Of a stretch of 64,000 bases of DNA, positions 1-64,000 are shown one piece after another. How positions within the stretch are numbered: the first letter of the stretch is position 1; each line of letters begins with the position of its first letter. Made by a program: the position numbers and the translations under genes. This DNA comes from Patescibacteria group bacterium (GTDB taxonomy: Bacteria; Patescibacteriota; Minisyncoccia; Phycocordibacterales; Phycocordibacteraceae). Below the pieces are notes generated by a model, which worked only from the letters and a program-made list of their open reading frames with translations, was not told where the DNA came from and searched no databases. The stretch lies in contig JBBTSV010000005.1 in NCBI GenBank assembly GCA_038064595.1, positions 612 to 64,611 on the forward strand, in the 5' to 3' direction.

Positions 1-24
1 GGTTCAATTCCCGGCAGCCCGACA
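1..24 (+). tRNA. 3' fragment of a tRNA (T-arm plus acceptor 3' strand), truncated by window edge
   Basis: ggttcaattcccggcagcccgaca resembles T-loop plus acceptor end of the neighbouring tRNAs. Confidence 0.35.
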
Positions 25-44
25 CAGGGCATCTCCACACAAAG

Positions 45-115
45 CGGGCTATAGTATACCGGTAGTACGCATGCATGGGGTGCATGTAGACCGGGTTCGA
101 TTCCCGGTAGCCCGA
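45..115 (+). tRNA. tRNA-Pro (anticodon GGG)
   Basis: 7-bp acceptor stem cgggcta/tagcccg; anticodon stem catgc/gcatg with loop atGGGgt; T-arm ccggg-ttcgatt-cccgg; no encoded CCA. Confidence 0.75.
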
Positions 116-212
116 CTAAACGCAGTGCAGGAGGTGTAGGGAATCGAAGGCCGGAGGCCCGAAGGGGCCGAGGCGGGGTCGCGCAAATTTCTAGCAAGAA
201 ATTATGCGTGAC

Positions 213-232
213 CGATTCCCGGTAGCCCGACT
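213..232 (+). repeat. 20-nt direct duplicate of the tRNA-Pro 3' end (cgattcccggtagcccgact, also at 98-117)
   Basis: Exact 20-mer repeated 115 bp downstream; intervening 95 bp is GC-rich and has no tRNA acceptor stem. Confidence 0.6.
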
Positions 233-269
233 GAATTTCATCCCCTCGTATGCTAAAATCCTTCATCAA

Positions 270-340
270 GGGCCTATAGTTCAGCGGTAGAACGCGTCCA
301 TGGCATGGACGAGGTCGGGGTCCGACTCCCCGTAGGTCCA
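270..340 (+). tRNA. tRNA-Ala (anticodon GGC)
   Basis: Acceptor gggccta/taggtcc with G3:U70 wobble (Ala identity element); anticodon loop atGGCat; T-arm present. Confidence 0.8.
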
Positions 341-365
341 CAAATTTGATATAGTCTTTCGCAAC

Positions 366-436
366 GGGCCTATAGTAAAGTGGTATTACGCGTCATTCGC
401 ATTGACGAGGCGGGAGTCCGATTCTCCCTAGGTCCA
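366..436 (+). tRNA. tRNA-Ala (anticodon CGC)
   Basis: Same acceptor stem with G3:U70 as previous; anticodon loop ttCGCat. Confidence 0.8.
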
Positions 437-481
437 CAAATACACAAAACCTGCCCTGCGGCAGGTTTTGTGTATTTGTGG
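434..481 (+). terminator. Long perfect hairpin (22-bp stem) following the tRNA cluster
   Basis: ccacaaatacacaaaacctgcc ctgc ggcaggttttgtgtatttgtgg. Confidence 0.55.
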
Positions 482-651
482 AAGCCGCAGTGATGTTCGG
501 CTAGCAAGCCGAACCACGAGGCGGGGTAGCGGAAATCTGTGAGCGACCTAAATTTTAACGACCAAAGGGAGTATAAAATTGGAAGTACTCTCTGTGGTGT
601 GGCGACGAACAGATTATCCGTGACCACAAAAGACATAAAGATTTTGATACT

Positions 652-679
652 TTGACCGCAGAAATTTATGTGCTACAAT
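652..679 (+). promoter_or_regulatory. Canonical sigma70-type promoter TTGACC-16-TACAAT upstream of CDS 713
   Basis: -35 TTGACC, 16-nt spacer, -10 TACAAT, then AGGAGG RBS 7 nt before ATG 713. Confidence 0.5.
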
Positions 680-712
680 ATAAATTCCCAACACGTCTAG
701 GAGGAATGGGAA

Positions 713-1210
713 ATGAAGGAATTGTCGGGGGACAACCCCCACCTCGAGCTCCTTCTGAAGGAGCTCAGTGCCTGTATGCGGGCGTGTGGCGCAAACCGCG
801 CTACCCGCCACACCATGTTCGCTTACACCAGCAGCAGGCTCGTCACGCGCTTCGGCCAGCGTCGCGACGCGATAGCGCATGCGGCGCACAGCCTCAAGGC
901 GCTCCACAAGCTCCTCAAGGAGAAGCCGCCTGCTGAGAAGTTTGACGACGTAGCCATTCGTCTCGCCTTGGTCTTTGCGTGGGCGGAGTCGACTCCGAAG
1001 GAGTCGGCGGCGTTCGCCCAAGACGAGGTGCGCAACTTCACTGCGGGCGAGCGCACTGACCTTCCCGAAAAGGTCTTTGGGTTGGTTGCGACGATCAATG
1101 GCTGCAAGCCAGCCGCGACCCCCGAGGAGCACTATGTCTCGCAGGCGGGTCTGCGGGCCTATATGCTCGAACACCCGCCGCACCGCAAGGGGGCTAAGGG
1201 GCCCACGTGA
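713..1210 (+). CDS. Hypothetical protein (165 aa)
   Basis: ORF with AGGAGG RBS and host-like codon usage; the overlapping minus ORF 614..1231 is R/L-rich antisense. Confidence 0.6.
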   Translation: MKELSGDNPHLELLLKELSACMRACGANRATRHTMFAYTSSRLVTRFGQRRDAIAHAAHSLKALHKLLKEKPPAEKFDDVAIRLALVFAWAESTPKESAAFAQDEVRNFTAGERTDLPEKVFGLVATINGCKPAATPEEHYVSQAGLRAYMLEHPPHRKGAKGPT

Positions 1211-1235
1211 TCTTTCAGGCCGCCGGAGCAATCCG

Positions 1236-1282
1236 GCGTTCTGCTTTTTATAAAAGCAGAACGCCCGCTAGAGCGGGCGTTC
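1236..1282. terminator. Two overlapping GC hairpins between convergent genes (bidirectional terminator)
   Basis: ggcgttctgcttttta/taaaagcagaacgcc and gaacgcccgc-taga-gcgggcgttc. Confidence 0.5.
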
Positions 1283-1304
1283 TGCACTCCTCGAGTGGAG
1301 AGGA

Positions 1305-1553
1305 TTAACTCAGGTGTGCCGAGACGAGCTTGGTCATCTCAAACATCGTGACTTCGTCCTTGCCGAAAACCGGTCTAAGTTTGTCGTCCGCGATAATGTT
1401 GCGCTTATTCTGGGGGTTCTGGAGGTTGTGCTTCTTGATGTACTCCCAGAGCTTCTTTACCACCTCGGTTCTTGGGTACGGCCCGGCACCGATAACCGCC
1501 TCCAGTTCTGGAGAAGGAGTGAGGGGTTTTGCGAACGCTGAATTGGTTGCCAT
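1305..1553 (-). CDS. SWIB/MDM2 domain protein
   Basis: 82 aa; PRTEVVKKLWEYIKKHNLQNPQNKRNIIADDKLRPVFGKDEVTMFEMTKLVSAHL is a textbook SWIB domain. Confidence 0.85.
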   Translation of the reverse strand: MATNSAFAKPLTPSPELEAVIGAGPYPRTEVVKKLWEYIKKHNLQNPQNKRNIIADDKLRPVFGKDEVTMFEMTKLVSAHLS

Positions 1554-1624
1554 AAATGAATATAATTGTATTAAGACTAACTCCCTCTAGTATATAGCAT
1601 ACTCGAGGGGGTTTCTGCTACACT

Positions 1625-2377
1625 GTGGGTATGCACGAAGGAATACACGTCGCCCTCAAGGCGGAGCAGATAGGCTCCGTTTTCAATTTCCCCATTACTA
1701 ATTCTCTCCTGTTGGCATGGGTGATAATGGCGCTCCTCATCGGGGGAGCGTATTTCTTTGGCCGTTCGCTCCGCACCATCCCTGGCAAATTTCAAGCGGG
1801 GGTCGAATGGGCGTTTGAGGGTGCGCTCGGCTATATGAGCGAGGTTTTGGAGAGTGAGGCGCTCGCGCGCCGTTTCTTCCCGCTTATCGCGACGATCTTC
1901 CTTTTTGTCGCTGTTATAAATGTGACCGAGTTTTTCCCCGGTATTGGGTCGGTCGGCTTTCTCCATGAAGGCGAATTTTCCCCTCTGCTTCGCGCGCCGA
2001 CGACCGACCTTAACTTTACCCTCGCGCTTGCAATGATTGCGTTTTTCACGATCGAGATCACCAGCATCGCGGTGCTCGGATTTTTCAAATATGCACGGAA
2101 GTATGTTAATCTGAAGTCGCCGATCGGGTTTGCCGTCGGGCTCATTGAGCTCGTCAGCAATCTCGGTCGGCTCATCTCGTTCTCGTTTCGTCTCTTTGGG
2201 AACATTTTTGCCGGAGAGGTGCTTGTGCTTGTCGCAAGTTTCTTCATCCCGTACGTGCTCCCTGCGCCCCTCATGGGCTTTGAGATGTTTATCGGGCTCA
2301 TCCAGGCACTCGTCTTTGCAATGTTAACGCTGTTCTTTATTAAGCTGGCGATCATGGATCCACACGAGGCGCACTAA
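1625..2377 (+). CDS. atpB: F0F1 ATP synthase subunit a
   Basis: Multi-TM protein with conserved C-terminal region; first gene of the ATP synthase operon (true start may be ATG 1631). Confidence 0.9.
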   Translation: MGMHEGIHVALKAEQIGSVFNFPITNSLLLAWVIMALLIGGAYFFGRSLRTIPGKFQAGVEWAFEGALGYMSEVLESEALARRFFPLIATIFLFVAVINVTEFFPGIGSVGFLHEGEFSPLLRAPTTDLNFTLALAMIAFFTIEITSIAVLGFFKYARKYVNLKSPIGFAVGLIELVSNLGRLISFSFRLFGNIFAGEVLVLVASFFIPYVLPAPLMGFEMFIGLIQALVFAMLTLFFIKLAIMDPHEAH

Positions 2378-2448
2378 CCCTTCACCGGGCGAGAGCGTTT
2401 GGTGTGGCTCCGAGATAGTGGGCCTTTTATTCGTAATACACCCTAATC

Positions 2449-2676
2449 ATGGATGTAGAATCAGCACGTTTGATCGGGATGGCGCTCGCCGCAGGGCTTG
2501 GGGTGATCGGTCCCGGACTTGGAATTGGACTTATCGGCAGTGGGGCGATGCAGGCGATCGGGAGAAATCCAGAAGCGTCTGGCAAAATTGTGTCGAACAT
2601 GATCCTCGCGATTGTCTTTACCGAGGCGCTCGGCATCCTCGCCCTCGTCGTCGCGTTCATCATCAAGTTCGTTTAG
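2449..2676 (+). CDS. atpE: F0F1 ATP synthase subunit c
   Basis: 75-aa hairpin proteolipid with GxGxGxG-type helix and conserved acidic residue. Confidence 0.9.
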   Translation: MDVESARLIGMALAAGLGVIGPGLGIGLIGSGAMQAIGRNPEASGKIVSNMILAIVFTEALGILALVVAFIIKFV

Positions 2677-2689
2677 ATCACCACGCTCG

Positions 2690-3139
2690 ATGGACCAGCT
2701 TTTCTCAGCGTTCGGCATCGATTGGCGCCTACTCATTGCGCAGGCGATTAACTTTGCCTTGGTGCTTGTCGCGCTCCGTTACTTTCTCTACACCCCTGTG
2801 ATGGATATGCTCGCGAAGCGTAAGGCGCTGGTGGCGCAAGGAGTCGCCGATGCTGAAAAGGCGGGAGCACTCCTTGCGGGTGCTGACCACGAGGCGGCCG
2901 AGCGGGTCAGAACGGCTGATACTAAAGCACAGGAGCTCCTTGCTCGTGCGCGTGAGGCAGCGGCCGCCGAGAAGGGGCGCCTTCTCAAGGAGGCAGAGGA
3001 GCGGGCGGCCGCGCTCACGCGTGAAGCAGCTCTGCGCACAGAAGAGGCGGCCGCCCGCGGGAAGCGCGAGAGCGAGCGGGAGATCGCGCGAGTCGCCCTC
3101 CTCGCTGCAGAGAAGATTCTCAAGAAGCACTATGATTGA
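2690..3139 (+). CDS. atpF: F0F1 ATP synthase subunit b
   Basis: N-terminal TM helix then long A/E/R-rich coiled coil; ORF-track entry 2612 is an upstream extension overlapping atpE. Confidence 0.8.
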   Translation: MDQLFSAFGIDWRLLIAQAINFALVLVALRYFLYTPVMDMLAKRKALVAQGVADAEKAGALLAGADHEAAERVRTADTKAQELLARAREAAAAEKGRLLKEAEERAAALTREAALRTEEAAARGKRESEREIARVALLAAEKILKKHYD

Positions 3140-3503
3140 TACCTACACCCGCATACTCGAAGCTGCCGCGGAAGTCGAGGACAAAGAAGCGTCTGACGCA
3201 GCAGTCACCAAGCTCATCATGCACCTGAAGAGTATGGGCCGTCTCAAAATGCTGCCGCAGATTGCGCGGGAGCTGCGCAAGGTTGCCGCACGCCGCGCTG
3301 CACGGCGTCCGGTAATCGAAGTCGCGCATCACAAAGAAGCAGCTGCGGCGCTCCGCGCCGCAGCTGCAGCAGGCATTAGTGCCAGCCACACAAGCGTCAA
3401 TCACGGCCTTATTCACGGATGGCGTGCGCGCAGTCACGGCCGCCTCATCGATCATTCAGCGAAGCGTGCCCTCCTTACGATTTATCAGACCGTCACTCGG
3501 TAA
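3132..3503 (+). CDS. atpH: F0F1 ATP synthase subunit delta (OSCP), short form
   Basis: 123 aa starting at ATG overlapping the atpF stop; position in operon between b and alpha. Confidence 0.65.
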   Translation: MIDTYTRILEAAAEVEDKEASDAAVTKLIMHLKSMGRLKMLPQIARELRKVAARRAARRPVIEVAHHKEAAAALRAAAAAGISASHTSVNHGLIHGWRARSHGRLIDHSAKRALLTIYQTVTR

Positions 3504-3506
3504 CGT

Positions 3507-5057
3507 ATGAATAGCATCATCGAACGTATTGAAAAAGAGATCGCCGCATGGGCACCCGAGGTGGGTGCTGAAGAGGTGGGTGTCGTGCGCGCTACCGGCG
3601 ACGGGATCGCTGAAATCGACGGGCTCGAGAAGGCAGTCCTTTCTGAGATGGTCCTCTTTGATCCCACGTTTGATCGCACGCTTACCGAGGCGCTCGCAGA
3701 CCCCAACCCAATCTATGGACTCATTTTGAATCTTGAAGAGGACGGCGTCCGTGCGGTCATTCTGGGCGATGCGTCCAAGATCTATGAGGGGATGCTCGTG
3801 CGTCGCCTCAACCGCCTCCTCTCAATCTCGGTCGGTCCCGAGCTTGTGGGACGCGTGGTGAACCCTCTCGGCGAGCCCGTCGACGGGAAAGGCCCGACGA
3901 AGGCGAAGGAGGAGCGGCCGATCGAGCGCGAGGCGTATGGCGTGATCGATCGTGCTCCGGTGAATGTCCCACTCCATACGGGTATCAAGGCGGTGGACGC
4001 GATGATCCCGATCGGTCGTGGTCAGCGTGAGCTCATCATTGGTGATCGCGGTACCGGCAAGACCACCATCGCGATCGACACCATTATCAATCAGAAGAGT
4101 GAGTCGGCCACTACGCGTCCTATCTGTATCTATGTCGCGATCGGTCAGAAAGAGAGCAAAACCGCCAAACTCGTGGCCGAGCTCGCCGCCCGCGGCGCGA
4201 TGGAGTACAGCATTGTAGTAACTGCTCCTGCATCTAGTCCTGCTGCCTTGCAGTTCCTTGCGCCGTTTGCGGGCGCGACCATCGGTGAATATTTTATGGA
4301 GCAAGGGAAGGACGCGCTCGTCGTCTACGACGACCTCTCTAAGCAGGCCGTTGCCTATCGTCAGCTGGCGCTCCTCTTGCGTCGCCCGCCGGGCCGCGAG
4401 GCATACCCGGGTGACATCTTCTACCTCCACTCACGCCTCCTCGAGCGTGCCGCCAAGCTTTCCAAGGAGAAAGGGGGAGGTTCTTTGACTGCGCTCCCGA
4501 TTATCGAGACGCAGGAGGGCGATGTCTCGGCGTACATCCCAACCAACGTGATCTCGATCACCGACGGACAAATTTACCTCGAGACGAACCTCTTCAATAA
4601 AGGGCAGCGTCCTGCCATCAATGTTGGTATTTCTGTTTCGCGCGTGGGAAGCTCGGCACAGACGAAGGCGATGAAGAAGGTCGCCGGCAAGATTAAGCTC
4701 GAGCTCGCTCAGTTTCGAGAACTGGAAGCCTTCATGCAGTTCTCTTCTGACTTGGATCCTGAAACCAAGAAGCGCATCGATGCTGGGCGTCGCATGACCG
4801 AGATTCTCAACCAGGGACGCGGTGTTCCGCTCCCCTTTGAAATGGAGGCAGCGATTATCTTTACTGCAACCAGCGGGTACCTGAATTCTTTTGCACCAGA
4901 AGAGATTAAGGAGGTTGAGGAGAAGCTTCGCGACTACCTCTACCGCGAGGCCGGCGGCGTCCTCGCCGCGATCAAAGAATCTCGTGAGATTCGTGAAGAG
5001 ACCGAGAAAACACTTCGCGAGAAGCTCGACGCCTTTGTCGCGCAGCATAAAAACTAG
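3507..5057 (+). CDS. atpA: F0F1 ATP synthase subunit alpha
   Basis: 516 aa; Walker A GDRGTGKT, typical alpha subunit sequence. Confidence 0.95.
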
Positions 5058-5080
5058 GACACTGGGTGTCCTAACTTTGT

Positions 5081-7388
<2,308 letters not shown>

Positions 7389-7419
7389 AAGGTATGATAT
7401 ATCATACTAGCAGCACAGT

Positions 7420-7668
7420 ATGACGAAAACATTTCACCTGACGGTCGCACGGGTCGGAGAGAATCTCTTTGACGGGGAGGCGGTGTCAGTGACCCTGCCC
7501 GGAAAGGAGGGTATCTTTCAAGTCTTGCCTGAGCATGAAGCCTTTGTATCAGAGCTTGCGGTGGGACAGATGCACGTGAAGGCCGCCGATAACCAGTCGT
7601 ATCATTTTGAGATCCCTCATGGCGGGGTAGCTGAAGTCTCTCGCAATCAGGCGACTATACTTCTGTAG
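7420..7668 (+). CDS. atpC: F0F1 ATP synthase subunit epsilon, N-terminal beta-sandwich only
   Basis: 82 aa; matches epsilon N-domain, lacks the C-terminal helical hairpin. Confidence 0.75.
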   Translation: MTKTFHLTVARVGENLFDGEAVSVTLPGKEGIFQVLPEHEAFVSELAVGQMHVKAADNQSYHFEIPHGGVAEVSRNQATILL

Positions 7669-7672
7669 GCAA

Positions 7673-8104
7673 GTGGTATACTGGGGGTATATGGAAGACG
7701 GCTTCTCTGATCAGGTACCACCCGAGCGCGTGCGGCCGCACTATCACGGCGACAATTCGCGGATCCTTTTCGTGATTGCCGCGGTTATCTTGGTCGTGGC
7801 CAAGTCAACTGGCGCCACGCTCCCGCTTTCAACTATCGGGACCGTGGTCACGGCAGTGATCTTGGTCGTTCTCGCGGGAATTACGAATCCAGCACAGGGG
7901 TGGATCCATTGGGCGAACGCGGTCTTCGCGACGGTAGGGACACTCCTTTTTGGAGTCACGGCGATCAGCCGTTATCGCACAGGAGTGAGCATGACCGATC
8001 CATCATTTGTCTATGTCGAAGTGCTCGCCCTCCTCTCCCTCATTACGCTCTACCTCACGACGCGTACTATCCGCGGCTTTCATCAACGCCCTCACCTTTC
8101 ATAA
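7673..8104 (+). CDS. Hypothetical membrane protein
   Basis: Three predicted TM helices; start may be ATG 7691 after a TGGTATACT -10-like motif. Confidence 0.55.
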   Translation: MVYWGYMEDGFSDQVPPERVRPHYHGDNSRILFVIAAVILVVAKSTGATLPLSTIGTVVTAVILVVLAGITNPAQGWIHWANAVFATVGTLLFGVTAISRYRTGVSMTDPSFVYVEVLALLSLITLYLTTRTIRGFHQRPHLS

Positions 8105-8105
8105 T

Positions 8106-8339
8106 ATGTCAGTCAAAATGTTTCTTCTCAATCAGTACGCCAAGTGGAAAATGAAAGACGTTCCCGCTGATCAGCGGGAACAGATGATCACCATGGTTTC
8201 TAAAGACCCGGAGCTCTTTCAGAAGATCGGCAAGGAGATCGAGCGACGCAAGAAGGGTGGGGAGAGCGAGATGAAGGCCGCGATGGAGGTGATGAAGAAA
8301 TACCGCGCCGAGCTCTCGGGTACGATACAGCGGAAATAA
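8106..8339 (+). CDS. Small hypothetical protein (77 aa)
   Basis: ATG within ORF-track entry 8007..8339; K/E-rich soluble protein. Confidence 0.4.
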   Translation: MSVKMFLLNQYAKWKMKDVPADQREQMITMVSKDPELFQKIGKEIERRKKGGESEMKAAMEVMKKYRAELSGTIQRK

Positions 8340-8342
8340 ATC

Positions 8343-8849
8343 ATGTACAGCCTCGTCATCCTCTTCGTCTTTCTCCAAGCGCTCGGCGCCTTCACTGGCG
8401 CCTTTGCGACCATCTGGGCAGAGCTCGCCTATATCCGCGCGATGCGCGACGGCAAGGTCGACCGCGCCGAGCGCACACACCTCGACGCTATAGCCACAGG
8501 GCTCCGCTTTGGTATGACCTTGATCCTTCTCGCCTCGCTCGGGCTCGTTATCCTCGCGTATGTGAGTGACCCCGGAGTGCAGCCCGGCTTCTCACAGAGC
8601 TACTGGACCCTGATGCTCCTCTCGCTCCTTATCGTCTGGGTCTCGTGGGCGCTCTCGCGTAAGCGAGTCTCCTTTGCCTACGGTTCAGCGATCGCCTTCT
8701 CGGCATGGTGGTTTCTCGCCTACGCGACGCTCGGGTGGCTCCCGCTCCTCTCCTTTGGCGCCGTGCTCGCCTCCTTCGTCGTCGTCACGGGGATCTTTTT
8801 TGTACTCCTCCAGCTCCTGCGCACTATTTCTCTCCGCTCCCGTAAGTAA
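8343..8849 (+). CDS. Hypothetical membrane protein (168 aa)
   Basis: 4-5 hydrophobic helices, host-like codon usage. Confidence 0.6.
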   Translation: MYSLVILFVFLQALGAFTGAFATIWAELAYIRAMRDGKVDRAERTHLDAIATGLRFGMTLILLASLGLVILAYVSDPGVQPGFSQSYWTLMLLSLLIVWVSWALSRKRVSFAYGSAIAFSAWWFLAYATLGWLPLLSFGAVLASFVVVTGIFFVLLQLLRTISLRSRK

Positions 8850-8851
8850 AA

Positions 8852-8892
8852 AATATTCTTATCACTAGCCGATCGTCAAAGATAAGAATATT
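8852..8892. repeat. AT-rich 12-bp-stem hairpin AATATTCTTATC...GATAAGAATATT; related copy at 31648-31689
   Basis: Perfect 12-bp inverted repeat; the 16-mer AAATATTCTTATCACT recurs at 31647. Confidence 0.6.
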
Positions 8893-8972
8893 GACAAACC
8901 ATTTGAATAGTTTATAACCTAGGGCAGTAGTACCCGCGATTTTCGCAGACCGTTCCTCAGGGTTATCTGGGG

Positions 8973-9377
8973 TTGGAGACTTTCATGAAGACAGCTATAG
9001 TGTTCGAAGCGGAAGAGATCGACAAGCTGAAGGTGCTGGTCGCGAAGCTTAGCAAGCTGGCGATGGAAGCTGCCACGGTCGCATCGGACATCAACGTGAT
9101 CCTCGGCGAGACTGGCGGGTCGGCGCACGACCTGAACCTGCTGCAGCCGATCGAGACCCTCGAGCTTACGATCCGTGCGCGGGATTGTCTGATGGCCGAG
9201 GGCGTCTATTACATCGGCGACCTGATCCAGCGCACCGAGACCGAGCTGCTGAAGATCCCCAATCTCGGCCGCAAGAGCCTCAACGAGATCAGGGAAGCGC
9301 TGGCCTCTCGCGGCCTCCAGTTTGGCACCCAGCTCGAGAACTGGCCGCCGCCGGGCTTGCAGGACCTGCGCAAGTAG
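8973..9377 (+). CDS. Stand-alone RNA polymerase alpha-subunit C-terminal domain (alpha-CTD) protein
   Basis: Residues ~55-134 [71 protein letters not shown] align closely to E. coli RpoA 249-325; CTG/CGC/GCC-rich codon usage unlike neighbours. Confidence 0.8.
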
Positions 9378-9583
9378 CGCCGTCAAGAACGGTAGAGGAG
9401 TCCCCGAGGGAGCCACGAGTGGCACCCGAGGGGATTTCGAATTTTAATGCTGGGGAAATGGCTTATTATATGGATTGTTTTGCCCCCGGGGCCGGATGCC
9501 TGGGCGAACACGTTGACTCCGGTCTTCGTGTTCGCCCCTCGATTCAGCTTGCGACACGAGCGTGTCGTCACCTGATAGAGGAG

Positions 9584-9620
9584 AAAACCCGCGCGGCGTA
9601 GCCGCGCGGGTTTTCTGTTT
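9584..9620 (+). terminator. Rho-independent terminator
   Basis: aaacccgcgcggc-gta-gccgcgcgggttttctgtttct. Confidence 0.6.
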
Positions 9621-9646
9621 CTCGCCGCATAGTGTAGATTGGTTAG

Positions 9647-10744
9647 ATGCTTAAGATCGGTATCGTGGGTCTGCCGAACGTCGGTAAGTCGACGCTTTTT
9701 AATGCGCTCACCAAGGCGAGTGTGCCGGCAGAGAATTATCCTTTCTGCACCATCGACCCCTCGGTCGGTGTCGTCGGCGTGCCAGACGCGCGGCTCGCCA
9801 AGCTCGAGGCCTTTTCTTCGAGCGCCAAGGTGATCCCGGCGGCGATAGAATTCGTCGATATCGCAGGGCTCGTGAAGGGGGCCTCCACCGGCGAAGGGCT
9901 CGGGAACCAGTTCCTAGCCAATATCCGCGAGACCGATGCGATCCTCGAGGTGGTGCGCTTCTTTGACGACACCAGCATCCTCCACGTCGAGAATGAGGTC
10001 GAGCCGTATAAAGATATCGAGATTATCAACCTCGAGCTCGTCCTTGCCGACGCCGAGCAAGTGCGTAAGCGCCGCGACAAAATCGCACGCGACGTTACCA
10101 TGGGCGACAAGGCCGCGGTGCTTGAAGACAGCGCGCTCACCCTCCTTGCTCAAGCCTTCAGTCTCGGTAAGCTCGCGCTCCAGGCAGGGCTCTCAGAGGA
10201 TCAGAAAAGGGCAGTGCAGTCGCTCAACCTCCTTACCCTGAAGCCGATTCTTTATGCGTTTAATAAAAAGAGCGGTGGGCACAACCTCGATGAGCTTAAG
10301 GATGGGCGCGCGGAGCGCGCCATCGAGCTCGTGGAGTCGCTTGGCGGCCGCTACATCTATCTCGACGCCGCGACCGAGCGCGAGCTTAACGACGTCGCCG
10401 ATGAAGACCGTGAAGGCTTTCGCCAAGAGCTCGGGGTGAGCGAGGACGGCCTCGCGGGGCTCATCACCGCGGCATACAAGACGCTCGGGCTCATCTCCTT
10501 TTTTACGACCGGCAAAGATGAGACCCGCGCGTGGACGGTGAAGGCGGGGAGCACGGCGCCCGCGGCGGGCGCCGCCATCCACAATGACTTTTTGAATAAA
10601 TTTATCCGCGCCGAGGTTATCGAGTGGAGCACACTCCTTGCCGCTGGCTCCTACGCCGCCGCCCGCGAGAAGGGCCTCGTGCGCACAGAAGGGAAGGAGT
10701 ACGTGGTGAAGGATGGGGATGTTATAGAGTTTTTGCACGGCTGA
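9647..10744 (+). CDS. ychF: Ribosome-binding ATPase YchF (Obg-family GTPase)
   Basis: MLKIGIVGLPNVGKSTLFNALT G1 motif, 365 aa with C-terminal TGS domain. Confidence 0.9.
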   Translation: MLKIGIVGLPNVGKSTLFNALTKASVPAENYPFCTIDPSVGVVGVPDARLAKLEAFSSSAKVIPAAIEFVDIAGLVKGASTGEGLGNQFLANIRETDAILEVVRFFDDTSILHVENEVEPYKDIEIINLELVLADAEQVRKRRDKIARDVTMGDKAAVLEDSALTLLAQAFSLGKLALQAGLSEDQKRAVQSLNLLTLKPILYAFNKKSGGHNLDELKDGRAERAIELVESLGGRYIYLDAATERELNDVADEDREGFRQELGVSEDGLAGLITAAYKTLGLISFFTTGKDETRAWTVKAGSTAPAAGAAIHNDFLNKFIRAEVIEWSTLLAAGSYAAAREKGLVRTEGKEYVVKDGDVIEFLHG

Positions 10745-10790
10745 ACAGTTTGGGGCGTGAATGGTTGTTTTGTGGTATAATCGTCTACAT

Positions 10791-11753
10791 ATGGACAAAC
10801 CAAGAACAACCGCTAAAGATTTCTTCCTCTGGGCTGGCGCAATTGTCGCCTTTTATTGGAGCGTGATCGCTTACGCGGCGCTCCTCTTCGACTACATCAA
10901 CTACTCGTTCCCCAACGCGCTCTCGTATCTCCCTGCCAACCCCTACGAAAGCGGGATCAGCTTTGAGATGGCCTCGGTCGTCGTTCTCTTTCCGATATAC
11001 CTGCTCCTCATGTGGCTCATCCATAAAGATGCAGCGCGCGACCCCTCTCGCAATGAGATCTGGGTTCGCCGTTGGGCGCTCATCTTCACTCTCTTCCTCG
11101 CGGGCCTCGCGATGGCGGGCGATCTTATCGCCCTCCTCTCCCAATTCTTCAGTGGTGAAGAGCTCACCACCGCTTTTGTCCTGAAGGTGCTGGTCATCTT
11201 CCTCCTTGCGGCAGGGGTGTTTATGCATTTCGTCGCTGAACTCTCCGGCTACTGGGAACGCTTCTCCAAGCGGCGCGATGCAGTGCGTATCGGCGTCGTC
11301 GTGCTCGTCGTCGTGTCGATTGGTGCGGGTTTCTTTATCGTCGGTACGCCGGCTCAGGCGCGTCTCGCGCGCTTTGACGCACAGAAGGTGAGCGATCTGC
11401 AGAACATCCAGTCGCAGGTGTTGAACTACTATCAGGCTAAGCGAGCCCTCCCCGCTGTACTCGCTGACCTCAATTCCTCGATAAACTATTACGGTCCGAT
11501 TCCCCTTGATCCGCAGACGAATACCGACTACGAGTACCAGCCCATCGGTGCACTCTCCTTCAAGCTGTGTGCCGAGTTCAATAAGGCGGGTACCGATACA
11601 GTTTTCGAAGGGCGTTCAGTGCCTGCTGCAATGCCCATGAAGACGGGCGAGGGTGTATACCCCGTGAACAACTCATGGCAGCACGACAAGGGTCGCGTAT
11701 GCTTTAACCGTATCATCGACCCGAGCTTCTACCCACCGCTCTCCAAAAACTAA
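10791..11753 (+). CDS. Hypothetical membrane protein (4-5 TM helices plus C-terminal soluble domain)
   Basis: ATG 9 nt after TGTGGTATAAT extended -10 motif (leaderless-type start). Confidence 0.55.
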   Translation: MDKPRTTAKDFFLWAGAIVAFYWSVIAYAALLFDYINYSFPNALSYLPANPYESGISFEMASVVVLFPIYLLLMWLIHKDAARDPSRNEIWVRRWALIFTLFLAGLAMAGDLIALLSQFFSGEELTTAFVLKVLVIFLLAAGVFMHFVAELSGYWERFSKRRDAVRIGVVVLVVVSIGAGFFIVGTPAQARLARFDAQKVSDLQNIQSQVLNYYQAKRALPAVLADLNSSINYYGPIPLDPQTNTDYEYQPIGALSFKLCAEFNKAGTDTVFEGRSVPAAMPMKTGEGVYPVNNSWQHDKGRVCFNRIIDPSFYPPLSKN

Positions 11754-11791
11754 CAAGGTTAAACCTTGTTCCAAAACACCGCGTATAATCT

Positions 11792-14206
11792 ATGGCGTAC
11801 GACCACCGCGAGATCGAGAAGGCTGCCCAAGAGAAATGGGCAGCACGTGATCTGTATAAGGCCGATCTCACTGATGAGACGAAAGATCCGTATTACCTCT
11901 TGGTGGAGTTCCCGTATCCCTCCGGCGACCTGCATATCGGGCACTGGTACGCCTTTGCGGTGACCGACATCTACGCGCGCATGCTGCGGCTGCGCGGTAA
12001 AAACGTTCTCTTCCCAATAGGTTTCGACGCCTTTGGCCTCCCGGCTGAGAATGCGGCGATTAAAAATGGCGTTGACCCCAAGGAGTGGACCCTCGCCAAT
12101 ATCGAGCGGATGCGCGGACAGCTCCAGAGCATGGGTGCCTCCTTCGACTGGGGTAAAGAGGTGGTCACCTGCGACCCCGCCTACTATCAGTGGACGCAGT
12201 GGCTCTTCATAAAGCTCTTTGAGCACGGGCTCGCTGAGCACAAGGAGGCTGCGGTGAAGTGGTGCCCCAAAGACCAGACCGTGCTCGCCAACGAACAAGT
12301 TATCGACGGCCATTGCGAGCGCTGCGGCACCGAGGTAGTCGAGAAGCGGCTCACGCAATGGTTCTTGAAAATTACTGCATATGCGGATCGGCTGCTCACG
12401 GGGCTTGACCCGCTCCCGTGGCGCGAGGAGATAAAAGAGGCGCAGAGAGCGTGGATCGGTAAGAGCGAGGGCGCGCATCTCGAGTTCGCCCTTGCGGGAA
12501 GAGAAGAGAAGATACGAGTCTTCACGACTCGCCCTGACACCATCTTTGGCGCCACCTACGTCGTACTCGCGCCCGAGCACCCGCTTGTCGCCACACTTCT
12601 CCCGAGCCTCACTAACAAAAAAGAAGTCGAGGCGTATGTTACGGCGACCGCCAAGAAGAGCGAGCGCGAGCGTAGCGAGAATAAAGAGAAGACGGGTGTC
12701 GAGCTTAAAGGAGTGAAGGCAATCAATCCGGCGACCAAGGAGGAGATCCCCGTCTACATTGCCGACTACGTGCTTGCCTCCTACGGCACCGGCGCCGTGA
12801 TGGCCGTCCCTGCACACGACGAGCGCGACGGCGAGTTTGCCGCACGGATGGGACTGCCAGTTATTGAGGTGGTGGAGCGCGGAGAAAACCCATTGCCTTA
12901 CACGGGTACAGGGATACTGATGAACTCCGGTGACTTCACTCTGCGCAACAGTGAAGAGGCCAAGGCAGACATCATCGCCGCTGTGGGCGGCGAAGTAGCC
13001 ACCAACTACCGCATCCGTGATTGGCTCATCAGCCGTCAGCGCTACTGGGGCTGCCCGATCCCGATTGTCTACGATCCAGCAGGGAAGCCGCATGCCATTC
13101 CCTCTGAACACTTGCCCTGGATCCTGCCCACTGATGTCGACTTCACTCCCACTGGCAAGGCGCCCCTCGCGTCATCGAAGGAGCTTAAGGAGCGGGTCAC
13201 GAGAATATTTGGCGAGGGATGGACGCCCGAGTATGACACCTTCGACACCTTTATGGACTCGTCGTGGTATTTCCTTCGCTATCTCGACTCCAGCGATACG
13301 CATAAGTTTTCTGATGCTGCGCTCATGAAGAAGTGGATCCCGGTGAACCGCTACTCCGGCGGGAGCGAGCACACCACCATGCACCTCCTCTATGCGCGCT
13401 TCTTTATGAAGGCACTCTATGATCTCGCGCTCGTGCCGGTGGATGAACCTTTCACCGAGCGCTTCAATCGCGGGCTCATCATGGGCCCAGACGGGGCTAA
13501 GATGAGCAAATCGAAGGGGAATGTGGTCAACCCGGACGAGTTTGTGCAGAAGTATGGCGCTGACGCAGTACGGCTCTACCTCGCCTTTATCGGCCCTTAC
13601 AACGAGCCCGGGAGCTACCCATGGAATCTTGAAGGCGTTGCCTCGATGCGTAAGTTCCTCGAGCGTGTCGACCGCCTCATGTCTCGTTATCAGCAACTTG
13701 GAGGTGAAACCTCCAAGTCGAACTTGGAGGTTTCACCTCCAAGTTCTCAAAGCTTGATGGAGCAGGCGGTGGCTAAGGCAAGCGCGAAGGTGGCCGGGGA
13801 GGGAGATCGATTTAAGTTCAACACCGGAGCTGCGGCGCTGATGACGCTTCTCAATGAGCTTGAGGCTACAGAAGAAGTGCCCGCGAGCGTCCTCAAAGAT
13901 TTCTTGATTATGCTCGCGCCCTTTGCGCCGCACCTTGCTGAAAGCCTATGGGAAAAGCTCGGCGGAGAGGGTTCAGTCCACCAGCAGCCGTGGCCGGTAC
14001 GCGAGGTGGCGGCCGCCACCGAATACACGGTGGTCGTCCAGGTGTCCGGCAAGCGCCGTGGTTCGATTACACTCACCACAGGCGCCTCGGAGGAGGAGGC
14101 GGTACAGGCGGCACGCGCGCTCCCGCCGGTCGCTGCGGCGCTTGCCGGAGCCGAGCCGAGCCGAGTGGTCTACCTCCCCAACCGCCTTGTAAACTTGGTC
14201 GTCTAG
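11792..14206 (+). CDS. leuS: Leucyl-tRNA synthetase
   Basis: 804 aa; HIGH (GDLHIGHWY) and KMSKS (KMSKSKGN) motifs, editing domain. Confidence 0.95.
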   Translation: MAYDHREIEKAAQEKWAARDLYKADLTDETKDPYYLLVEFPYPSGDLHIGHWYAFAVTDIYARMLRLRGKNVLFPIGFDAFGLPAENAAIKNGVDPKEWTLANIERMRGQLQSMGASFDWGKEVVTCDPAYYQWTQWLFIKLFEHGLAEHKEAAVKWCPKDQTVLANEQVIDGHCERCGTEVVEKRLTQWFLKITAYADRLLTGLDPLPWREEIKEAQRAWIGKSEGAHLEFALAGREEKIRVFTTRPDTIFGATYVVLAPEHPLVATLLPSLTNKKEVEAYVTATAKKSERERSENKEKTGVELKGVKAINPATKEEIPVYIADYVLASYGTGAVMAVPAHDERDGEFAARMGLPVIEVVERGENPLPYTGTGILMNSGDFTLRNSEEAKADIIAAVGGEVATNYRIRDWLISRQRYWGCPIPIVYDPAGKPHAIPSEHLPWILPTDVDFTPTGKAPLASSKELKERVTRIFGEGWTPEYDTFDTFMDSSWYFLRYLDSSDTHKFSDAALMKKWIPVNRYSGGSEHTTMHLLYARFFMKALYDLALVPVDEPFTERFNRGLIMGPDGAKMSKSKGNVVNPDEFVQKYGADAVRLYLAFIGPYNEPGSYPWNLEGVASMRKFLERVDRLMSRYQQLGGETSKSNLEVSPPSSQSLMEQAVAKASAKVAGEGDRFKFNTGAAALMTLLNELEATEEVPASVLKDFLIMLAPFAPHLAESLWEKLGGEGSVHQQPWPVREVAAATEYTVVVQVSGKRRGSITLTTGASEEEAVQAARALPPVAAALAGAEPSRVVYLPNRLVNLVV
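13697..13743. repeat. 47-bp near-perfect palindrome (two inverted 21-bp self-complementary units cttggaggtgaaacctccaag) embedded in-frame in leuS
   Basis: Unit also present at 62450-62470; encodes LGGETSKSNLEVSPPSS in a variable LeuRS linker. Confidence 0.7.
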
Positions 14207-14275
14207 ACTCGGTTGACGATATTTTATATACCTGCTAGATTATAAAGGTATCCGAATGAGAGTAATGAACCATAA

Positions 14276-14545
14276 ATGAGTGAGAGCGACGAGACAAAAC
14301 CAACGGCGACAGGCACCGTTGAGGAAGTGTTGCCTAACTCTCTTTTTCGTGTTCGTTTAGACCCCTCAGAGGATCAGGCTGACGCCATAGAAGCGGGAGA
14401 CGAAGTCGCAGAGAGCGAGCTTTTGCTCGCGTATCTAGCCGGTAAAATGCGCCTCCATCGGATCCGTGTCTTGGTGGGCGACAAGGTAGAGATGGTGCTC
14501 GACCCCTACGGAGGGCGAGCACGAATCGTGCGAAGATTAACGTAA
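14276..14545 (+). CDS. infA: Translation initiation factor IF-1 (with ~20-aa acidic insertion)
   Basis: [10 protein letters not shown] ... [23 protein letters not shown] matches the IF-1 S1-like fold. Confidence 0.8.
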
Positions 14546-14558
14546 ATTATCGTATTCA

Positions 14559-14675
14559 ATGAAAGTCCGGGCATCTATCAAAGTCCAGCAACCAGGAGAT
14601 CAGCTCGTCCGTCGCGGCGGGCGCCTCTATCGTATTAATAAAAAGAATCCCCGCCGCAAGGCGCGTCAAGGTTAA
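14559..14675 (+). CDS. rpmJ: 50S ribosomal protein L36, Cys-less variant (not in ORF track)
   Basis: [38 protein letters not shown], 38 aa, between infA and rpsM as in the conserved operon; no Cys/His zinc ribbon. Confidence 0.75.
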
Positions 14676-14685
14676 TTTTTCATAC

Positions 14686-15066
14686 ATGCGTATCGCCGGT
14701 ATCACCCTTCCCGATAACAAGCAGCTCGCCTACTCGCTGCCGCTTATTTTTGGCATCGGTCCGACTCGTGCCCGCGAGATCCTCACCAAGAGCGGCATCC
14801 CCTTCACTAAGAAGGGGAGCGAGCTCACGGCCGATGAAGAGCAGAAGATCCGCGCACTCGCCGAAGGCTTCACGATCGAGGGTGAACTGCGCCGTGAGAT
14901 CGGTCAGAACGTTAAGCGCCTTAAAGATATCCGCTCGGAGCGGGGTGATCGTCATGCGCGTGGGATGCCGACGCGCGGGCAGCGCACCAAGACCAACTCG
15001 CGCACGCGTCGTGGCAACGTCCGCAAGACGATGACCTCGGGTCGCCGTACGCTCGAAAAGACGTAA
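14686..15066 (+). CDS. rpsM: 30S ribosomal protein S13
   Basis: MRIAGITLP... canonical S13. Confidence 0.95.
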   Translation: MRIAGITLPDNKQLAYSLPLIFGIGPTRAREILTKSGIPFTKKGSELTADEEQKIRALAEGFTIEGELRREIGQNVKRLKDIRSERGDRHARGMPTRGQRTKTNSRTRRGNVRKTMTSGRRTLEKT

Positions 15067-15074
15067 TCATACCT

Positions 15075-15509
15075 ATGGGAAAGAAACGTATCATTAAGAA
15101 GAGCGGTAAGGGCCTTGACCAGGGGCGCAAGGAGCGTGCACTCTCAAAGGCGACGAAGCGTCATCTCGATAAGGGAGTGCTCCACATTGAGGCGACGTTT
15201 AATAACACCAAAGCGATTCTCACTGATGAGAAAGGTAATGCGATTGTCTCTTCAAGCGCGGGCGCACTCGGCTTTTCTGGCGCGCGTAAGTCGACCCCCT
15301 ATGCGGCGGCCAAGGTGGGTGAGTTTCTCGGCGAGAAAGGGATGATGATTGGCCTCAAGGAGGCGGCAGTTGTGATCCGTGGTGTGGGAGCTGGTCGTGA
15401 GTCGGTTCTCCGCGCGTTCTCCAGCAAAGGGATCCAGATCCGCGCGATTAAAGATGTGACGCCGATCCCGCACAACGGTCCCCGGCCGCCGAAGCCGCGT
15501 CGCGTGTAA
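15075..15509 (+). CDS. rpsK: 30S ribosomal protein S11
   Basis: Canonical S11 sequence. Confidence 0.95.
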   Translation: MGKKRIIKKSGKGLDQGRKERALSKATKRHLDKGVLHIEATFNNTKAILTDEKGNAIVSSSAGALGFSGARKSTPYAAAKVGEFLGEKGMMIGLKEAAVVIRGVGAGRESVLRAFSSKGIQIRAIKDVTPIPHNGPRPPKPRRV

Positions 15510-15518
15510 TACTTTATT

Positions 15519-16130
15519 ATGAAAACGGGACCACGATACAAAATTGCAAAGCGCCTTGGCGCAACCGTCTTTGAGAAAGCGCAGACGCAGAAATTTGCTA
15601 TTTCTGCAGAACGGAGCGCAAAGAACAAGCGTCGTGGGCGTGGGCGTCAGAGCGAGTACGGCAAGCAGATGCTCGAGAAACAGAAGGTCCGCGTGACCTA
15701 CGGACTCCCGGAGCGCCAGTTCCGTAACTATGTGCGCAAGGCGCTCACGGCGCATGCGGCGCAGCCATCGGATCGTCTTCATGAACTCCTTGAGCTTCGC
15801 CTCGACAACGTGGTGTGGCGCCTCGGTCTCGCTGCCACGCGCCGCGCGGCGCGCCAGATGGTAGCACATGGTCACGTGATGGTGAACGGGAAGAAAATGC
15901 GTGTGCCTTCGTGTGCTCTCTCGGTAGGTGACGAGATCAGTATCCGCGATGGATCAAAGGAGCATGGGGTGCTGGTCGGCTTCGCTGAGCGCTTTGCCGA
16001 GCGTCCGCTCCCCTCCTGGCTTAACTGGAATGCGAGTTCGATGAGCGGGAGCGTGGTCGAGCGGCCCACCTCGGCGTCAGCAGATGTCGCAGGCGACATG
16101 GTCTCAGTGCTCTCGTTCTACACGAGGTAG
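15519..16130 (+). CDS. rpsD: 30S ribosomal protein S4
   Basis: Canonical S4 with S4 RNA-binding domain. Confidence 0.95.
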   Translation: MKTGPRYKIAKRLGATVFEKAQTQKFAISAERSAKNKRRGRGRQSEYGKQMLEKQKVRVTYGLPERQFRNYVRKALTAHAAQPSDRLHELLELRLDNVVWRLGLAATRRAARQMVAHGHVMVNGKKMRVPSCALSVGDEISIRDGSKEHGVLVGFAERFAERPLPSWLNWNASSMSGSVVERPTSASADVAGDMVSVLSFYTR

Positions 16131-16167
16131 TTTTTCATTATTATTCACTGGTAATTACGATTGCGTT

Positions 16168-17118
16168 ATGGAATACCACATTACTTTGCCAAGCAAGCCC
16201 CGTATCGTGTCTGAAGAGGACATGCAGGGCGTTTATGAAATTGATTCACTTTATCCGGGATACGGTCATACGCTGGGCAACAGCTTGCGCCGTATCATCC
16301 TCTCTTCACTCCCGGGCGCAGCGATCACCCAAGTCAAGATCGAGGGTATTCCTCACGAGTTTGCAACTATTGATGGGATGCGCGAGACGGTGATGGAGCT
16401 CCTCCTCAATCTCAAGCGCGTTCACTTTATCCTTCACGGTGATGAGCCACAAACCATCTCCCTTATCACTAAGGGCACCGGCGAGATAACCGCAAAAGAC
16501 TTTAATCTCCCCAGCCAGGTCGAGATCAAGAATCCGGGTCAGCACATCTGCGATCTCGCCGGAAAGGCAACCCTCGAGCTTGAAGCAACGATCGAACGCG
16601 GCCTCGGCTACGTGCCGCGCGAAGTGTTGACCAAAGACAAAGTCGACATCGGCACCATCGCGCTTGACGCGACGTTCACACCGATCCGTCGCGTGAACTA
16701 CGAGGTCGATAACATGCGCGTGGGAGACCGCACCGACTTCAACCGTCTCCGTATCCTGATCGAGACCAACGGCACGATCGCTCCGCGCGAAGCACTTGAA
16801 AAGTCAATCGAGACGATGATTCACCAGCTCAAGGCCGTGATTGGTTTTCAAGAGAATGAGCCGGCGCATGAACGTACGGCATCAGCTTCGGCAAAGGAGA
16901 CCGACGGCGAGCTTGATGCGACGAAGGTAAAGATTGCTGATCTCGGTCTTCCTACTCGTGTCGTTTCGGCACTCGAGGAGGCAGGGATCAAGAGTGCAGC
17001 CGGTCTCGCCCGCAAGACCGCCTCGGCACTTAAGGAGCTTGACGGTATTGGCGACAAGGCGGTTGAGGAGATCTCGACCGCGCTTGCCGGCTGCGGCCTC
17101 ACGCTCAAAGGCGAGTAA
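16168..17118 (+). CDS. rpoA: DNA-directed RNA polymerase subunit alpha (divergent CTD)
   Basis: MEYHITLP start within ORF-track entry 16084; NTD dimerisation domain conserved; CTD much more divergent than the stand-alone copy at 8973. Confidence 0.9.
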   Translation: MEYHITLPSKPRIVSEEDMQGVYEIDSLYPGYGHTLGNSLRRIILSSLPGAAITQVKIEGIPHEFATIDGMRETVMELLLNLKRVHFILHGDEPQTISLITKGTGEITAKDFNLPSQVEIKNPGQHICDLAGKATLELEATIERGLGYVPREVLTKDKVDIGTIALDATFTPIRRVNYEVDNMRVGDRTDFNRLRILIETNGTIAPREALEKSIETMIHQLKAVIGFQENEPAHERTASASAKETDGELDATKVKIADLGLPTRVVSALEEAGIKSAAGLARKTASALKELDGIGDKAVEEISTALAGCGLTLKGE

Positions 17119-17123
17119 CTACT

Positions 17124-17477
17124 ATGGCGTATACCAAGAAAGCACAGACTTTCCATCGTAAGACCGGTCAGCGCCGGGCGCTTCTCAAGTCCTTGATGCG
17201 CTCACTGGTCTTGGAGGAGCGGATCTCGACTACGGAGGCCAAGGCCAAGGCACTGCGCCCCGCGATCGAGCGTCTCGTCACGTACGGAAAGAAGAATACG
17301 CTCGCGACCCGCCGTTTCGCGCAGGCAAAACTCGGTGACAAAGAAGCAACCAAGAAGCTTTTTGACACCATAGCGCCTCGGTATGTTGATAGAAACGGCG
17401 GGTACACACGGGTCGTGAAGCGCTCGGTGCGCGGTAAGAGCGATGCACGCAAACTTGCGTATATCTCATTTGTCTAG
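17124..17477 (+). CDS. rplQ: 50S ribosomal protein L17
   Basis: Canonical L17. Confidence 0.95.
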   Translation: MAYTKKAQTFHRKTGQRRALLKSLMRSLVLEERISTTEAKAKALRPAIERLVTYGKKNTLATRRFAQAKLGDKEATKKLFDTIAPRYVDRNGGYTRVVKRSVRGKSDARKLAYISFV

Positions 17478-17493
17478 TACACCATATTTATCT

Positions 17494-17865
17494 ATGACGC
17501 GGATTATCAAACCAGAAACAACAACCTATACGATCGACGCCACCGACCGCACGCTTGGCCGTGTGGCAAGCGAGGCAGCGCACGCCCTTCTTGGGAAGCG
17601 TTCGGTCCACTTCGACAAACAAACTGCACACCCGGTTACGGTGGTAATCGAGAATGCCGGCAAGCTCCACCTTCCGCTCCGTCGCACAACGGGGAAAATC
17701 TACACCCGCTACACGGGCTATCCCGCCGGACTCCGCTCGATGACCATGGCAGAGATGGTTGCGAAGAAGGGCATTGCAGACGTTGTCAAAAAGACGGTTG
17801 ACGGGATGATCCCGCGCAACAAGCTCCGTGCACCACGGATGAAGAATCTTATTGTTAATGCGTAA
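17494..17865 (+). CDS. rplM: 50S ribosomal protein L13
   Basis: MTRIIKPETTTYTIDATDRTLGRVAS matches L13 N-terminus. Confidence 0.9.
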   Translation: MTRIIKPETTTYTIDATDRTLGRVASEAAHALLGKRSVHFDKQTAHPVTVVIENAGKLHLPLRRTTGKIYTRYTGYPAGLRSMTMAEMVAKKGIADVVKKTVDGMIPRNKLRAPRMKNLIVNA

Positions 17866-17866
17866 T

Positions 17867-18262
17867 ATGGCTACTACTTTCACTCATGCTGTTGGGCGCC
17901 GTAAGACCGCGATCGCGAGCGTGCGCATCACGCCAGCAAGCAAGTCAAGCCTCACGGTCAACGGCAAAAGCGCCAAGGATTATTTCAAGACTGCTGATCG
18001 TGCGGTTATTGCTGAAGAGGCATTTGGAAAAGCTGAGAGTGCTGAACACTACACCGTGACCGCTCATGTCTCGGGAGGTGGCATCTCTGCACAAGCAGAC
18101 GCGGTTCGCCACGCTATTAGCCGCGCGATTATTGCAGCTGAGCCGAAGACCCGCACGATTCTTAAGAAGGCCGGCTTTCTCAAGCGCGACCCGCGTGCCA
18201 AGGAGCGCAAGAAGCCGGGCCTCAAGAAAGCCCGCAAAGCGCCGCAGTGGTCTAAGAGATAA
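17867..18262 (+). CDS. rpsI: 30S ribosomal protein S9
   Basis: GRRKTAIASV ... C-terminal KKPGLKKARKAPQWSKR; start could be 17858. Confidence 0.9.
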   Translation: MATTFTHAVGRRKTAIASVRITPASKSSLTVNGKSAKDYFKTADRAVIAEEAFGKAESAEHYTVTAHVSGGGISAQADAVRHAISRAIIAAEPKTRTILKKAGFLKRDPRAKERKKPGLKKARKAPQWSKR

Positions 18263-18275
18263 AGTAATACAAAAC

Positions 18276-18303
18276 AGCAACCGCCCCAAAGGGGCGGTTG
18301 TGT
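18276..18303 (+). terminator. Rho-independent terminator after rpsI
   Basis: caaccgcccc-aaa-ggggcggttgtgtgc. Confidence 0.55.
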
Positions 18304-18361
18304 GCTATATATCAGCCAGAGCCCAGCAATCTCGCTTGGGCAACTCGAGAGAGGAGACGGT

Positions 18362-18868
18362 ATGTTGCTCGCACGACAAAACCCGTATGTCTCGGGAGAG
18401 GTCGCGCTCTTTGATACGCTGGTGAGAGCCGGAGAAGAGAAGGCATCGGTCACGCTCCCGCATGCGCTCCACGGATTTCTCGTTGACTGCTTGGTGGAGC
18501 ACCTGCGTGACCCAGAGATCACTCACGACGTCCTTGCACTCGGCTTCCTCCGTGCGGTGGAGCTGTCGGGTGAGAAGGGGAACGTCGTGCTCAAGCGTGT
18601 TGGTGACGAAGCGCTTCTGCTTGCGGGTCTTTTCCCCGAGCGCGCACTCCGCCTCCGAGTGAGCGTGCGCTACTTCAGACAGATGGGACAGAGCGCCTAC
18701 GGAAACCTTTCGGCGAAGCTTATCGCAGGAGGGAAGCCGGAGCGTAGTCACTTCTACAACACGCTCGCGCGGCAGTTTGAGCTCCTTGAGAAGGTGCTCG
18801 GCGCTGTGCGCGCCACACCAGAGAGCGAGTGGGATGCCTTCAGGCGTTTCCGCGCCCAGCTCCAGTAG
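18362..18868 (+). CDS. Hypothetical protein (168 aa)
   Basis: ORF with GGAGACGG RBS; no recognisable motif. Confidence 0.5.
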   Translation: MLLARQNPYVSGEVALFDTLVRAGEEKASVTLPHALHGFLVDCLVEHLRDPEITHDVLALGFLRAVELSGEKGNVVLKRVGDEALLLAGLFPERALRLRVSVRYFRQMGQSAYGNLSAKLIAGGKPERSHFYNTLARQFELLEKVLGAVRATPESEWDAFRRFRAQLQ

Positions 18869-18955
18869 TTCTCGCGTATGCGAACAGCCGCCATGGGCGG
18901 CTGTTCTTTTGGTGGTAGAGTTACCTTACGGGAATCCCTCCCGTAGGAGATCGTC

Positions 18956-19087
18956 ATGTTCATCGACCTCGAAGAGTTGGCGCGCCCCTTTGCGCCGCTG
19001 TTTGTCGAAATGCTCGAGTACCAGAAGCAGAACCTCCGCTTCTGGAACGGTATCCATCAGCAGGTCCTCGCTTTCTGGGGGCTCTGA
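18956..19087 (+). CDS. Small hypothetical protein (43 aa)
   Basis: AGGAG SD 6 nt upstream of ATG; stop TGA overlaps the ATG of the next ORF (TGATG coupling). Confidence 0.4.
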   Translation: MFIDLEELARPFAPLFVEMLEYQKQNLRFWNGIHQQVLAFWGL

Positions 19088-19299
19088 TGACGGCTACCGT
19101 CTGTACACGCCGCAGGTGTGGGCTTCCCATCAAGCTTGGCACCTACGTTGCCTGGCGAGGGGGTAAGCCATACCACTATGGCTGCCCCGAGATAGGGCGG
19201 GGAAGGAGGAAGCCAAGGCGGCCGAAGCCGCAACCGGAGAAGCCGAGCGCCCCTCGGCTTTTTCTATTGCCATCAACTATCCACGAAATGCTGCTATAG
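19087..19299 (+). CDS. Small Cys-containing (zinc-ribbon-like) basic protein (70 aa)
   Basis: CTRRRCGLPIKLGTYVAWRGGKPYHYGCPE; translationally coupled to the upstream small ORF; a terminator-like hairpin at ~19240-19265 lies inside its 3' end. Confidence 0.3.
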   Translation: MTATVCTRRRCGLPIKLGTYVAWRGGKPYHYGCPEIGRGRRKPRRPKPQPEKPSAPRLFLLPSTIHEMLL

Positions 19300-19509
19300 C
19301 ATGAAGTTTTGGATATGCTGGTATGATATATCATACCTTTTGCCATCTCGGACGTTACTATCAACAAAAAGTATGCTATAGCGTCGAGATTGTGGATACC
19401 TTTCAGTGACTCAAGAGATTCCGATTATTCATACAATCTGCTTGCTGTTTGCACACTACAAGAGTACAGTTTGTCTGGACGCAATTTTGCTCCATACCGG
19501 AGAAATCCG

Positions 19510-19689
19510 ATGGCCGCCAACGAACAAGTCGTTTGCAACGCCTGCAAACGCGAAGTTGTCCCACAGCTCGGCTGGCATATCTGCGAGGGGTGCGGATTGG
19601 CGCTGCTGGGCAGTGACGAATCGCCTCCAACGCTCGTCGAAGAGGAGGTCGGCGAAGCGCTCGCGGAAGCGGGCGAGCTCACCAGCTAG
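19510..19689 (+). CDS. Small zinc-ribbon protein (59 aa)
   Basis: CNAC...HICEGC two CxxC pairs; GGAGA SD upstream; internal ATG of ORF-track entry 19390..19689. Confidence 0.5.
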   Translation: MAANEQVVCNACKREVVPQLGWHICEGCGLALLGSDESPPTLVEEEVGEALAEAGELTS

Positions 19690-19713
19690 CTCGCGGCAGG
19701 GCTGGCACAAGAT

Positions 19714-19745
19714 CGCGGGACCCACGGGTCCCGCTTTCGTTTTTA
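19714..19745. terminator. Bidirectional terminator hairpin between convergent genes
   Basis: gcgggacccacgggtcccgc followed by tttcgttttt. Confidence 0.55.
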
Positions 19746-20339
19746 TTGGAGGGTTACGGGGCGGGAGAGGAGCACTGCGGGAGCACCTACCTCCTCGTAG
19801 TGGCGTGTACCCGCCTCGACTCGAGAAAAACCGAGTCGCTCATAGAGTGGCGCGTGTCGAGGATTAACGGTAATGACCGCCACTTGCGCACCCAGACTCT
19901 TTGCCCGAACGACGAGTTGATCAACCAGGTTTTTTAGGGCGGAACGAGCGAGGCCGACCGTATCCAACGTTGCGAACTGACCTATTTCGATCAGTCGCGT
20001 ACCACCCTCTTGGAGCTTTGCAACTTCTTCCTTAAAGAGGGTACCCGCAGGGAGAGACTCGGGGTTACCCGCCTCGTCTAAGAGAAGTCCGATAGTACCA
20101 ATGATTTCACCGGTCTCGTCGTAGATCGCGAGACGCTCACCGCGTGTATCATAGGCCGCAATCACCACTGGCTCATAACCGACCCGCATATACTCGTCGC
20201 GCAAGAGCTCCTGGCAGATGGTCTTGGCGTTCTCGTCGAGTTCAGTCGAGAGGCTGATTTGATTCACGAGTCTCTTGGACTTCTCTGGTGCAGGTGTCAC
20301 GGCTTCAGTCTGTATTTTTTGTGGAGGCAGTTCGCTCAT
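19743..20339 (-). CDS. GNAT-family N-acyltransferase
   Basis: C-terminal VITVNPRHAPLYERLGF resembles the GNAT acyl-CoA binding motif. Confidence 0.6.
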   Translation of the reverse strand: MSELPPQKIQTEAVTPAPEKSKRLVNQISLSTELDENAKTICQELLRDEYMRVGYEPVVIAAYDTRGERLAIYDETGEIIGTIGLLLDEAGNPESLPAGTLFKEEVAKLQEGGTRLIEIGQFATLDTVGLARSALKNLVDQLVVRAKSLGAQVAVITVNPRHAPLYERLGFSRVEAGTRHYEEVGAPAVLLSRPVTLQ

Positions 20340-20401
20340 ACACCCCAGTATACCATCGAGCGACTTTTGACTCCGTGCGCGACTTCAGGCATAGTGGAGA
20401 C

Positions 20402-20986
20402 ATGAAGGAGTGGCACGGAGATGATATTGCGGAAGAAGACATAAGCGAGCACGTCGTCGTAGAGGACGGCGATGAGGTCGCGGCCGCAGCGGCCGCGAAG
20501 GTGGCTAAGCTGAAAGAGGAGATCGAGAGCCTGCGTAAAGAGAAGCAAGAATATATGGACGGTTGGCAGCGCGCCAAGGCCGACTACGTGAATCTCCTCA
20601 AGCGCATCGAGAGCGACACCAAGGCGGCTGAAGGGAGGGGGAAGGTGAAGGCCATTGAGTCGCTCCTCCCAGCACTCGACGCTCTCGAGCGCGCCGGAGC
20701 ACACGGTGAGTTGCCGAGTGGCTTTGATGCGATTGTGAAGCAACTCGAGAGCGCGTTCGCTGGCCTCGGCCTCACGGCGCTCGGCGAGGTGGGCGAGACA
20801 TTTGACCCCAGTCTCCACGAGGCTCTCGGCCAAGATGTCGTCGCGACACTTGAAAATGATGATACGGTTACGGTAGTATTAGAAAAAGGCTGGAAGCTTT
20901 CCTCGGCGGAGCTCGGAACAGGCGGCGAAGTCGTCATCCGCCCCGCGAAGGTCAGGGTCGCACACTTTAATAGTAGTAATCAGTAA
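20402..20986 (+). CDS. grpE: Nucleotide exchange factor GrpE
   Basis: Coiled-coil then GrpE beta domain; immediately upstream of dnaK. Confidence 0.85.
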
Positions 20987-20997
20987 CCATTTTAACT

Positions 20998-22899
20998 ATG
21001 GCTAAAATTCTCGGCATTGATTTGGGCACTACCAATTCTGCGATGGCGATCGTCGAGGGTGGCGAGCCGCGTGTCTTAGAGAACGCCGAGGGCGCCCGCA
21101 CGACGCCCTCAATCGTCGCGGTGGGGAAGACCGGCGAGCGCATCGTCGGTACCCTCGCCAAGCGTCAGTCGGTGACTAATCCGCTCAATACTATCTTCCA
21201 GATCAAGCGCTTTATCGGGCACTCGTTTGATGAGCCAGAGGTGCAGAAGGATAAGGCCGTGGTCCCCTTTGAGATGCAGAAGGCGGCTAACGGGGGTATC
21301 GAGGTCAAGATGAACGACAAGTGGTACCGCCCTGAAGAAATTTCAGCGATGATTCTCTCGAAGCTAAAGACCGATGCCGAGGCCAAGCTCGGCGAGAAGA
21401 TCACCGAGGCGGTGATCACCGTGCCTGCCTACTTCAACGACGATCAGCGCAGCGCGACCAAGGCCGCAGGGCAGATCGCCGGTCTCGACGTGAAGCGCAT
21501 CATCAACGAGCCGACCGCGGCCGCGCTCGCCTACGGTTTTAATAAAAAGAAGGACGAGAAGATTGCAGTCTTTGACTTCGGCGGCGGGACCTTCGACATC
21601 TCCGTCTTGGAGGTGGGTGGCGACGTGATCGAGGTGAAGAGTACCGACGGCGACGCACACCTCGGCGGTAAAGACATCGACCAGAAGATTATCAACTGGC
21701 TCGCTGACGAGTTTAAGCGAGAGAGCGGGATCGATGTACGCACCGACGCCCTCGCGCGCCAACGCCTCGACGAGGCCGCCGAGAAGGCCAAGATCGAGCT
21801 CTCGAGCGCGATGGAGAGTGAGGTGAATATCCCGTTTCTCACGAGTGATGCCTCTGGCCCGCGCCACCTGCTTATCAAGATGACGCGCGCCAAGCTCGAG
21901 GAGCTCTCGAGTGAGTTTGTCGAGCGCGCGATGGCTATCACCAAGCGCGCGATGGAGGCCTCGCCCTTCAAGATCTCCGATATTAATGAAGTGATCCTCG
22001 TCGGCGGCCAGACCCGCATGCCGCTCATCCAGAGTGAGGTCGAGAAGTTCTTCGGCAAGAAGCCCAATATGAGTGTGAACCCGGACGAGGTGGTCGCGGT
22101 GGGTGCTGCGATTCAGGCCGGCATTCTCCAGGGTGACGTGAAGGATATCCTCCTCGTGGACGTGATCCCACTCTCGCTCTCTATAGAGACCATGGGTGGG
22201 GTGGCGACTAAGCTCGTGGAGCGCAACACGGCGATCCCCACTATCCGCTCACAAACTTTTTCAACGGCTGCGGATAATCAACCATCCGTGGAAATTCATA
22301 TTACTCAGGGCGAACGCGCGATGAGCGCCGATAACAAGTCACTCGGCAAGTTTATGCTCGACGGGATCCCGCCGGCGCCGCGCGGTATGCCCCAAGTAGA
22401 GGTCATCTTCGATGTTGACGCTTCTGGCATCCTCACTGTGAAGGCAAAAGAGAAGACCACTGGCAAGGAGCAGTCGATTCGCATTGAGGGCTCGACGGGT
22501 CTCTCGAAGGAAGATATTGAGAAGATGAAGACTGATGCCGAGACTAATGCGGCTGACGATGAGAAGCGTAAGGAGCTGGTTGAGGTTCGTAATATGGCCG
22601 ACCAGGCGATTTATGCGGCAGAGAAGGCGGTCAAGGAGCACGGCGAGAAGGCCGGGGCAGAAGTGGTCAAGGACGTGCAGGACAAGATTGACGCGCTCAA
22701 GGTCACCCACAAGGGTGAGGACGCGGTGCTCATCAAGACCGCCACCGAGACGCTCTCGGCGGCGATGATGAAGATCGGGGAGGCGATGGCCAAGAGTAGT
22801 GAGCAGCCGACAGCTCCACCGACCGGAGGTGAAGCCGCAGGTCCTGACGGCCCTGCTGCAGGGCCGAAGGACGCCGACTTTAAAGAAAAGCCAGAATAA
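20998..22899 (+). CDS. dnaK: Molecular chaperone DnaK (Hsp70)
   Basis: 633 aa; [18 protein letters not shown] signatures. Confidence 0.97.
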
Positions 22900-23194
22900 C
22901 TAGGGAAGTCAGACTTCACTAGTTGAGCAAAGCGGCGCGAGACTCTCGTGGGGTTGCGTTTCGCTAAATATTGTGCATAATAGATTTATGCGGAATTTTC
23001 CGCGAAGAAGGAGAGCCCCTTGGATATCACCAGGTTTGGTCGGGTCACATCAAAGTGGGGAGTTGTGGCCTGGTTTTTGGGCCTCATGCTCTCCCTGAGC
23101 GCAGTGACCGGGTGTCTGGTCTGGCTGGTGATTGTCGCCGTCAGCAGGAATCCCGTTTCATGAGTCCTGCCGGTGCCAGTTGGCCAGAGGCCCC

Positions 23195-23230
23195 AGGCGC
23201 GAGGAAGACTCCTCGCGCCTTCCTTTTTTG
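23195..23230 (+). terminator. Rho-independent terminator inside the dnaK-dnaJ spacer
   Basis: aggcgcgaggaagactcctcgcgcct tcc tttttt. Confidence 0.55.
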
Positions 23231-23263
23231 CATACAAAATGAAGAACGAGTATACTGAACAAA

Positions 23264-24361
23264 ATGGCAACGACCAAAGACTATTACAGCGTGCTGGGCG
23301 TCGACAAGAAGGCGACACCAGACGATATTAAAAAAGCGTTCCGCAAGTTGGCACACAAGTACCACCCCGATAAGGGCGGCACCGACGAGTCCAAGTTTAA
23401 AGAGATCACCGAGGCCTACTCAATCCTCTCCGACGAGAGGAAGAGGCGTGAGTATGACACCTACGGTCAGGCGTTCCCCGGAGGAGGAGCGGCGGCAGGA
23501 GCAGGAGCACAAGGGAATCCGTTTGGCGGCTTTGACTTCTCCCAGTTTCAGCAGGGCTTTGGGCAGGGCGGGGTGGAGTTCGACTTTGGCGATATATTTG
23601 GCGATATCTTCGGCGGCCGCGGCGGCCGCCGTGCCACCCCGCGTGGGCGCGACATCTCAATCGATCTTGAGATTCCCTTTAAAGACGCTGTCTTCGGCAC
23701 CACCCGCACGGTCCTCTTGGCCAAGGTCTCTACCTGTAGCACCTGCTCGGGGAGTGGGGCCAAGCCCGGCACAACCCTCGACACGTGCAGTACTTGCAAC
23801 GGCAGCGGTCGCATCCACGAGACGCGCAACTCTATCCTTGGCCAGTTCAGTAGCGTACGCACCTGCAACGTCTGTGAGGGCACGGGCAAAATTTCTAAAG
23901 AGAAGTGTGCCGACTGTAAGGGTCATGGCGTGAAGCGAAAAGAAGAAGAGATGAAGATAAACATTCCAGCCGGTATCGACAACGGCGAGATGATCCGCCT
24001 TCCTGGTAAGGGAGAGGCGGTCAAGACCGGCACGCCGGGCGATCTTTACGTTAAAATCCACGTGAAGCCGCACCCCGCTTTCCGCCGCGACGGCTTCAAT
24101 CTCATCATGGATTTGCCGGTCAAGCTCACCGACGCTCTCTTAGGTACTACCGTCTCTGTTGAGACGCTCGAAGGCAAGACCCTAGAGGTCAAGATCCCCG
24201 TGATGCACAAGGTAGAGGAGCTCCTGCGGGTGGCGGGGAAGGGGATCCCGGTCGAGGGCGGCCGCGGCGACCTCATCATCCGCCTTGAGGTCGCGCTCCC
24301 GCATAAGCTCTCCGGCCGTGCCAAGCAGTCCGTCGCAGACCTCAAATCCGAGGGTCTCTAG
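23264..24361 (+). CDS. dnaJ: Molecular chaperone DnaJ
   Basis: J domain with HPD, G/F region, four CxxCxGxG repeats. Confidence 0.95.
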
Positions 24362-24382
24362 GGAAGGGTGTATACTGGTCCC

Positions 24383-24904
24383 ATGCCAGACGCCAGTAGC
24401 ATCGCCGAGGTGACCAGTATCGCCGGGCCGCTCGCGAGTACGCTGTGGCACTCGATAAGCGACTTCGTCATCATTTTAGTGATTGTGCTCTTTTTTATCC
24501 TCTTCTCGCGTTACGTGGGGCGCGGTCAATTTGTCGCTGTTATCCTTGCGATCTATAGCGCGTATGCGCTCTATGTCGCATTTCCCTACGAGTCATATCT
24601 CCCCCAGGCGCCAGAGATCACCGCCTTCGCCACCCACCTCGGGCTTTTCCTCGCGCTCGCCTTTATGTTCTACATCATCCTCCGGCGCATCGTCGTCTCT
24701 GACTTTCTCGACATTGGCTCGCTCTCACTCATCTTTCTCTCCTTCCTCATAGCGGGGATACTGATCGCGCTTGGGTATCACGTGTTCGACATCACCAATT
24801 TTTATCAGTTCACTCCCCCGATTGACGCTCTCTTTGCACCTAAAGAATATTTCTTCTGGTGGTTTGTCGCTCCTGCGATTGGTCTCTTCTTCCTCGCGCA
24901 CTAG
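24383..24904 (+). CDS. Hypothetical integral membrane protein
   Basis: 5 TM helices; ATG 24383 lies 7 nt after a TGTATACTGG -10-like motif (leaderless-type); ORF track gives 24368. Confidence 0.55.
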   Translation: MPDASSIAEVTSIAGPLASTLWHSISDFVIILVIVLFFILFSRYVGRGQFVAVILAIYSAYALYVAFPYESYLPQAPEITAFATHLGLFLALAFMFYIILRRIVVSDFLDIGSLSLIFLSFLIAGILIALGYHVFDITNFYQFTPPIDALFAPKEYFFWWFVAPAIGLFFLAH

Positions 24905-26695
24905 CTAGTCTTCCAAAAATCCTCCTGACTGGTGACCCCAGAGTTTGGCATACACACCGTTCTGTCGGAGAAGTTCGTCATGGGTACCTTCCTCGACGAT
25001 TGCACCCTCGTTGAGCACGACGATTCGGTCAAGATGTTTGATCGTTGAGAGGCGGTGTGCGATCACAATCGCGGTCTTGCCCTGCATCAGCTCCCACAAC
25101 CCCTCTTGGATGTATTTTTCTGACTCTGAGTCGAGCGCGCTCGTTGCTTCGTCAAGGACGAGAATCGGGGCGTTCTTTAAGATCGCGCGGGCGATCGCGA
25201 CGCGTTGACGTTGACCACCGGAGAGCTTCACTCCGCGTTCGCCGACCAAGGTCTCGTAGCCTTGGGGCAAGGTGGTGATGAAGTCGTGTGCGTGTGCGAG
25301 CGTGGCCGCACGCTCGACCTCTTTGCGCGAGGCACCCACACTCCCGTAGGCAATGTTGTCGAAAAGTGAGCGGTGGAAGAGGAGCGGTTCTTGGGGTACG
25401 TATCCAACGGCACTGCGAAGCGACTGTTGGGTCACCTTCGTAATATCTTGACCATCAATCGTAATCACCCCAGCTTCTACCTCAGCAAAGCGCAAGAGGA
25501 GCTTGGTGATAGTCGTTTTGCCACCACCGCTCGGACCCACGAGTCCCACTCGCTCCCCGCTTTTAATCGAGAAAGAAAAGTTTTTAAAGAATGGTTCGCG
25601 CGCCTCGCCATAGCGGAAGGTGATAGCGTTGAAGTGGATCTGTGCGTCCTGTACGACAAGCGGAGCAGCATCCACGGAGTCGGTAATCGTCGGTTTCTCG
25701 AGCATTAGTTCGGCAAATTCGGCCGCCTCAGTGACGGAAGACTCAAGCTGGCGATAAATGTGATTGATCTCCCAGAAAACGCGAGTGACTTGAGTGTAAT
25801 AGGAGAAGACGACAAGGAGCGTTCCGACCGCGAGACCCAAGGGCGCGGCGAGAAAAATGACGAGCGTGAGCCCGATCACATTCGTAAGGACATACAAGGG
25901 GGAGAGAATGGTTTCGAGCCGAAGGTTTTGGAAGTTGGCCGCCTGGGTGAACTTACTGACGTAGGCCGTAAGGTCATCCTTATTGCGGGCTTCTTCAGCT
26001 CCCTCGCGCGCATATGACTTGACCATGATCACGTTGGTGAGCGCGTCAGAGAGCGTGCCTGAGACCTTGCTTCCGGCCGCGTGGCGCTCGGCGACAAGAT
26101 GTGAACGCATGCGGATAATCGGGATAGAGACCGATATCACGAGGAGCACGGCGCCCAGAAGTACGGCGGGAAGGATCCACGAGTAGCGGGAGAGCACGAT
26201 AAGCGCAAAGATGAGCGGGAAGAGGTTAGTGAGGATATTGAAGGCAAAGATATCCGTGAATGTCTCAAAGCCGCGTGCGTACGCGAGCGCCTTTTTGGTG
26301 AGCGATCCCACAAAGTTATCGGTGAAGAAGTCGTAGTCGCGACCAAGGAGATCGGCGAGCGCGGTCTCTCCTAGGAGTTGTTTACCCTTTGCTTCGAGTT
26401 TGATCATAAAGTGGATCCCGACGCGCCACAGAAGCTCCCCAAAAATCCATGAGGCACCAAAGAGGCCAATGAGCGGGAGGGTATGCGGAAGGTCAAGTGT
26501 GTTGCTTGCTGCTTTATTTACAATCTCAGCCACAAAGAGTGGCGGGATAAAGAAAACAAATATCGTCCCGATTGCCGGGAACATAAATGACCCGAGCGCA
26601 AGCCATGGGTGCGCGCGATACTGTCGCCCGTAGTCGCGGAGCACACGTCGTATAGCGCGACTATTTACTTTGTGATCAGATGAGGAAAGATGCAT
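24905..26695 (-). CDS. ABC transporter, fused permease/ATPase (MsbA/exporter type)
   Basis: 596 aa; six N-terminal TM helices, Walker A GPSGGGKTT, ABC signature LSGGQRQR, Walker B ILVLDEATS. Confidence 0.9.
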   Translation of the reverse strand: MHLSSSDHKVNSRAIRRVLRDYGRQYRAHPWLALGSFMFPAIGTIFVFFIPPLFVAEIVNKAASNTLDLPHTLPLIGLFGASWIFGELLWRVGIHFMIKLEAKGKQLLGETALADLLGRDYDFFTDNFVGSLTKKALAYARGFETFTDIFAFNILTNLFPLIFALIVLSRYSWILPAVLLGAVLLVISVSIPIIRMRSHLVAERHAAGSKVSGTLSDALTNVIMVKSYAREGAEEARNKDDLTAYVSKFTQAANFQNLRLETILSPLYVLTNVIGLTLVIFLAAPLGLAVGTLLVVFSYYTQVTRVFWEINHIYRQLESSVTEAAEFAELMLEKPTITDSVDAAPLVVQDAQIHFNAITFRYGEAREPFFKNFSFSIKSGERVGLVGPSGGGKTTITKLLLRFAEVEAGVITIDGQDITKVTQQSLRSAVGYVPQEPLLFHRSLFDNIAYGSVGASRKEVERAATLAHAHDFITTLPQGYETLVGERGVKLSGGQRQRVAIARAILKNAPILVLDEATSALDSESEKYIQEGLWELMQGKTAIVIAHRLSTIKHLDRIVVLNEGAIVEEGTHDELLRQNGVYAKLWGHQSGGFLED

Positions 26696-26735
26696 ACTGA
26701 AAAGGTTATTTTACCATGTGTGGTATAATCTTCAC

Positions 26736-27989
26736 ATGAAATTCACTGAAGACTTGGCGGGCCGCGGGCTCTTGGAGCACACCTCAACGGCGCCCGAGCA
26801 TATCTTCTCTAAGCCGCGCACGGTCTACCTGGGCGTCGACCCCACCGCCGACTCGCTCCACGTGGGCCACCTGGTACCCATCCTCCTTATGAAGCGGCTT
26901 GCCGCGGCAGGGAACAAGCTCATCTTCTTGGTCGGTGGCGGGACCGGTATGATCGGTGATCCGCGCGAGCAGGGCGAGCGCGTGATGCTCGACGAGAAGG
27001 CGGTGGCCGCCAACACGCGTGCGCTAAAGAGCCAGCTCAAGCGCATCCTCGGCTCGGTGTCTTTCAAGATGGTGGACAACGCTGACTGGCTTCTCGACAT
27101 TAAGCTCGTGCCGTTTCTGCGTGGCATCGGGAAGTTCTTCACGGTCAATGACCTGGTCAAACGCGAGATCATCAAGAAGCGTCTCGACACCCCCGACGAG
27201 AGCATCTCCTATACCGAGTTTACGTACGCACTCCTCCAAGGCTATGACTACTTTGTCCTTAATCAGAAATATGGTTGTGATCTGCAGGTGGGCGCGAGTG
27301 ATCAGTGGACCAATATCCTCTCGGGAGTCGACCTGATCCACAAGAAGCTGGGAGAAGATGTCTATGCCTGCACCGTGCCGCTCATCACCGACGCCTCGGG
27401 CAAGAAGTTCGGCAAGAGCGAGGGCAATGCCGTGTGGCTCGACCCAGCTAAGACCTCACCCTTCCAGTTCTACCAGTTCTGGATCAATCTCCCCGATGAA
27501 AACCTCGAGCAGTACCTCAAGGTCTACACCTTTCTCCCGCTTCAAGAGATCGCTGCGCTCCTCGAGCTGCATAAGCGGAGCCCGGGCGAGCGCCAAGCAC
27601 AGGAGACGCTGGCGCGTCTCGTGACCGAGATCGTGCACGGCCCGGCCGCGGTGGCGCAGGCAGCGGCCGCCACCGACGCGCTCTTTGGCGACACCCCCTT
27701 CCACGAGCTCTCACGCGAGGCGTTCCAGGTGGCGCTTGCCGAGGCGCCAAGCGTGACCCTCACCAAGCGCGACGTTGAAGATGGCGCCTCGCTCTGTGAG
27801 GCGCTCGTCGCGGGCGGCCTCGCGAGCTCCAAGAGTGATGCTCGCCGCCTGATAGAAGGGAAGGCGATCACCCTCTCGGGCCTCCCGATAGAGAATCCGG
27901 ATCAGAAAATATTTGTGAGTGACCTCTCCGGCGGCCACGCCCTCATCCGCAAGGGCAAGCAGGGCGTCCTCGTTTTAGTACTAAAGTAA
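26736..27989 (+). CDS. tyrS: Tyrosyl-tRNA synthetase
   Basis: HVGH (HIGH) and KFGKS (KMSKS) motifs; C-terminal S4 domain; ATG follows TGTGGTATAAT. Confidence 0.92.
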   Translation: MKFTEDLAGRGLLEHTSTAPEHIFSKPRTVYLGVDPTADSLHVGHLVPILLMKRLAAAGNKLIFLVGGGTGMIGDPREQGERVMLDEKAVAANTRALKSQLKRILGSVSFKMVDNADWLLDIKLVPFLRGIGKFFTVNDLVKREIIKKRLDTPDESISYTEFTYALLQGYDYFVLNQKYGCDLQVGASDQWTNILSGVDLIHKKLGEDVYACTVPLITDASGKKFGKSEGNAVWLDPAKTSPFQFYQFWINLPDENLEQYLKVYTFLPLQEIAALLELHKRSPGERQAQETLARLVTEIVHGPAAVAQAAAATDALFGDTPFHELSREAFQVALAEAPSVTLTKRDVEDGASLCEALVAGGLASSKSDARRLIEGKAITLSGLPIENPDQKIFVSDLSGGHALIRKGKQGVLVLVLK

Positions 27990-28043
27990 ACATTTCTGTG
28001 CATAAGTCCGTTTGACTCTCAATTTTCTTGAGAGAATGGCGGT

Positions 28044-28670
28044 ATGCCCTTCCCGGCAGCACTTTCATCAGAAGGTCAGAAGGAGGCCGCTCGGCTCTAC
28101 AGCTGCGGCCTTAGTGCGCAGCAGGTAGCAGATACGCTCAAGGTCAGTCTCAATGCGACCTACTACGCGCTGCGTCATCTGAAGGTTCAGCGGCGCACGG
28201 CGAAGCAGACAAATCAAATTCGCTTTGAGGCAAAACCGCTTTCATATAGTCTAAAAACCTCTCTCACGGAGAAGGACGAACGTTTGAAGGCCGCCGCAAT
28301 CATGCTGTACTGGGCAGAAGGGTATAAGGTCGGGCGAAACACAGTAGATTTTGCAAATTCTGATGCGCAAATGGCCCTGATCTTTAAGCGATTTCTTTCA
28401 GAAATTTGCCGGGTCGATGAAAGACGGATCCGAGGACATATTTATTGCTATGAAGGTCAGAATGTGGCTGAGCTGACTCGATACTGGAGTCGTCTCCTTT
28501 CAATACCTGAAAAGCAATTTATTAAACCCTATATAAAGAAGGCAGCTGAACCAGGGCCGCGAGGTCCGAGGATGCTTCACGGTCTTGTACATATAGTGTA
28601 TTCTGATCAGAAGTTGTTGAGGCAAATACTCGCATGGATAGAGGAGTATCATAAGGACTTGACAAAATGA
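28044..28670 (+). CDS. HTH DNA-binding domain fused to a LAGLIDADG-like homing-endonuclease-like domain
   Basis: N-terminal ARLYSCGLSAQQVADTLKVSLNATYYALRH (HTH); then LYWAEGYK...NSDAQMALIFKRFLSEI resembling a single LAGLIDADG motif; stop is 1 nt before tRNA-Tyr. Confidence 0.45.
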   Translation: MPFPAALSSEGQKEAARLYSCGLSAQQVADTLKVSLNATYYALRHLKVQRRTAKQTNQIRFEAKPLSYSLKTSLTEKDERLKAAAIMLYWAEGYKVGRNTVDFANSDAQMALIFKRFLSEICRVDERRIRGHIYCYEGQNVAELTRYWSRLLSIPEKQFIKPYIKKAAEPGPRGPRMLHGLVHIVYSDQKLLRQILAWIEEYHKDLTK

Positions 28671-28754
28671 GCGTCGGTGGCGGAGTGGTCAATCGCACGA
28701 GACTGTAAATCTCGCGGACATAGTCCTACGAAGGTTCGAATCCTTCCCGGCGCA
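28671..28754 (+). tRNA. tRNA-Tyr (anticodon GTA), class II long variable arm
   Basis: Acceptor gcgtcgg/ccggcgc (one G:U); anticodon stem cgaga/tctcg with loop ctGTAaa; T-arm gaagg-ttcgaat-ccttc. Confidence 0.75.
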
Positions 28755-28811
28755 CAGAGCGAAAAGAGAAATCCCCGTAAGGGGATTTCTCTTTTCGGGT
28801 ATACTGGTGCG

Positions 28812-30128
28812 ATGCACTGGCGCGGAACTATTGTAATACGGTCAGTCATCGTCGGCGCGCTCACGGCGCTCCTCGTGATCGGCTTTCTCTCAGCCCAGAA
28901 GTCCCCGATCAGCTATGCTACCCCCGAGGAGGCTGACCCCTATGTGCGCTTTGCGATGGAGGCATTTGACCAGATCAGCGAGAAGTACTGGATTAAGCCG
29001 GGCTCCTTTGCACAGTTTAACTCTCCCGAGTTGCCGCAACTCTTTCAGCTCGCGCTCGCTAAAGGGGGCGTGAGCGCGACTCTGGCCACCTCCACCCGCG
29101 CAGGCACCGCCGCGCTTATCGCCGATGCGCTCAAGAATGCGACCTCAACCGAGGTTAAGAAGAAGCTCGTCACTGACACCGTGAGTCTCGTGCTCTACAA
29201 CCTCATCCCCTATGGGCGTAACGCCCTCTACTCCGAGCAACAGGTCACCCAGTTGCGCAACGAGGTGGCGAACGTAAACCCCGAGAAAGATTTGTATAAA
29301 AACTTGGGCGTTGAGAAAGGAGCCTCCGAGACTGAGATCCAGAAAGCCTATACCGAGAAGGCTGCCACACTCGCCGCGTCGAGCTCGAGCGCGGCGAAGG
29401 AGGAGCTGAAGGCAGTGGACTATGCGCACAAGGTCTTGAGCAGTGCGCCGCAGAAGCAGCTCTATGACACGGCGCAGGTTGAGCCGAGCGTCTTCTCGCA
29501 TACGCTCGGCCGCACGCTCTACGTAAGCTTTAATAAAATCTCGCCCACGACGCTGCAGGAATTTGGCTGGGCGGTGCTCGCCGCCTCGACCACTCCCGGG
29601 CTCGACTCGCTTATTCTCGACATGCGGGGCAACGTAGGTGGCTCACTCGACTTTGCCCCTGCATTTGTCGGCCTCTTTATCGGTGCTAATCAGTATGCGT
29701 TTGACCTTTATCATCAGGGCGAGAACGATCCACAGCGCACTACCCTCGGTCAGTTCCCCGAGCTCTCCCGCTACCGCGAGGTGGCGGTCCTCACCGATCC
29801 GATGACCCAGTCGACCGCCGAGACCACCACCGCGGTGCTCAAGCGCCTCCGGCTCGCGCATGTGGTGGGGGAGCGCACTCGTGGCTGGGGCTCGGTTGAG
29901 AATACGTATCCCCTTAAAACTGAAATTGACCCTGCGACTACCTACGCGCTCTTCTTGGTCAACTCACTCACGCTGCGCGACGACCAACAGCCGATTGAAC
30001 AGAATGGTGTGTTACCCGACGTCGACACGAGTGCGAGCGGCTGGCAGCGCAAGCTTTCAAATTATTTCTCCTCGCCGTCTCTTATAAGCGCGCTCACCGC
30101 GCGCGCCGCCGCCCCGCCACTTCGGTAA
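28812..30128 (+). CDS. S41-family C-terminal processing peptidase-like protein with N-terminal membrane anchor
   Basis: LDMRGNVGGS and AVLTDPMTQSTAETT motifs typical of S41 peptidases; ATG follows GGTATACTGG. Confidence 0.6.
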   Translation: MHWRGTIVIRSVIVGALTALLVIGFLSAQKSPISYATPEEADPYVRFAMEAFDQISEKYWIKPGSFAQFNSPELPQLFQLALAKGGVSATLATSTRAGTAALIADALKNATSTEVKKKLVTDTVSLVLYNLIPYGRNALYSEQQVTQLRNEVANVNPEKDLYKNLGVEKGASETEIQKAYTEKAATLAASSSSAAKEELKAVDYAHKVLSSAPQKQLYDTAQVEPSVFSHTLGRTLYVSFNKISPTTLQEFGWAVLAASTTPGLDSLILDMRGNVGGSLDFAPAFVGLFIGANQYAFDLYHQGENDPQRTTLGQFPELSRYREVAVLTDPMTQSTAETTTAVLKRLRLAHVVGERTRGWGSVENTYPLKTEIDPATTYALFLVNSLTLRDDQQPIEQNGVLPDVDTSASGWQRKLSNYFSSPSLISALTARAAAPPLR

Positions 30129-30136
30129 AACAAACA

Positions 30137-30164
30137 GCCGCCCGACCCGTAAAGGGTGGGCGGC
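30137..30164. terminator. Bidirectional terminator hairpin
   Basis: gccgcccgacccgtaaagggtgggcggc. Confidence 0.5.
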
Positions 30165-30191
30165 CATTCTCTCCGCGGCTTCGCCGCGGAG

Positions 30192-30899
30192 TCAGAGCGG
30201 GAAGATTCTCGGGAAGGATGTCAGCTTGACCTTCCCGTCGACGACGTCGAACTCGAACCATGCCATGTCCCCCTTCGCGAAGAGCTCGAAGTTGAGCTGT
30301 CCGAGCCCGACGAACGAGGAGAGCGCTGCTTCGCAGAGCGGACTGTGGGTGACGAGGAGTGCTGCCTCACCCGGCCCGATCACGCCTGTCACCACGGTGT
30401 GGATCACGCCAGCCATTTGCAAGCCGCAGTTTGCGAAGAGTTGTGGGTCGGCCTTGGCGAGCGCCTGGGGTGTCATGCTCTCGCATTTCGCGATGCGCTT
30501 CCATATCTCGGCGTTCTCGTAATCGGGCGGCGTGAGCCCGATCAACTGTTCCATCGAGTTGGGTGGGCTGGGGAGACACACTCCGGCAGTCTGGAGCGTG
30601 CGCAGTGCGGCCGAGTAGCCGCAATACGCAAAGTCCATCCCGGTCAGGAATGCCCGGATCCGCTCTGCATGCGGCAGAGCCTCCGACCAGTCGAGAGGAT
30701 CGTTCATCCCCCAGTCTGTCGGAGGGCGGTCGAGATGTGTCATCTGCCGCAAGTGCCGCATGAGACACACCGTCCGCACCACCGGGTTAAGTGGCGGCCT
30801 GTTCAGATACATCGAGATCTCCTTGGGGTTGAGAACCCGGCCTACGGCCGGGGGTAAAAGGGTCAAATTCCCGTGCTGACAATAGAGTATTAACGACAT
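30192..30899 (-). CDS. Hypothetical protein, possibly histidine-phosphatase superfamily
   Basis: 235-aa ORF; C-terminal ALLVTHSPLCEAAL resembles the phosphatase VTHG region; the overlapping + ORF 30156..30857 is R/H/C-rich antisense. Confidence 0.4.
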   Translation of the reverse strand: MSLILYCQHGNLTLLPPAVGRVLNPKEISMYLNRPPLNPVVRTVCLMRHLRQMTHLDRPPTDWGMNDPLDWSEALPHAERIRAFLTGMDFAYCGYSAALRTLQTAGVCLPSPPNSMEQLIGLTPPDYENAEIWKRIAKCESMTPQALAKADPQLFANCGLQMAGVIHTVVTGVIGPGEAALLVTHSPLCEAALSSFVGLGQLNFELFAKGDMAWFEFDVVDGKVKLTSFPRIFPL

Positions 30900-30982
30900 C
30901 CTGTCAAATCGCTTGGGAGAGGTAATAGAAGTGTGGATGCAGCGGCATGAGGGTATACAGCCGCATGAACGAATTTCTCAAG

Positions 30983-31231
30983 ATGGATATCTTTTTCTTC
31001 GTCACCACTGTGATTGCAGTTATCTTTGGCGTTCTGGGTGCCTACGTTCTCTGGCGGGTGGGGCGGATCCTCACGCATATCGAGCATATTTCTGAAGCGG
31101 TGGTAATGGAGAGCGCGCTGGTGCGGCAAGATCTAGCAGAGCTGCGAGAGAATATACGGGGTGGGGGAGGCCGCATCCGACCATTCTTTAGCTTCTTCAA
31201 GAAGTGGGCGCTGCGTAATAAGAAGAAATAG
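30983..31231 (+). CDS. Small membrane protein (one TM helix)
   Basis: MDIFFFVTTVIAVIFGVLGAYVLW then charged tail; start uncertain (30947/30965/30983). Confidence 0.4.
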   Translation: MDIFFFVTTVIAVIFGVLGAYVLWRVGRILTHIEHISEAVVMESALVRQDLAELRENIRGGGGRIRPFFSFFKKWALRNKKK

Positions 31232-31254
31232 CTTACCCATTTACCTACACCACC

Positions 31255-31620
31255 ATGGCTACTCACACCGGACTCAAGGTCAAGACAGGCGTCGCGCTCG
31301 GGCTCGCGGCAGCCGCAGCCGCAGGCTACTACTTTTACGGCAGCGACAAGGCCAAGCAGCACCGCAAGATCGCTACGCGCTGGGCGGCCGATATGAAAGA
31401 TGATGTGATGAGTAAAGCCGCGCAGCTCAAAGAGATGAGCGCGAAGGACTTTGCCACCATCGTCGACACTGTCTCGGCCACCTACGCGGGTGCCCGCGCC
31501 ATCGACGCGAGCGACCTCAAGCGTGCCGCGCAGGAGCTCAAGGATAACTGGAAGGAGGTCCAGAAGGAGCTCGTCACTAAGGCCTCCAAGGCGGCCGCCA
31601 AAGCCCGCAAAGCGGGCTAG
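31255..31620 (+). CDS. Hypothetical protein (121 aa), N-terminal hydrophobic segment then Ala/Lys-rich helix
   Basis: Clean ORF ending in hairpin gcccgc-aaa-gcgggc and T-run. Confidence 0.55.
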   Translation: MATHTGLKVKTGVALGLAAAAAAGYYFYGSDKAKQHRKIATRWAADMKDDVMSKAAQLKEMSAKDFATIVDTVSATYAGARAIDASDLKRAAQELKDNWKEVQKELVTKASKAAAKARKAG

Positions 31621-31647
31621 TCTCGCGGGCTCTCGTTTTTTTGTTGA

Positions 31648-31689
31648 AATATTCTTATCACTCGACGGTCGGCCATACATAAGGATATT
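31648..31689. repeat. Second copy of AT-rich hairpin AAATATTCTTATCACT...ATAAGGATATT (see 8852-8892)
   Basis: Shares 16-mer with 8851-8866; stem retained with a compensated loop. Confidence 0.55.
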
Positions 31690-31780
31690 TGATCGGTGAC
31701 CGACCATACACAATCATGACGCTATAGCGTGAAGATTAGGTATACCCGCCGCGGAAGTTTAACTTCCGCAGCACCCTTAT

Positions 31781-31843
31781 CCGCCAGCTTTTGAAATAAG
31801 CGCAGTAGCGGCGATTGACTTTTAGCATGGATAGCGCTATCCT
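31781..31843 (+). promoter_or_regulatory. Promoter-like module CCGCCAGCTTTTGAAATAAG-N14-TTGACT-N17-TATCCT
   Basis: Same 20-nt AT-rich element plus N14 plus TTGACW recurs at 32589-32628. Confidence 0.45.
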
Positions 31844-31847
31844 GAGG

Positions 31848-31906
31848 GCATAACCATAGAGAAAACCCTGTTGCATATCCGTATGCAATGGGGGTTTCTC
31901 TTTTTA
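31848..31906 (+). ncRNA. Candidate ~55-nt sRNA ending in a nested terminator hairpin plus T5
   Basis: Hairpin gagaaaaccc ... ggggtttctc enclosing ttgcata-tccg-tatgcaa, followed by ttttt; 3' end overlaps the NYN gene stop on the opposite strand. Confidence 0.3.
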
Positions 31907-32422
31907 GGGCGACGCTCTTTCAGAAAACTTGTGGTACAGATCGTTGAGGAAGACTAGGTCTGTATTTTTATTGCGAAGCAGAAATGAGCACTTTTGTTTA
32001 TTCGGAGCGATTACGCTATGCATCGCCTTATGCTCGACAAGGAATTCGACGAGGCAGCCAAAGTCGCCGTCACCGGTGACCAATACGCACTGGTCGTACT
32101 CTTTTTCATAAAACTGTGACGTTGCTTTAAGCACCAGCTCGGCGTCGCAGTTACCCTTGACCTCTCCATCTACCGAGATTGTTTGCTTGAAGATAAGAAT
32201 GAAGCCGCACTGCTGCAAATGCTCATACAGCTTCGTTTTGCCGGGAATAAGACCGATGAAGAGATAGACATTGGTCGGGTTGTACTTTTGGCGTAGCCAC
32301 CCACGGAACTTTTTGTAGTCGATACGGAACCCGAGCTCGGCAGAGGCGCGATGCAGATTTGCGCTGTCGATATAGACGTTGATGCGAGCGGCGTCCATGC
32401 CGTAAGCATAGCAGATCACCAC
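31904..32422 (-). CDS. NYN-domain (LabA/PIN-like) ribonuclease family protein
   Basis: INVYIDSANL ... GNCDAELVLKA ... VLVTGDGDF match the NYN acidic motifs; likely start at MDAAR (32398). Confidence 0.7.
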   Translation of the reverse strand: MVICYAYGMDAARINVYIDSANLHRASAELGFRIDYKKFRGWLRQKYNPTNVYLFIGLIPGKTKLYEHLQQCGFILIFKQTISVDGEVKGNCDAELVLKATSQFYEKEYDQCVLVTGDGDFGCLVEFLVEHKAMHSVIAPNKQKCSFLLRNKNTDLVFLNDLYHKFSERASP

Positions 32423-32425
32423 GTT

Positions 32426-32501
32426 CCCCTAGGACCGTCCTAGGGGGATCATCCACGGTGAGACTATCCGCAAGGTGTCACCTCGAGGTGACACCTTGCG
32501 G
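32426..32501. promoter_or_regulatory. Operator-like palindromes: 21-bp (cccctaggac c gtcctagggg) and a perfect 34-bp palindrome (ccgcaaggtgtcacctc|gaggtgacaccttgcgg)
   Basis: Located between divergent NYN gene and the 32702 gene. Confidence 0.55.
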
Positions 32502-32588
32502 AATAAATATACAGATCGGATTCGGTAGGGGAGGTGCTGGGGATGCTCAAGGCAGCATCGCCGAGGGCCGGACCGCCGCGATCCTCTT

Positions 32589-32651
32589 CCGCCACCTTTT
32601 GAAATAAACTTAGTTAGGCTGTTTGACAGTACATACGCAATGTGCTATAAA
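32589..32651 (+). promoter_or_regulatory. Promoter CCGCCACCTTTTGAAATAAA-N14-TTGACA-17-TATAAA
   Basis: Canonical -35/-10 with upstream AT-rich UP-like element; ~45-nt leader with AGGAGA SD before ATG 32702. Confidence 0.55.
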
Positions 32652-32701
32652 AGAATTAGACGGAATTGGTCCGTCGTATCGAATCTACACAGGAGAGTTT
32701 G

Positions 32702-33334
32702 ATGTCCCATAGCAACGCAAGAACTGGTGCCAGTGTTCCGCTTCTCACGCAAAAGCTGGCGCAGACTGGCCTCTACGAGTTACTGAATCTCGACGGCGGG
32801 TTCACAGACAAGAAGCTGTACTGGAGCCAACGTGATTGCAACGAGTGTGTTCTCGAGGAGCATCCGTTCGGGCTTGATACGTCCACGGGCTCGGAAACGC
32901 AATTGGATCATGGGGTCCGACTCATCGCATGCGATGGCGGCACCGACACTTCGGTCAAGGCGATGAAGCTCATGCTCGGCCATCATGCCGCGGTCCATCC
33001 CGTCAGCGGCCGCTTAGACTTCCGTCTGCGGATCATCCGCATCCGGAAAGCCGCAGAACATTGGGAGCGCCCGGGGCAATTCATCCACGACCTGTACTTC
33101 GAGCTGATCACCTGCGTCGGGAGCTTCATGTGCGGTGGCGTCAACGACCATACCGGCGAAGGCGGGTACGGCGGAGAGCAGTTGGAGGCAATCTTCCGCT
33201 TCATCGCCGCTCTCTACGACAAGCCGCTCGAAGAAGTCGTGATCCCCCAGGCCGACGCCGAGCCAGCACGGCGGAAGCTATCCGCCGCATACGGCAAGTT
33301 TGTCGAGCGGAAGAGGAGTGCGGTGGAAGCGTGA
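32702..33334 (+). CDS. Hypothetical Cys/His-rich protein (210 aa), unknown family
   Basis: Own promoter and terminator; CNEC, IACDGG, CVGSFMCGG clusters; CTG/CCG/CGG codon bias unlike core genes. Confidence 0.5.
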   Translation: MSHSNARTGASVPLLTQKLAQTGLYELLNLDGGFTDKKLYWSQRDCNECVLEEHPFGLDTSTGSETQLDHGVRLIACDGGTDTSVKAMKLMLGHHAAVHPVSGRLDFRLRIIRIRKAAEHWERPGQFIHDLYFELITCVGSFMCGGVNDHTGEGGYGGEQLEAIFRFIAALYDKPLEEVVIPQADAEPARRKLSAAYGKFVERKRSAVEA

Positions 33335-33354
33335 CCTGGGCAGTACCTTCACGA

Positions 33355-33394
33355 AGGCCCACGATTAGGCTCATAGCCAGATCGTGGGCCTTTT
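33355..33394 (+). terminator. Rho-independent terminator
   Basis: aaggcccacgat...atcgtgggcctttt. Confidence 0.55.
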
Positions 33395-33443
33395 CGTTTC
33401 CTATGACGAAGGGGTTGTGGGACGAAATGATATACTGGGGACC

Positions 33444-34265
33444 ATGACGGTCGCCGAGAGAAAAATCCTTTCTGTAGTCGCCCAAAAACCTTATTTCTTG
33501 AAGGACAACTTCGTTCTATATCACGGAGACTCAATAAACGTTCTCGCGCAGCTGCCCGAGAATTCGATCGACATGATCTTCGCCGATCCGCCGTACAATC
33601 TCTCCAATGGCGGCTTCACGGTGCACGCCGGACGCATGGTGAGCGTCAACAAAGGTGTCTGGGACATTAGCAAAGGATTTGAAGACGATTACGCCTTCCA
33701 CTATCGTTGGCTTGAGGCCTGCAAGCGCGTTTTGAAGCCTGAGGGCACACTCTGGGTGAGCGGCACCTATCACTCTATCTATCAGTGCGGTCATGCACTC
33801 CAATCCCTCGGCTACCATATCCTCAACGACATTTCATGGTTCAAGCCGAATGCCTCGCCAAACTTGAGCTGCCGATTCTTCACCGCGAGCCACGAGACAA
33901 TCGTCTGGGCGCGCAAAGATAAGAAGGCAAAACATACTTTCAATTATGAGCTAATGAAAGAAGGGAACTGGCCCGAGGATCAGTTGAAGAAGCCGGGACT
34001 CCAGATGCGCTCCGTATGGTCCATGGGCACCCCTCGCCCGGAGGAGAAGAAATACGGCAAGCATCCCACCCAGAAGCCGCTCGACCTGCTCAAGCGCATA
34101 GTGCTTTCGAGCACCAACAAAGGTAACGTCGTCCTCGACCCATTTACAGGCAGCTCCACGACGGGCATCGCCGCCGCTCTAAATGGGCGTAAATTCATCG
34201 GCATAGACATGGAAAAGAAGTACCTTGATCTTTCAATAAAAAGATTTAATGATCTTCGTGTATGA
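33444..34265 (+). CDS. Beta-class (DPPY then FxGxG) DNA N6-adenine/N4-cytosine methyltransferase
   Basis: IFADPPYNL motif IV upstream of DPFTGSSTTG motif I; ATG follows GATATACTGG; stop overlaps next gene. Confidence 0.85.
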   Translation: MTVAERKILSVVAQKPYFLKDNFVLYHGDSINVLAQLPENSIDMIFADPPYNLSNGGFTVHAGRMVSVNKGVWDISKGFEDDYAFHYRWLEACKRVLKPEGTLWVSGTYHSIYQCGHALQSLGYHILNDISWFKPNASPNLSCRFFTASHETIVWARKDKKAKHTFNYELMKEGNWPEDQLKKPGLQMRSVWSMGTPRPEEKKYGKHPTQKPLDLLKRIVLSSTNKGNVVLDPFTGSSTTGIAAALNGRKFIGIDMEKKYLDLSIKRFNDLRV

Positions 34266-34882
34266 AAATTGTTACGCGTACTATAGCAATAAGAAATTTG
34301 AAGAAATACATCGGGAAAGATTTGCGTCCACTCGCACTCAAGCATGGCATAACTACCTACGAGACCGGAAAGCAAAACAAAGGTTGGAAAGGTTTAGTTT
34401 TAGGACCATTGGCAGGTCTAACGAATAATAATTTGAAGGCCCCAAATGGCTTAGGTTTTGAGTTAAAGTCAGTTGCTTTCCATAAAGTAAAGGGCGAGCT
34501 CGTACCCAAGGAAACAATGGCGATCACAATGATCAACCCCAATGAGCTGCGGAAACACACATTCTATAAGAGCCACTGTTGGGAGAAACTGAAAGGCTTA
34601 GTTTTCTGTGCGGTTGAGTGGAGTGGCAAAAACTCTGGGGAAGCGAGGTTGCTCAAAGTGGCGAGCTTGGATTTTGCTGAAGATGACAAGCTTATAAAAG
34701 AGGTTAAGGCAGATTACGATCTCATTCGTAAAAAGCTAATTGCGGAAGGTTTCGACGCCTTGACGGGCAAGGACGGTAAATGGATACAAGCTCGAACCAA
34801 AGGATCCGGGCACGGTTCCACTAGCCGTGCATTCTATGCACGTACCTCATTCGTAAAGAAAATTTTCGAAACAGCAAGTTGA
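34262..34882 (+). CDS. MutH/Sau3AI-family type II restriction endonuclease (GATC-family fold)
   Basis: NKGWKG, GLGFELKSV and AFYARTSFVKKIF parallel E. coli MutH DKGWVG, ALGVELKTIP, RGFYLKKNFT. Confidence 0.7.
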   Translation: MKIVTRTIAIRNLKKYIGKDLRPLALKHGITTYETGKQNKGWKGLVLGPLAGLTNNNLKAPNGLGFELKSVAFHKVKGELVPKETMAITMINPNELRKHTFYKSHCWEKLKGLVFCAVEWSGKNSGEARLLKVASLDFAEDDKLIKEVKADYDLIRKKLIAEGFDALTGKDGKWIQARTKGSGHGSTSRAFYARTSFVKKIFETAS

Positions 34883-34889
34883 AGTCAAT

Positions 34890-35504
34890 ATGGAACTCCT
34901 TTACATAACTTTAGGATGGTTGTTTGGCTTACTCACGCCTCCCATTTCTTCTAGAATAGACAGAAAATATAAAGAAAAAGACTTTAGATTTGCAATATGT
35001 TCGGAGCTCAAAAATCTTGCTACTAGGATCGCGGGGCTTTCCTTTAAAGTCCATCTTCATTTGGGGAGTTTAGACAAACCATCATTAAGGTGGATTGGGG
35101 ATGTCTATAAAAAGTACAATGATGGCATGGTAACACCTGAAATGGAAAAAATATTCGGAGCGTCAGATGCAGATTTTAAAACGGTAATGGAGAAATATAA
35201 AGCATCTGAAAACAGATCGCTTGCTATCAAGACTTTCTCACTCCCAGTTATGGACTCTTTGTTGGGAGACATATGGGTTTTTGATTCACAATTTCAACGA
35301 GAAATCTTGGAATTGAGAAGTCAGGTGGATATTTTAAATCAAGAAATTGAAAATTGCATGCAATACTTTTTTCTAACTTTTGACCCTAGTACAATGAGTG
35401 CAAATGCGACTGTTTTAAATACGAATCTAAAAGAGAGTCACGGACTCATTGCAGACAGATGTAAAATTGTAGTGAGTAAAATTGACGTGATTATTGATAA
35501 ATAA
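34890..35504 (+). CDS. Hypothetical protein, very AT-rich gene, N-terminal TM helix
   Basis: 204-aa ORF; clearly AT-rich by eye in a higher-GC genome. Confidence 0.5.
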   Translation: MELLYITLGWLFGLLTPPISSRIDRKYKEKDFRFAICSELKNLATRIAGLSFKVHLHLGSLDKPSLRWIGDVYKKYNDGMVTPEMEKIFGASDADFKTVMEKYKASENRSLAIKTFSLPVMDSLLGDIWVFDSQFQREILELRSQVDILNQEIENCMQYFFLTFDPSTMSANATVLNTNLKESHGLIADRCKIVVSKIDVIIDK

Positions 35505-35532
35505 CACTTCGTTTTGTGGTATCGTACAGAGC

Positions 35533-35628
35533 ATGAATACAGGAGGAGAAGATGGGGGAGGGAAACCGGTGCTGGTGTCGGGGGTGAAGCCGACGGGGGA
35601 GCTGCATATCGGGAAGGGTGTATTATAA
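35533..35628 (+). pseudogene. Duplicated trpS promoter plus first 27 codons, running into an early stop (31-aa remnant)
   Basis: ~97 bp at ~35512-35608 is ~96% identical to 36417-36514 (the trpS start); reads MNTGGEDGGGKPVLVSGVKPTGELHIGKGVL*. Confidence 0.6.
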
Positions 35629-35633
35629 AGCGA

Positions 35634-36278
35634 GTGAAAACATTATTTGTTGACGAATCGGGCAATCTTGGGACAAAAGATCGATACTTTGTGCTCGTTC
35701 TATTTGCTCCTCAACGGAGCAAGCGCGTAGTGAATTTTATGAGGAAGTTCTGTGCCACAAATAAGCTGTCTGAAGTGAAGGCGAGCAGACTGTCTTTCCC
35801 TCAAAAGCAAGAGATTTTTAATAAACTCTGCAGTGCCAATGACTATACGATTTCATACATCGTCGCGGATAAGCAGAATATTGATAATAAGAAATTGTTT
35901 GAGGATAAAAACCTCTGCTACAACTACTTGTTTTCGTTCTTGGTGAAAAAGACCATAAAAAGTTCCCCGGAAGATCTGTCCATTCTGCTTGATAATCACT
36001 CGACTAAGGTCGGTTCTATTAACTCTCTTTCTGACTACATTAAGATAAAAGCGTTTACGCAGTTTGGCTACCAGCATAACCTGCAAATTGCGTACACAAA
36101 CTCGGAACATTCCAAGGTGGTGCAGGCGGTTGATGTGATTGCGAATGCAATTTGGGCGCATTACAACTATGGTGCGAGCCATTTCTATAACATGCTGACG
36201 ATCAGTGAATCGATTCGATTTCCGCAGAACAAATTTGGACAAAATCTCGTTATCCCCACGGCTCCTATCTCACCTTGA
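35634..36278 (+). CDS. DUF3800-like protein
   Basis: GTG start; KTLFVDESGNLG N-terminus typical of DUF3800; AT-rich gene; ORF-track entry 35514 is an out-of-frame read through the trpS repeat. Confidence 0.55.
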   Translation: MKTLFVDESGNLGTKDRYFVLVLFAPQRSKRVVNFMRKFCATNKLSEVKASRLSFPQKQEIFNKLCSANDYTISYIVADKQNIDNKKLFEDKNLCYNYLFSFLVKKTIKSSPEDLSILLDNHSTKVGSINSLSDYIKIKAFTQFGYQHNLQIAYTNSEHSKVVQAVDVIANAIWAHYNYGASHFYNMLTISESIRFPQNKFGQNLVIPTAPISP

Positions 36279-36377
36279 TTTTATCTGCAATTTCATATAC
36301 TATTAACTTGATGTAAATCCGGTGTGGAGCTTATAGCAAGTAAGTGGCGTATTCCGTCACCGAAACACTGGTAATCT

Positions 36378-36402
36378 AGAAAAGCCCTGCGGGGCTTTTC
36401 TG
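36378..36402 (+). terminator. Rho-independent terminator upstream of trpS
   Basis: gaaaagccctgcggggcttttctgcttt. Confidence 0.55.
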
Positions 36403-36437
36403 CTTTCTAGGTTAATTTTTGTGGTATCGTACAGAGC

Positions 36438-37415
36438 ATGAATACAGGAGGAGACAATGGGGGAGGGAAGCCGGTGCTGGTGTCGGGGGTCAAGCCGACG
36501 GGGGAGCTGCATATAGGCAACTACTTTGGCGCGATGCGCCAGTTTGTCGAGCTGACCAAGGAGGGCAAGTATCGGCCCTTCGTCTTTGTCGCCGACTATC
36601 ACGCGCTCAACTCGGTGCAGGATCAGGGGGAGATGAAGCGGCGCACCCGAGAGGTGGTGATGGCCTACCTCGCTATCGGGCTCGACCCCGAGCAGGTGAC
36701 GATCTTCAAGCAGTCGGAGGTCCCGGCGCACACCGAGCTCTGCTGGATCTTCGACACCCTCACCACGATGCCGTATCTCATGCGCGCGCACGCCTTCAAG
36801 GATGCCGAGGCCAAGAATAAGGAGATCAATGTCGGGACCTTCAACTACCCGATCCTCATGGCTGCCGATGTCCTCCTCTATGACGCCGCCGTGGTGCCAG
36901 TGGGGCAGGATCAGAAGCAGCATATCGAGATCATGCGCGACATCGCAGAGAAGTTTAACCGGATATATAAAACGGAGGTGTTCAAGCTCCCCGAGCCCAT
37001 GATCGTGCCCGAGGTGGCGGTGGTGCCGGGCACTGATGGCGGCAAGATGAGTAAGAGCGAGGGCAACGTGATCCCCCTCTTCGGCACACGCGACGAGCTC
37101 GCGAAGGCGGTGATGAGTATTGTCACTGACTCTGCTGGCGGCCGGCCGGAGAATGTCTACGCTATCCATAAACTAGTGCGCAGCGAGCAGGAGCTCGAGG
37201 CAGTCTATGCCGAGCACGAAGGGAATTACAAAATGCTCAAAGAAATTTTGATTGAGGATCTCGACCGCGTTCTCGCGCCTATGCGCGCGAAGTATGAGGC
37301 GCTCAAGGAGGACTCGAGAGAGGTGGACGTGATCCTCGGCCGCGGTGGGCAAGTGGCACGTGAGGTGAGCGAGGCCAAGATGGCGCAGGTCCGCGCAGCG
37401 ATCGGGGTTGCATAA
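36438..37415 (+). CDS. trpS: Tryptophanyl-tRNA synthetase
   Basis: GELHIGNYFGA (HIGH) and KMSKS motifs; ATG 7 nt after GTGGTATCGT -10-like motif; alternative GTG start at 36483. Confidence 0.9.
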   Translation: MNTGGDNGGGKPVLVSGVKPTGELHIGNYFGAMRQFVELTKEGKYRPFVFVADYHALNSVQDQGEMKRRTREVVMAYLAIGLDPEQVTIFKQSEVPAHTELCWIFDTLTTMPYLMRAHAFKDAEAKNKEINVGTFNYPILMAADVLLYDAAVVPVGQDQKQHIEIMRDIAEKFNRIYKTEVFKLPEPMIVPEVAVVPGTDGGKMSKSEGNVIPLFGTRDELAKAVMSIVTDSAGGRPENVYAIHKLVRSEQELEAVYAEHEGNYKMLKEILIEDLDRVLAPMRAKYEALKEDSREVDVILGRGGQVAREVSEAKMAQVRAAIGVA

Positions 37416-37439
37416 GTCAACAAGTTTTGTAGAGTACGA

Positions 37440-37730
37440 GAGGACTGCGCCTCCTGATTGCTGGAGCGTGAGCCGCGGGTCGAAGCCGGGTTTCGGCAAT
37501 ACTCACGACTTCTCGACCCCTCTTGATCTGCTCCAGCGATCCACCGTAGTCTGCGGGTGTTACTCCTGCACCCGCCTCGACAGCTACCGCCGCCCCCGGT
37601 TGATGGGATTTGGCCGTTCTTCACCCCTAGGCGCGGGGTTCTGTCGAGAGGGGCTCGCAGGGTTGAGACCCCTGGCGAGCTACCTATTTCAAAAGCCGCC
37701 TCACGTGTACGTGGGCGGCTTTTACCATTT
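37440..37730 (+). other. Highly structured 330-bp spacer between trpS and aspS (candidate ncRNA or long leader) ending in a terminator at 37691-37723
   Basis: Nested stems (gctggagc/gctccagc; gggtcga/tcgaccc; gcgggtg/cacccgc; ~10-bp stem 37651-37682) then aaaagccgcctcacgtgtacgtgggcggctttt. Confidence 0.3.
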
Positions 37731-37752
37731 AGTTGTGGTATTTTATACCCAT

Positions 37753-39078
37753 ATGAAGAGAACACTTATCGGGGAGCTGGGGCAGAACGTAGGCAAGGAG
37801 GTGATGATCTCGGGCTGGGTCGACGTGCGCCGCGACCACGGCAAGCTCGTCTTCCTCGATATCCGCGACCGCTCGGGCTCTGTTCAGAGTGTCTGCCTAC
37901 CCAATCATGCAGAGGCTCTCGAGACCGCGCAGAAGCTGCGGCCTGAATGGGTGGTCACTATCGAAGGCGTGGTCAACGAGCGCCCCGAGAAGATGCGCAC
38001 CGACGGAGTCAACGGGAGCATCGAGCTCGAGGCGACTGCCGTGAGCGTGCTCGCCGAGGCAGCCGAGCTCCCATTCCCCAAAGACGAGGAGGTCAATCTC
38101 GACACGCGACTCGACAACCGCCCGCTCACGCTCCGGAGCGCGCGCGAGCGCGCAATCTTCTCCGTGCAGGCGACTATTGTCGACGCGTATCGTCGCTCAC
38201 TCGCGCGCCAAGGCTTCACTGAGTTTATGGCTCCCGGGCTTGTGGGCGGCGACGCCGAGGGCGGCGCCGCAGTCTTCAAGGTTGGCTACTATGACCACCC
38301 CGCCGCTTACCTCGCGACCTCGCCGCAGCTCTACAAGCAGATCATGGTAGGCGTCTATGAGCGCGTCTCGACTATCGCCAAGGTCTTCCGCGCCGAGAAG
38401 AGCTCCACCACTCGCCACCTCTCGGAGTCGACACAAATGGACTTTGAGATTGGCTTTATCAAAGATGAAAATGATGTGATGGACGTCTTGGAGACCACGA
38501 TCCGCGATGTGGTGAAGGAGGTCAGCGAGAAGCATGCCGGCGCCTTCGCTCTGCTCGGCGCGGAGGCGCCACAGCTCGGTGATAAGTTCCCGCGCATCAC
38601 GCTCCGCGAGGCGCAGGAGATCGTCGGCAGCAGCGAGGACGATATGGACCCAGAAGGGGAGCGCACAATCTGCGAGTGGGCCAAGAAGGAGCACGGGAGC
38701 GACTTCATCTTCATCACCAAGTTCCCCGCTAAGGTGCGCGCCTTCTATACCATGCCGGACGAAGCGGCGGGAGAAGGGCTCTCACGCGGCTTTGACCTCC
38801 TCTTCCGTGGGCTGGAGATCAACAGCGGCGCACAGCGCATCCACCAGTACGACGAGATGGTGAAGCGCTTTGAGGCACGCGGGATGGACCCCAAGAAGTT
38901 CTCCTTCTATCTCCAAGCATTTAAATATGGCATGCCGCCGCACGGCGGCTGCTCCACCGGCCTCGATCGCTTCACGATGAAAATGCTCGGCCTCGAGAAC
39001 GTGCGCGAGAGCTCTCTCTTCCCGCGCGACATGAACCGCATCGACACGCGCCTCACTCTCGATGAAGATAACGCTTAA
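37753..39078 (+). CDS. aspS: Aspartyl-tRNA synthetase, archaeal/eukaryal-like short form
   Basis: 441 aa; FRAEKSSTTRHLSE motif 2 region and GGCSTGLDRFTM motif 3; no bacterial GAD insertion; ATG follows TTGTGGTATTTTA. Confidence 0.85.
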   Translation: MKRTLIGELGQNVGKEVMISGWVDVRRDHGKLVFLDIRDRSGSVQSVCLPNHAEALETAQKLRPEWVVTIEGVVNERPEKMRTDGVNGSIELEATAVSVLAEAAELPFPKDEEVNLDTRLDNRPLTLRSARERAIFSVQATIVDAYRRSLARQGFTEFMAPGLVGGDAEGGAAVFKVGYYDHPAAYLATSPQLYKQIMVGVYERVSTIAKVFRAEKSSTTRHLSESTQMDFEIGFIKDENDVMDVLETTIRDVVKEVSEKHAGAFALLGAEAPQLGDKFPRITLREAQEIVGSSEDDMDPEGERTICEWAKKEHGSDFIFITKFPAKVRAFYTMPDEAAGEGLSRGFDLLFRGLEINSGAQRIHQYDEMVKRFEARGMDPKKFSFYLQAFKYGMPPHGGCSTGLDRFTMKMLGLENVRESSLFPRDMNRIDTRLTLDEDNA

Positions 39079-40561
39079 CAAAGGCTCGTACGACAGCGCA
39101 CCAAAAGAGTACGTGCGTACTGTGCTCACTGACGACGCCAAGGATCACCAGAAGTTTCTCAAAGAGAACGGCATCGAGACCCTCCTGCTTGGAACAGGCC
39201 TGCCTGCCGGCAAGGCAGGGAAAAGTGAGGAGATGAATCTCCGGCAGTTCCGGCTCCTCTGTCGCCGGATAGTCAACGTCGCCAAGAAGAATAAGATTAA
39301 GAAGATAGCGATCCAGTTTGACCGTACTCCATCCCTTTTTAAAAACTTACACGGCATCTCGCCGGAGAAAATTTCAGAAGTCGCTGCCGAGAGCTTTCTG
39401 ATGGCGGGCTACGAGCACATCAGTTTCAAGACCAAGCCCAAAGAAGGGTGGGGTGGGGTTGAGGAGCTGCGTGCCTACTCACATGTTGGACGTACGACGT
39501 CCAACATTGAGGCGGGGGTGAGGCGGGGGCAGGAGATCGGGCGAGCGGTGAACGCGTGCCGTGAGCTCGCCAACACCCCCGCCGGGCACATGACCCCGAG
39601 CGTGCTCGCCGCAGCAGCCAAGAAGGCGGTGAAGGGCCTGCCGGTTAAGGTAACCGTGCTCGGTGAAGCCCAGATGAAGAAGCTCGGCATGGGCGCGATC
39701 CTCGGCGTCGCCAAGGGGTCAAGCGAGAAGCCGACCTTTACGATCATGAGTTACAGCCCCTCGACGGGTTCGACAAGCTCACCACAAGCAAAAGCTCGGG
39801 GCAATAAGAACAACGGCAGACCGATTGTTCTTATCGGTAAAGGCGTTACCTTTGACAGTGGCGGGCTCAATTTGAAACCTTCGAGCAGTATCTACGAGAT
39901 GCATCTCGATATGTCGGGCGCGGCGGCGGTGATCCACGCAGTGGCGCTCGCCGCACGCCTGAAGGTGAAGCGCTCGGTCATCGGGATCTTCCCAGCGGTT
40001 GAGAACATGCCGGGTAATGAGGCGTATCGCCCGGGTGACGTCTTGACGTCACTCTCGGGTAAGACGATTGAGGTCCTCGACACCGATGCCGAGGGGCGAC
40101 TCATCCTTGCCGATGCGATCACGTATGCGAAGCGTTTTAAGCCCGCGGTGGTGGTCGACGTCGCGACCTTGACCGGCGCTGCTCTCGGAGCCTTGGGCCA
40201 ACACGCGAACGCCTTCCTCACTCGCGACGAGAAACTCGCGAAACAGGTGGAGGAGAGTGCCGAGCGCTCCGGCGACTACAGCTGGCGCCTGCCACTCTGG
40301 GATGAGTATGAAGAACGAGTGAGGGGCACCTTTGCCGACCTTAAGAATGTCCCGGGTGGCTCGACGAGCCGCTACGGTGGGGCGATCGACGGGGCGATGT
40401 TTCTCTGGCAATTTGCCAAAGAGCTCGAGTGCCCTTGGGCACACATAGATATGGCTCCACGGATGACGAGCGTGAAGGGTGACGAGCTTGCCGAGGGTGC
40501 CTGTGGCGAGCCGGTGCGCCTCCTCTTCGACCTGATCGAGAATTATGCCGTACACGATTAA
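39062..40561 (+). CDS. pepA: M17 leucyl aminopeptidase
   Basis: NTDAEGRLILAD signature and metal-binding residues. Confidence 0.9.
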   Translation: MKITLNKGSYDSAPKEYVRTVLTDDAKDHQKFLKENGIETLLLGTGLPAGKAGKSEEMNLRQFRLLCRRIVNVAKKNKIKKIAIQFDRTPSLFKNLHGISPEKISEVAAESFLMAGYEHISFKTKPKEGWGGVEELRAYSHVGRTTSNIEAGVRRGQEIGRAVNACRELANTPAGHMTPSVLAAAAKKAVKGLPVKVTVLGEAQMKKLGMGAILGVAKGSSEKPTFTIMSYSPSTGSTSSPQAKARGNKNNGRPIVLIGKGVTFDSGGLNLKPSSSIYEMHLDMSGAAAVIHAVALAARLKVKRSVIGIFPAVENMPGNEAYRPGDVLTSLSGKTIEVLDTDAEGRLILADAITYAKRFKPAVVVDVATLTGAALGALGQHANAFLTRDEKLAKQVEESAERSGDYSWRLPLWDEYEERVRGTFADLKNVPGGSTSRYGGAIDGAMFLWQFAKELECPWAHIDMAPRMTSVKGDELAEGACGEPVRLLFDLIENYAVHD

Positions 40562-41267
40562 AACGCCAGAATACGAGGGGCCCTTTGAGATCCTGCTTGA
40601 TCTTATCGAGGAGCGTAAGCTCTTGGTTAACGATCTAGCACTCTCGCAAATCACTGAAGACTTTATTCAACACGTGCGTGCACAGGCAGATTTTCCCATC
40701 GAGGAGACCGCCACCTTCATCCAGATCGCGGCGACCCTCATTTTAATTAAATCGAAGTCGCTCATTCCTGATCTTACTCTCTCTGAAGATGAAAATGCGG
40801 ATGTTGAAGACCTGAAGCGGCGCCTCGCCGCCTATGAGAAGGTGCGTGAGGCCTCGCGCGAGCTCGGGAGAGCGTGGGGTCACCATCCGCTCTTCACGAT
40901 CGGCGAGCGCGCGATCGAACCCTTCTTCTCTCCTGCGCGCGACCTCTCAGCCGGAGCGCTCGCTGAGGCGCTCGCGCGCGTCCTCGCGGCGCGTAAGGAG
41001 GTGGAGGAGCTGCCCGAAGCGAGAGTGAAGCCGCTGGTTACCATCGAGGAGATGATGGACGCGCTCGCCAAGCGTGTGCAGAGCGCCATGACGCTCTCCT
41101 TTAAAGAGTTTTCCGGAAGTAATAAAGAGAAGATCGAGGTGATCGTTTCTTTCCTCGCGCTCCTTGAGCTCGTGAAGCAGGGGGCGATAGAGGCCGAGCA
41201 ATTCGACCAACACGGCGATATCCGCCTCAAGCACACCGCTTCCGCCTCCGTGCCTCATTATGGCTAA
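40545..41267 (+). CDS. scpA: Segregation and condensation protein A
   Basis: 240 aa kleisin with LVNDLALSQITEDF N-terminus and C-terminal winged helix. Confidence 0.8.
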   Translation: MPYTIKTPEYEGPFEILLDLIEERKLLVNDLALSQITEDFIQHVRAQADFPIEETATFIQIAATLILIKSKSLIPDLTLSEDENADVEDLKRRLAAYEKVREASRELGRAWGHHPLFTIGERAIEPFFSPARDLSAGALAEALARVLAARKEVEELPEARVKPLVTIEEMMDALAKRVQSAMTLSFKEFSGSNKEKIEVIVSFLALLELVKQGAIEAEQFDQHGDIRLKHTASASVPHYG

Positions 41268-41344
41268 CTAGCCAAGTCTGACTTAGCTAGTTCCCCCAAG
41301 CAAAACATTGCTCACGAGGGAGGGCGCGACTATACTAGAGGACA

Positions 41345-41950
41345 ATGCTCACGCCTCCTGCCGCTGTTCATGCCCTCCTCTTTGCCGCGAGTGGCCCCTT
41401 GACTAAAGAGCATCTCGGCGAGCTCTTGAATCTAGATCAAAAGGAGCTCGCGCTTGTGCTTAACGCTACCGCCGCGCTTCTGAAGGGGAGCGGTGAGACC
41501 TTGATCGAGACCGCCGATGAGGTGGAGCTCCGCACGAGCTTTGAGGCTGCGCCGATCGTGAAGAAGCTCCGCGAGAGCGAGCTCTCGCGCGATGTGGGGA
41601 AGGCGAGTATGGAAACCTTGGCGGTGATTGCATACTCAACCCCGACGTCGAAAGTCGGGGCTCCGACCGGAAGCGTCGGAGATGGCGCGACGCGCGGCGA
41701 GGTCGACTGGGTCCGCGGGGTAAACTCTTCTGCCTCACTCCGCACGCTTCTGATGCGCGGGCTCATCGAGGGGAGGGAAGACCCCACCGATAAACGCCGT
41801 ATCCGTTATACGCTCACCACCGAGGCGCTCGCACACCTCGGTATCACCAGCGTGAAGGATCTCCCGCGTGCTGAAGAGCTCCATGCGGGTGCCGCCGCGA
41901 TTATTGAACACGAAAAGGCTGATGCCGCCACCTTCCCTGACCCTGAATAA
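41345..41950 (+). CDS. scpB: Segregation and condensation protein B
   Basis: Two winged-helix repeats; follows scpA. Confidence 0.75.
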   Translation: MLTPPAAVHALLFAASGPLTKEHLGELLNLDQKELALVLNATAALLKGSGETLIETADEVELRTSFEAAPIVKKLRESELSRDVGKASMETLAVIAYSTPTSKVGAPTGSVGDGATRGEVDWVRGVNSSASLRTLLMRGLIEGREDPTDKRRIRYTLTTEALAHLGITSVKDLPRAEELHAGAAAIIEHEKADAATFPDPE

Positions 41951-41951
41951 T

Positions 41952-42890
41952 ATGGACTCTCAACAGCTGCACCAGCTCGCCAAGCAGAAGCGCTCAAACC
42001 GTGAGGTCGGGATCACGCTCCTCATTTCATCGGCGATCCTCGCCCTTTTTCTTTTTGTCCCTCTCGACGCGCCCGCGCCGCCGACACCGATTGCAGCACC
42101 TCCAACGACTACGGCGTTTGATCGGGTACCGATCGAGGCGACGGCCGCTATCGTCTATGATCTTGCTACGGGCGAAACGCTCTTTGCTAAAAACGCTGAT
42201 GCGCAGCTCCCCTTGGCCTCACTCACCAAGCTCCTTACCGTCTACACAGCACTCCAGTATCTCGCGCTTGATACCCCGATCACCATCCCTAGAGAGGCGA
42301 CTACGCTTGAAGCGCCGCGGGCTTTTGCCGCAGGCCAAGTGTTTAGTCTCTCTGACGTTGCTCGACTAACCCTCACAGCATCGCTCAACGACGGCGCTGC
42401 GGCGATTCTTGCTGCCGCTGCTGCACAGATGGACCGCACACCAGAAGAGGCGCTCGCAGGTGCCGCTGCGGCACTCAACCTCTCGCAGACCTATGCAGTG
42501 AACGGGAGCGGGCTTGATGTCACGGGTATGATCTCTGGTGGCTATGGCTCGGCACGCGACCTCGCACTCCTCTCCGGCGCGCTTGTGGAGCGCGCACCCA
42601 CCGTTGCAGCGGCGACAACGCTCCCAGAGGCAAGTGCGACTTCAAAGGGCGGGACCTCCTTCACGGTACTCAACACCGACCCGATCGTCGAGACCATTCC
42701 CCATATCCTTCTCTCCAAAACAGGGTACACGAATCTCGCTGACGGCAACCTCGCCCTTGTTTTTGACGTGGGGATCGACCATCCTATCGCGGTGGTCGTG
42801 CTCGGCTCGAGTAAAACGGCACGCTTTACCGACGGGGCCGCGCTCGTTGCCGCCACGCTCGCTCACTTTGCCGGAGTGTCTTCTCTATGA
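41952..42890 (+). CDS. D-alanyl-D-alanine carboxypeptidase (S11 family, PBP5-like)
   Basis: SLTK (SxxK) and KTGYT (KTG) motifs after an N-terminal signal anchor. Confidence 0.8.
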   Translation: MDSQQLHQLAKQKRSNREVGITLLISSAILALFLFVPLDAPAPPTPIAAPPTTTAFDRVPIEATAAIVYDLATGETLFAKNADAQLPLASLTKLLTVYTALQYLALDTPITIPREATTLEAPRAFAAGQVFSLSDVARLTLTASLNDGAAAILAAAAAQMDRTPEEALAGAAAALNLSQTYAVNGSGLDVTGMISGGYGSARDLALLSGALVERAPTVAAATTLPEASATSKGGTSFTVLNTDPIVETIPHILLSKTGYTNLADGNLALVFDVGIDHPIAVVVLGSSKTARFTDGAALVAATLAHFAGVSSL

Positions 42891-43951
42891 TCACGAGCAG
42901 TATCGTTGATGTGTTTATCCCAGCCGCTGCGGCCTTCGTCTACGGCATCGTGAGCGCCCCTCTCCTCACGCATTACCTTTTTAAATATCGGGTGTGGAAG
43001 AAGGTGGTCGCCAAGACGGCACTCGACGGTACCCCCGCAGTCGAGTTTGAGCAGCTGCGTGGTGAAGCCGAGACCAGTACGCCCCGCATGGGCGGGGTGC
43101 TCATCTGGGCGAGTGTCGCCGTGGTCACACTCGGCATCTGGGGGCTCGCGCGAGCGATGCCGACGCCGTTTCTCACGCAGCTTGACTTCTTGAGCCGTTC
43201 GCAGACCTGGATCCCGCTCTTTACCCTAGTCGCGGGTGGCGTGATGGGCTTTGTGAACGATCTCTTTGACATCCGCCCAGCGGGGGAGCGGGGCGTACCG
43301 CTGCGCTGGCGCCTCCTCTTTGTCACGATTGTTTCGCTCGGGATCGGCACATGGTTTTTTGTAAAGTTGGGGGTGGCCACGGTCGCGCTCCCGGGCCTCG
43401 ATGCGCTCACGCTCGGCGTGTGGATCGTCCCGCTCTTTGTCATCACATCGCTCTGGCTCTATGCGGGCGGCGTGATCGACGGGATCGATGGCCTCTCTGG
43501 AGGCGTCTTCGGCGGTATCTACATGGCCTATGCAGGCATTGCATACTTTCAAAACCAAATCGATCTTGCAGCCTTTTGTGCGACCGTTGCTGGCGCTATT
43601 CTCGCCTTTCTCTGGTTTAACATCCCGCCCGCGCGTTTCTGGATGACCGAGACCGGCACGATGGGGCTCACCATGACTCTCGCTGTGGTCGCCTTTATGA
43701 CCGACACCCCCGGCGGCGGCCACGGGATCATCGCACTTCCCGTGATTGCGTTCCCCCTCGTGATCACGGTCGCCTCCAACATTATCCAGGTGACGTCAAA
43801 GCGACTGCGGGGCAAAAAGGTGTTTCGCATCGCCCCGCTTCACCACCACTTTGAAGCGATCGGCTGGCCCTCCTACAAGGTGACGATGCGTTACTGGATT
43901 ATCTCGGTCATGTGCGCGATTATCGGTATGACGCTCGCACTCTTGAAGTAG
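42887..43951 (+). CDS. mraY: Phospho-N-acetylmuramoyl-pentapeptide transferase
   Basis: 10-TM protein with DGIDGL motif. Confidence 0.9.
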   Translation: MITSSIVDVFIPAAAAFVYGIVSAPLLTHYLFKYRVWKKVVAKTALDGTPAVEFEQLRGEAETSTPRMGGVLIWASVAVVTLGIWGLARAMPTPFLTQLDFLSRSQTWIPLFTLVAGGVMGFVNDLFDIRPAGERGVPLRWRLLFVTIVSLGIGTWFFVKLGVATVALPGLDALTLGVWIVPLFVITSLWLYAGGVIDGIDGLSGGVFGGIYMAYAGIAYFQNQIDLAAFCATVAGAILAFLWFNIPPARFWMTETGTMGLTMTLAVVAFMTDTPGGGHGIIALPVIAFPLVITVASNIIQVTSKRLRGKKVFRIAPLHHHFEAIGWPSYKVTMRYWIISVMCAIIGMTLALLK

Positions 43952-43952
43952 T

Positions 43953-45056
43953 ATGAAGCTCGTATCGGGTGACAAAGTGTTTGTGCTCCTTGTGCTTATC
44001 ACGGTGCTCGCCGGGCTGGGGATCTTCTCATCAGCGACACTCGGGCTCCTCGCGCGAGAAAATGCCTCGGTCGCCCAAGACATTTTATTTCAGGCGGGGG
44101 TAGGGTTTGGTCTCGGTGCGATTGCGTTTCTAAGCGCTCGCGCTATCCCTCTCACATTCATTCGTCGGTACGCCCTCCTTCTTTTTGTACTCTCTCTGTG
44201 TGCGACCGCACTCGTTTTTGTTCCCGGACTCGGGTTCAATGCAGGAGGAGCAACTCGTTGGATTGACATCGGCTTCACGACCGTTCAACCGGCCGAGTTT
44301 CTCAAGATCGGTTTCGTGATCATGCTCGCTGCGCTTTTGTCGTCACGCGCTCATCATCTCAAAACGATCCGTCTAGGCCTCCTGCCGTTTGGTCTCGTGC
44401 TCGCCGTGCCTGCGGCGATCCTTCTTGCGCAACCCAATACCTCGACCACCCTCCTCCTCTTGGCAACCGGCTCGGCGATGTACTTTGCCGCGGGCGCTCC
44501 GCTGCGTGACTTTGGCATACTCTTTGTCTGTGCGGTGGTGGCTCTCGGCCTCGTGGTTGCGTCACGGCCCTATGTCCTTGACCGCATCACCACCTTTATT
44601 CATCCGACGCGAGACTCATTCGGCAGCGGCTATCAGATCCAGCAGTCGCTTATTGCGGTCGGCTCGGGCGGATTGTTTGGTCGCGGTTTTGGTCAGAGTG
44701 TCGAGAAGTTTAACTATCTCCCCGAGCCTGATGGCGACTCCATCTTCGCCGTCTTTGCTGAAGAGACGGGTTTTGTGGGAGCCGTATTGCTGGTGCTCCT
44801 CTTTCTTGGTCTCGTGGCGCGCGGGATCGTGATCGCTGGCAAGGCGCGGGATATGTTTAGCGGATTGTTGGCGCTGGGGTTCTCCTTTCTCATAGGAATC
44901 CAAGTATTTATGAATATCGGAGCGATGTTGGGGATGATCCCTCTCACGGGCCTGCCGCTCCCGTTTATCTCGCACGGTGGGACCGCGCTTGTGGCAATGC
45001 TTGTTATGTGTGGTCTTATCCTGAACGTTGCTGCCCACCGTACCGAGACAACGTAG
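43953..45056 (+). CDS. ftsW: SEDS-family peptidoglycan glycosyltransferase FtsW/RodA
   Basis: 367 aa multi-TM, conserved SEDS C-terminal region, between mraY and murG. Confidence 0.85.
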   Translation: MKLVSGDKVFVLLVLITVLAGLGIFSSATLGLLARENASVAQDILFQAGVGFGLGAIAFLSARAIPLTFIRRYALLLFVLSLCATALVFVPGLGFNAGGATRWIDIGFTTVQPAEFLKIGFVIMLAALLSSRAHHLKTIRLGLLPFGLVLAVPAAILLAQPNTSTTLLLLATGSAMYFAAGAPLRDFGILFVCAVVALGLVVASRPYVLDRITTFIHPTRDSFGSGYQIQQSLIAVGSGGLFGRGFGQSVEKFNYLPEPDGDSIFAVFAEETGFVGAVLLVLLFLGLVARGIVIAGKARDMFSGLLALGFSFLIGIQVFMNIGAMLGMIPLTGLPLPFISHGGTALVAMLVMCGLILNVAAHRTETT

Positions 45057-45082
45057 CCCCCTATACGCTATACTTCTGACCA

Positions 45083-46222
45083 ATGACCATCGTGTTTACG
45101 GGAGGAGGGACAGGAGGGCATTTTTACCCCATTATTGCTATTTCAGAGGCGATACAGGATCTCGTGCGAGAGAAACATTTGATCGCTCCCAAGCTCTATT
45201 TTCTCGCACCCGCACCCTTTGACCAGAACGCCCTCTTTGAAAACGGGATCGGCTATATCCATACGCCAGCAGGGAAGATGCGCCGCTACTTCTCGCTCCG
45301 CAATATTACCGACTTCTTTGTCACGCTAGCGGGGACATTTTCGGCGCTCGTGACTCTGTACCGACTCTACCCGGATGTGGTGGTGAGCAAGGGGGGCTAC
45401 GCGAGCGTGCCTGCGGTCTTTGCTGCATGGCTCCTGCGGATCCCGGTAATCATCCACGAATCAGATGCGAAGCCGGGACGCGCCAACCTCTTCGCCGCGA
45501 AGTTCGCAAAGAAAATTGCGATCTCATTTGACTCTGCGGCAGCTTTCTTCCCTAAGAAGGTACAGAACAGGATTGCTCTCACGGGGATCCCAATCAGGAA
45601 AGCGCTCATGCGTGTTGAAACAGAAGGTGCAAACCAGTACCTCACCCTCGAGCCCGAGGTGCCCACCGTTTTCATCCTCGGTGGATCGCAGGGCGCGCAG
45701 CGGATTAATGAAGTCGTGCTTTCAGCGCTCCCCGATCTCGTGCGCATCTCCAATGTCATCCATCAAACGGGCCGTGCCAACTTTAAAAACGTGCAGGGAA
45801 TCTCTCAAGTTATTCTCGCCAAAGAGGTTCATGCGAATCGGTATCATCCGGTCGACTACCTTTCCGAGATCTCGATGCAACGCGCGGCTGGCGTCGCATC
45901 GATTATCGTCTCGCGTGCGGGCGCGAACGCGCTCGCCGAGATTGGACTCTGGAAGCGCCCCGCAATCATCATCCCTATCCCCGAGTCGGTGAGCCATGAC
46001 CAGCACAGTAATGCCTACAGCTACGCACGCACCGGCGCAGGTGTGGTGCTTGAAGAGGCCAATCTCACCCCGCACGTCCTCGTCTCCGAGATCCAGCGCA
46101 TCACGAGCGATAAGGCACTCTCGGCGAAGATGGCAGCTGCGGCTGAAGGTTTTACCAATCCAGACGCGGCAAAGATTCTTGCGGAGCAGGTGCTCGCACT
46201 CGCACTTTCGCACGAACTATGA
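45083..46222 (+). CDS. murG: UDP-GlcNAc:lipid I GlcNAc transferase MurG
   Basis: GGTGGHFYP N-terminal motif. Confidence 0.9.
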   Translation: MTIVFTGGGTGGHFYPIIAISEAIQDLVREKHLIAPKLYFLAPAPFDQNALFENGIGYIHTPAGKMRRYFSLRNITDFFVTLAGTFSALVTLYRLYPDVVVSKGGYASVPAVFAAWLLRIPVIIHESDAKPGRANLFAAKFAKKIAISFDSAAAFFPKKVQNRIALTGIPIRKALMRVETEGANQYLTLEPEVPTVFILGGSQGAQRINEVVLSALPDLVRISNVIHQTGRANFKNVQGISQVILAKEVHANRYHPVDYLSEISMQRAAGVASIIVSRAGANALAEIGLWKRPAIIIPIPESVSHDQHSNAYSYARTGAGVVLEEANLTPHVLVSEIQRITSDKALSAKMAAAAEGFTNPDAAKILAEQVLALALSHEL

Positions 46223-47550
46223 GCAGCGTCGTTACTCGTTTTGCCCCGTCTCCTACCGGCCTCAAGCATGCCGGTAATTACCGCACCGCAGTTTTTTGTT
46301 ATCTCTTTGCAAAGAAACATAACGGCTCATTCTTGATCCGTATAGAAGACACCGATGCAGCACGCGAAAAGGAGGGGGCAGAGCAAATCATCTTTGACAC
46401 TCTCGCGTGGCTTGGACTCACGTATACCGAGCCCGCCACGCGCTCGAGCGACCGTATTGAGAGACATAAAGAACTGCTACAGAAATTAGTTTCTGAAGAT
46501 AAGGCTTACCTATCCCACGAGCCAAAAAAAGACGACCCGACGCAAACGGTTGACGTGGTGCGTCTCCGCAATCCAAAAACAAACATTACCTTTCACGACG
46601 AGGTACGGGGTGACATTACCTTTGATACTACCGAACACGGCGATTTTGTTATCGCGCGCGCCATCGATGACCCTCTCTATCACTTTGCCGTCGTTGTGGA
46701 CGACGGTGATGCGGGCATCACTCACATCATTCGCGGTGAAGACCATATTTCCAACACGCCACGACATATCCTCATCCAGCGAGCGCTTGGCTTTAGTCAA
46801 CCAAGCTATACCCATTTGCCACTTCTTCTTGGCACTGACCGTTCAAAACTCTCAACACGCAATGGCGCCAAACCGCTTATTGAATACCGCGATACGGGGG
46901 TCCTGTCCGAAGCGATGCTCAACTACCTCGCCCTTTTAGGGTGGAACCCGGGAGATGAACGAGAATACCTATCCAAACAAGAATTAATCGACTCTTTCGA
47001 TCTCTCTCGGGTGCAAAGAGGCGGTGCGGTCTTCGACGAGGTGAAGCTCTTCTCGGTCAACCACCACTGGATGCGCAAGCTCTCAGTCGACGACTACCTC
47101 TCGCACCTCAATATGAAAGACCTCGGAGGTCTTTCATTACAGAAGGTGGTGCCGCTTCTGCAGGAGCGGGCCAAAACCTTTGGCGAAGCACGAGAGATGC
47201 TCACGGGCGAGCTCTCCTGCTTCTTCGAGGAACCGACCCTCGAGCGGGAAAAGCTCCTTATGAAGGAGCTTCCGGAGCGGCCTGGCGTGGCCAAAACGGC
47301 TCTGGAGGGCCTCTTTGGGCTCATTTCTGGCCTCCCTGAAGGCCTTTCTCCGGAGTCGGTAAAAGAGGCCATTATGCCCGTGGCCGACGAGCAGGAGGCA
47401 GTAGGGAAGGGAGGTCGCGGAGCCGTTCTCTGGCCACTCCGCTACGCTCTCTCGGGTAAGGAGCGCTCGCCCGACCCCTTCACCCTCATCTCAATATTAG
47501 GTGTTCCCGTCGCTACTGCGCGGATACAGAGCGCTATTGCTATACTGTAA
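46219..47550 (+). CDS. gltX: Glutamyl-tRNA synthetase (short form)
   Basis: PSPTGLKHAGN (HIGH-type) and KLSTR (KMSKS-type). Confidence 0.9.
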   Translation: MSSVVTRFAPSPTGLKHAGNYRTAVFCYLFAKKHNGSFLIRIEDTDAAREKEGAEQIIFDTLAWLGLTYTEPATRSSDRIERHKELLQKLVSEDKAYLSHEPKKDDPTQTVDVVRLRNPKTNITFHDEVRGDITFDTTEHGDFVIARAIDDPLYHFAVVVDDGDAGITHIIRGEDHISNTPRHILIQRALGFSQPSYTHLPLLLGTDRSKLSTRNGAKPLIEYRDTGVLSEAMLNYLALLGWNPGDEREYLSKQELIDSFDLSRVQRGGAVFDEVKLFSVNHHWMRKLSVDDYLSHLNMKDLGGLSLQKVVPLLQERAKTFGEAREMLTGELSCFFEEPTLEREKLLMKELPERPGVAKTALEGLFGLISGLPEGLSPESVKEAIMPVADEQEAVGKGGRGAVLWPLRYALSGKERSPDPFTLISILGVPVATARIQSAIAIL

Positions 47551-47552
47551 GG

Positions 47553-48791
47553 ATGAACCGATGGTTATCGACGATCCTTTTTATCCTCATATCACTATTG
47601 TGGTGGAGCGCACCAGGCAGTGCTCTTGCGGTCGAATCTTCACTCCAGTCTCTCATTGATGCAAACAACGCACAGCTTCTTTCACTCCAAAATAAAATTG
47701 CCGAATATCAGAAACAGCTTGATGCTCTTGGAACTGAAAAAACGACTCTGAAAGCGGCCATCGATTCACTCACGATTACCCAACAAAAACTGACGACTCA
47801 GATCCAAGCCACTCAAAATAAGATACAGTCAGCAAATCTCCAGATTCAAAAACTCTCGGAGTCAATCGGGAACACTGAGGAAACGATTGGCGAAAACCAG
47901 TATGCGATAGCTAAAACGCTTCGAGAGATCGCACAGGCACAGACTGAATCATCATCACTTATCACTCACGTGCTTGCCACACACTCTTTTACCGATGCGT
48001 GGAAGATTACCGATGAGGCGATTCAGTTTAATACAGCGCTCGCTTCTGACATCGAGAAACTACGCGCCACAAAGCAACAGCTCTCGACAAACCGTTCGGC
48101 AGTGACAAAGACCAAAGAATCACTGGTCTCCCTGCAGCAAGATCTCTCGACCCAGAAACGTCAGGTACTTGCGAGTAAAACCGCCCAGCAAGAGCTCCTG
48201 ACTCAAACAAAAAATCAGGAGTCGAATTATCAAAAACTTCTTTCTCTTGCCAAATCAGAACTCGCAAGCTATTCGACCTTCACCACCAACGCTGGCGGCT
48301 CTAAGCTCTTGGCCAATCAGACTTCCTGTGACGACTGGGGTTGCTACTACAGTCAGCGTGACACACTTTGGGGAAACATGCCGCTCAATGGCACGCGCTT
48401 TCGACTCGCAAGCGATGGGTGTCTCGTCACGGCAATGGCGATGATAATGACTCACTATGGACATCGCGACGTAACGCCCGTAACCATTAATGTTGATTCA
48501 AATAATTTTGCCTCCTATTATCCGGCGTATCTCCTTTTCACGATCCGCGTCGATGGTGTGACCGCTACCCGCAAAGCAGCCACAATCGATGCGTCGCTTA
48601 ATAAAGGCGAGCCAGTGGTAGTCGGTGTGCATGCCTATGGCGGCACGCACTACGTGGTGCTCACCAGTGGGAGCCGCGGCAATTACCTCATGCGCGATCC
48701 CTATGTGGCGAATGGGAAAGATATCAGCTTCTCGAAACACTACTCGGTGAGCAATATCTTTGGTGTCTCCCGCGTGATTATCAGCGGCTAG
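47553..48791 (+). CDS. Secreted coiled-coil protein with C-terminal papain-like (C39-like) cysteine-peptidase domain
   Basis: Signal peptide, ~230-aa Q/L/T-rich coiled coil, then Cys-rich globular C-terminal domain; gene is AT-rich by eye compared with flanking murG/gltX. Confidence 0.55.
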   Translation: MNRWLSTILFILISLLWWSAPGSALAVESSLQSLIDANNAQLLSLQNKIAEYQKQLDALGTEKTTLKAAIDSLTITQQKLTTQIQATQNKIQSANLQIQKLSESIGNTEETIGENQYAIAKTLREIAQAQTESSSLITHVLATHSFTDAWKITDEAIQFNTALASDIEKLRATKQQLSTNRSAVTKTKESLVSLQQDLSTQKRQVLASKTAQQELLTQTKNQESNYQKLLSLAKSELASYSTFTTNAGGSKLLANQTSCDDWGCYYSQRDTLWGNMPLNGTRFRLASDGCLVTAMAMIMTHYGHRDVTPVTINVDSNNFASYYPAYLLFTIRVDGVTATRKAATIDASLNKGEPVVVGVHAYGGTHYVVLTSGSRGNYLMRDPYVANGKDISFSKHYSVSNIFGVSRVIISG

Positions 48792-49407
48792 TTCCGTCGC
48801 GCAGGCGCCAGAGGAGTAGGGAAGCGAAGGTACGAAAAGGCGCCCATTTCTCTGCTAGAGCAAGGGCTTTTTTATGTGACGTGTCTTTAGGCAGATCATA
48901 GAGCGTTTCCATAGCCCGAATGAGACCGAGGTCACCGACTGAAAAGACGTCCTCGCGCCCTAGGGCAAAAATAAGAAACATCTCGGTTGACCAAGGTCCT
49001 AAACCCCATATTTCCTGGAGTTTTTGACCCGCCTCTGCCTCGGGGAGCTTGCGTAGAGTAAGGAGGTCAAGGGAGCCATCTCGGCAAGCCGAGGCTATGG
49101 CCTTGAGCGTCTTCATCTTCGACCCTGACAGGCCAGCGGCGCGGAGTTTAAGATCGCTTGTCTTGAGGACAGACGTGGGGGTGAGCCGTTGTCCACAGGC
49201 AGCTTTAACCCTCTTATATATAGAATCAGCAGCTTTGGTCGCCAGTTGTTGAGAAACGACGATACCGCATAGCTCCTCAAAAAGCTTCGGACGGGAGGTT
49301 TTGCACGGTAATTCAGGAGGAATTGACTTATGGTATGCCAGTGTTGCGGTATAGAAGTGCGGGTCAACGCGCTTGAAGTGTTGCAGGGCAACAGTGCGCC
49401 GAGTCAT
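48781..49407 (-). CDS. HhH-GPD DNA glycosylase (AlkA-like 3-methyladenine glycosylase II)
   Basis: GLGPWSTEMFLIFALGREDVFSVGDLGL helix-hairpin-helix GPD motif with catalytic Asp. Confidence 0.8.
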   Translation of the reverse strand: MTRRTVALQHFKRVDPHFYTATLAYHKSIPPELPCKTSRPKLFEELCGIVVSQQLATKAADSIYKRVKAACGQRLTPTSVLKTSDLKLRAAGLSGSKMKTLKAIASACRDGSLDLLTLRKLPEAEAGQKLQEIWGLGPWSTEMFLIFALGREDVFSVGDLGLIRAMETLYDLPKDTSHKKALALAEKWAPFRTFASLLLWRLRDGTSR

Positions 49408-49457
49408 GCCAAGATCATACCACCGGTAGCGGGCCGTGATATACTGGAGGGCATCAT

Positions 49458-49653
49458 GATCCGGACCATCTTTTGGGTCTTTGTGTTCGTTCTCGCACTT
49501 TCATTTTTTGGTATCTCGATCCGCGCCATTGTAATGTCTCCTGCTGGTCAAGACAATTTTGTCTACCTCTTTCATCTCCTCATTCAAGCTTGGCAATGGA
49601 TAGTCGGCATTGTCGCTTCGATCTTCTACACGCTGACACACCTCTGGGCCTAG
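49458..49653 (+). CDS. Small membrane protein (65 aa)
   Basis: ATG 9 nt after GATATACTGG; two hydrophobic helices. Confidence 0.45.
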
Positions 49654-49740
49654 TGCGCAAAGCGATTGTGAACACTCCTCCTGAAGTGTTCACAATCCGA
49701 TCTTTTGCGAACCAGCCCCTCTGGGCCTAGTTCGCAAAAG
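49641..49740. repeat. Two 22-25-bp direct repeats flanking a 34-bp hairpin, between convergent genes
   Basis: cctctgggcctagtgcgcaaag (49641-49662), cctctgggcctagttcgcaaaag (49717-49740), hairpin gattgtgaacac...gtgttcacaatc (49664-49697). Confidence 0.6.
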
Positions 49741-49810
49741 ATATATTGTGCGCACTCTATACAGAGAGCCCGTGGCGTCAAAAACTCATATCCCCCCACT
49801 CTTCTCGTCA

Positions 49811-50554
49811 CTAACAGGTCACGTGCGCAATGATGTAGTCAAATGCTTCATCGACAGTGTCGACAAGGGTATAGAGATGCATATCTTCTTTATCAATCGC
49901 TTTATACTTTTCATACAGTACCGTTTCAAATACCTGTAACACAGGCGTCCAGTATTCCTTCCCTACCAAGACGAGGGGGACATTGCGGATCTTCTTGGTC
50001 TGGATGAGCGTGAGGATTTCAAAAAATTCATCCAGGGTGCCGAAGCCACCCGGGAAGTAGACATACACCTCGGAGGCGTAGGTGAGCATCACCTTGCGGA
50101 CAAAGAAGTGGTCGAAGCCAAATTTCTCGGTGAGGTAGGGGTTGTAATCCTGGGCTTGGGGTAGGTTGATGTTGAGTCCCACCGAGACCCCGCCGGCGTC
50201 AAAGGCGCCCTTATTGGCCGCCTGCATGATCCCCGAGCTCCCGCCGGTGATGACCGCGAAGCCACGCTTGGAGAGCCGGCCGGCGAGCTCAACCGCCTGC
50301 TTGTAGGAAGGGTCTTCAGGAGTCGCGCGGGCGCTCCCGAAGAAGGAGACCGCGAGCCCGTAGCGACGGATGATGTCAAATCCCTCGACAAACTCTGACA
50401 TGATCTTAAAGACACGCCACGACTCAATCTTCTTGGGCTTGCAGACCAGGAGTGGTTTGTCGACCGGTATGGTGCGATGCCCTTCGTGCACGATGTGCGC
50501 AAGACGCTCGGCGGTGTCATGCAGTGGAGCGCCTTGGACGAGCTCATCATTCAT
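49811..50554 (-). CDS. LOG-family protein (cytokinin riboside 5'-monophosphate phosphoribohydrolase-like, TIGR00730)
   Basis: PGGFGTLDEFFE and GGSSGIM motifs. Confidence 0.85.
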   Translation of the reverse strand: MNDELVQGAPLHDTAERLAHIVHEGHRTIPVDKPLLVCKPKKIESWRVFKIMSEFVEGFDIIRRYGLAVSFFGSARATPEDPSYKQAVELAGRLSKRGFAVITGGSSGIMQAANKGAFDAGGVSVGLNINLPQAQDYNPYLTEKFGFDHFFVRKVMLTYASEVYVYFPGGFGTLDEFFEILTLIQTKKIRNVPLVLVGKEYWTPVLQVFETVLYEKYKAIDKEDMHLYTLVDTVDEAFDYIIAHVTC

Positions 50555-50571
50555 GTGAGCATTGTAGCAGA

Positions 50572-50934
50572 TTAGAGCCCTTTACAACCAGACGCCGGAG
50601 CATAACCCGCGGCGAGAGCGGCTGCCGCAGAGGCAAAATAGACTTTATTCTTCTCCGAGATCCGATCCGCACCGCTGCAGGAAGTGAGATAATATTTGGT
50701 GCCGTACTTTGAGGCCACGATCTGCGTCATACTAGAAGACTCAATCTGGGGTGTGCCTCCTGCTCCTGCCTGCTGCGAACTCAGCTCTCTCCCCTGCCCC
50801 ACCGTCTGATGCGAGGCATAGCCGAGCCAAAAACTGATACTTGAGGCCACGATAATGAGCCCGACCACAAGAACATCTCGTGGGATTCTGGCCAAGAGAG
50901 TTTTGCATTTCTCCCGCGTATCTGCTATACTCAT
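50572..50934 (-). CDS. Hypothetical membrane-anchored protein (120 aa)
   Basis: One TM helix then Cys-containing periplasmic domain. Confidence 0.5.
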   Translation of the reverse strand: MSIADTREKCKTLLARIPRDVLVVGLIIVASSISFWLGYASHQTVGQGRELSSQQAGAGGTPQIESSSMTQIVASKYGTKYYLTSCSGADRISEKNKVYFASAAAALAAGYAPASGCKGL

Positions 50935-50953
50935 GCAGTAAAACTATACCACT

Positions 50954-51226
50954 ATGGCATCGACTAAAGCCGGCGGATCAGCCAAAAATCTCACCGATAG
51001 TAACCCACAGTATCTGGGGGTGAAGCTCGGTGATGGTGCTGCTGCTCGCCCGGGGATGGTGATCGTCCGCCAGCGCGGGACCAAAATCGAAGCTGGCAAG
51101 AATGTGAAGGTCGGCAAGGACCACACCCTCTTCTCCATCGCCACGGGCAAAGTCTCCTTCCGCAACCGCCGCAAGACGACCTTCGCCGGTCGCATCCTCA
51201 CCAAGAAAGTCGTCGACGTTATTTAA
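50954..51226 (+). CDS. rpmA: 50S ribosomal protein L27
   Basis: GGSAKN ... IVRQRGTKIEAGKNV ... KDHTLF canonical L27. Confidence 0.9.
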   Translation: MASTKAGGSAKNLTDSNPQYLGVKLGDGAAARPGMVIVRQRGTKIEAGKNVKVGKDHTLFSIATGKVSFRNRRKTTFAGRILTKKVVDVI

Positions 51227-51233
51227 ATAAAAG

Positions 51234-51265
51234 AAAACGCGGCGCCCTAGAGGGCGCCGCGTTTT
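51234..51265. terminator. Bidirectional rho-independent terminator
   Basis: aaaacgcggcgccc-taga-gggcgccgcgttttatttttg. Confidence 0.65.
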
Positions 51266-51272
51266 ATTTTTG

Positions 51273-51716
51273 TTATTCACTCTGAACAGTGACGGAGAAC
51301 TTGCCGAAGGTGTCGCCCACGGAGACGGGGATGTCGAAGGTACCGGCTTCTTTAATCGGCTTCTCGAGCTTAATCGCGTCCTCGGGGAGCTCGACGTGTG
51401 CCTGCTCCTTCACTGCTGCGAGTATCTCGGCCTCTTTGACGGCATCATAGAGGTGCCCCTTCTCATTGACCTTGGCAGTGACCACGATGCGCGCCTCGGC
51501 GAGCGTCGCGAGATTTTGCGCGAGGAGCGCGTGGTCGAGCTCTGCCCTATCACCCTCGGCCTTACGGCGCAGCCCTGCCTGTTGCTTGGCCACGGTGGTG
51601 GCCGCTATCGCGAGCTTCTTAGGAATTAAAAAGTTGAGCGCGTACCCGTCGGCAACGGTTATCTCTTCATGTGTGCGCCCACGCCCCTTCACATCTTTGG
51701 TCAAAATTACTTTCAT
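51273..51716 (-). CDS. rplI: 50S ribosomal protein L9
   Basis: [13 protein letters not shown]...; internal start of ORF-track entry 51273..51752. Confidence 0.9.
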
Positions 51717-51862
51717 ATCCCCCACCCTACTCGAAAGTGGAGAGAGTCGCAAGTGTATTTGGACAAGTCAGACTTGTATCCTTCATTCCATACTAAATCC
51801 TATAGGACAAATTATGGAACTTGAAAGTTTTGAACGAGTGCTGAGATTCTTGGACGGCATGC

Positions 51863-52438
51863 TTAGACCTTGAGTTTGAAATGTTCCCGAAAAGCTTTAT
51901 CTGACTCGAGGGCTTCAGCAACAAAAAAGCGCATCTCGCCAACGCCGCTCTTGAGATGTGCACGCACGAGAGAAATAAACTCGTCGCAAGGATACGGGTA
52001 TACCCAAACGCTGTCTTGCATACGTATAAATCCAGCTCCGTGGAGGAGCCGACGGAGCTGGGTACGAGCGCGACGTCGACGTTCGCTTATGTCGAAAATA
52101 AGCACACGCCACTTCCCGTCCCAAAATGCTGGTTCGGGGATCGCATACTCTCCAAACTCGATCTGTGCCATCAGCTCACGACCTTTGTCGGTTATCCAAA
52201 CGCGCTCACTCCTCCGTTCCCCAGTGACAGTCACGAGACCTGCACTTTTGAGTCGACTGATTCCTTGTGTGATACGTCGATACAGTTGTGTACGATTTTT
52301 TGCGGGACGATCCAATTCTTTCAGAAGACGCGTCATCTGCGGCGCAATGAGTGCGACGCTTATCACTCCAACAGTAACGAGTGAGCGAAGTAACAGATTT
52401 CGCATCGGTACCCGTCGTTGTTTCTGTTCTTTGGCCAT
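51863..52438 (-). CDS. PaaX-family transcriptional regulator-like protein
   Basis: Winged-helix (GLVTVTGERRSERVWITDKGRE) then PAFWDGKWRVLIF matching the PaaX PAWDGKWLLLL core. Confidence 0.6.
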   Translation of the reverse strand: MAKEQKQRRVPMRNLLLRSLVTVGVISVALIAPQMTRLLKELDRPAKNRTQLYRRITQGISRLKSAGLVTVTGERRSERVWITDKGRELMAQIEFGEYAIPEPAFWDGKWRVLIFDISERRRRARTQLRRLLHGAGFIRMQDSVWVYPYPCDEFISLVRAHLKSGVGEMRFFVAEALESDKAFREHFKLKV

Positions 52439-52533
52439 TGTTCCATATTATAGCCTATAGGATGTATCAAGGAATATTCGAAATCGTGTATCGTCGTGTA
52501 TCTGTGTGGTGAGGAATTCTCACCACATTGCAG

Positions 52534-53781
52534 CTATGTACCGGTCGTCAAAAATTCAACGGCGCGGGCTTTTTGCGGGTCAGTCTTGGCAGCCGCATCT
52601 TTGGCGCTATAGGGCACGATGATGTCGGGGGTGATGCCGTTACCCATAATCCAATGCCCGGCGGGAGTGACCCAGCGCGCGACGGTGACTTTGAGTGAGC
52701 CGCCATCAAGGTCGATGAGTGTCTGTACTGAACCTTTGCCAAATGACTTCGTCCCTATGACAGTCGCGACTTTGGCGTCTTGGAGTGCGCCCGCGACGAT
52801 CTCTGACGCTGAAGCAGAGCCGCCATCGACAAGCACGACGACCTTTGTCCCACTCGGGAGATCGTTGTAGCCAGCGCTTGTGTGCACCGCCTTCTCTTGA
52901 GTATCACCAAAATCTTCTATCACGACTTGTGCCCCTTTGGGGAGGAAGTGGCTTGCGATATCGACTGCCGCATCGAGGTAGCCGCCCGGATTCCCGCGCA
53001 AATCGACTATGAGCCTCGTCGCGCCCGACTCCTTGAAACGTCCGAATGCTTGATTAAAGAGGTCGGCGGAGTTGACGGTGAACTGATAAAGAGCGATTCG
53101 GTAGACTGGAGTATCTTTGACAAAGCCATCCTCCGTCTCAGGGACCTGGATCGTCGCGCGCGTGACCGAGACATCAAACGATTTACGGTCACGGATGAGG
53201 GTGAGCGTCACCACTGTCCCGATTGGCCCACGGATTTTGCTCACCGCCTCGTCGGTTGAGATACCGTCAGTCGACCTCCCGTCAATCGCGGCGATAATGT
53301 CGCCCGGCTGCATCCCCGCCGCTTCAGCAGGCGTCCCTTTCAATGGGGCGACCACCGTCAGTACGCGATCTTTCACATCGATCTCAACGCCGAGGCCGCC
53401 AAAACTCCCAGAGATACTCTCGGCAAACTTCTTTGCCTCAACGGGTGGGAAGAAGACGGTATAGGGATCGTTATACGAGTCGGCGAGCCCGCTGATCGCT
53501 CCATACAGTCGATCCTTGACGCTGGGGAGCGAGGTCGAGGCGTGGGTGATAACGTAGTTTTGGTTGAGTGCATTCCACGCTTTCCAAAAACTTGAGAGAT
53601 CGGCGCGCTGATCCGGCGTTGCGTCAAGCTGATCGCCAAAAAAGGGGGCGCGCTCGGCGATTACTGCGGGCGCGCCACTCCCTCCGACAACAACCCCTCC
53701 AATAAAAAAGGCTGCCGCAACGAGCGCATAGGAGACAGCGTGCTTGGTTACGCGTGGCGCACGACCGTGACTGTCCGACAT
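52534..53781 (-). CDS. Carboxyl-terminal processing protease (S41, PDZ-containing)
   Basis: IVDLRGNPGGYL and VLVDGGSASASEI S41 motifs, PDZ domain, N-terminal anchor. Confidence 0.85.
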   Translation of the reverse strand: MSDSHGRAPRVTKHAVSYALVAAAFFIGGVVVGGSGAPAVIAERAPFFGDQLDATPDQRADLSSFWKAWNALNQNYVITHASTSLPSVKDRLYGAISGLADSYNDPYTVFFPPVEAKKFAESISGSFGGLGVEIDVKDRVLTVVAPLKGTPAEAAGMQPGDIIAAIDGRSTDGISTDEAVSKIRGPIGTVVTLTLIRDRKSFDVSVTRATIQVPETEDGFVKDTPVYRIALYQFTVNSADLFNQAFGRFKESGATRLIVDLRGNPGGYLDAAVDIASHFLPKGAQVVIEDFGDTQEKAVHTSAGYNDLPSGTKVVVLVDGGSASASEIVAGALQDAKVATVIGTKSFGKGSVQTLIDLDGGSLKVTVARWVTPAGHWIMGNGITPDIIVPYSAKDAAAKTDPQKARAVEFLTTGT

Positions 53782-53840
53782 CGGTGCAGTGTACCACACC
53801 CCTTTTTTCAACCACACATACACTGTGGTATCCTACTCTC

Positions 53841-54761
53841 ATGATATTTCGACACGAGTACCGTGGGGGTGTCTGGGTCGATCTAGAGAAGCCTACGCCC
53901 GCTGAGATCCGCACGGTCTCTCTGGAGTTTGCGCTTAGTGAACGTTTTGAACGAGAGCTCCTCTCCCCCACCCCGACCCCACTCGTAACCGGGACTGAGC
54001 AAGAGGCCCTCTTGGTGCTCCACTTCCCTACCCAAGGCAGTGAGGAAGGTGAGACGAAGAGTCAAGAAATCGACTTCGTTGTCGGAAAAGATTTTATCCT
54101 CACCGTGCGCTATGAGATCATCGCACCTCTCCACCACCTCAAGAAACTCCTTGAAGCGCAGCAACTCATCGAGGGTAAAACGCAGATAACGACTGACGTA
54201 CTCCTCGAGATCCTCTTCGCGCATCTCTATACCTCTATGCGCGACCATATAAACCACATCGCCGACCATCTCACCCATGTTGAAAAAGATATGTTCGACG
54301 GACACGAGCGTGCCACGGTGCGTTCTATCTCAAACATCAGCCGCTCCTTCCTTCACCTTGAGGCGGCGCTCGCTAGCCAGGAGGAGTCGATGGCACACTT
54401 CTTTGATACCCTTATTCAGCGGGGTCTCTTTGGACGCACGTTTGTCAGCCGCTCGGAGCGGATAATGGGCGAGCGAGCGCATATCGCCCGAATCGTGAAG
54501 ACACACCGTGCAACGACTACCGAGCTGCGTGAGACCAATATCGCCTTGGTTGAGACACGTCAAAATGAAATCATGCGCACTCTGACGATCGTCAATATCA
54601 TCTTCCTCCCGCTCGGCCTCATCAGCTGGGTATTTGCGATGCGCGCCGAAGGGATGCCGATCATCGACTCGCCACACGCGTTCTGGATTATCCTCGCCGG
54701 CATGCTTTGCGTCGCTGTCACGATGATTGTGTTCTTTATACGAAAAAAGTGGATCTTCTAG
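53841..54761 (+). CDS. CorA-family divalent-cation transporter
   Basis: Cytoplasmic domain plus two C-terminal TM helices with (GMN-like) AEGMP loop; ATG follows TGGTATCCTACT. Confidence 0.7.
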   Translation: MIFRHEYRGGVWVDLEKPTPAEIRTVSLEFALSERFERELLSPTPTPLVTGTEQEALLVLHFPTQGSEEGETKSQEIDFVVGKDFILTVRYEIIAPLHHLKKLLEAQQLIEGKTQITTDVLLEILFAHLYTSMRDHINHIADHLTHVEKDMFDGHERATVRSISNISRSFLHLEAALASQEESMAHFFDTLIQRGLFGRTFVSRSERIMGERAHIARIVKTHRATTTELRETNIALVETRQNEIMRTLTIVNIIFLPLGLISWVFAMRAEGMPIIDSPHAFWIILAGMLCVAVTMIVFFIRKKWIF

Positions 54762-54764
54762 GGT

Positions 54765-56231
54765 ATGCACTGGTTCCGCGCGCTCTTCAAGAAAAAAACT
54801 TCTTCAATAATCCCGACAGCGGCGCCGGTTTTCTTCACTAATACCCTCTCTGGAAATAAAGAGACCTTCGTCTCAATTAAACCGGGTCTGGTGCTCCTCT
54901 ATACCTGCGGACCTACCGTCTACGGCCCCGCACTTGTTGGTAACTTGCGTGCCTATATCTTCTCTGACACGATTGTCCGCGCCCTCGAGGGTGCTGGGTA
55001 TCGCGTAAAGCGGGTCATCAACATAACTGACTTTGGTCACCTGGTCTCTGACGGCGACGAGGGTGAAGACAAGATGACCAAGGGGCTTAAGCGGGAGCAC
55101 ATGAAGCTCACTATGGAGAACATGCACATCCTCGCTGAGCGCTATGCCGACACATTTATAGCCGACCTTGAGTCGCTTGCGGTTGACGTGAGCGTGATCT
55201 CCTTTCCGCGGGCGAGTGATTATGTCGCCGAACAGATCGCGCTTATCAGTACACTCGAGCAGAAGGAGTATGCCTACCGCACTAAAGCGGGGGTCTACTT
55301 CGACACATCCCGCTTCCCGAGCTACGGGAAGCTCGGACACCTAAACCTAGAAGCACAACAAGAGAGCGGGCGAGCGCTTGAGAACATTGAGAAGCGACAT
55401 CCCGCTGACTTTGTCCTCTGGAAGCCAGATGCGAAGCTCGGGTGGCCAAGTCCGTGGGGTCACGGTTTTCCGGGTTGGCATGTTGAGTGTTCTGCAATGT
55501 CACGTGCGCTCCTCGGTCAAGAGATCGACATTCACACCGGAGGTGAGGACCATATCGCGGTGCACCACAACAACGAGATCGCCCAGTCTGAAGCAGCAAG
55601 TGGCCGCACCTTTGTCCACTACTGGATGCACAACGCCTTTCTCACCGCCGGCGGGGAGAAGATCTCAAAGTCACTCGGCAATGGCTTCACGCTTGCTGAT
55701 GTCGTCGAGAAAGGCATCCACCCGCTCGCGCTCCGCTACTTCTTTCTCCAGGCACACTACCGCACCCCGCTCTCCTTCTCCTTCGACGCACTCGCAGGCG
55801 CCGCAGAAGCGCTGAATCGCTTGTGGAAGTTCTCACGAGAAATAAGCACAGAGTCACTGCAGGAGACGGCACCGTCAGAGGCACTCCAGCGCTTTCTGGC
55901 AGCGATGCGCGACGATCTGGCGACACCCCAAGCAATCGGCATTCTTTGGGAGTCGCTCAAGAGTGAAGATCTTACGCCGGAGGAGAAGTGGGGGCTTCTC
56001 GTGGCGGCCGACGAACACTTAGGTCTTTCGCTAAAGACCCCACCCGTGCTCAAAACACTCGCCGCTGCTGATCTCTCCCCCGAGCTGCAGGACATATTGA
56101 CAAGGCGCGAAGAAGCTCGTAAAAAGGGGGACTTTGTCCACGCTGACCTCCTCCGAGATGAACTTCAAAAACGGGGATATCGTGTGGATGACGGGCTACA
56201 CGGCCCCGTGTTGACTCCGACCACTCTTTGA
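54765..56231 (+). CDS. cysS: Cysteinyl-tRNA synthetase
   Basis: CGPTVY, HIGH-like region, KISKS (KMSKS); start uncertain (N-terminal extension). Confidence 0.9.
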   Translation: MHWFRALFKKKTSSIIPTAAPVFFTNTLSGNKETFVSIKPGLVLLYTCGPTVYGPALVGNLRAYIFSDTIVRALEGAGYRVKRVINITDFGHLVSDGDEGEDKMTKGLKREHMKLTMENMHILAERYADTFIADLESLAVDVSVISFPRASDYVAEQIALISTLEQKEYAYRTKAGVYFDTSRFPSYGKLGHLNLEAQQESGRALENIEKRHPADFVLWKPDAKLGWPSPWGHGFPGWHVECSAMSRALLGQEIDIHTGGEDHIAVHHNNEIAQSEAASGRTFVHYWMHNAFLTAGGEKISKSLGNGFTLADVVEKGIHPLALRYFFLQAHYRTPLSFSFDALAGAAEALNRLWKFSREISTESLQETAPSEALQRFLAAMRDDLATPQAIGILWESLKSEDLTPEEKWGLLVAADEHLGLSLKTPPVLKTLAAADLSPELQDILTRREEARKKGDFVHADLLRDELQKRGYRVDDGLHGPVLTPTTL

Positions 56232-56243
56232 TACACTGGGGGG

Positions 56244-57602
56244 ATGGCCACCTCGGATCGCATTCCTCCACAATCGCTCGAGTCTGAGCGCGCGCTCCTG
56301 GGAGCTCTATTACTTAAACCAGAGGCGATTCACGACGTTTCGGATCTCATCCATTCAGAATCGTTTTATGCCGAAAAGCACCGACTTATCTTTGCGGCGA
56401 TGCGCGAGCTTGCTGACCGAGGTAACCCGATCGATCAACTCTCCCTTTCCGAACGTCTTCTCGACCAGGGACTTCTGGAGCGCGCTGGCGGCCGCAGCTA
56501 CCTCGCCGAGCTCGCAGGCTCCGCACCCACGCCCGGAAACTTCTCGCACTATGCAGAGCTCGTCTCACGCAAATATTTAATGCGTGCCCTCATCGACGCC
56601 GCCTACGGGATCACCGAGTCCGCCTTTGACGATGCGCGCGAGACGATGGAGGTCTTGGATGAGGCAGAGAAAAGTATCTACGCCATCGGTAACGCTTCTG
56701 CCGCGCACAAGTTCACCGCCATCGGCGATAAAATTCACGAAGCGTGGGAGCGTATTGAAGCGCTCTCGCATAAAGAAGACGGAATCCGTGGCGTCCCCTC
56801 CGGCTTCCCTACCCTCGATAACCTCCTCTCTGGCTTCCATCCGTCTGATCTCATCATCCTCGCTGCGCGCCCCTCGATGGGTAAGACCTCCTTAGCGCTC
56901 GATATCGCGCGCAACGCAGCGGTACGCCACAACGTACCGGTCGGCATTTTCTCCCTAGAGATGAGCTCGGAGCAGCTCATTGACCGTATGCTCGCGGCAG
57001 AGTCGTTCGTCAACTCATGGAAGCTGCGCACGGGCCAAGTCAAAGAGGAGGAGGACTTTAACCGCATCCGCGACGCGCTTGAGGTACTCTCCAAGGCGCC
57101 GATCTATATCGACGACAAGCCCGGTAACAATATCCTCGCGATGCGTGCGGTCGCGCGCCGCCTCAAGCGCGAGCGCGGGATTGGCCTCATTGTGGTCGAC
57201 TATCTCCAGCTTATGGCGCCCACAACCACCAAAGCGTCTGACTCTATGGTGCAGCAGGTGACCGAGATCTCGCGCTCACTCAAGTCGCTTGCGCGCGAGC
57301 TCGAGGTGCCCGTCATAGCACTCTCACAGCTCTCGCGCGCCGTCGAGCAGCGCGGCGGCAAGCCTCGTCTCTCTGACTTGCGCGACTCGGGCTCGATCGA
57401 GCAAGACGCTGACGTCGTGATGTTCATCCACCGTGAGGATAAAAGCAATAAAGAGAGCGATCGCCCCGGCGTTGCTGAAATTCTTATTGAGAAACACCGC
57501 AATGGCCCCACCGGGAAGACCGAGCTCTACTTCGACGAGAAGCGCGCGACCTTCCAGCCGATGGACACCGCAGGCTACGGAGAGCTCGCGCAAGAATTTT
57601 AA
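56244..57602 (+). CDS. dnaB: Replicative DNA helicase DnaB
   Basis: 452 aa; Walker A GARPSMGKTS, DnaB N- and C-domains. Confidence 0.95.
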   Translation: MATSDRIPPQSLESERALLGALLLKPEAIHDVSDLIHSESFYAEKHRLIFAAMRELADRGNPIDQLSLSERLLDQGLLERAGGRSYLAELAGSAPTPGNFSHYAELVSRKYLMRALIDAAYGITESAFDDARETMEVLDEAEKSIYAIGNASAAHKFTAIGDKIHEAWERIEALSHKEDGIRGVPSGFPTLDNLLSGFHPSDLIILAARPSMGKTSLALDIARNAAVRHNVPVGIFSLEMSSEQLIDRMLAAESFVNSWKLRTGQVKEEEDFNRIRDALEVLSKAPIYIDDKPGNNILAMRAVARRLKRERGIGLIVVDYLQLMAPTTTKASDSMVQQVTEISRSLKSLARELEVPVIALSQLSRAVEQRGGKPRLSDLRDSGSIEQDADVVMFIHREDKSNKESDRPGVAEILIEKHRNGPTGKTELYFDEKRATFQPMDTAGYGELAQEF

Positions 57603-58204
57603 TGGACCATATTGAAGAACTCGCCCGTGCGCTCGCGAAGCTCCCCGGTATTGGTCCGCGCCAAGGGAAACGTTTTGTCTATTACCTTCTCGCGGTACCT
57701 GCAGCTGAACGCGCACATCTCGCCGAACTCATTTCAGTATTAGGAAAAAGCGTGCATCAGTGTCCCGCGTGTTACCGTTTCTATAATGGCACGACTGCCA
57801 CTGTGTGTACCTACTGCTTTGACCCGCGGCGTGATGACGCACAGCTCATGCTTGTAGAAAAGGATCAGGACCTCGCTGCACTTGAGCGCGCCGGAACCTA
57901 TAAGGGCCGCTACTTTGTCCTCGGCGGCGTGCTCACGCTTACGGGTAAGGGCACGATCCGCGAGAAAGAATTGTTGAAAGCCGTTGAGGAGCGTCTCAAG
58001 AAGGGGCTCCGTGAGGTAGTGCTCGCGCTCTCGGCCACAAGCGAGGGAGAGCATACTGCTGATCACGTGCGGCAGCTCCTCGCACCCCACCGTAACCATC
58101 TCACGATCTCCGAGCTCGGGCGTGGTCTCGCGACCGGCAGTGAGCTTGAATATTCTGACGCTGAGACCCTCCGAGCCGCCCTCATAAACCGCAAGGAGAC
58201 TTGA
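57602..58204 (+). CDS. recR: Recombination protein RecR
   Basis: HhH, C4 zinc finger (CPACYRF...CTYC), Toprim. Confidence 0.9.
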   Translation: MDHIEELARALAKLPGIGPRQGKRFVYYLLAVPAAERAHLAELISVLGKSVHQCPACYRFYNGTTATVCTYCFDPRRDDAQLMLVEKDQDLAALERAGTYKGRYFVLGGVLTLTGKGTIREKELLKAVEERLKKGLREVVLALSATSEGEHTADHVRQLLAPHRNHLTISELGRGLATGSELEYSDAETLRAALINRKET

Positions 58205-58229
58205 TGCAGACCCTCTAGAATCTGATACT

Positions 58230-58628
58230 ATGGTGCATATGTTTAGAAAAGTTGTGCATTTCTTCGACCGGGCCGAGGACAGAATTCGAGGCGCCCTGAG
58301 CCATCATCCCATCTTTTACTCATTTGTAGGCGGGATCGGCATCATCCTTTTCTGGAAGGGGGTGTGGGAGACTGCCGCACTCTTCCCCGTTCTACACGGG
58401 ATCGGATCGCTGGTGCTCGGCATGCTTATCCTCCTTATGACTGGCCTTATGGTGTCCATCCTTATCGGCGACAGCATCATCCTCTCTGGTCTGAAGGGAG
58501 AGAAGAAATTGATCGAAAAAACAGAAACCGAGCTCGAGGAGGAAGGGGACGTTGATGAGCGTATTTTGGAAGAACTCCATACTATCGAAGAAACCCTCAC
58601 GCACCGAGAAGAACATCACAAAGGTTAA
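58230..58628 (+). CDS. Hypothetical membrane protein with acidic C-terminal tail
   Basis: Two TM helices then E-rich region. Confidence 0.5.
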   Translation: MVHMFRKVVHFFDRAEDRIRGALSHHPIFYSFVGGIGIILFWKGVWETAALFPVLHGIGSLVLGMLILLMTGLMVSILIGDSIILSGLKGEKKLIEKTETELEEEGDVDERILEELHTIEETLTHREEHHKG

Positions 58629-58676
58629 TCGGAATAAGGGTTTACGAAACCCTTATGGTACAGGCCGCAAAGGAGC

Positions 58677-59036
58677 TCAATTCTCTTGCTTGTGTAGTTC
58701 ACTGGCAGCTTCAGGAGTCGAGACGGTCTTCCCCATCAGCAAGAGTCTTATGATGCCGAGTGCAAGCATCCAGTAGACGAGCATCGCGAGCAGCGTCGTC
58801 CACTCGATGATGTTCCCTTCCATCTGCGTCCGTTGAAACACGTTCAGGAACGGTTGTGCAAGCGGATAACTGAGGTTGTAGATGAAGCTGCTGAAGCCGG
58901 CGGATGCGTTAGCGCCCAAGAGCTTCAGTACAAAGCGGAATGCAAGTAGTACCTCGAGTAGCCCCAGAATATACCAGACAATCTGTGTTCCTCGATACAG
59001 CGGCTTGGTGCTAGGAGAAGAATAGGAAGAGTCCAT
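58677..59036 (-). CDS. YggT-family membrane protein
   Basis: VWYILGLLEVLLAFRFVLKLL ... IIEWTTLLAMLVYW matches the YggT/Ycf19 pattern. Confidence 0.7.
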   Translation of the reverse strand: MDSSYSSPSTKPLYRGTQIVWYILGLLEVLLAFRFVLKLLGANASAGFSSFIYNLSYPLAQPFLNVFQRTQMEGNIIEWTTLLAMLVYWMLALGIIRLLLMGKTVSTPEAASELHKQEN

Positions 59037-59041
59037 AGAAT

Positions 59042-59173
59042 TTAATTAAGCATCCGTGCGATAAAGACAACAAGGGCGATCACGAGTAGGGCGTGGATGA
59101 GATTCCCTCCAACATTAAAACTGAAACCAAGAAGCCAGAGAACAAGGAGAACGATAAGGATTGACCACGCCAT
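59042..59173 (-). CDS. Small two-helix membrane protein (lmo0937/GlsB-like)
   Basis: MAWSILIVLLVLWLLGFSFNVGGNLIHALLVIALVVFIARML; internal start of ORF-track entry 59042..59251. Confidence 0.5.
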   Translation of the reverse strand: MAWSILIVLLVLWLLGFSFNVGGNLIHALLVIALVVFIARMLN

Positions 59174-59183
59174 AGAAGAAAAA

Positions 59184-60284
59184 TTAAGGGGTAACGGCGG
59201 ATGCCATCGTCGTGAAGGAGACGATCGCACCGCGTACGGTAGTGCTCCCATTATTGACGATTAGTTGATAGTAATACTTGGTGCGCTGCGTGAGCGTGGT
59301 GAGCTTTGCCGAGACCTTTTTCACTCCTGATCCGCTCAGTGTGGTGTGTGTGGTACTGCCCAGAATGCTCCCCCCGAGCGGGTCGGCCCCATACTGAAAC
59401 CAGTACGTCACCGTCCCTCCGTTGGGATTGAGGGAGCCGTTGAGGAGTACTCCCGTGTCAGTCACGGTGGTCGCGGCGGCGGTCGTAACGCTGAGAATGG
59501 CAGGTGGTGGTGTGGTGCCGATTGGACCGCTGGTCGTGAAGCGATTGGTGCCGCCCGTCATCGTGCCAAACTGATTTTGTGCGTTCACCCGGAAGTAGTG
59601 TGCCGTCATTGGCTTGAGGCCACTCAGCATGACCGAGACGGACTTCGCGCCAGATCCATTCCCTGCAGACTGTAGTACCGTCGTTTCTCCAAGCTCGGCC
59701 GTCTCTCCGTACTCAAACCAGTACGTCGTCTCATGGCTGTTGGGGTTTACTTGCCCACTTGCAACCGCCGTAGTGCGAGTCACCGCCGTTGCAGCATCGG
59801 TCCGTATCGTGGGGCCGAGTCCTGTGATGGGCGGGTTCTGGTTGGTCATAAAACTATAGGTCACGCCGCGAACGGTCCCGTATCCGTTTTGTGCACTCAG
59901 ACGATAGAAATAGGTCGTATTTGCCGCAAGTCCTGTTATGATTCCCGGTGTTGCAATACTGGCATACCCAGAACCGACGCTCTGTTCGGTGGTGAGTGCC
60001 CCAAGACTCTCGGTGCGACCATAGTCATACCAATACGAGGTGAATGCGCCATTTGGGATTACGGTCCCGGTAACCACAGCAGTCGCATTTGACGCGACAA
60101 CCAGCGTACCCGTGGTACCGAAGGGCGCGACTGGTGTGCGAACAACCGACGGCGTGACCACCGGTGGGGTTGTGGTAGCCGTGGGCGCGGGCTCCCCACT
60201 TGAAGACCCATACACTAGGTAGCCGATACCGCCAATGATTACAAACGCGCCAATGATGAGTCCCGCAAGAGTATAGTTGTTCAT
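59184..60284 (-). CDS. Membrane-anchored surface protein with three ~100-aa tandem beta-rich repeats
   Basis: Repeated V.PNG..T.YWF.YG.T..LG ... Y.YR..A.N..GT ... F.T blocks at residues ~75, ~175, ~275. Confidence 0.6.
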   Translation of the reverse strand: MNNYTLAGLIIGAFVIIGGIGYLVYGSSSGEPAPTATTTPPVVTPSVVRTPVAPFGTTGTLVVASNATAVVTGTVIPNGAFTSYWYDYGRTESLGALTTEQSVGSGYASIATPGIITGLAANTTYFYRLSAQNGYGTVRGVTYSFMTNQNPPITGLGPTIRTDAATAVTRTTAVASGQVNPNSHETTYWFEYGETAELGETTVLQSAGNGSGAKSVSVMLSGLKPMTAHYFRVNAQNQFGTMTGGTNRFTTSGPIGTTPPPAILSVTTAAATTVTDTGVLLNGSLNPNGGTVTYWFQYGADPLGGSILGSTTHTTLSGSGVKKVSAKLTTLTQRTKYYYQLIVNNGSTTVRGAIVSFTTMASAVTP

Positions 60285-60362
60285 GAAAGAATGAGATTGA
60301 TATAAGGAGTAGGAGCTCCTCTTGCGTGTATAGACGCCGACCCTCTCGTGTTATGACACGCG

Positions 60363-60887
60363 CTAGCGCGGTGAACGTTGGTACAAGACCTTGAGCTTTG
60401 CGATACCCCGATGCAACTGCACGGCAAGAGTATTCTTCGACTGACCAGTGAGAAGCGACATCTCATGGAGTGAGAGATCCTGAATGTAACGCATGTAAAT
60501 CACCTTGCGGTACGGCTCGGGGAGCTGTTTGAGGAGAATAATCGCTGCCTTTCCATCGAGCATGTTCACGAGATGTTCGGTGGGATCCTCCTTAGCGGGC
60601 TCATAACCATTCTCGAGGAGCACGTCAAGCGAGGGGAGCTTCTTCTTACGGTACTCGTCGATGATGATGTTGTTAAGTACATGGTAGAGAAAAGCCCTCA
60701 TCAGCTGGATCTTTCCCTCTTTTATGAGATATTTCCAAGTCTTGAGAAAGCTGTCCTGGACGGCGTCCTCTCCCGCCGCACGATCTTTAAGCTTATAGAA
60801 TGCGTAGGAAGAGAGCCCTTTTGCATAGTCATCGTGAGCAAGGGAGAGGAGCGACCGTCGCAGGAGCTCTTGTTTGGGAGTCATCAT
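60363..60887 (-). CDS. ECF-type sigma-70 family RNA polymerase sigma factor
   Basis: Region 2 (DAVQDSFLKTWKY) and region 4 HTH (LSLHEMSLLTGQSKNTLAVQLHRGIAKL). Confidence 0.8.
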   Translation of the reverse strand: MMTPKQELLRRSLLSLAHDDYAKGLSSYAFYKLKDRAAGEDAVQDSFLKTWKYLIKEGKIQLMRAFLYHVLNNIIIDEYRKKKLPSLDVLLENGYEPAKEDPTEHLVNMLDGKAAIILLKQLPEPYRKVIYMRYIQDLSLHEMSLLTGQSKNTLAVQLHRGIAKLKVLYQRSPR

Positions 60888-61015
60888 AGATGAAGCCGAA
60901 CGAACACCCCGGAAGATTACACGGGCATTACAGAATTCAGGCATCCCCGAGCGCAAAGCTCAAGGATAGGCGATACATTAAATGTACATCAAAACATGGT
61001 GAAAAGCAATCTGTA

Positions 61016-61606
61016 ATGACTTACGCTCTTTTACGGCGTCCCTACTGTATGACTACAAACACACGCACAGAAAATTATATTTTTGATGAGCGGTGGGAGG
61101 AGAGTTGGACCTATATTAAAACAGTCGTTGATGTGGTACACGAACCCGTACTGATTCTCGACAAGGAGCTGCGAGTCTTGGCCGCCAACGACCCCTTTTA
61201 TCGCACATTTCAGGTCGAGAGTAAGGACACAGAACAGAGAGTGATCTATGAACTCGGGAACGGGCAATGGAACATTCCGGCGCTCAAAAAGCTTCTCGAG
61301 GATATCTTACCCAAAAACACCTTCTTTAAGGGCTTCGAGGTCGATTATGACTTCCCGGTCATCGGACGAAAGATCATGATCCTCAACGCACGCGAAATTC
61401 ATTACAAAGGAGATTCGACTGCCACTCCGTTCCCTCCCATCATTCTTCTCGCTATCGAAGACGTCACGGACATGATGATTGTCGCCGAAAAACTCGCCGA
61501 ACACGCTGAGAACACAGAGGCGCGCCTCGCCATGGAGACAAAGAAGCTTGAGAGCAAGATCTCCAAGTTGGAGATAGAAATTGCTAAACTCTCCATCAAA
61601 CGGTAA
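61016..61606 (+). CDS. PAS-domain protein with C-terminal coiled coil
   Basis: PAS-like core (ILDKELRVLAANDPFYRTF...GRKIMILNAREI); divergent from the sigma-factor gene; start 61016 or 61049. Confidence 0.5.
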   Translation: MTYALLRRPYCMTTNTRTENYIFDERWEESWTYIKTVVDVVHEPVLILDKELRVLAANDPFYRTFQVESKDTEQRVIYELGNGQWNIPALKKLLEDILPKNTFFKGFEVDYDFPVIGRKIMILNAREIHYKGDSTATPFPPIILLAIEDVTDMMIVAEKLAEHAENTEARLAMETKKLESKISKLEIEIAKLSIKR

Positions 61607-61687
61607 TCATTACAGACTTCACGCGGCAGTATCCGTAGAGGTTGAACCCATACTCCAACCCCCTTATCCACCCCCTCACCTTATCTT

Positions 61688-62389
61688 ATGAACACCTCCC
61701 CCCTCGTTCGCAAAAACCTTGCCTTTGTCGGCAGTGTGCTCGCAGTATTTCTTATCTTTACCTTGAGCGTTGGCTCGTTCACCGCACACGCAGCTACGAT
61801 TAGTCGTCAGCTTGACCGCGGTGATACCGGAACCGATGTCTCCGTCCTCCAGTCCTACCTCTCCGGCAACGCAGCCTGGTACCCGGCCGCACTCGTGACC
61901 GGCTACTTTGGTCAACTCACCGAAGGCGGCGTGCAGAAGTTCCAGACTGCTCAAGGCATTGTCTCAAGTGGCTCACCCTCAACAACCGGCTATGGTCGCG
62001 TTGGACCCACGACCCTCAATACCTTGAACATGATGATGAACTCGGGCAACACAGGCAATCAGTCCACGCTCTACACTGCCCCGGTACTCGGCCCCCTGAT
62101 GATCCAAACAAGTCCGACCACCGTAACGTTCACGTGGAGCACGAATGAGCCGACGATTGGTCAAGTGTACTGGAACCTCGGCTCCGTCTACGCCGATGAG
62201 GCTACGGGCCCTCGTCAGACACCGTATGTGAGCGGTACCCTCGCGCTTGATGCGGGTGGTCTCCAGACCACGCACGTAATCACTGTCTCAAATCTTCAGA
62301 TGAACACGGTGTACGGCTACTTCGTACGTAGCATCGATGCCTCTGGCGACGTGAGTGTGATGCTAGAAAATACCTTCCGCACCAACTAA
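61688..62389 (+). CDS. Secreted protein with peptidoglycan-binding domain and Fn3-like domain
   Basis: Signal peptide; LDRGDTGTDVSVLQSYL...GYFGQLTEGGVQKFQ matches PG_binding_1. Confidence 0.6.
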   Translation: MNTSPLVRKNLAFVGSVLAVFLIFTLSVGSFTAHAATISRQLDRGDTGTDVSVLQSYLSGNAAWYPAALVTGYFGQLTEGGVQKFQTAQGIVSSGSPSTTGYGRVGPTTLNTLNMMMNSGNTGNQSTLYTAPVLGPLMIQTSPTTVTFTWSTNEPTIGQVYWNLGSVYADEATGPRQTPYVSGTLALDAGGLQTTHVITVSNLQMNTVYGYFVRSIDASGDVSVMLENTFRTN

Positions 62390-62413
62390 CGTCTGGTGCT
62401 CAAGCAAAGCAAA

Positions 62414-62446
62414 AAGAATCGCCCGCTCCGCGGGCGATTCTTTTTA
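62414..62446 (+). terminator. Rho-independent terminator
   Basis: aagaatcgcccgc-tcc-gcgggcgattcttttt. Confidence 0.65.
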
Positions 62447-62449
62447 TCA

Positions 62450-62470
62450 CTTGGAGGTGAAACCTCCAAG
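62450..62470. repeat. 21-bp self-complementary unit cttggaggtgaaacctccaag (same as the leuS insertion)
   Basis: Exact 21-mer match to 13697-13717. Confidence 0.65.
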
Positions 62471-62474
62471 TTGA

Positions 62475-63833
62475 TTAACGGTCCTGAACAAAGGTGAGAG
62501 CCTTGCCCTTCATCTCTGCGCGGCCGGTGCGGCCAATACGGTGGACGTAATCCTCATAGGTCGAAGGGAGGTCAAAGTTGATCACGTGTGAGACGGCAGG
62601 GATGTCGAGGCCGCGCGCCGCGACGTCGGTCGCCACAAGCGCGGTCACCCGGCCAGCTTTGAACGCTTCGAGAGCGCGGATGCGCGCACCAAACGTCTTG
62701 TTGCCGTGAATACTCTCGGCAAAAATATGCTGGCGGGAGAGCGCCTTGGCGAGTTTCTCGACACCAAACTTGGTGCGTCCAAAGACGAGAACGCGGCTGA
62801 AATCGCGATCTTTAAGGAGCTCGACGAGGACGTCGAACTTGTCCTTCCCGCGCGGGATCCGCACCACGTCTTGGTCAACGTTCCGTGACGTATCCTGCGT
62901 CTTGACCGAGATAATTACCGGCTGACTCAAGAAATCACCAATGAGTCGCTCGATCTCTTTGGACATTGTCGCAGAGAAGAAGAGGGTGTGGCGCTCCTTG
63001 CGCATCCTTGAGAGAATCATCTTCATGTCGTCGATAAAGCCCATATCGAGCATACGGTCAGCTTCGTCGAGGACGACGGTGCCAAAACCGGAGAGATCGA
63101 GCGCCTTGCGCTCCATGAGGTCCTTGAGACGGCCCGGGGTGCCGATCACAAATGCGGGATCGTGTTTCAATTGAGAAATTTGTGGGCCGATGTTGGCACC
63201 ACCGACCGCGACCATACCGCGAAAACCGAGGCCACGGGCGAAGCCCGCGAGCTCCTTCTCGATCTGGACTGCGAGTTCCCGAGTGGGTGCCATGATAAGT
63301 ACGCGCTCCCCTTTTTGCTTCATCACCTTGTCGATAAGGGGGATCAGAAATGCGGCCGTCTTACCGGTGCCCGTCTCCGCGAGGCCAACCACGTCTTGGC
63401 CAAGGAGCGCGTGCGGGATCGCCTTGTCCTGGATGGGAGTCGGCGAGATATACTTGCGCGCCTCAATGTTCTTCTTGAGGTTGAGGTTGATATCAAAGTC
63501 GGAGAACTTATGCTCGGCAACGAAGACGGGTTCAGAGGTGGTCACCACCGTCTTGTGCATAAACTTGGCGATCTCGGCCTCGGTCTCCCCGAACGTACCG
63601 AAGCCCCCACGGCGCGCTGGCGCGCGCCCGTAGGACGGTTTGCCGCCATACCCACCAGACGGATAGCGACTCCCGCCCGAACTTCCGCGCGAGGGGAAGC
63701 GGTTTCCACCACGACTGACTGACTCGTCCCGACGCGGCCCTGCGGGCCGCGGTGAATACGGACGGCTACTGCCGCTTCTGACGGGTCCTGACGAATTGCT
63801 CGATGACTGATGATTCCAACGCCCTACTTGCAT
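62475..63833 (-). CDS. DEAD-box ATP-dependent RNA helicase with RG/S-rich N-terminus
   Basis: Q motif, AETGTGKT, DEAD, SAT, HRIGRTGR; start at MQVGRW (ORF track extends to 63872). Confidence 0.9.
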   Translation of the reverse strand: MQVGRWNHQSSSNSSGPVRSGSSRPYSPRPAGPRRDESVSRGGNRFPSRGSSGGSRYPSGGYGGKPSYGRAPARRGGFGTFGETEAEIAKFMHKTVVTTSEPVFVAEHKFSDFDINLNLKKNIEARKYISPTPIQDKAIPHALLGQDVVGLAETGTGKTAAFLIPLIDKVMKQKGERVLIMAPTRELAVQIEKELAGFARGLGFRGMVAVGGANIGPQISQLKHDPAFVIGTPGRLKDLMERKALDLSGFGTVVLDEADRMLDMGFIDDMKMILSRMRKERHTLFFSATMSKEIERLIGDFLSQPVIISVKTQDTSRNVDQDVVRIPRGKDKFDVLVELLKDRDFSRVLVFGRTKFGVEKLAKALSRQHIFAESIHGNKTFGARIRALEAFKAGRVTALVATDVAARGLDIPAVSHVINFDLPSTYEDYVHRIGRTGRAEMKGKALTFVQDR

Positions 63834-63910
63834 AGTTGTTTGTAAATAGATAAGTAAAAATAGTGTAGACACCCTGTGTCTACGGTAGGCCTGCTCTCTA
63901 TAGAAAAAGA

Positions 63911-64000
63911 TTAAGAAATCGCGTCGATCAGTACCTTCACGACCGGCTGGCGGTGGCCATTACGCTTATAGTAGCGGCTCTTTGGCTTATACTTCACTAC
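63911..64000 (-). CDS. 3' end of a gene encoding a basic protein (partial, runs off window)
   Basis: Minus-strand frame reads ...VVKYKPKSRYYKRNGHRQPVVKVLIDAIS*; identity not determinable. Confidence 0.3.
   Translation of the reverse strand, partial: VVKYKPKSRYYKRNGHRQPVVKVLIDAIS

Follow-up and report, generated by a model that had tools for sequence, protein, structure and literature searches.

The window, the whole 64,000-nucleotide stretch of DNA that was analyzed, comes from a groundwater Patescibacterium and carries an intact trpS gene downstream of a tRNA-Tyr gene (Table 1). In relatives, tRNA-Tyr sits 12 to 30 nt 5' of the trpS promoter, and two of them (L003 and L016) have the order tyrS, tRNA-Tyr, trpS, with tRNA-Tyr followed directly by the trpS promoter; judging from these relatives, the layout without an insert is ancestral. 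The size of the gap between tRNA-Tyr and trpS differs among relatives, and the 7.7 kb that occupy it in the window are a variable hot spot for foreign DNA. A first-pass annotation of the same DNA had proposed a comparison with related genomes as the way to the ancestral empty site. L003 and L016 are indeed insert free, but exact-protein look-ups and a search of 5.8 billion proteins returned no empty site in a genome of the same species, the nearest trpS being 84% identical. Low-GC DNA extends upstream of the first repeat copy described below and comprises a restriction-modification pair, of which the methyltransferase gene is the first, and orf204, which had zero matches in Pfam, PADLOC, NCBIfam, and PHROGs. 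Copies of the tRNA-Tyr 3' end, the classic att repeat, were absent from the island.

Table 1. Features between tRNA-Tyr and the end of trpS, in window coordinates
Feature	Position	Strand	Evidence and remarks
tRNA-Tyr	28671..28755	+	ARAGORN; left edge of variable hot spot
Type II DNA methyltransferase, CcrM-like N6/N4 MTase	33444..34265	+	Pfam N6_N4_Mtase 1.2e-59; PADLOC MTase_II 5e-98; leaderless -10 at -13
MutH/Sau3AI-like type II restriction endonuclease, low GC	34262..34882	+	Pfam MutH 4.3e-10; NCBIfam restrict_Sau3AI 6e-14
orf204, low GC	34890..35504	+	stop 7 nt upstream of copy A
Copy A, remnant	35512..35615	+	trpS -10 TATCGT 35520-35525; ATG 35533; 27-28 trpS codons
Remnant ORF, 31 codons	35533..35628	+	trpS codons 1-28, 3 module codons, TAA
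DUF3800-small RNA module, 801 bp, ~40% GC	35616..36416	+	homology with L091 and other loci; GC profile
Module -10 box TATTAT	35621..35626	+	7 nt before GTG, leaderless layout
DUF3800 gene, 214 aa, GTG start	35634..36278	+	Pfam DUF3800 9e-12; predicted RNase HII-like fold
Small RNA gene	36296..36405	+	-10 TATACT 36296-36301; three-way junction; intrinsic terminator 36378-36401, then T run
Copy B, working trpS promoter and 5' coding region	36417..36520	+	-10 at 36425-36430
trpS, tryptophan-tRNA ligase, 325 aa, intact	36438..37415	+	Pfam tRNA-synt_1b 1.8e-63

Comparison of the window with itself found one significant repeat family at trpS, a 104-nt direct repeat (copies A and B) that is 94% identical, with a spacing of 905. 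The duplication first noticed at this site (35512-35608 against 36417-36514, with about four substitutions) lies within this repeat and makes up its inner 98 nt, which are 96% identical. In a pairwise alignment the full copies differed by six substitutions, none of them within the first 42 nt, and similarity dropped sharply beyond both edges. Apart from it, direct repeats of 35 nt or more in the 64-kb window were limited to tRNA paralogues and two weak matches of 38 to 45 nt, so the trpS repeat is not a chance match. The repeat has host-like GC, whereas the profile falls to ~40% across the insert against ~60% in the host. The 801-bp insert is abutted by 104-nt repeats derived from the 5' end of its target gene, trpS.

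The sequence is metagenome assembled, and a chimeric join of strain variants could create such an arrangement; one Logan unitig (L084) ends 30 nt inside copy A. However, any repeat that exceeds k=31 is expected to break a unitig; the two copies differ from each other, and a contig from an independent assembly of a different sample (L085) covers 34285-36517 at 99.96% and runs through both of them. All four contigs bearing this trpS agree, with an identical neighborhood and the site occupied. We conclude that an assembly artefact is scarcely credible here.

Copy B heads what had been taken as the real trpS start, and our results bear this out: the gene has the expected synthetase domain, and its homologues are 76 to 84% identical over 97 to 100% of its length, with alignments that begin at residue 6 to 13. 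An alternative start, the ATG at 36457 behind an AGGAGG, was out of frame when the sequence was read. Each repeat copy holds the same minimal leaderless trpS promoter, TGGTATCGT, followed by 7 nt and the ATG. Because most relatives share this layout at trpS, the earlier assignment of the promoter to the repeat holds. The trpS gene is complete and would be expressible. The same layout occurs at six first-in-operon genes of the host genome, where it is general. A generic sigma-70 and terminator scan showed no enrichment, and that scan is blind to extended -10 leaderless promoters. We tried to polarize the six substitutions with outgroups, but the relatives are too distant and third positions are saturated; copy A and copy B each hold at least one apparently derived state. 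In copy A, the trpS reading frame runs into the insert as a remnant ORF (which reads MNTGGEDGGGKPVLVSGVKPTGELHIGKGVL) whose TAA overlaps the module -10 box and lies, as the first-pass annotation had described, 5 nt upstream of the DUF3800 start, a GTG.

DUF3800 is the sole protein gene between the repeats, but it is not their only content, as had been supposed: the insert further specifies a structured small RNA, which has a promoter and a terminator to itself, and it carries a separate -10 box in front of the DUF3800 gene. We found 185 homologues of the DUF3800 protein at E<=1e-5, which are 64 to 100% identical among the 120 matches listed. An AF2 model (pLDDT 85.5), compared with the PDB using Foldseek, had its best matches in RNase HII and HI (RNase HII 1eke, E 3.6e-6, TM ~0.5). 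Residues D7, E8, D79, D120, H122, and D167 are invariant, and so is an N-terminal D-E-S-G on the first strand. The protein thus has conserved acidic residues and a predicted fold of the RNase H type. It matched no recognized transposase, just PF12686, the PADLOC candidate PDC-M04A (1e-5), and phrog_9243.

The short distance between copy A and the DUF3800 gene had suggested that the gene captured the trpS promoter. Read-through from copy A is possible, there being no terminator in between, but capture is unneeded, since the module has a conserved -10 box of its own, intact and placed as in loci that lack the trpS fragment (TATTAT or TACTAT, 5 to 9 nt before the start codon). An adaptive version would hold that copy A was kept for what its promoter and 31-codon ORF give to DUF3800, namely transcription and coupled translation. 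Copy A does retain the full promoter and start, its first 42 nt match copy B, the remnant ORF ends just short of the DUF3800 start, and that start is GTG rather than the ATG of all other loci inspected, so that extra upstream drive could matter. The position of the remnant is, however, a consequence of insertion geometry, and by our own arithmetic six differences would leave the first 42 nt untouched with a probability of ~0.045, which is weak evidence. We consider it improbable that selection for promoter capture explains copy A.

The small RNA folds into a three-way junction with a closing helix P1 (36319-36325 with 36365-36371) and helices P2 and P3. In an alignment of 19 loci (A4), 97.5% of cells were paired and 14 of the 27 pairs carried compensatory changes; slid controls gave 42 to 49%. 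The structure is thus supported by covariation in the aligned sequences. A covariance model matched solely directly 3' of DUF3800 genes, at ~30 loci, and the RNA is strictly linked to that gene. Searches of Rfam with 146 nt of the window and with 12 other loci returned no family at E<=10; Rfam 15 holds at least DUF3800-I and -IX of the motifs DUF3800-I to -XI that Weinberg et al. (2017) described as DUF3800-associated RNAs (PMC5737381).

The module was present in 35 other fetched Patescibacteria loci. Across these loci similarity extends from the -10 box, ~20 nt before the start codon, to ~10 nt past the terminator, whatever the neighboring genes, and the insert is accordingly a discrete mobile unit. 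The usual neighbor of the module is a gene for a 513-aa large serine recombinase, which adjoins it in 16 loci (~8 distinct sequences); in L116 it adjoins a peptidase_S49 gene, and an 87-bp repeat beside a tRNA gene brackets the 9.2-kb island that contains it; outside the window it is also seen in islands integrated at tRNA genes, on the edge nearest the integrase. In L091 the module sits within a GIY-YIG gene, at its 3' end, and a 65 to 67 bp target duplication abuts both module ends; the gene is whole on the upstream side, and what lies downstream is a useless remnant. No terminal inverted repeats pair the two module ends in either the window or L091. Both of these independent insertions consist of exactly the module alone, which is unexpected for a random fragment and hints at defined element ends. 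Scanning viral contigs for further copies gave two distant relatives only. Contigs of 905 bp with DUF3800 homologues were considered as circles and rejected: they are noncircular, their gene offsets vary, and the match between their length and the repeat spacing is a coincidence.

Comparable duplications surround other inserts. In L081 a trpS promoter and first codons are duplicated around a 5.8-kb YcaO island, in L032 the promoter and 5' codons of another gene are duplicated around an unrelated island, and L029 shows a parallel duplication of a coding segment of murG. L086 and L029 have single-gene inserts with duplications of 54 to 59 bp, and across all cases the flanking repeats measure 54 to 138 bp. 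A "repeat" near trpS in L018 proved to be a hairpin element upstream of two promoters and not a trpS duplication. When we pooled the four 5' cases (the window, L081, L032, and L029), 18 of 21 differing codons were synonymous (P=7e-4 even against a 50% expectation), including Ser AGT/TCG and Arg CGC/AGG exchanges. Such an excess of silent differences would mean that each copy belonged to a working gene while the two diverged and that they were joined afterward, and it suggests that they are two functional alleles, donor and resident, brought together by recombination rather than one copy made in place. The window repeat by itself is no more than suggestive (four synonymous and two nonsynonymous differences, five of the six at third positions), and the two DUF3800 cases pooled (window and L091) gave four synonymous versus six nonsynonymous differences. 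The closest relative of each repeat copy was the other copy in the same genome, as would also be expected of a copy made in place.

Where direct repeats derive from the end of a gene and the gene itself survives whole, they are a classic signature of prophages and integrative elements, such as e14 and phage 21 in icd, or the streptococcal IMEs that occupy gene 5' ends. By this analogy, the trpS repeats could be the attL and attR sites of a small integrase-less element (cis-mobilizable, CIME-like, or what is left of a larger island) that brought along its own imitation of the 5' end of trpS and was moved in trans by a recombinase encoded elsewhere. The island-edge positions of the module and the tRNA-side repeat in L116 fit such an origin, and an element-borne mimic would likewise show synonymous-biased divergence. 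Yet Pfam detected no recombinase domain in the large ORFs between tRNA-Tyr and trpS (ORFs of 94, 121, and 46 aa lay outside the scan). Large serine recombinases use short cores and are not known to generate 100-bp repeats, and it is this type that adjoins the module elsewhere. The repeat bracketing the module in L091 derives from a wholly different target. Nor is trpS a recurrent site: DUF3800 was found at 0 of 80 trpS loci and trpS at 0 of 35 DUF3800 loci, and the inner boundary of the repeat falls at ~codon 28 in the window but at ~codon 45 in L081. We consider site-specific integration an unlikely origin.

A further alternative is that a long target-site duplication is intrinsic to the insertion mechanism, with widely staggered breaks, or template switching in the course of replication, copying 104 bp in place and the remnant then drifting. 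Its strongest form has the DUF3800 RNase H-fold protein and the RNA mobilize the module themselves. The same module does occur twice with abutting target duplications; the one in L091 serves no purpose and looks like a by-product of the mechanism; the inserts in L086 and L029 show that single genes can be so flanked; and the predicted fold is that of DDE transposases and RuvC-like recombinases (PMC10910872). The fold match itself, however, is to RNase HII and to no transposase, ~33 of the 35 module copies have no flanking repeat, and other repeat-flanked inserts carry unrelated cargo (a methyltransferase, a trypsin-like peptidase, radical SAM, YcaO), which indicates that duplication is not tied to DUF3800. 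The variable length of the repeats and the lack of terminal inverted repeats also speak against it; the short, fixed-length target duplication typical of transposons and IS elements is not seen, the two module insertions having 104 bp and 65 to 67 bp. The share of synonymous differences in the pooled 5' cases is far higher than in-place copying and neutral decay would leave. We regard duplication by the mechanism itself as quite unlikely. A bolder proposal is that DUF3800 protein and small RNA make up a mobile cassette that is autonomous and needs no integrase, in which the RNA or the nuclease helps to choose or open the target and insertion inherently yields duplications of 50 to 140 bp; this strikes us as very unlikely.

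We therefore favor, with modest confidence, reading the repeat as the scar left when trpS, an essential gene, gained the ~0.8-kb mobile module at its 5' end by recombination. The module would have arrived joined to a second trpS promoter and its first ~28 codons, ~6% diverged from the resident ones. The likeliest route, and the one we favor, would be a single, Campbell-type crossover of a circularized DNA of ~0.9 kb from a closely related donor, a route whose donor, circular form, and sequence of steps are inferred; homology-anchored illegitimate recombination could be a variant route. Copy B would then head the intact trpS, and copy A would be left upstream as the 31-codon remnant running into the module, which would be expressed from its own -10 box, with copy A adding read-through at most. 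The event could be tolerated because the trpS mRNA is leaderless and its promoter just an extended -10 box 7 nt before the ATG; a duplicate of 104 bp is therefore enough to restore transcription as well as the N terminus. There is precedent in Escherichia coli, where a single crossover of a recircularized fragment duplicated homologous segments of 109 to 950 bp flanking the insert; classical homology-facilitated illegitimate recombination (HFIR), in contrast, mostly gives insertion and deletion rather than duplication (PMC3240628). Homology-anchored insertion has also been proposed for arrays of displaced genes at Vibrio T6SS loci (PMC5361080). The donor configuration, with the module directly upstream of trpS and no copy A, was not present in the 115 loci fetched, which sample the group sparsely. 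The first-pass annotation had already read the locus as an insertion that regenerated the 5' end of its target, which the intact 5' end of trpS supports, and its suggestion of sequential insertions or a recombination-mediated cassette gain pointed in the right direction.

Taken by itself, the repeat is a familiar sort of insertion scar and does not represent a new kind of system. What it delimits, to the base, is a self-contained 0.8-kb unit of DUF3800 and small RNA that relocates among genomes and sites, and this mobility offers a concrete lead on the unexplained association between DUF3800 genes and RNAs. Along with L081, L032, and L029, the window suggests a capacity of Patescibacteria to take up new genes within essential-gene starts; their promoters, a -10 box beside the start codon, are so small that a duplicate of ~100 bp restores the gene. 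The silent-site pattern of such duplicates provides a simple test, applicable genome-wide, that separates allele-carrying recombination from in-place copying. If the autonomous cassette were real after all, the long-unexplained DUF3800-RNA pairs (11 motifs and the present one) would acquire a function, as a new class of RNA-assisted mobile element.

The trpS locus resembles the icd prophages and the streptococcal IMEs, ICEs, and CIMEs in its gene-end repeats, functional gene, displaced-end remnant, and mainly silent differences; unlike them, it has no integrase in or near the insert among the ORFs scanned, the module has another target repeat elsewhere, and trpS is not reused. The DUF3800 protein resembles RNase HII (1eke) in predicted fold, and its D-E-S-G recalls the RNase HII catalytic motif, D-E-A-G; it differs in being 16 to 17% identical, outside the family at the sequence level, and an RNase at most by prediction. 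A published model has the catalytic site rearranged in DUF3800 (PMC10910872). Like the known DUF3800 RNA motifs (PMC5737381), the small RNA is a conserved structured RNA that adjoins a DUF3800 gene, is followed by an intrinsic terminator, and has UAA triplets in single-stranded stretches, but its fold is a compact three-way junction, our searches met it in metagenome contigs of Patescibacteria alone, and it does not match the DUF3800 families in Rfam (at least I and IX). Finally, as in Campbell-type integration and HFIR, foreign DNA is bracketed by a duplication of the homologous segment and no element-encoded enzyme is necessary. The trpS case differs in that donor, circle, and recombination step are all inferred, and in that the homologous segment is a promoter and gene start, whose duplication lets an essential gene survive.

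A direct repeat of 104 nt (94% identity, spacing 905 nt) was detected in a repeat search of the window, which apart from tRNA repeats has no other long repeat in its 64 kb, and pairwise alignment showed an abrupt loss of similarity at both of its edges. The upstream copy (copy A) shares with the downstream copy (copy B) the 21 nt before the ATG, plus 27-28 trpS codons. The source genome is a Patescibacteria (Paceibacteria/Kaiserbacteria-like) from Hainich groundwater, and because L085, a contig with the same locus separately assembled from another sample, covers both copies at 99.96%, we regard the repeat structure as real. These data bear out the first-pass annotation, which had claimed a duplicated trpS 5' end with copy B as the real start and copy A as a 31-aa remnant. 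The window's trpS begins with a Gly-rich N-terminal extension (MNTGGDNGGG; 36438-36470) not seen in relatives; it is present in both copies and is therefore older than the duplication.

Features of the tRNA-Tyr to trpS region and of loci compared with it (window coordinates unless an L-number, a locus from other Patescibacteria, is given; last column, gene end duplicated and synonymous/non-synonymous codon differences between copies)
Feature	Position	Description	Copy differences
tRNA-Tyr	28671-28755	left end of 7.7-kb gap	
DnaJ-S41 protein gene		within gap	
NYN nuclease gene	31904-32398 (-)	within gap	
Type II restriction-modification pair		within gap; CcrM-like methyltransferase, MutH/Sau3AI-like endonuclease	
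orf204 (204 aa)		within gap, between restriction-modification pair and copy A	
Copies A/B	35512-35615/36417-36520	copy A, then DUF3800 gene, last in gap before trpS	5', 4/2
trpS -10 box, copies A/B	35520-35525/36425-36430	repeat starts 8 nt upstream of box	
Remnant ORF (31 aa)	35533-35628	trpS codons, three foreign codons, stop	
Module (801 bp)	35616-36416	discrete unit between repeats	
Module -10 box TATTAT	35621-35626	7 nt before DUF3800 start codon	
DUF3800 gene	35634-36278		
Second -10 box TATACT	36296-36301	before small RNA	
Structured small RNA	36296-36405	directly 3' of DUF3800 gene; own -10 box and terminator	
Intrinsic terminator	36378-36401		
trpS	36438-37415	headed by copy B, intact; Pfam tRNA-synt_1b 1.8e-63	
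513-aa large serine recombinase	L086 4429-6000; L092 2394-3935; L112 4432-5979	also in other loci	
L081 repeat	3996-4125/9939-10076	trpS promoter and ~45 codons around 5.8-kb island	5', 8/1
L032 repeat	594-654/4362-4421	promoter and 13 codons of a non-trpS gene around 3.7-kb radical-SAM island	5', 4/0
L029 repeat	16845-16903/18334-18392	murG coding segment around trypsin-like peptidase gene	5', 2/0
L086 repeat	923-976/1790-1843	Nramp 3' end around single methyltransferase gene	3', 0/5
L062 repeat	1400-1503/2831-2934	direct repeats bracketing RhuM/Fic gene	
L091 repeat		GIY-YIG 3' end around module	3', 0/4

The repeat includes the complete trpS promoter; both copies carry the -10 box. Most of ~40 related trpS loci lack a Shine-Dalgarno sequence and have TG-n-TATCGT or a near variant 5-9 nt ahead of the ATG. 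In the window genome, tyrS, the DnaJ-S41 gene, NYN, the methyltransferase, trpS and scpB each have a TAnnnT box 12-14 nt ahead of the ATG. Judged by motif position, this layout would represent leaderless mRNAs from extended -10 promoters, and such leaderless transcription from minimal promoters seems to be general in the window genome and at the relatives' trpS. Operon-first genes with TAnnnT and without a Shine-Dalgarno sequence lie at window 26736, 28812, 32398(-), 33444, 36438 and 41345.

Within the gene order of relatives (tyrS, tRNA-Tyr, trpS, lysS, pepA), the gap between tRNA-Tyr and trpS (window 28756-36416; L002-L034) is a variable hot spot, ranging from ~12-30 nt between tRNA-Tyr and the trpS promoter (L003 and L016) through 0.3-4 kb in other relatives to 7.7 kb in the window. 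The window's island genes were found at this site in no related genome examined, and GC content drops from ~60% to 35-46% across 34150-36400, with copies A and B staying host-like. The trpS-lysS and ftsW-murG gaps likewise differ in size among relatives. At 33444-34882 the methyltransferase has ~52% GC and the overlapping endonuclease ~43%, although they form one operon. The low-GC NYN gene is flanked by a 45-nt direct repeat (31775-31819/32583-32627; 73% identical, 808 nt apart), which may be a repeated promoter region rather than a target duplication, both copies having a TTGAC -35-like element. Aminoacyl-tRNA synthetase genes also lie beside their cognate tRNAs in the window (tyrS/tRNA-Tyr, 26736-28755) and in L081, where tRNA-Trp (3861-3934) directly precedes the trpS remnant.

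Between copies A and B lies the module, comprising the DUF3800 gene, a small RNA, promoters and a terminator. Similarity to the window extends in 35 other loci from the -10 box to ~10 nt past the terminator, regardless of neighbors, and the non-coding 3' part is better conserved than the gene. At E<=1e-5, 185 homologues of the DUF3800 protein were found (64-100% identical among the 120 listed), many on short contigs, with named sources including Liptonbacteria and Sungbacteria. The protein's predicted structure (pLDDT 85.5) best matched RNase HII (1eke, E 3.6e-6), an RNase H-type fold has been published for the domain (PMC10910872), and D7-E8-S9-G10, D79, D120, H122 and D167 are invariant. When the small RNA was aligned from 19 loci, 97.5% of cells were paired versus 42-49% with slid partners, 14 of 27 pairs had compensatory changes, and none of 500 shuffles equaled these values, which supports folding as a three-way junction with a terminator, and the G-U pairs show that it is the sense strand that folds. 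Searches with a covariance model located the RNA directly 3' of the gene in ~30 of the DUF3800 loci searched, with five extra low-scoring matches (21-26 bits) in or beside the same sites, and found it neither in ~20 trpS-only loci nor in the rest of the window. No Rfam family matched it. DUF3800-associated motifs do exist in Rfam, and DUF3800 genes have been associated with eleven unrelated RNA motifs (PMC5737381); this one looks like an undescribed member of that kind.

The first-pass annotation had read the arrangement as a regenerating insertion in which the DUF3800 gene captured the trpS promoter. An insertion leaving its target gene whole stands, and the need for capture does not: the module has an intact -10 box of its own, in the position seen in loci that lack a trpS fragment, and the DUF3800 gene can thus do without copy A. 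Capture could apply as function rather than origin; because transcripts from copy A would read into the DUF3800 gene, and the remnant ORF stops 5 nt before its start codon (GTG at 35634, ATG in all other loci inspected), a supplementary role for copy A is possible.

We found the module in other contexts as well. Its neighbor in 16 fetched loci (~8 distinct sequences) is a divergent gene for a 513-aa large serine recombinase with Resolvase, Recombinase and Zn_ribbon domains, which starts ~20 nt away. The far, 3' end of this gene overlaps a tRNA gene (tRNA-Thr in L086, tRNA-Glu in L094), an arrangement suggestive of islands integrated at tRNAs that carry the module at the edge nearest the integrase. 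Past the module, the recombinase-linked loci L086 (~6780-6850), L092 (~4735-4810), L094, L097 and L112 share a further conserved stretch, the hairpin GCTTCGC...GCGAAG followed by GTGCGCGC..GGGTGGGAGGG..GGCAAGCAC, a candidate for a second RNA or for an attachment site. In L116 the module is part of a 9.2-kb island whose borders are 87-bp repeats beside a tRNA. The L091 module lies three codons short of the stop of a GIY-YIG gene, whose duplicated 3' end (65-67 bp) abuts it on both sides; this is a second, independent case of a duplication-bracketed module, and its duplication rescues nothing. An NYN-domain gene lies near the module in both L091 (120-590 (-)) and the window, the two being 45% identical. 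These contexts indicate that the module moves between sites. Both duplication-bracketed insertions hold the module and nothing else, a hint of defined ends that counts against the recombination reading given below. A site-specific recombinase acting in trans is a rival explanation. A classical transposon is argued against by the lack of terminal inverted repeats at the module ends and by a duplication length that is not fixed.

Comparing 1.44 Mb of fetched Patescibacteria DNA with itself yielded four related cases (L081, L032, L029 and L086), the L081 island carrying NUDIX, YcaO, hydrolase and C39 peptidase genes. With L062, gene-start or gene-end direct repeats of 54-138 bp surround unrelated foreign genes; target duplication is not tied to DUF3800. 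Pfam detected no recombinase in the four inserts, and none is present in that of L062. A long target duplication intrinsic to the insertion mechanism is a further rival. Separately, a hairpin element of L018, AAGGTGACTCC...AGGTGTCTCCTT, occurs twice, each time ahead of a different promoter (2290-2350 and 6800-6862).

Codon differences between copies bear on how the 5' duplicates arose. Pooled over the window, L081, L032 and L029, 18 of 21 are synonymous (P = 6e-8 versus 28%, 7e-4 versus 50% and 0.011 versus 60%); by our own estimate, in-place copying with neutral remnant decay would give roughly 40-50%. Because the observed share exceeds this expectation, the 5' duplicates have the look of two alleles that were both functional genes while they diverged and became joined only afterwards. 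Among the L081 differences are Ser AGT/TCG and Arg CGC/AGG, despite an already frameshifted remnant. The window's own codons argue weakly for such joining: third positions hold five of six changes, and both non-synonymous changes fall in the Gly-rich extension. The all-non-synonymous 3' cases (L091 and L086) may reflect a different history or unconstrained C-termini.

The best fit is entry with a donor trpS 5' end by homologous recombination. The module would have arrived attached to the trpS promoter and 5' codons of a related donor, with recombination inside this stretch of homology; if the incoming DNA was a ~0.9-kb circle, one crossover would yield exactly the observed structure. Once formed, the repeats might, speculatively, permit excision and reintegration in relatives via ordinary homologous recombination. 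No donor, circle or empty site for the module at trpS was found among the loci compared. In E. coli, integration of recircularized fragments by single crossover left the insert flanked by duplicates, 109-950 bp long, of the homologous segment (PMC3240628), and homology-anchored insertion has been proposed elsewhere for gene arrays (PMC5361080). We conclude that insertion keeping the target gene whole via a duplicated gene end is a known kind of event, of which the window is a fresh example, particular in having no integrase, in its lineage with minimal promoters, and in its precisely bounded DUF3800-small RNA module, whose RNA lies outside Rfam.
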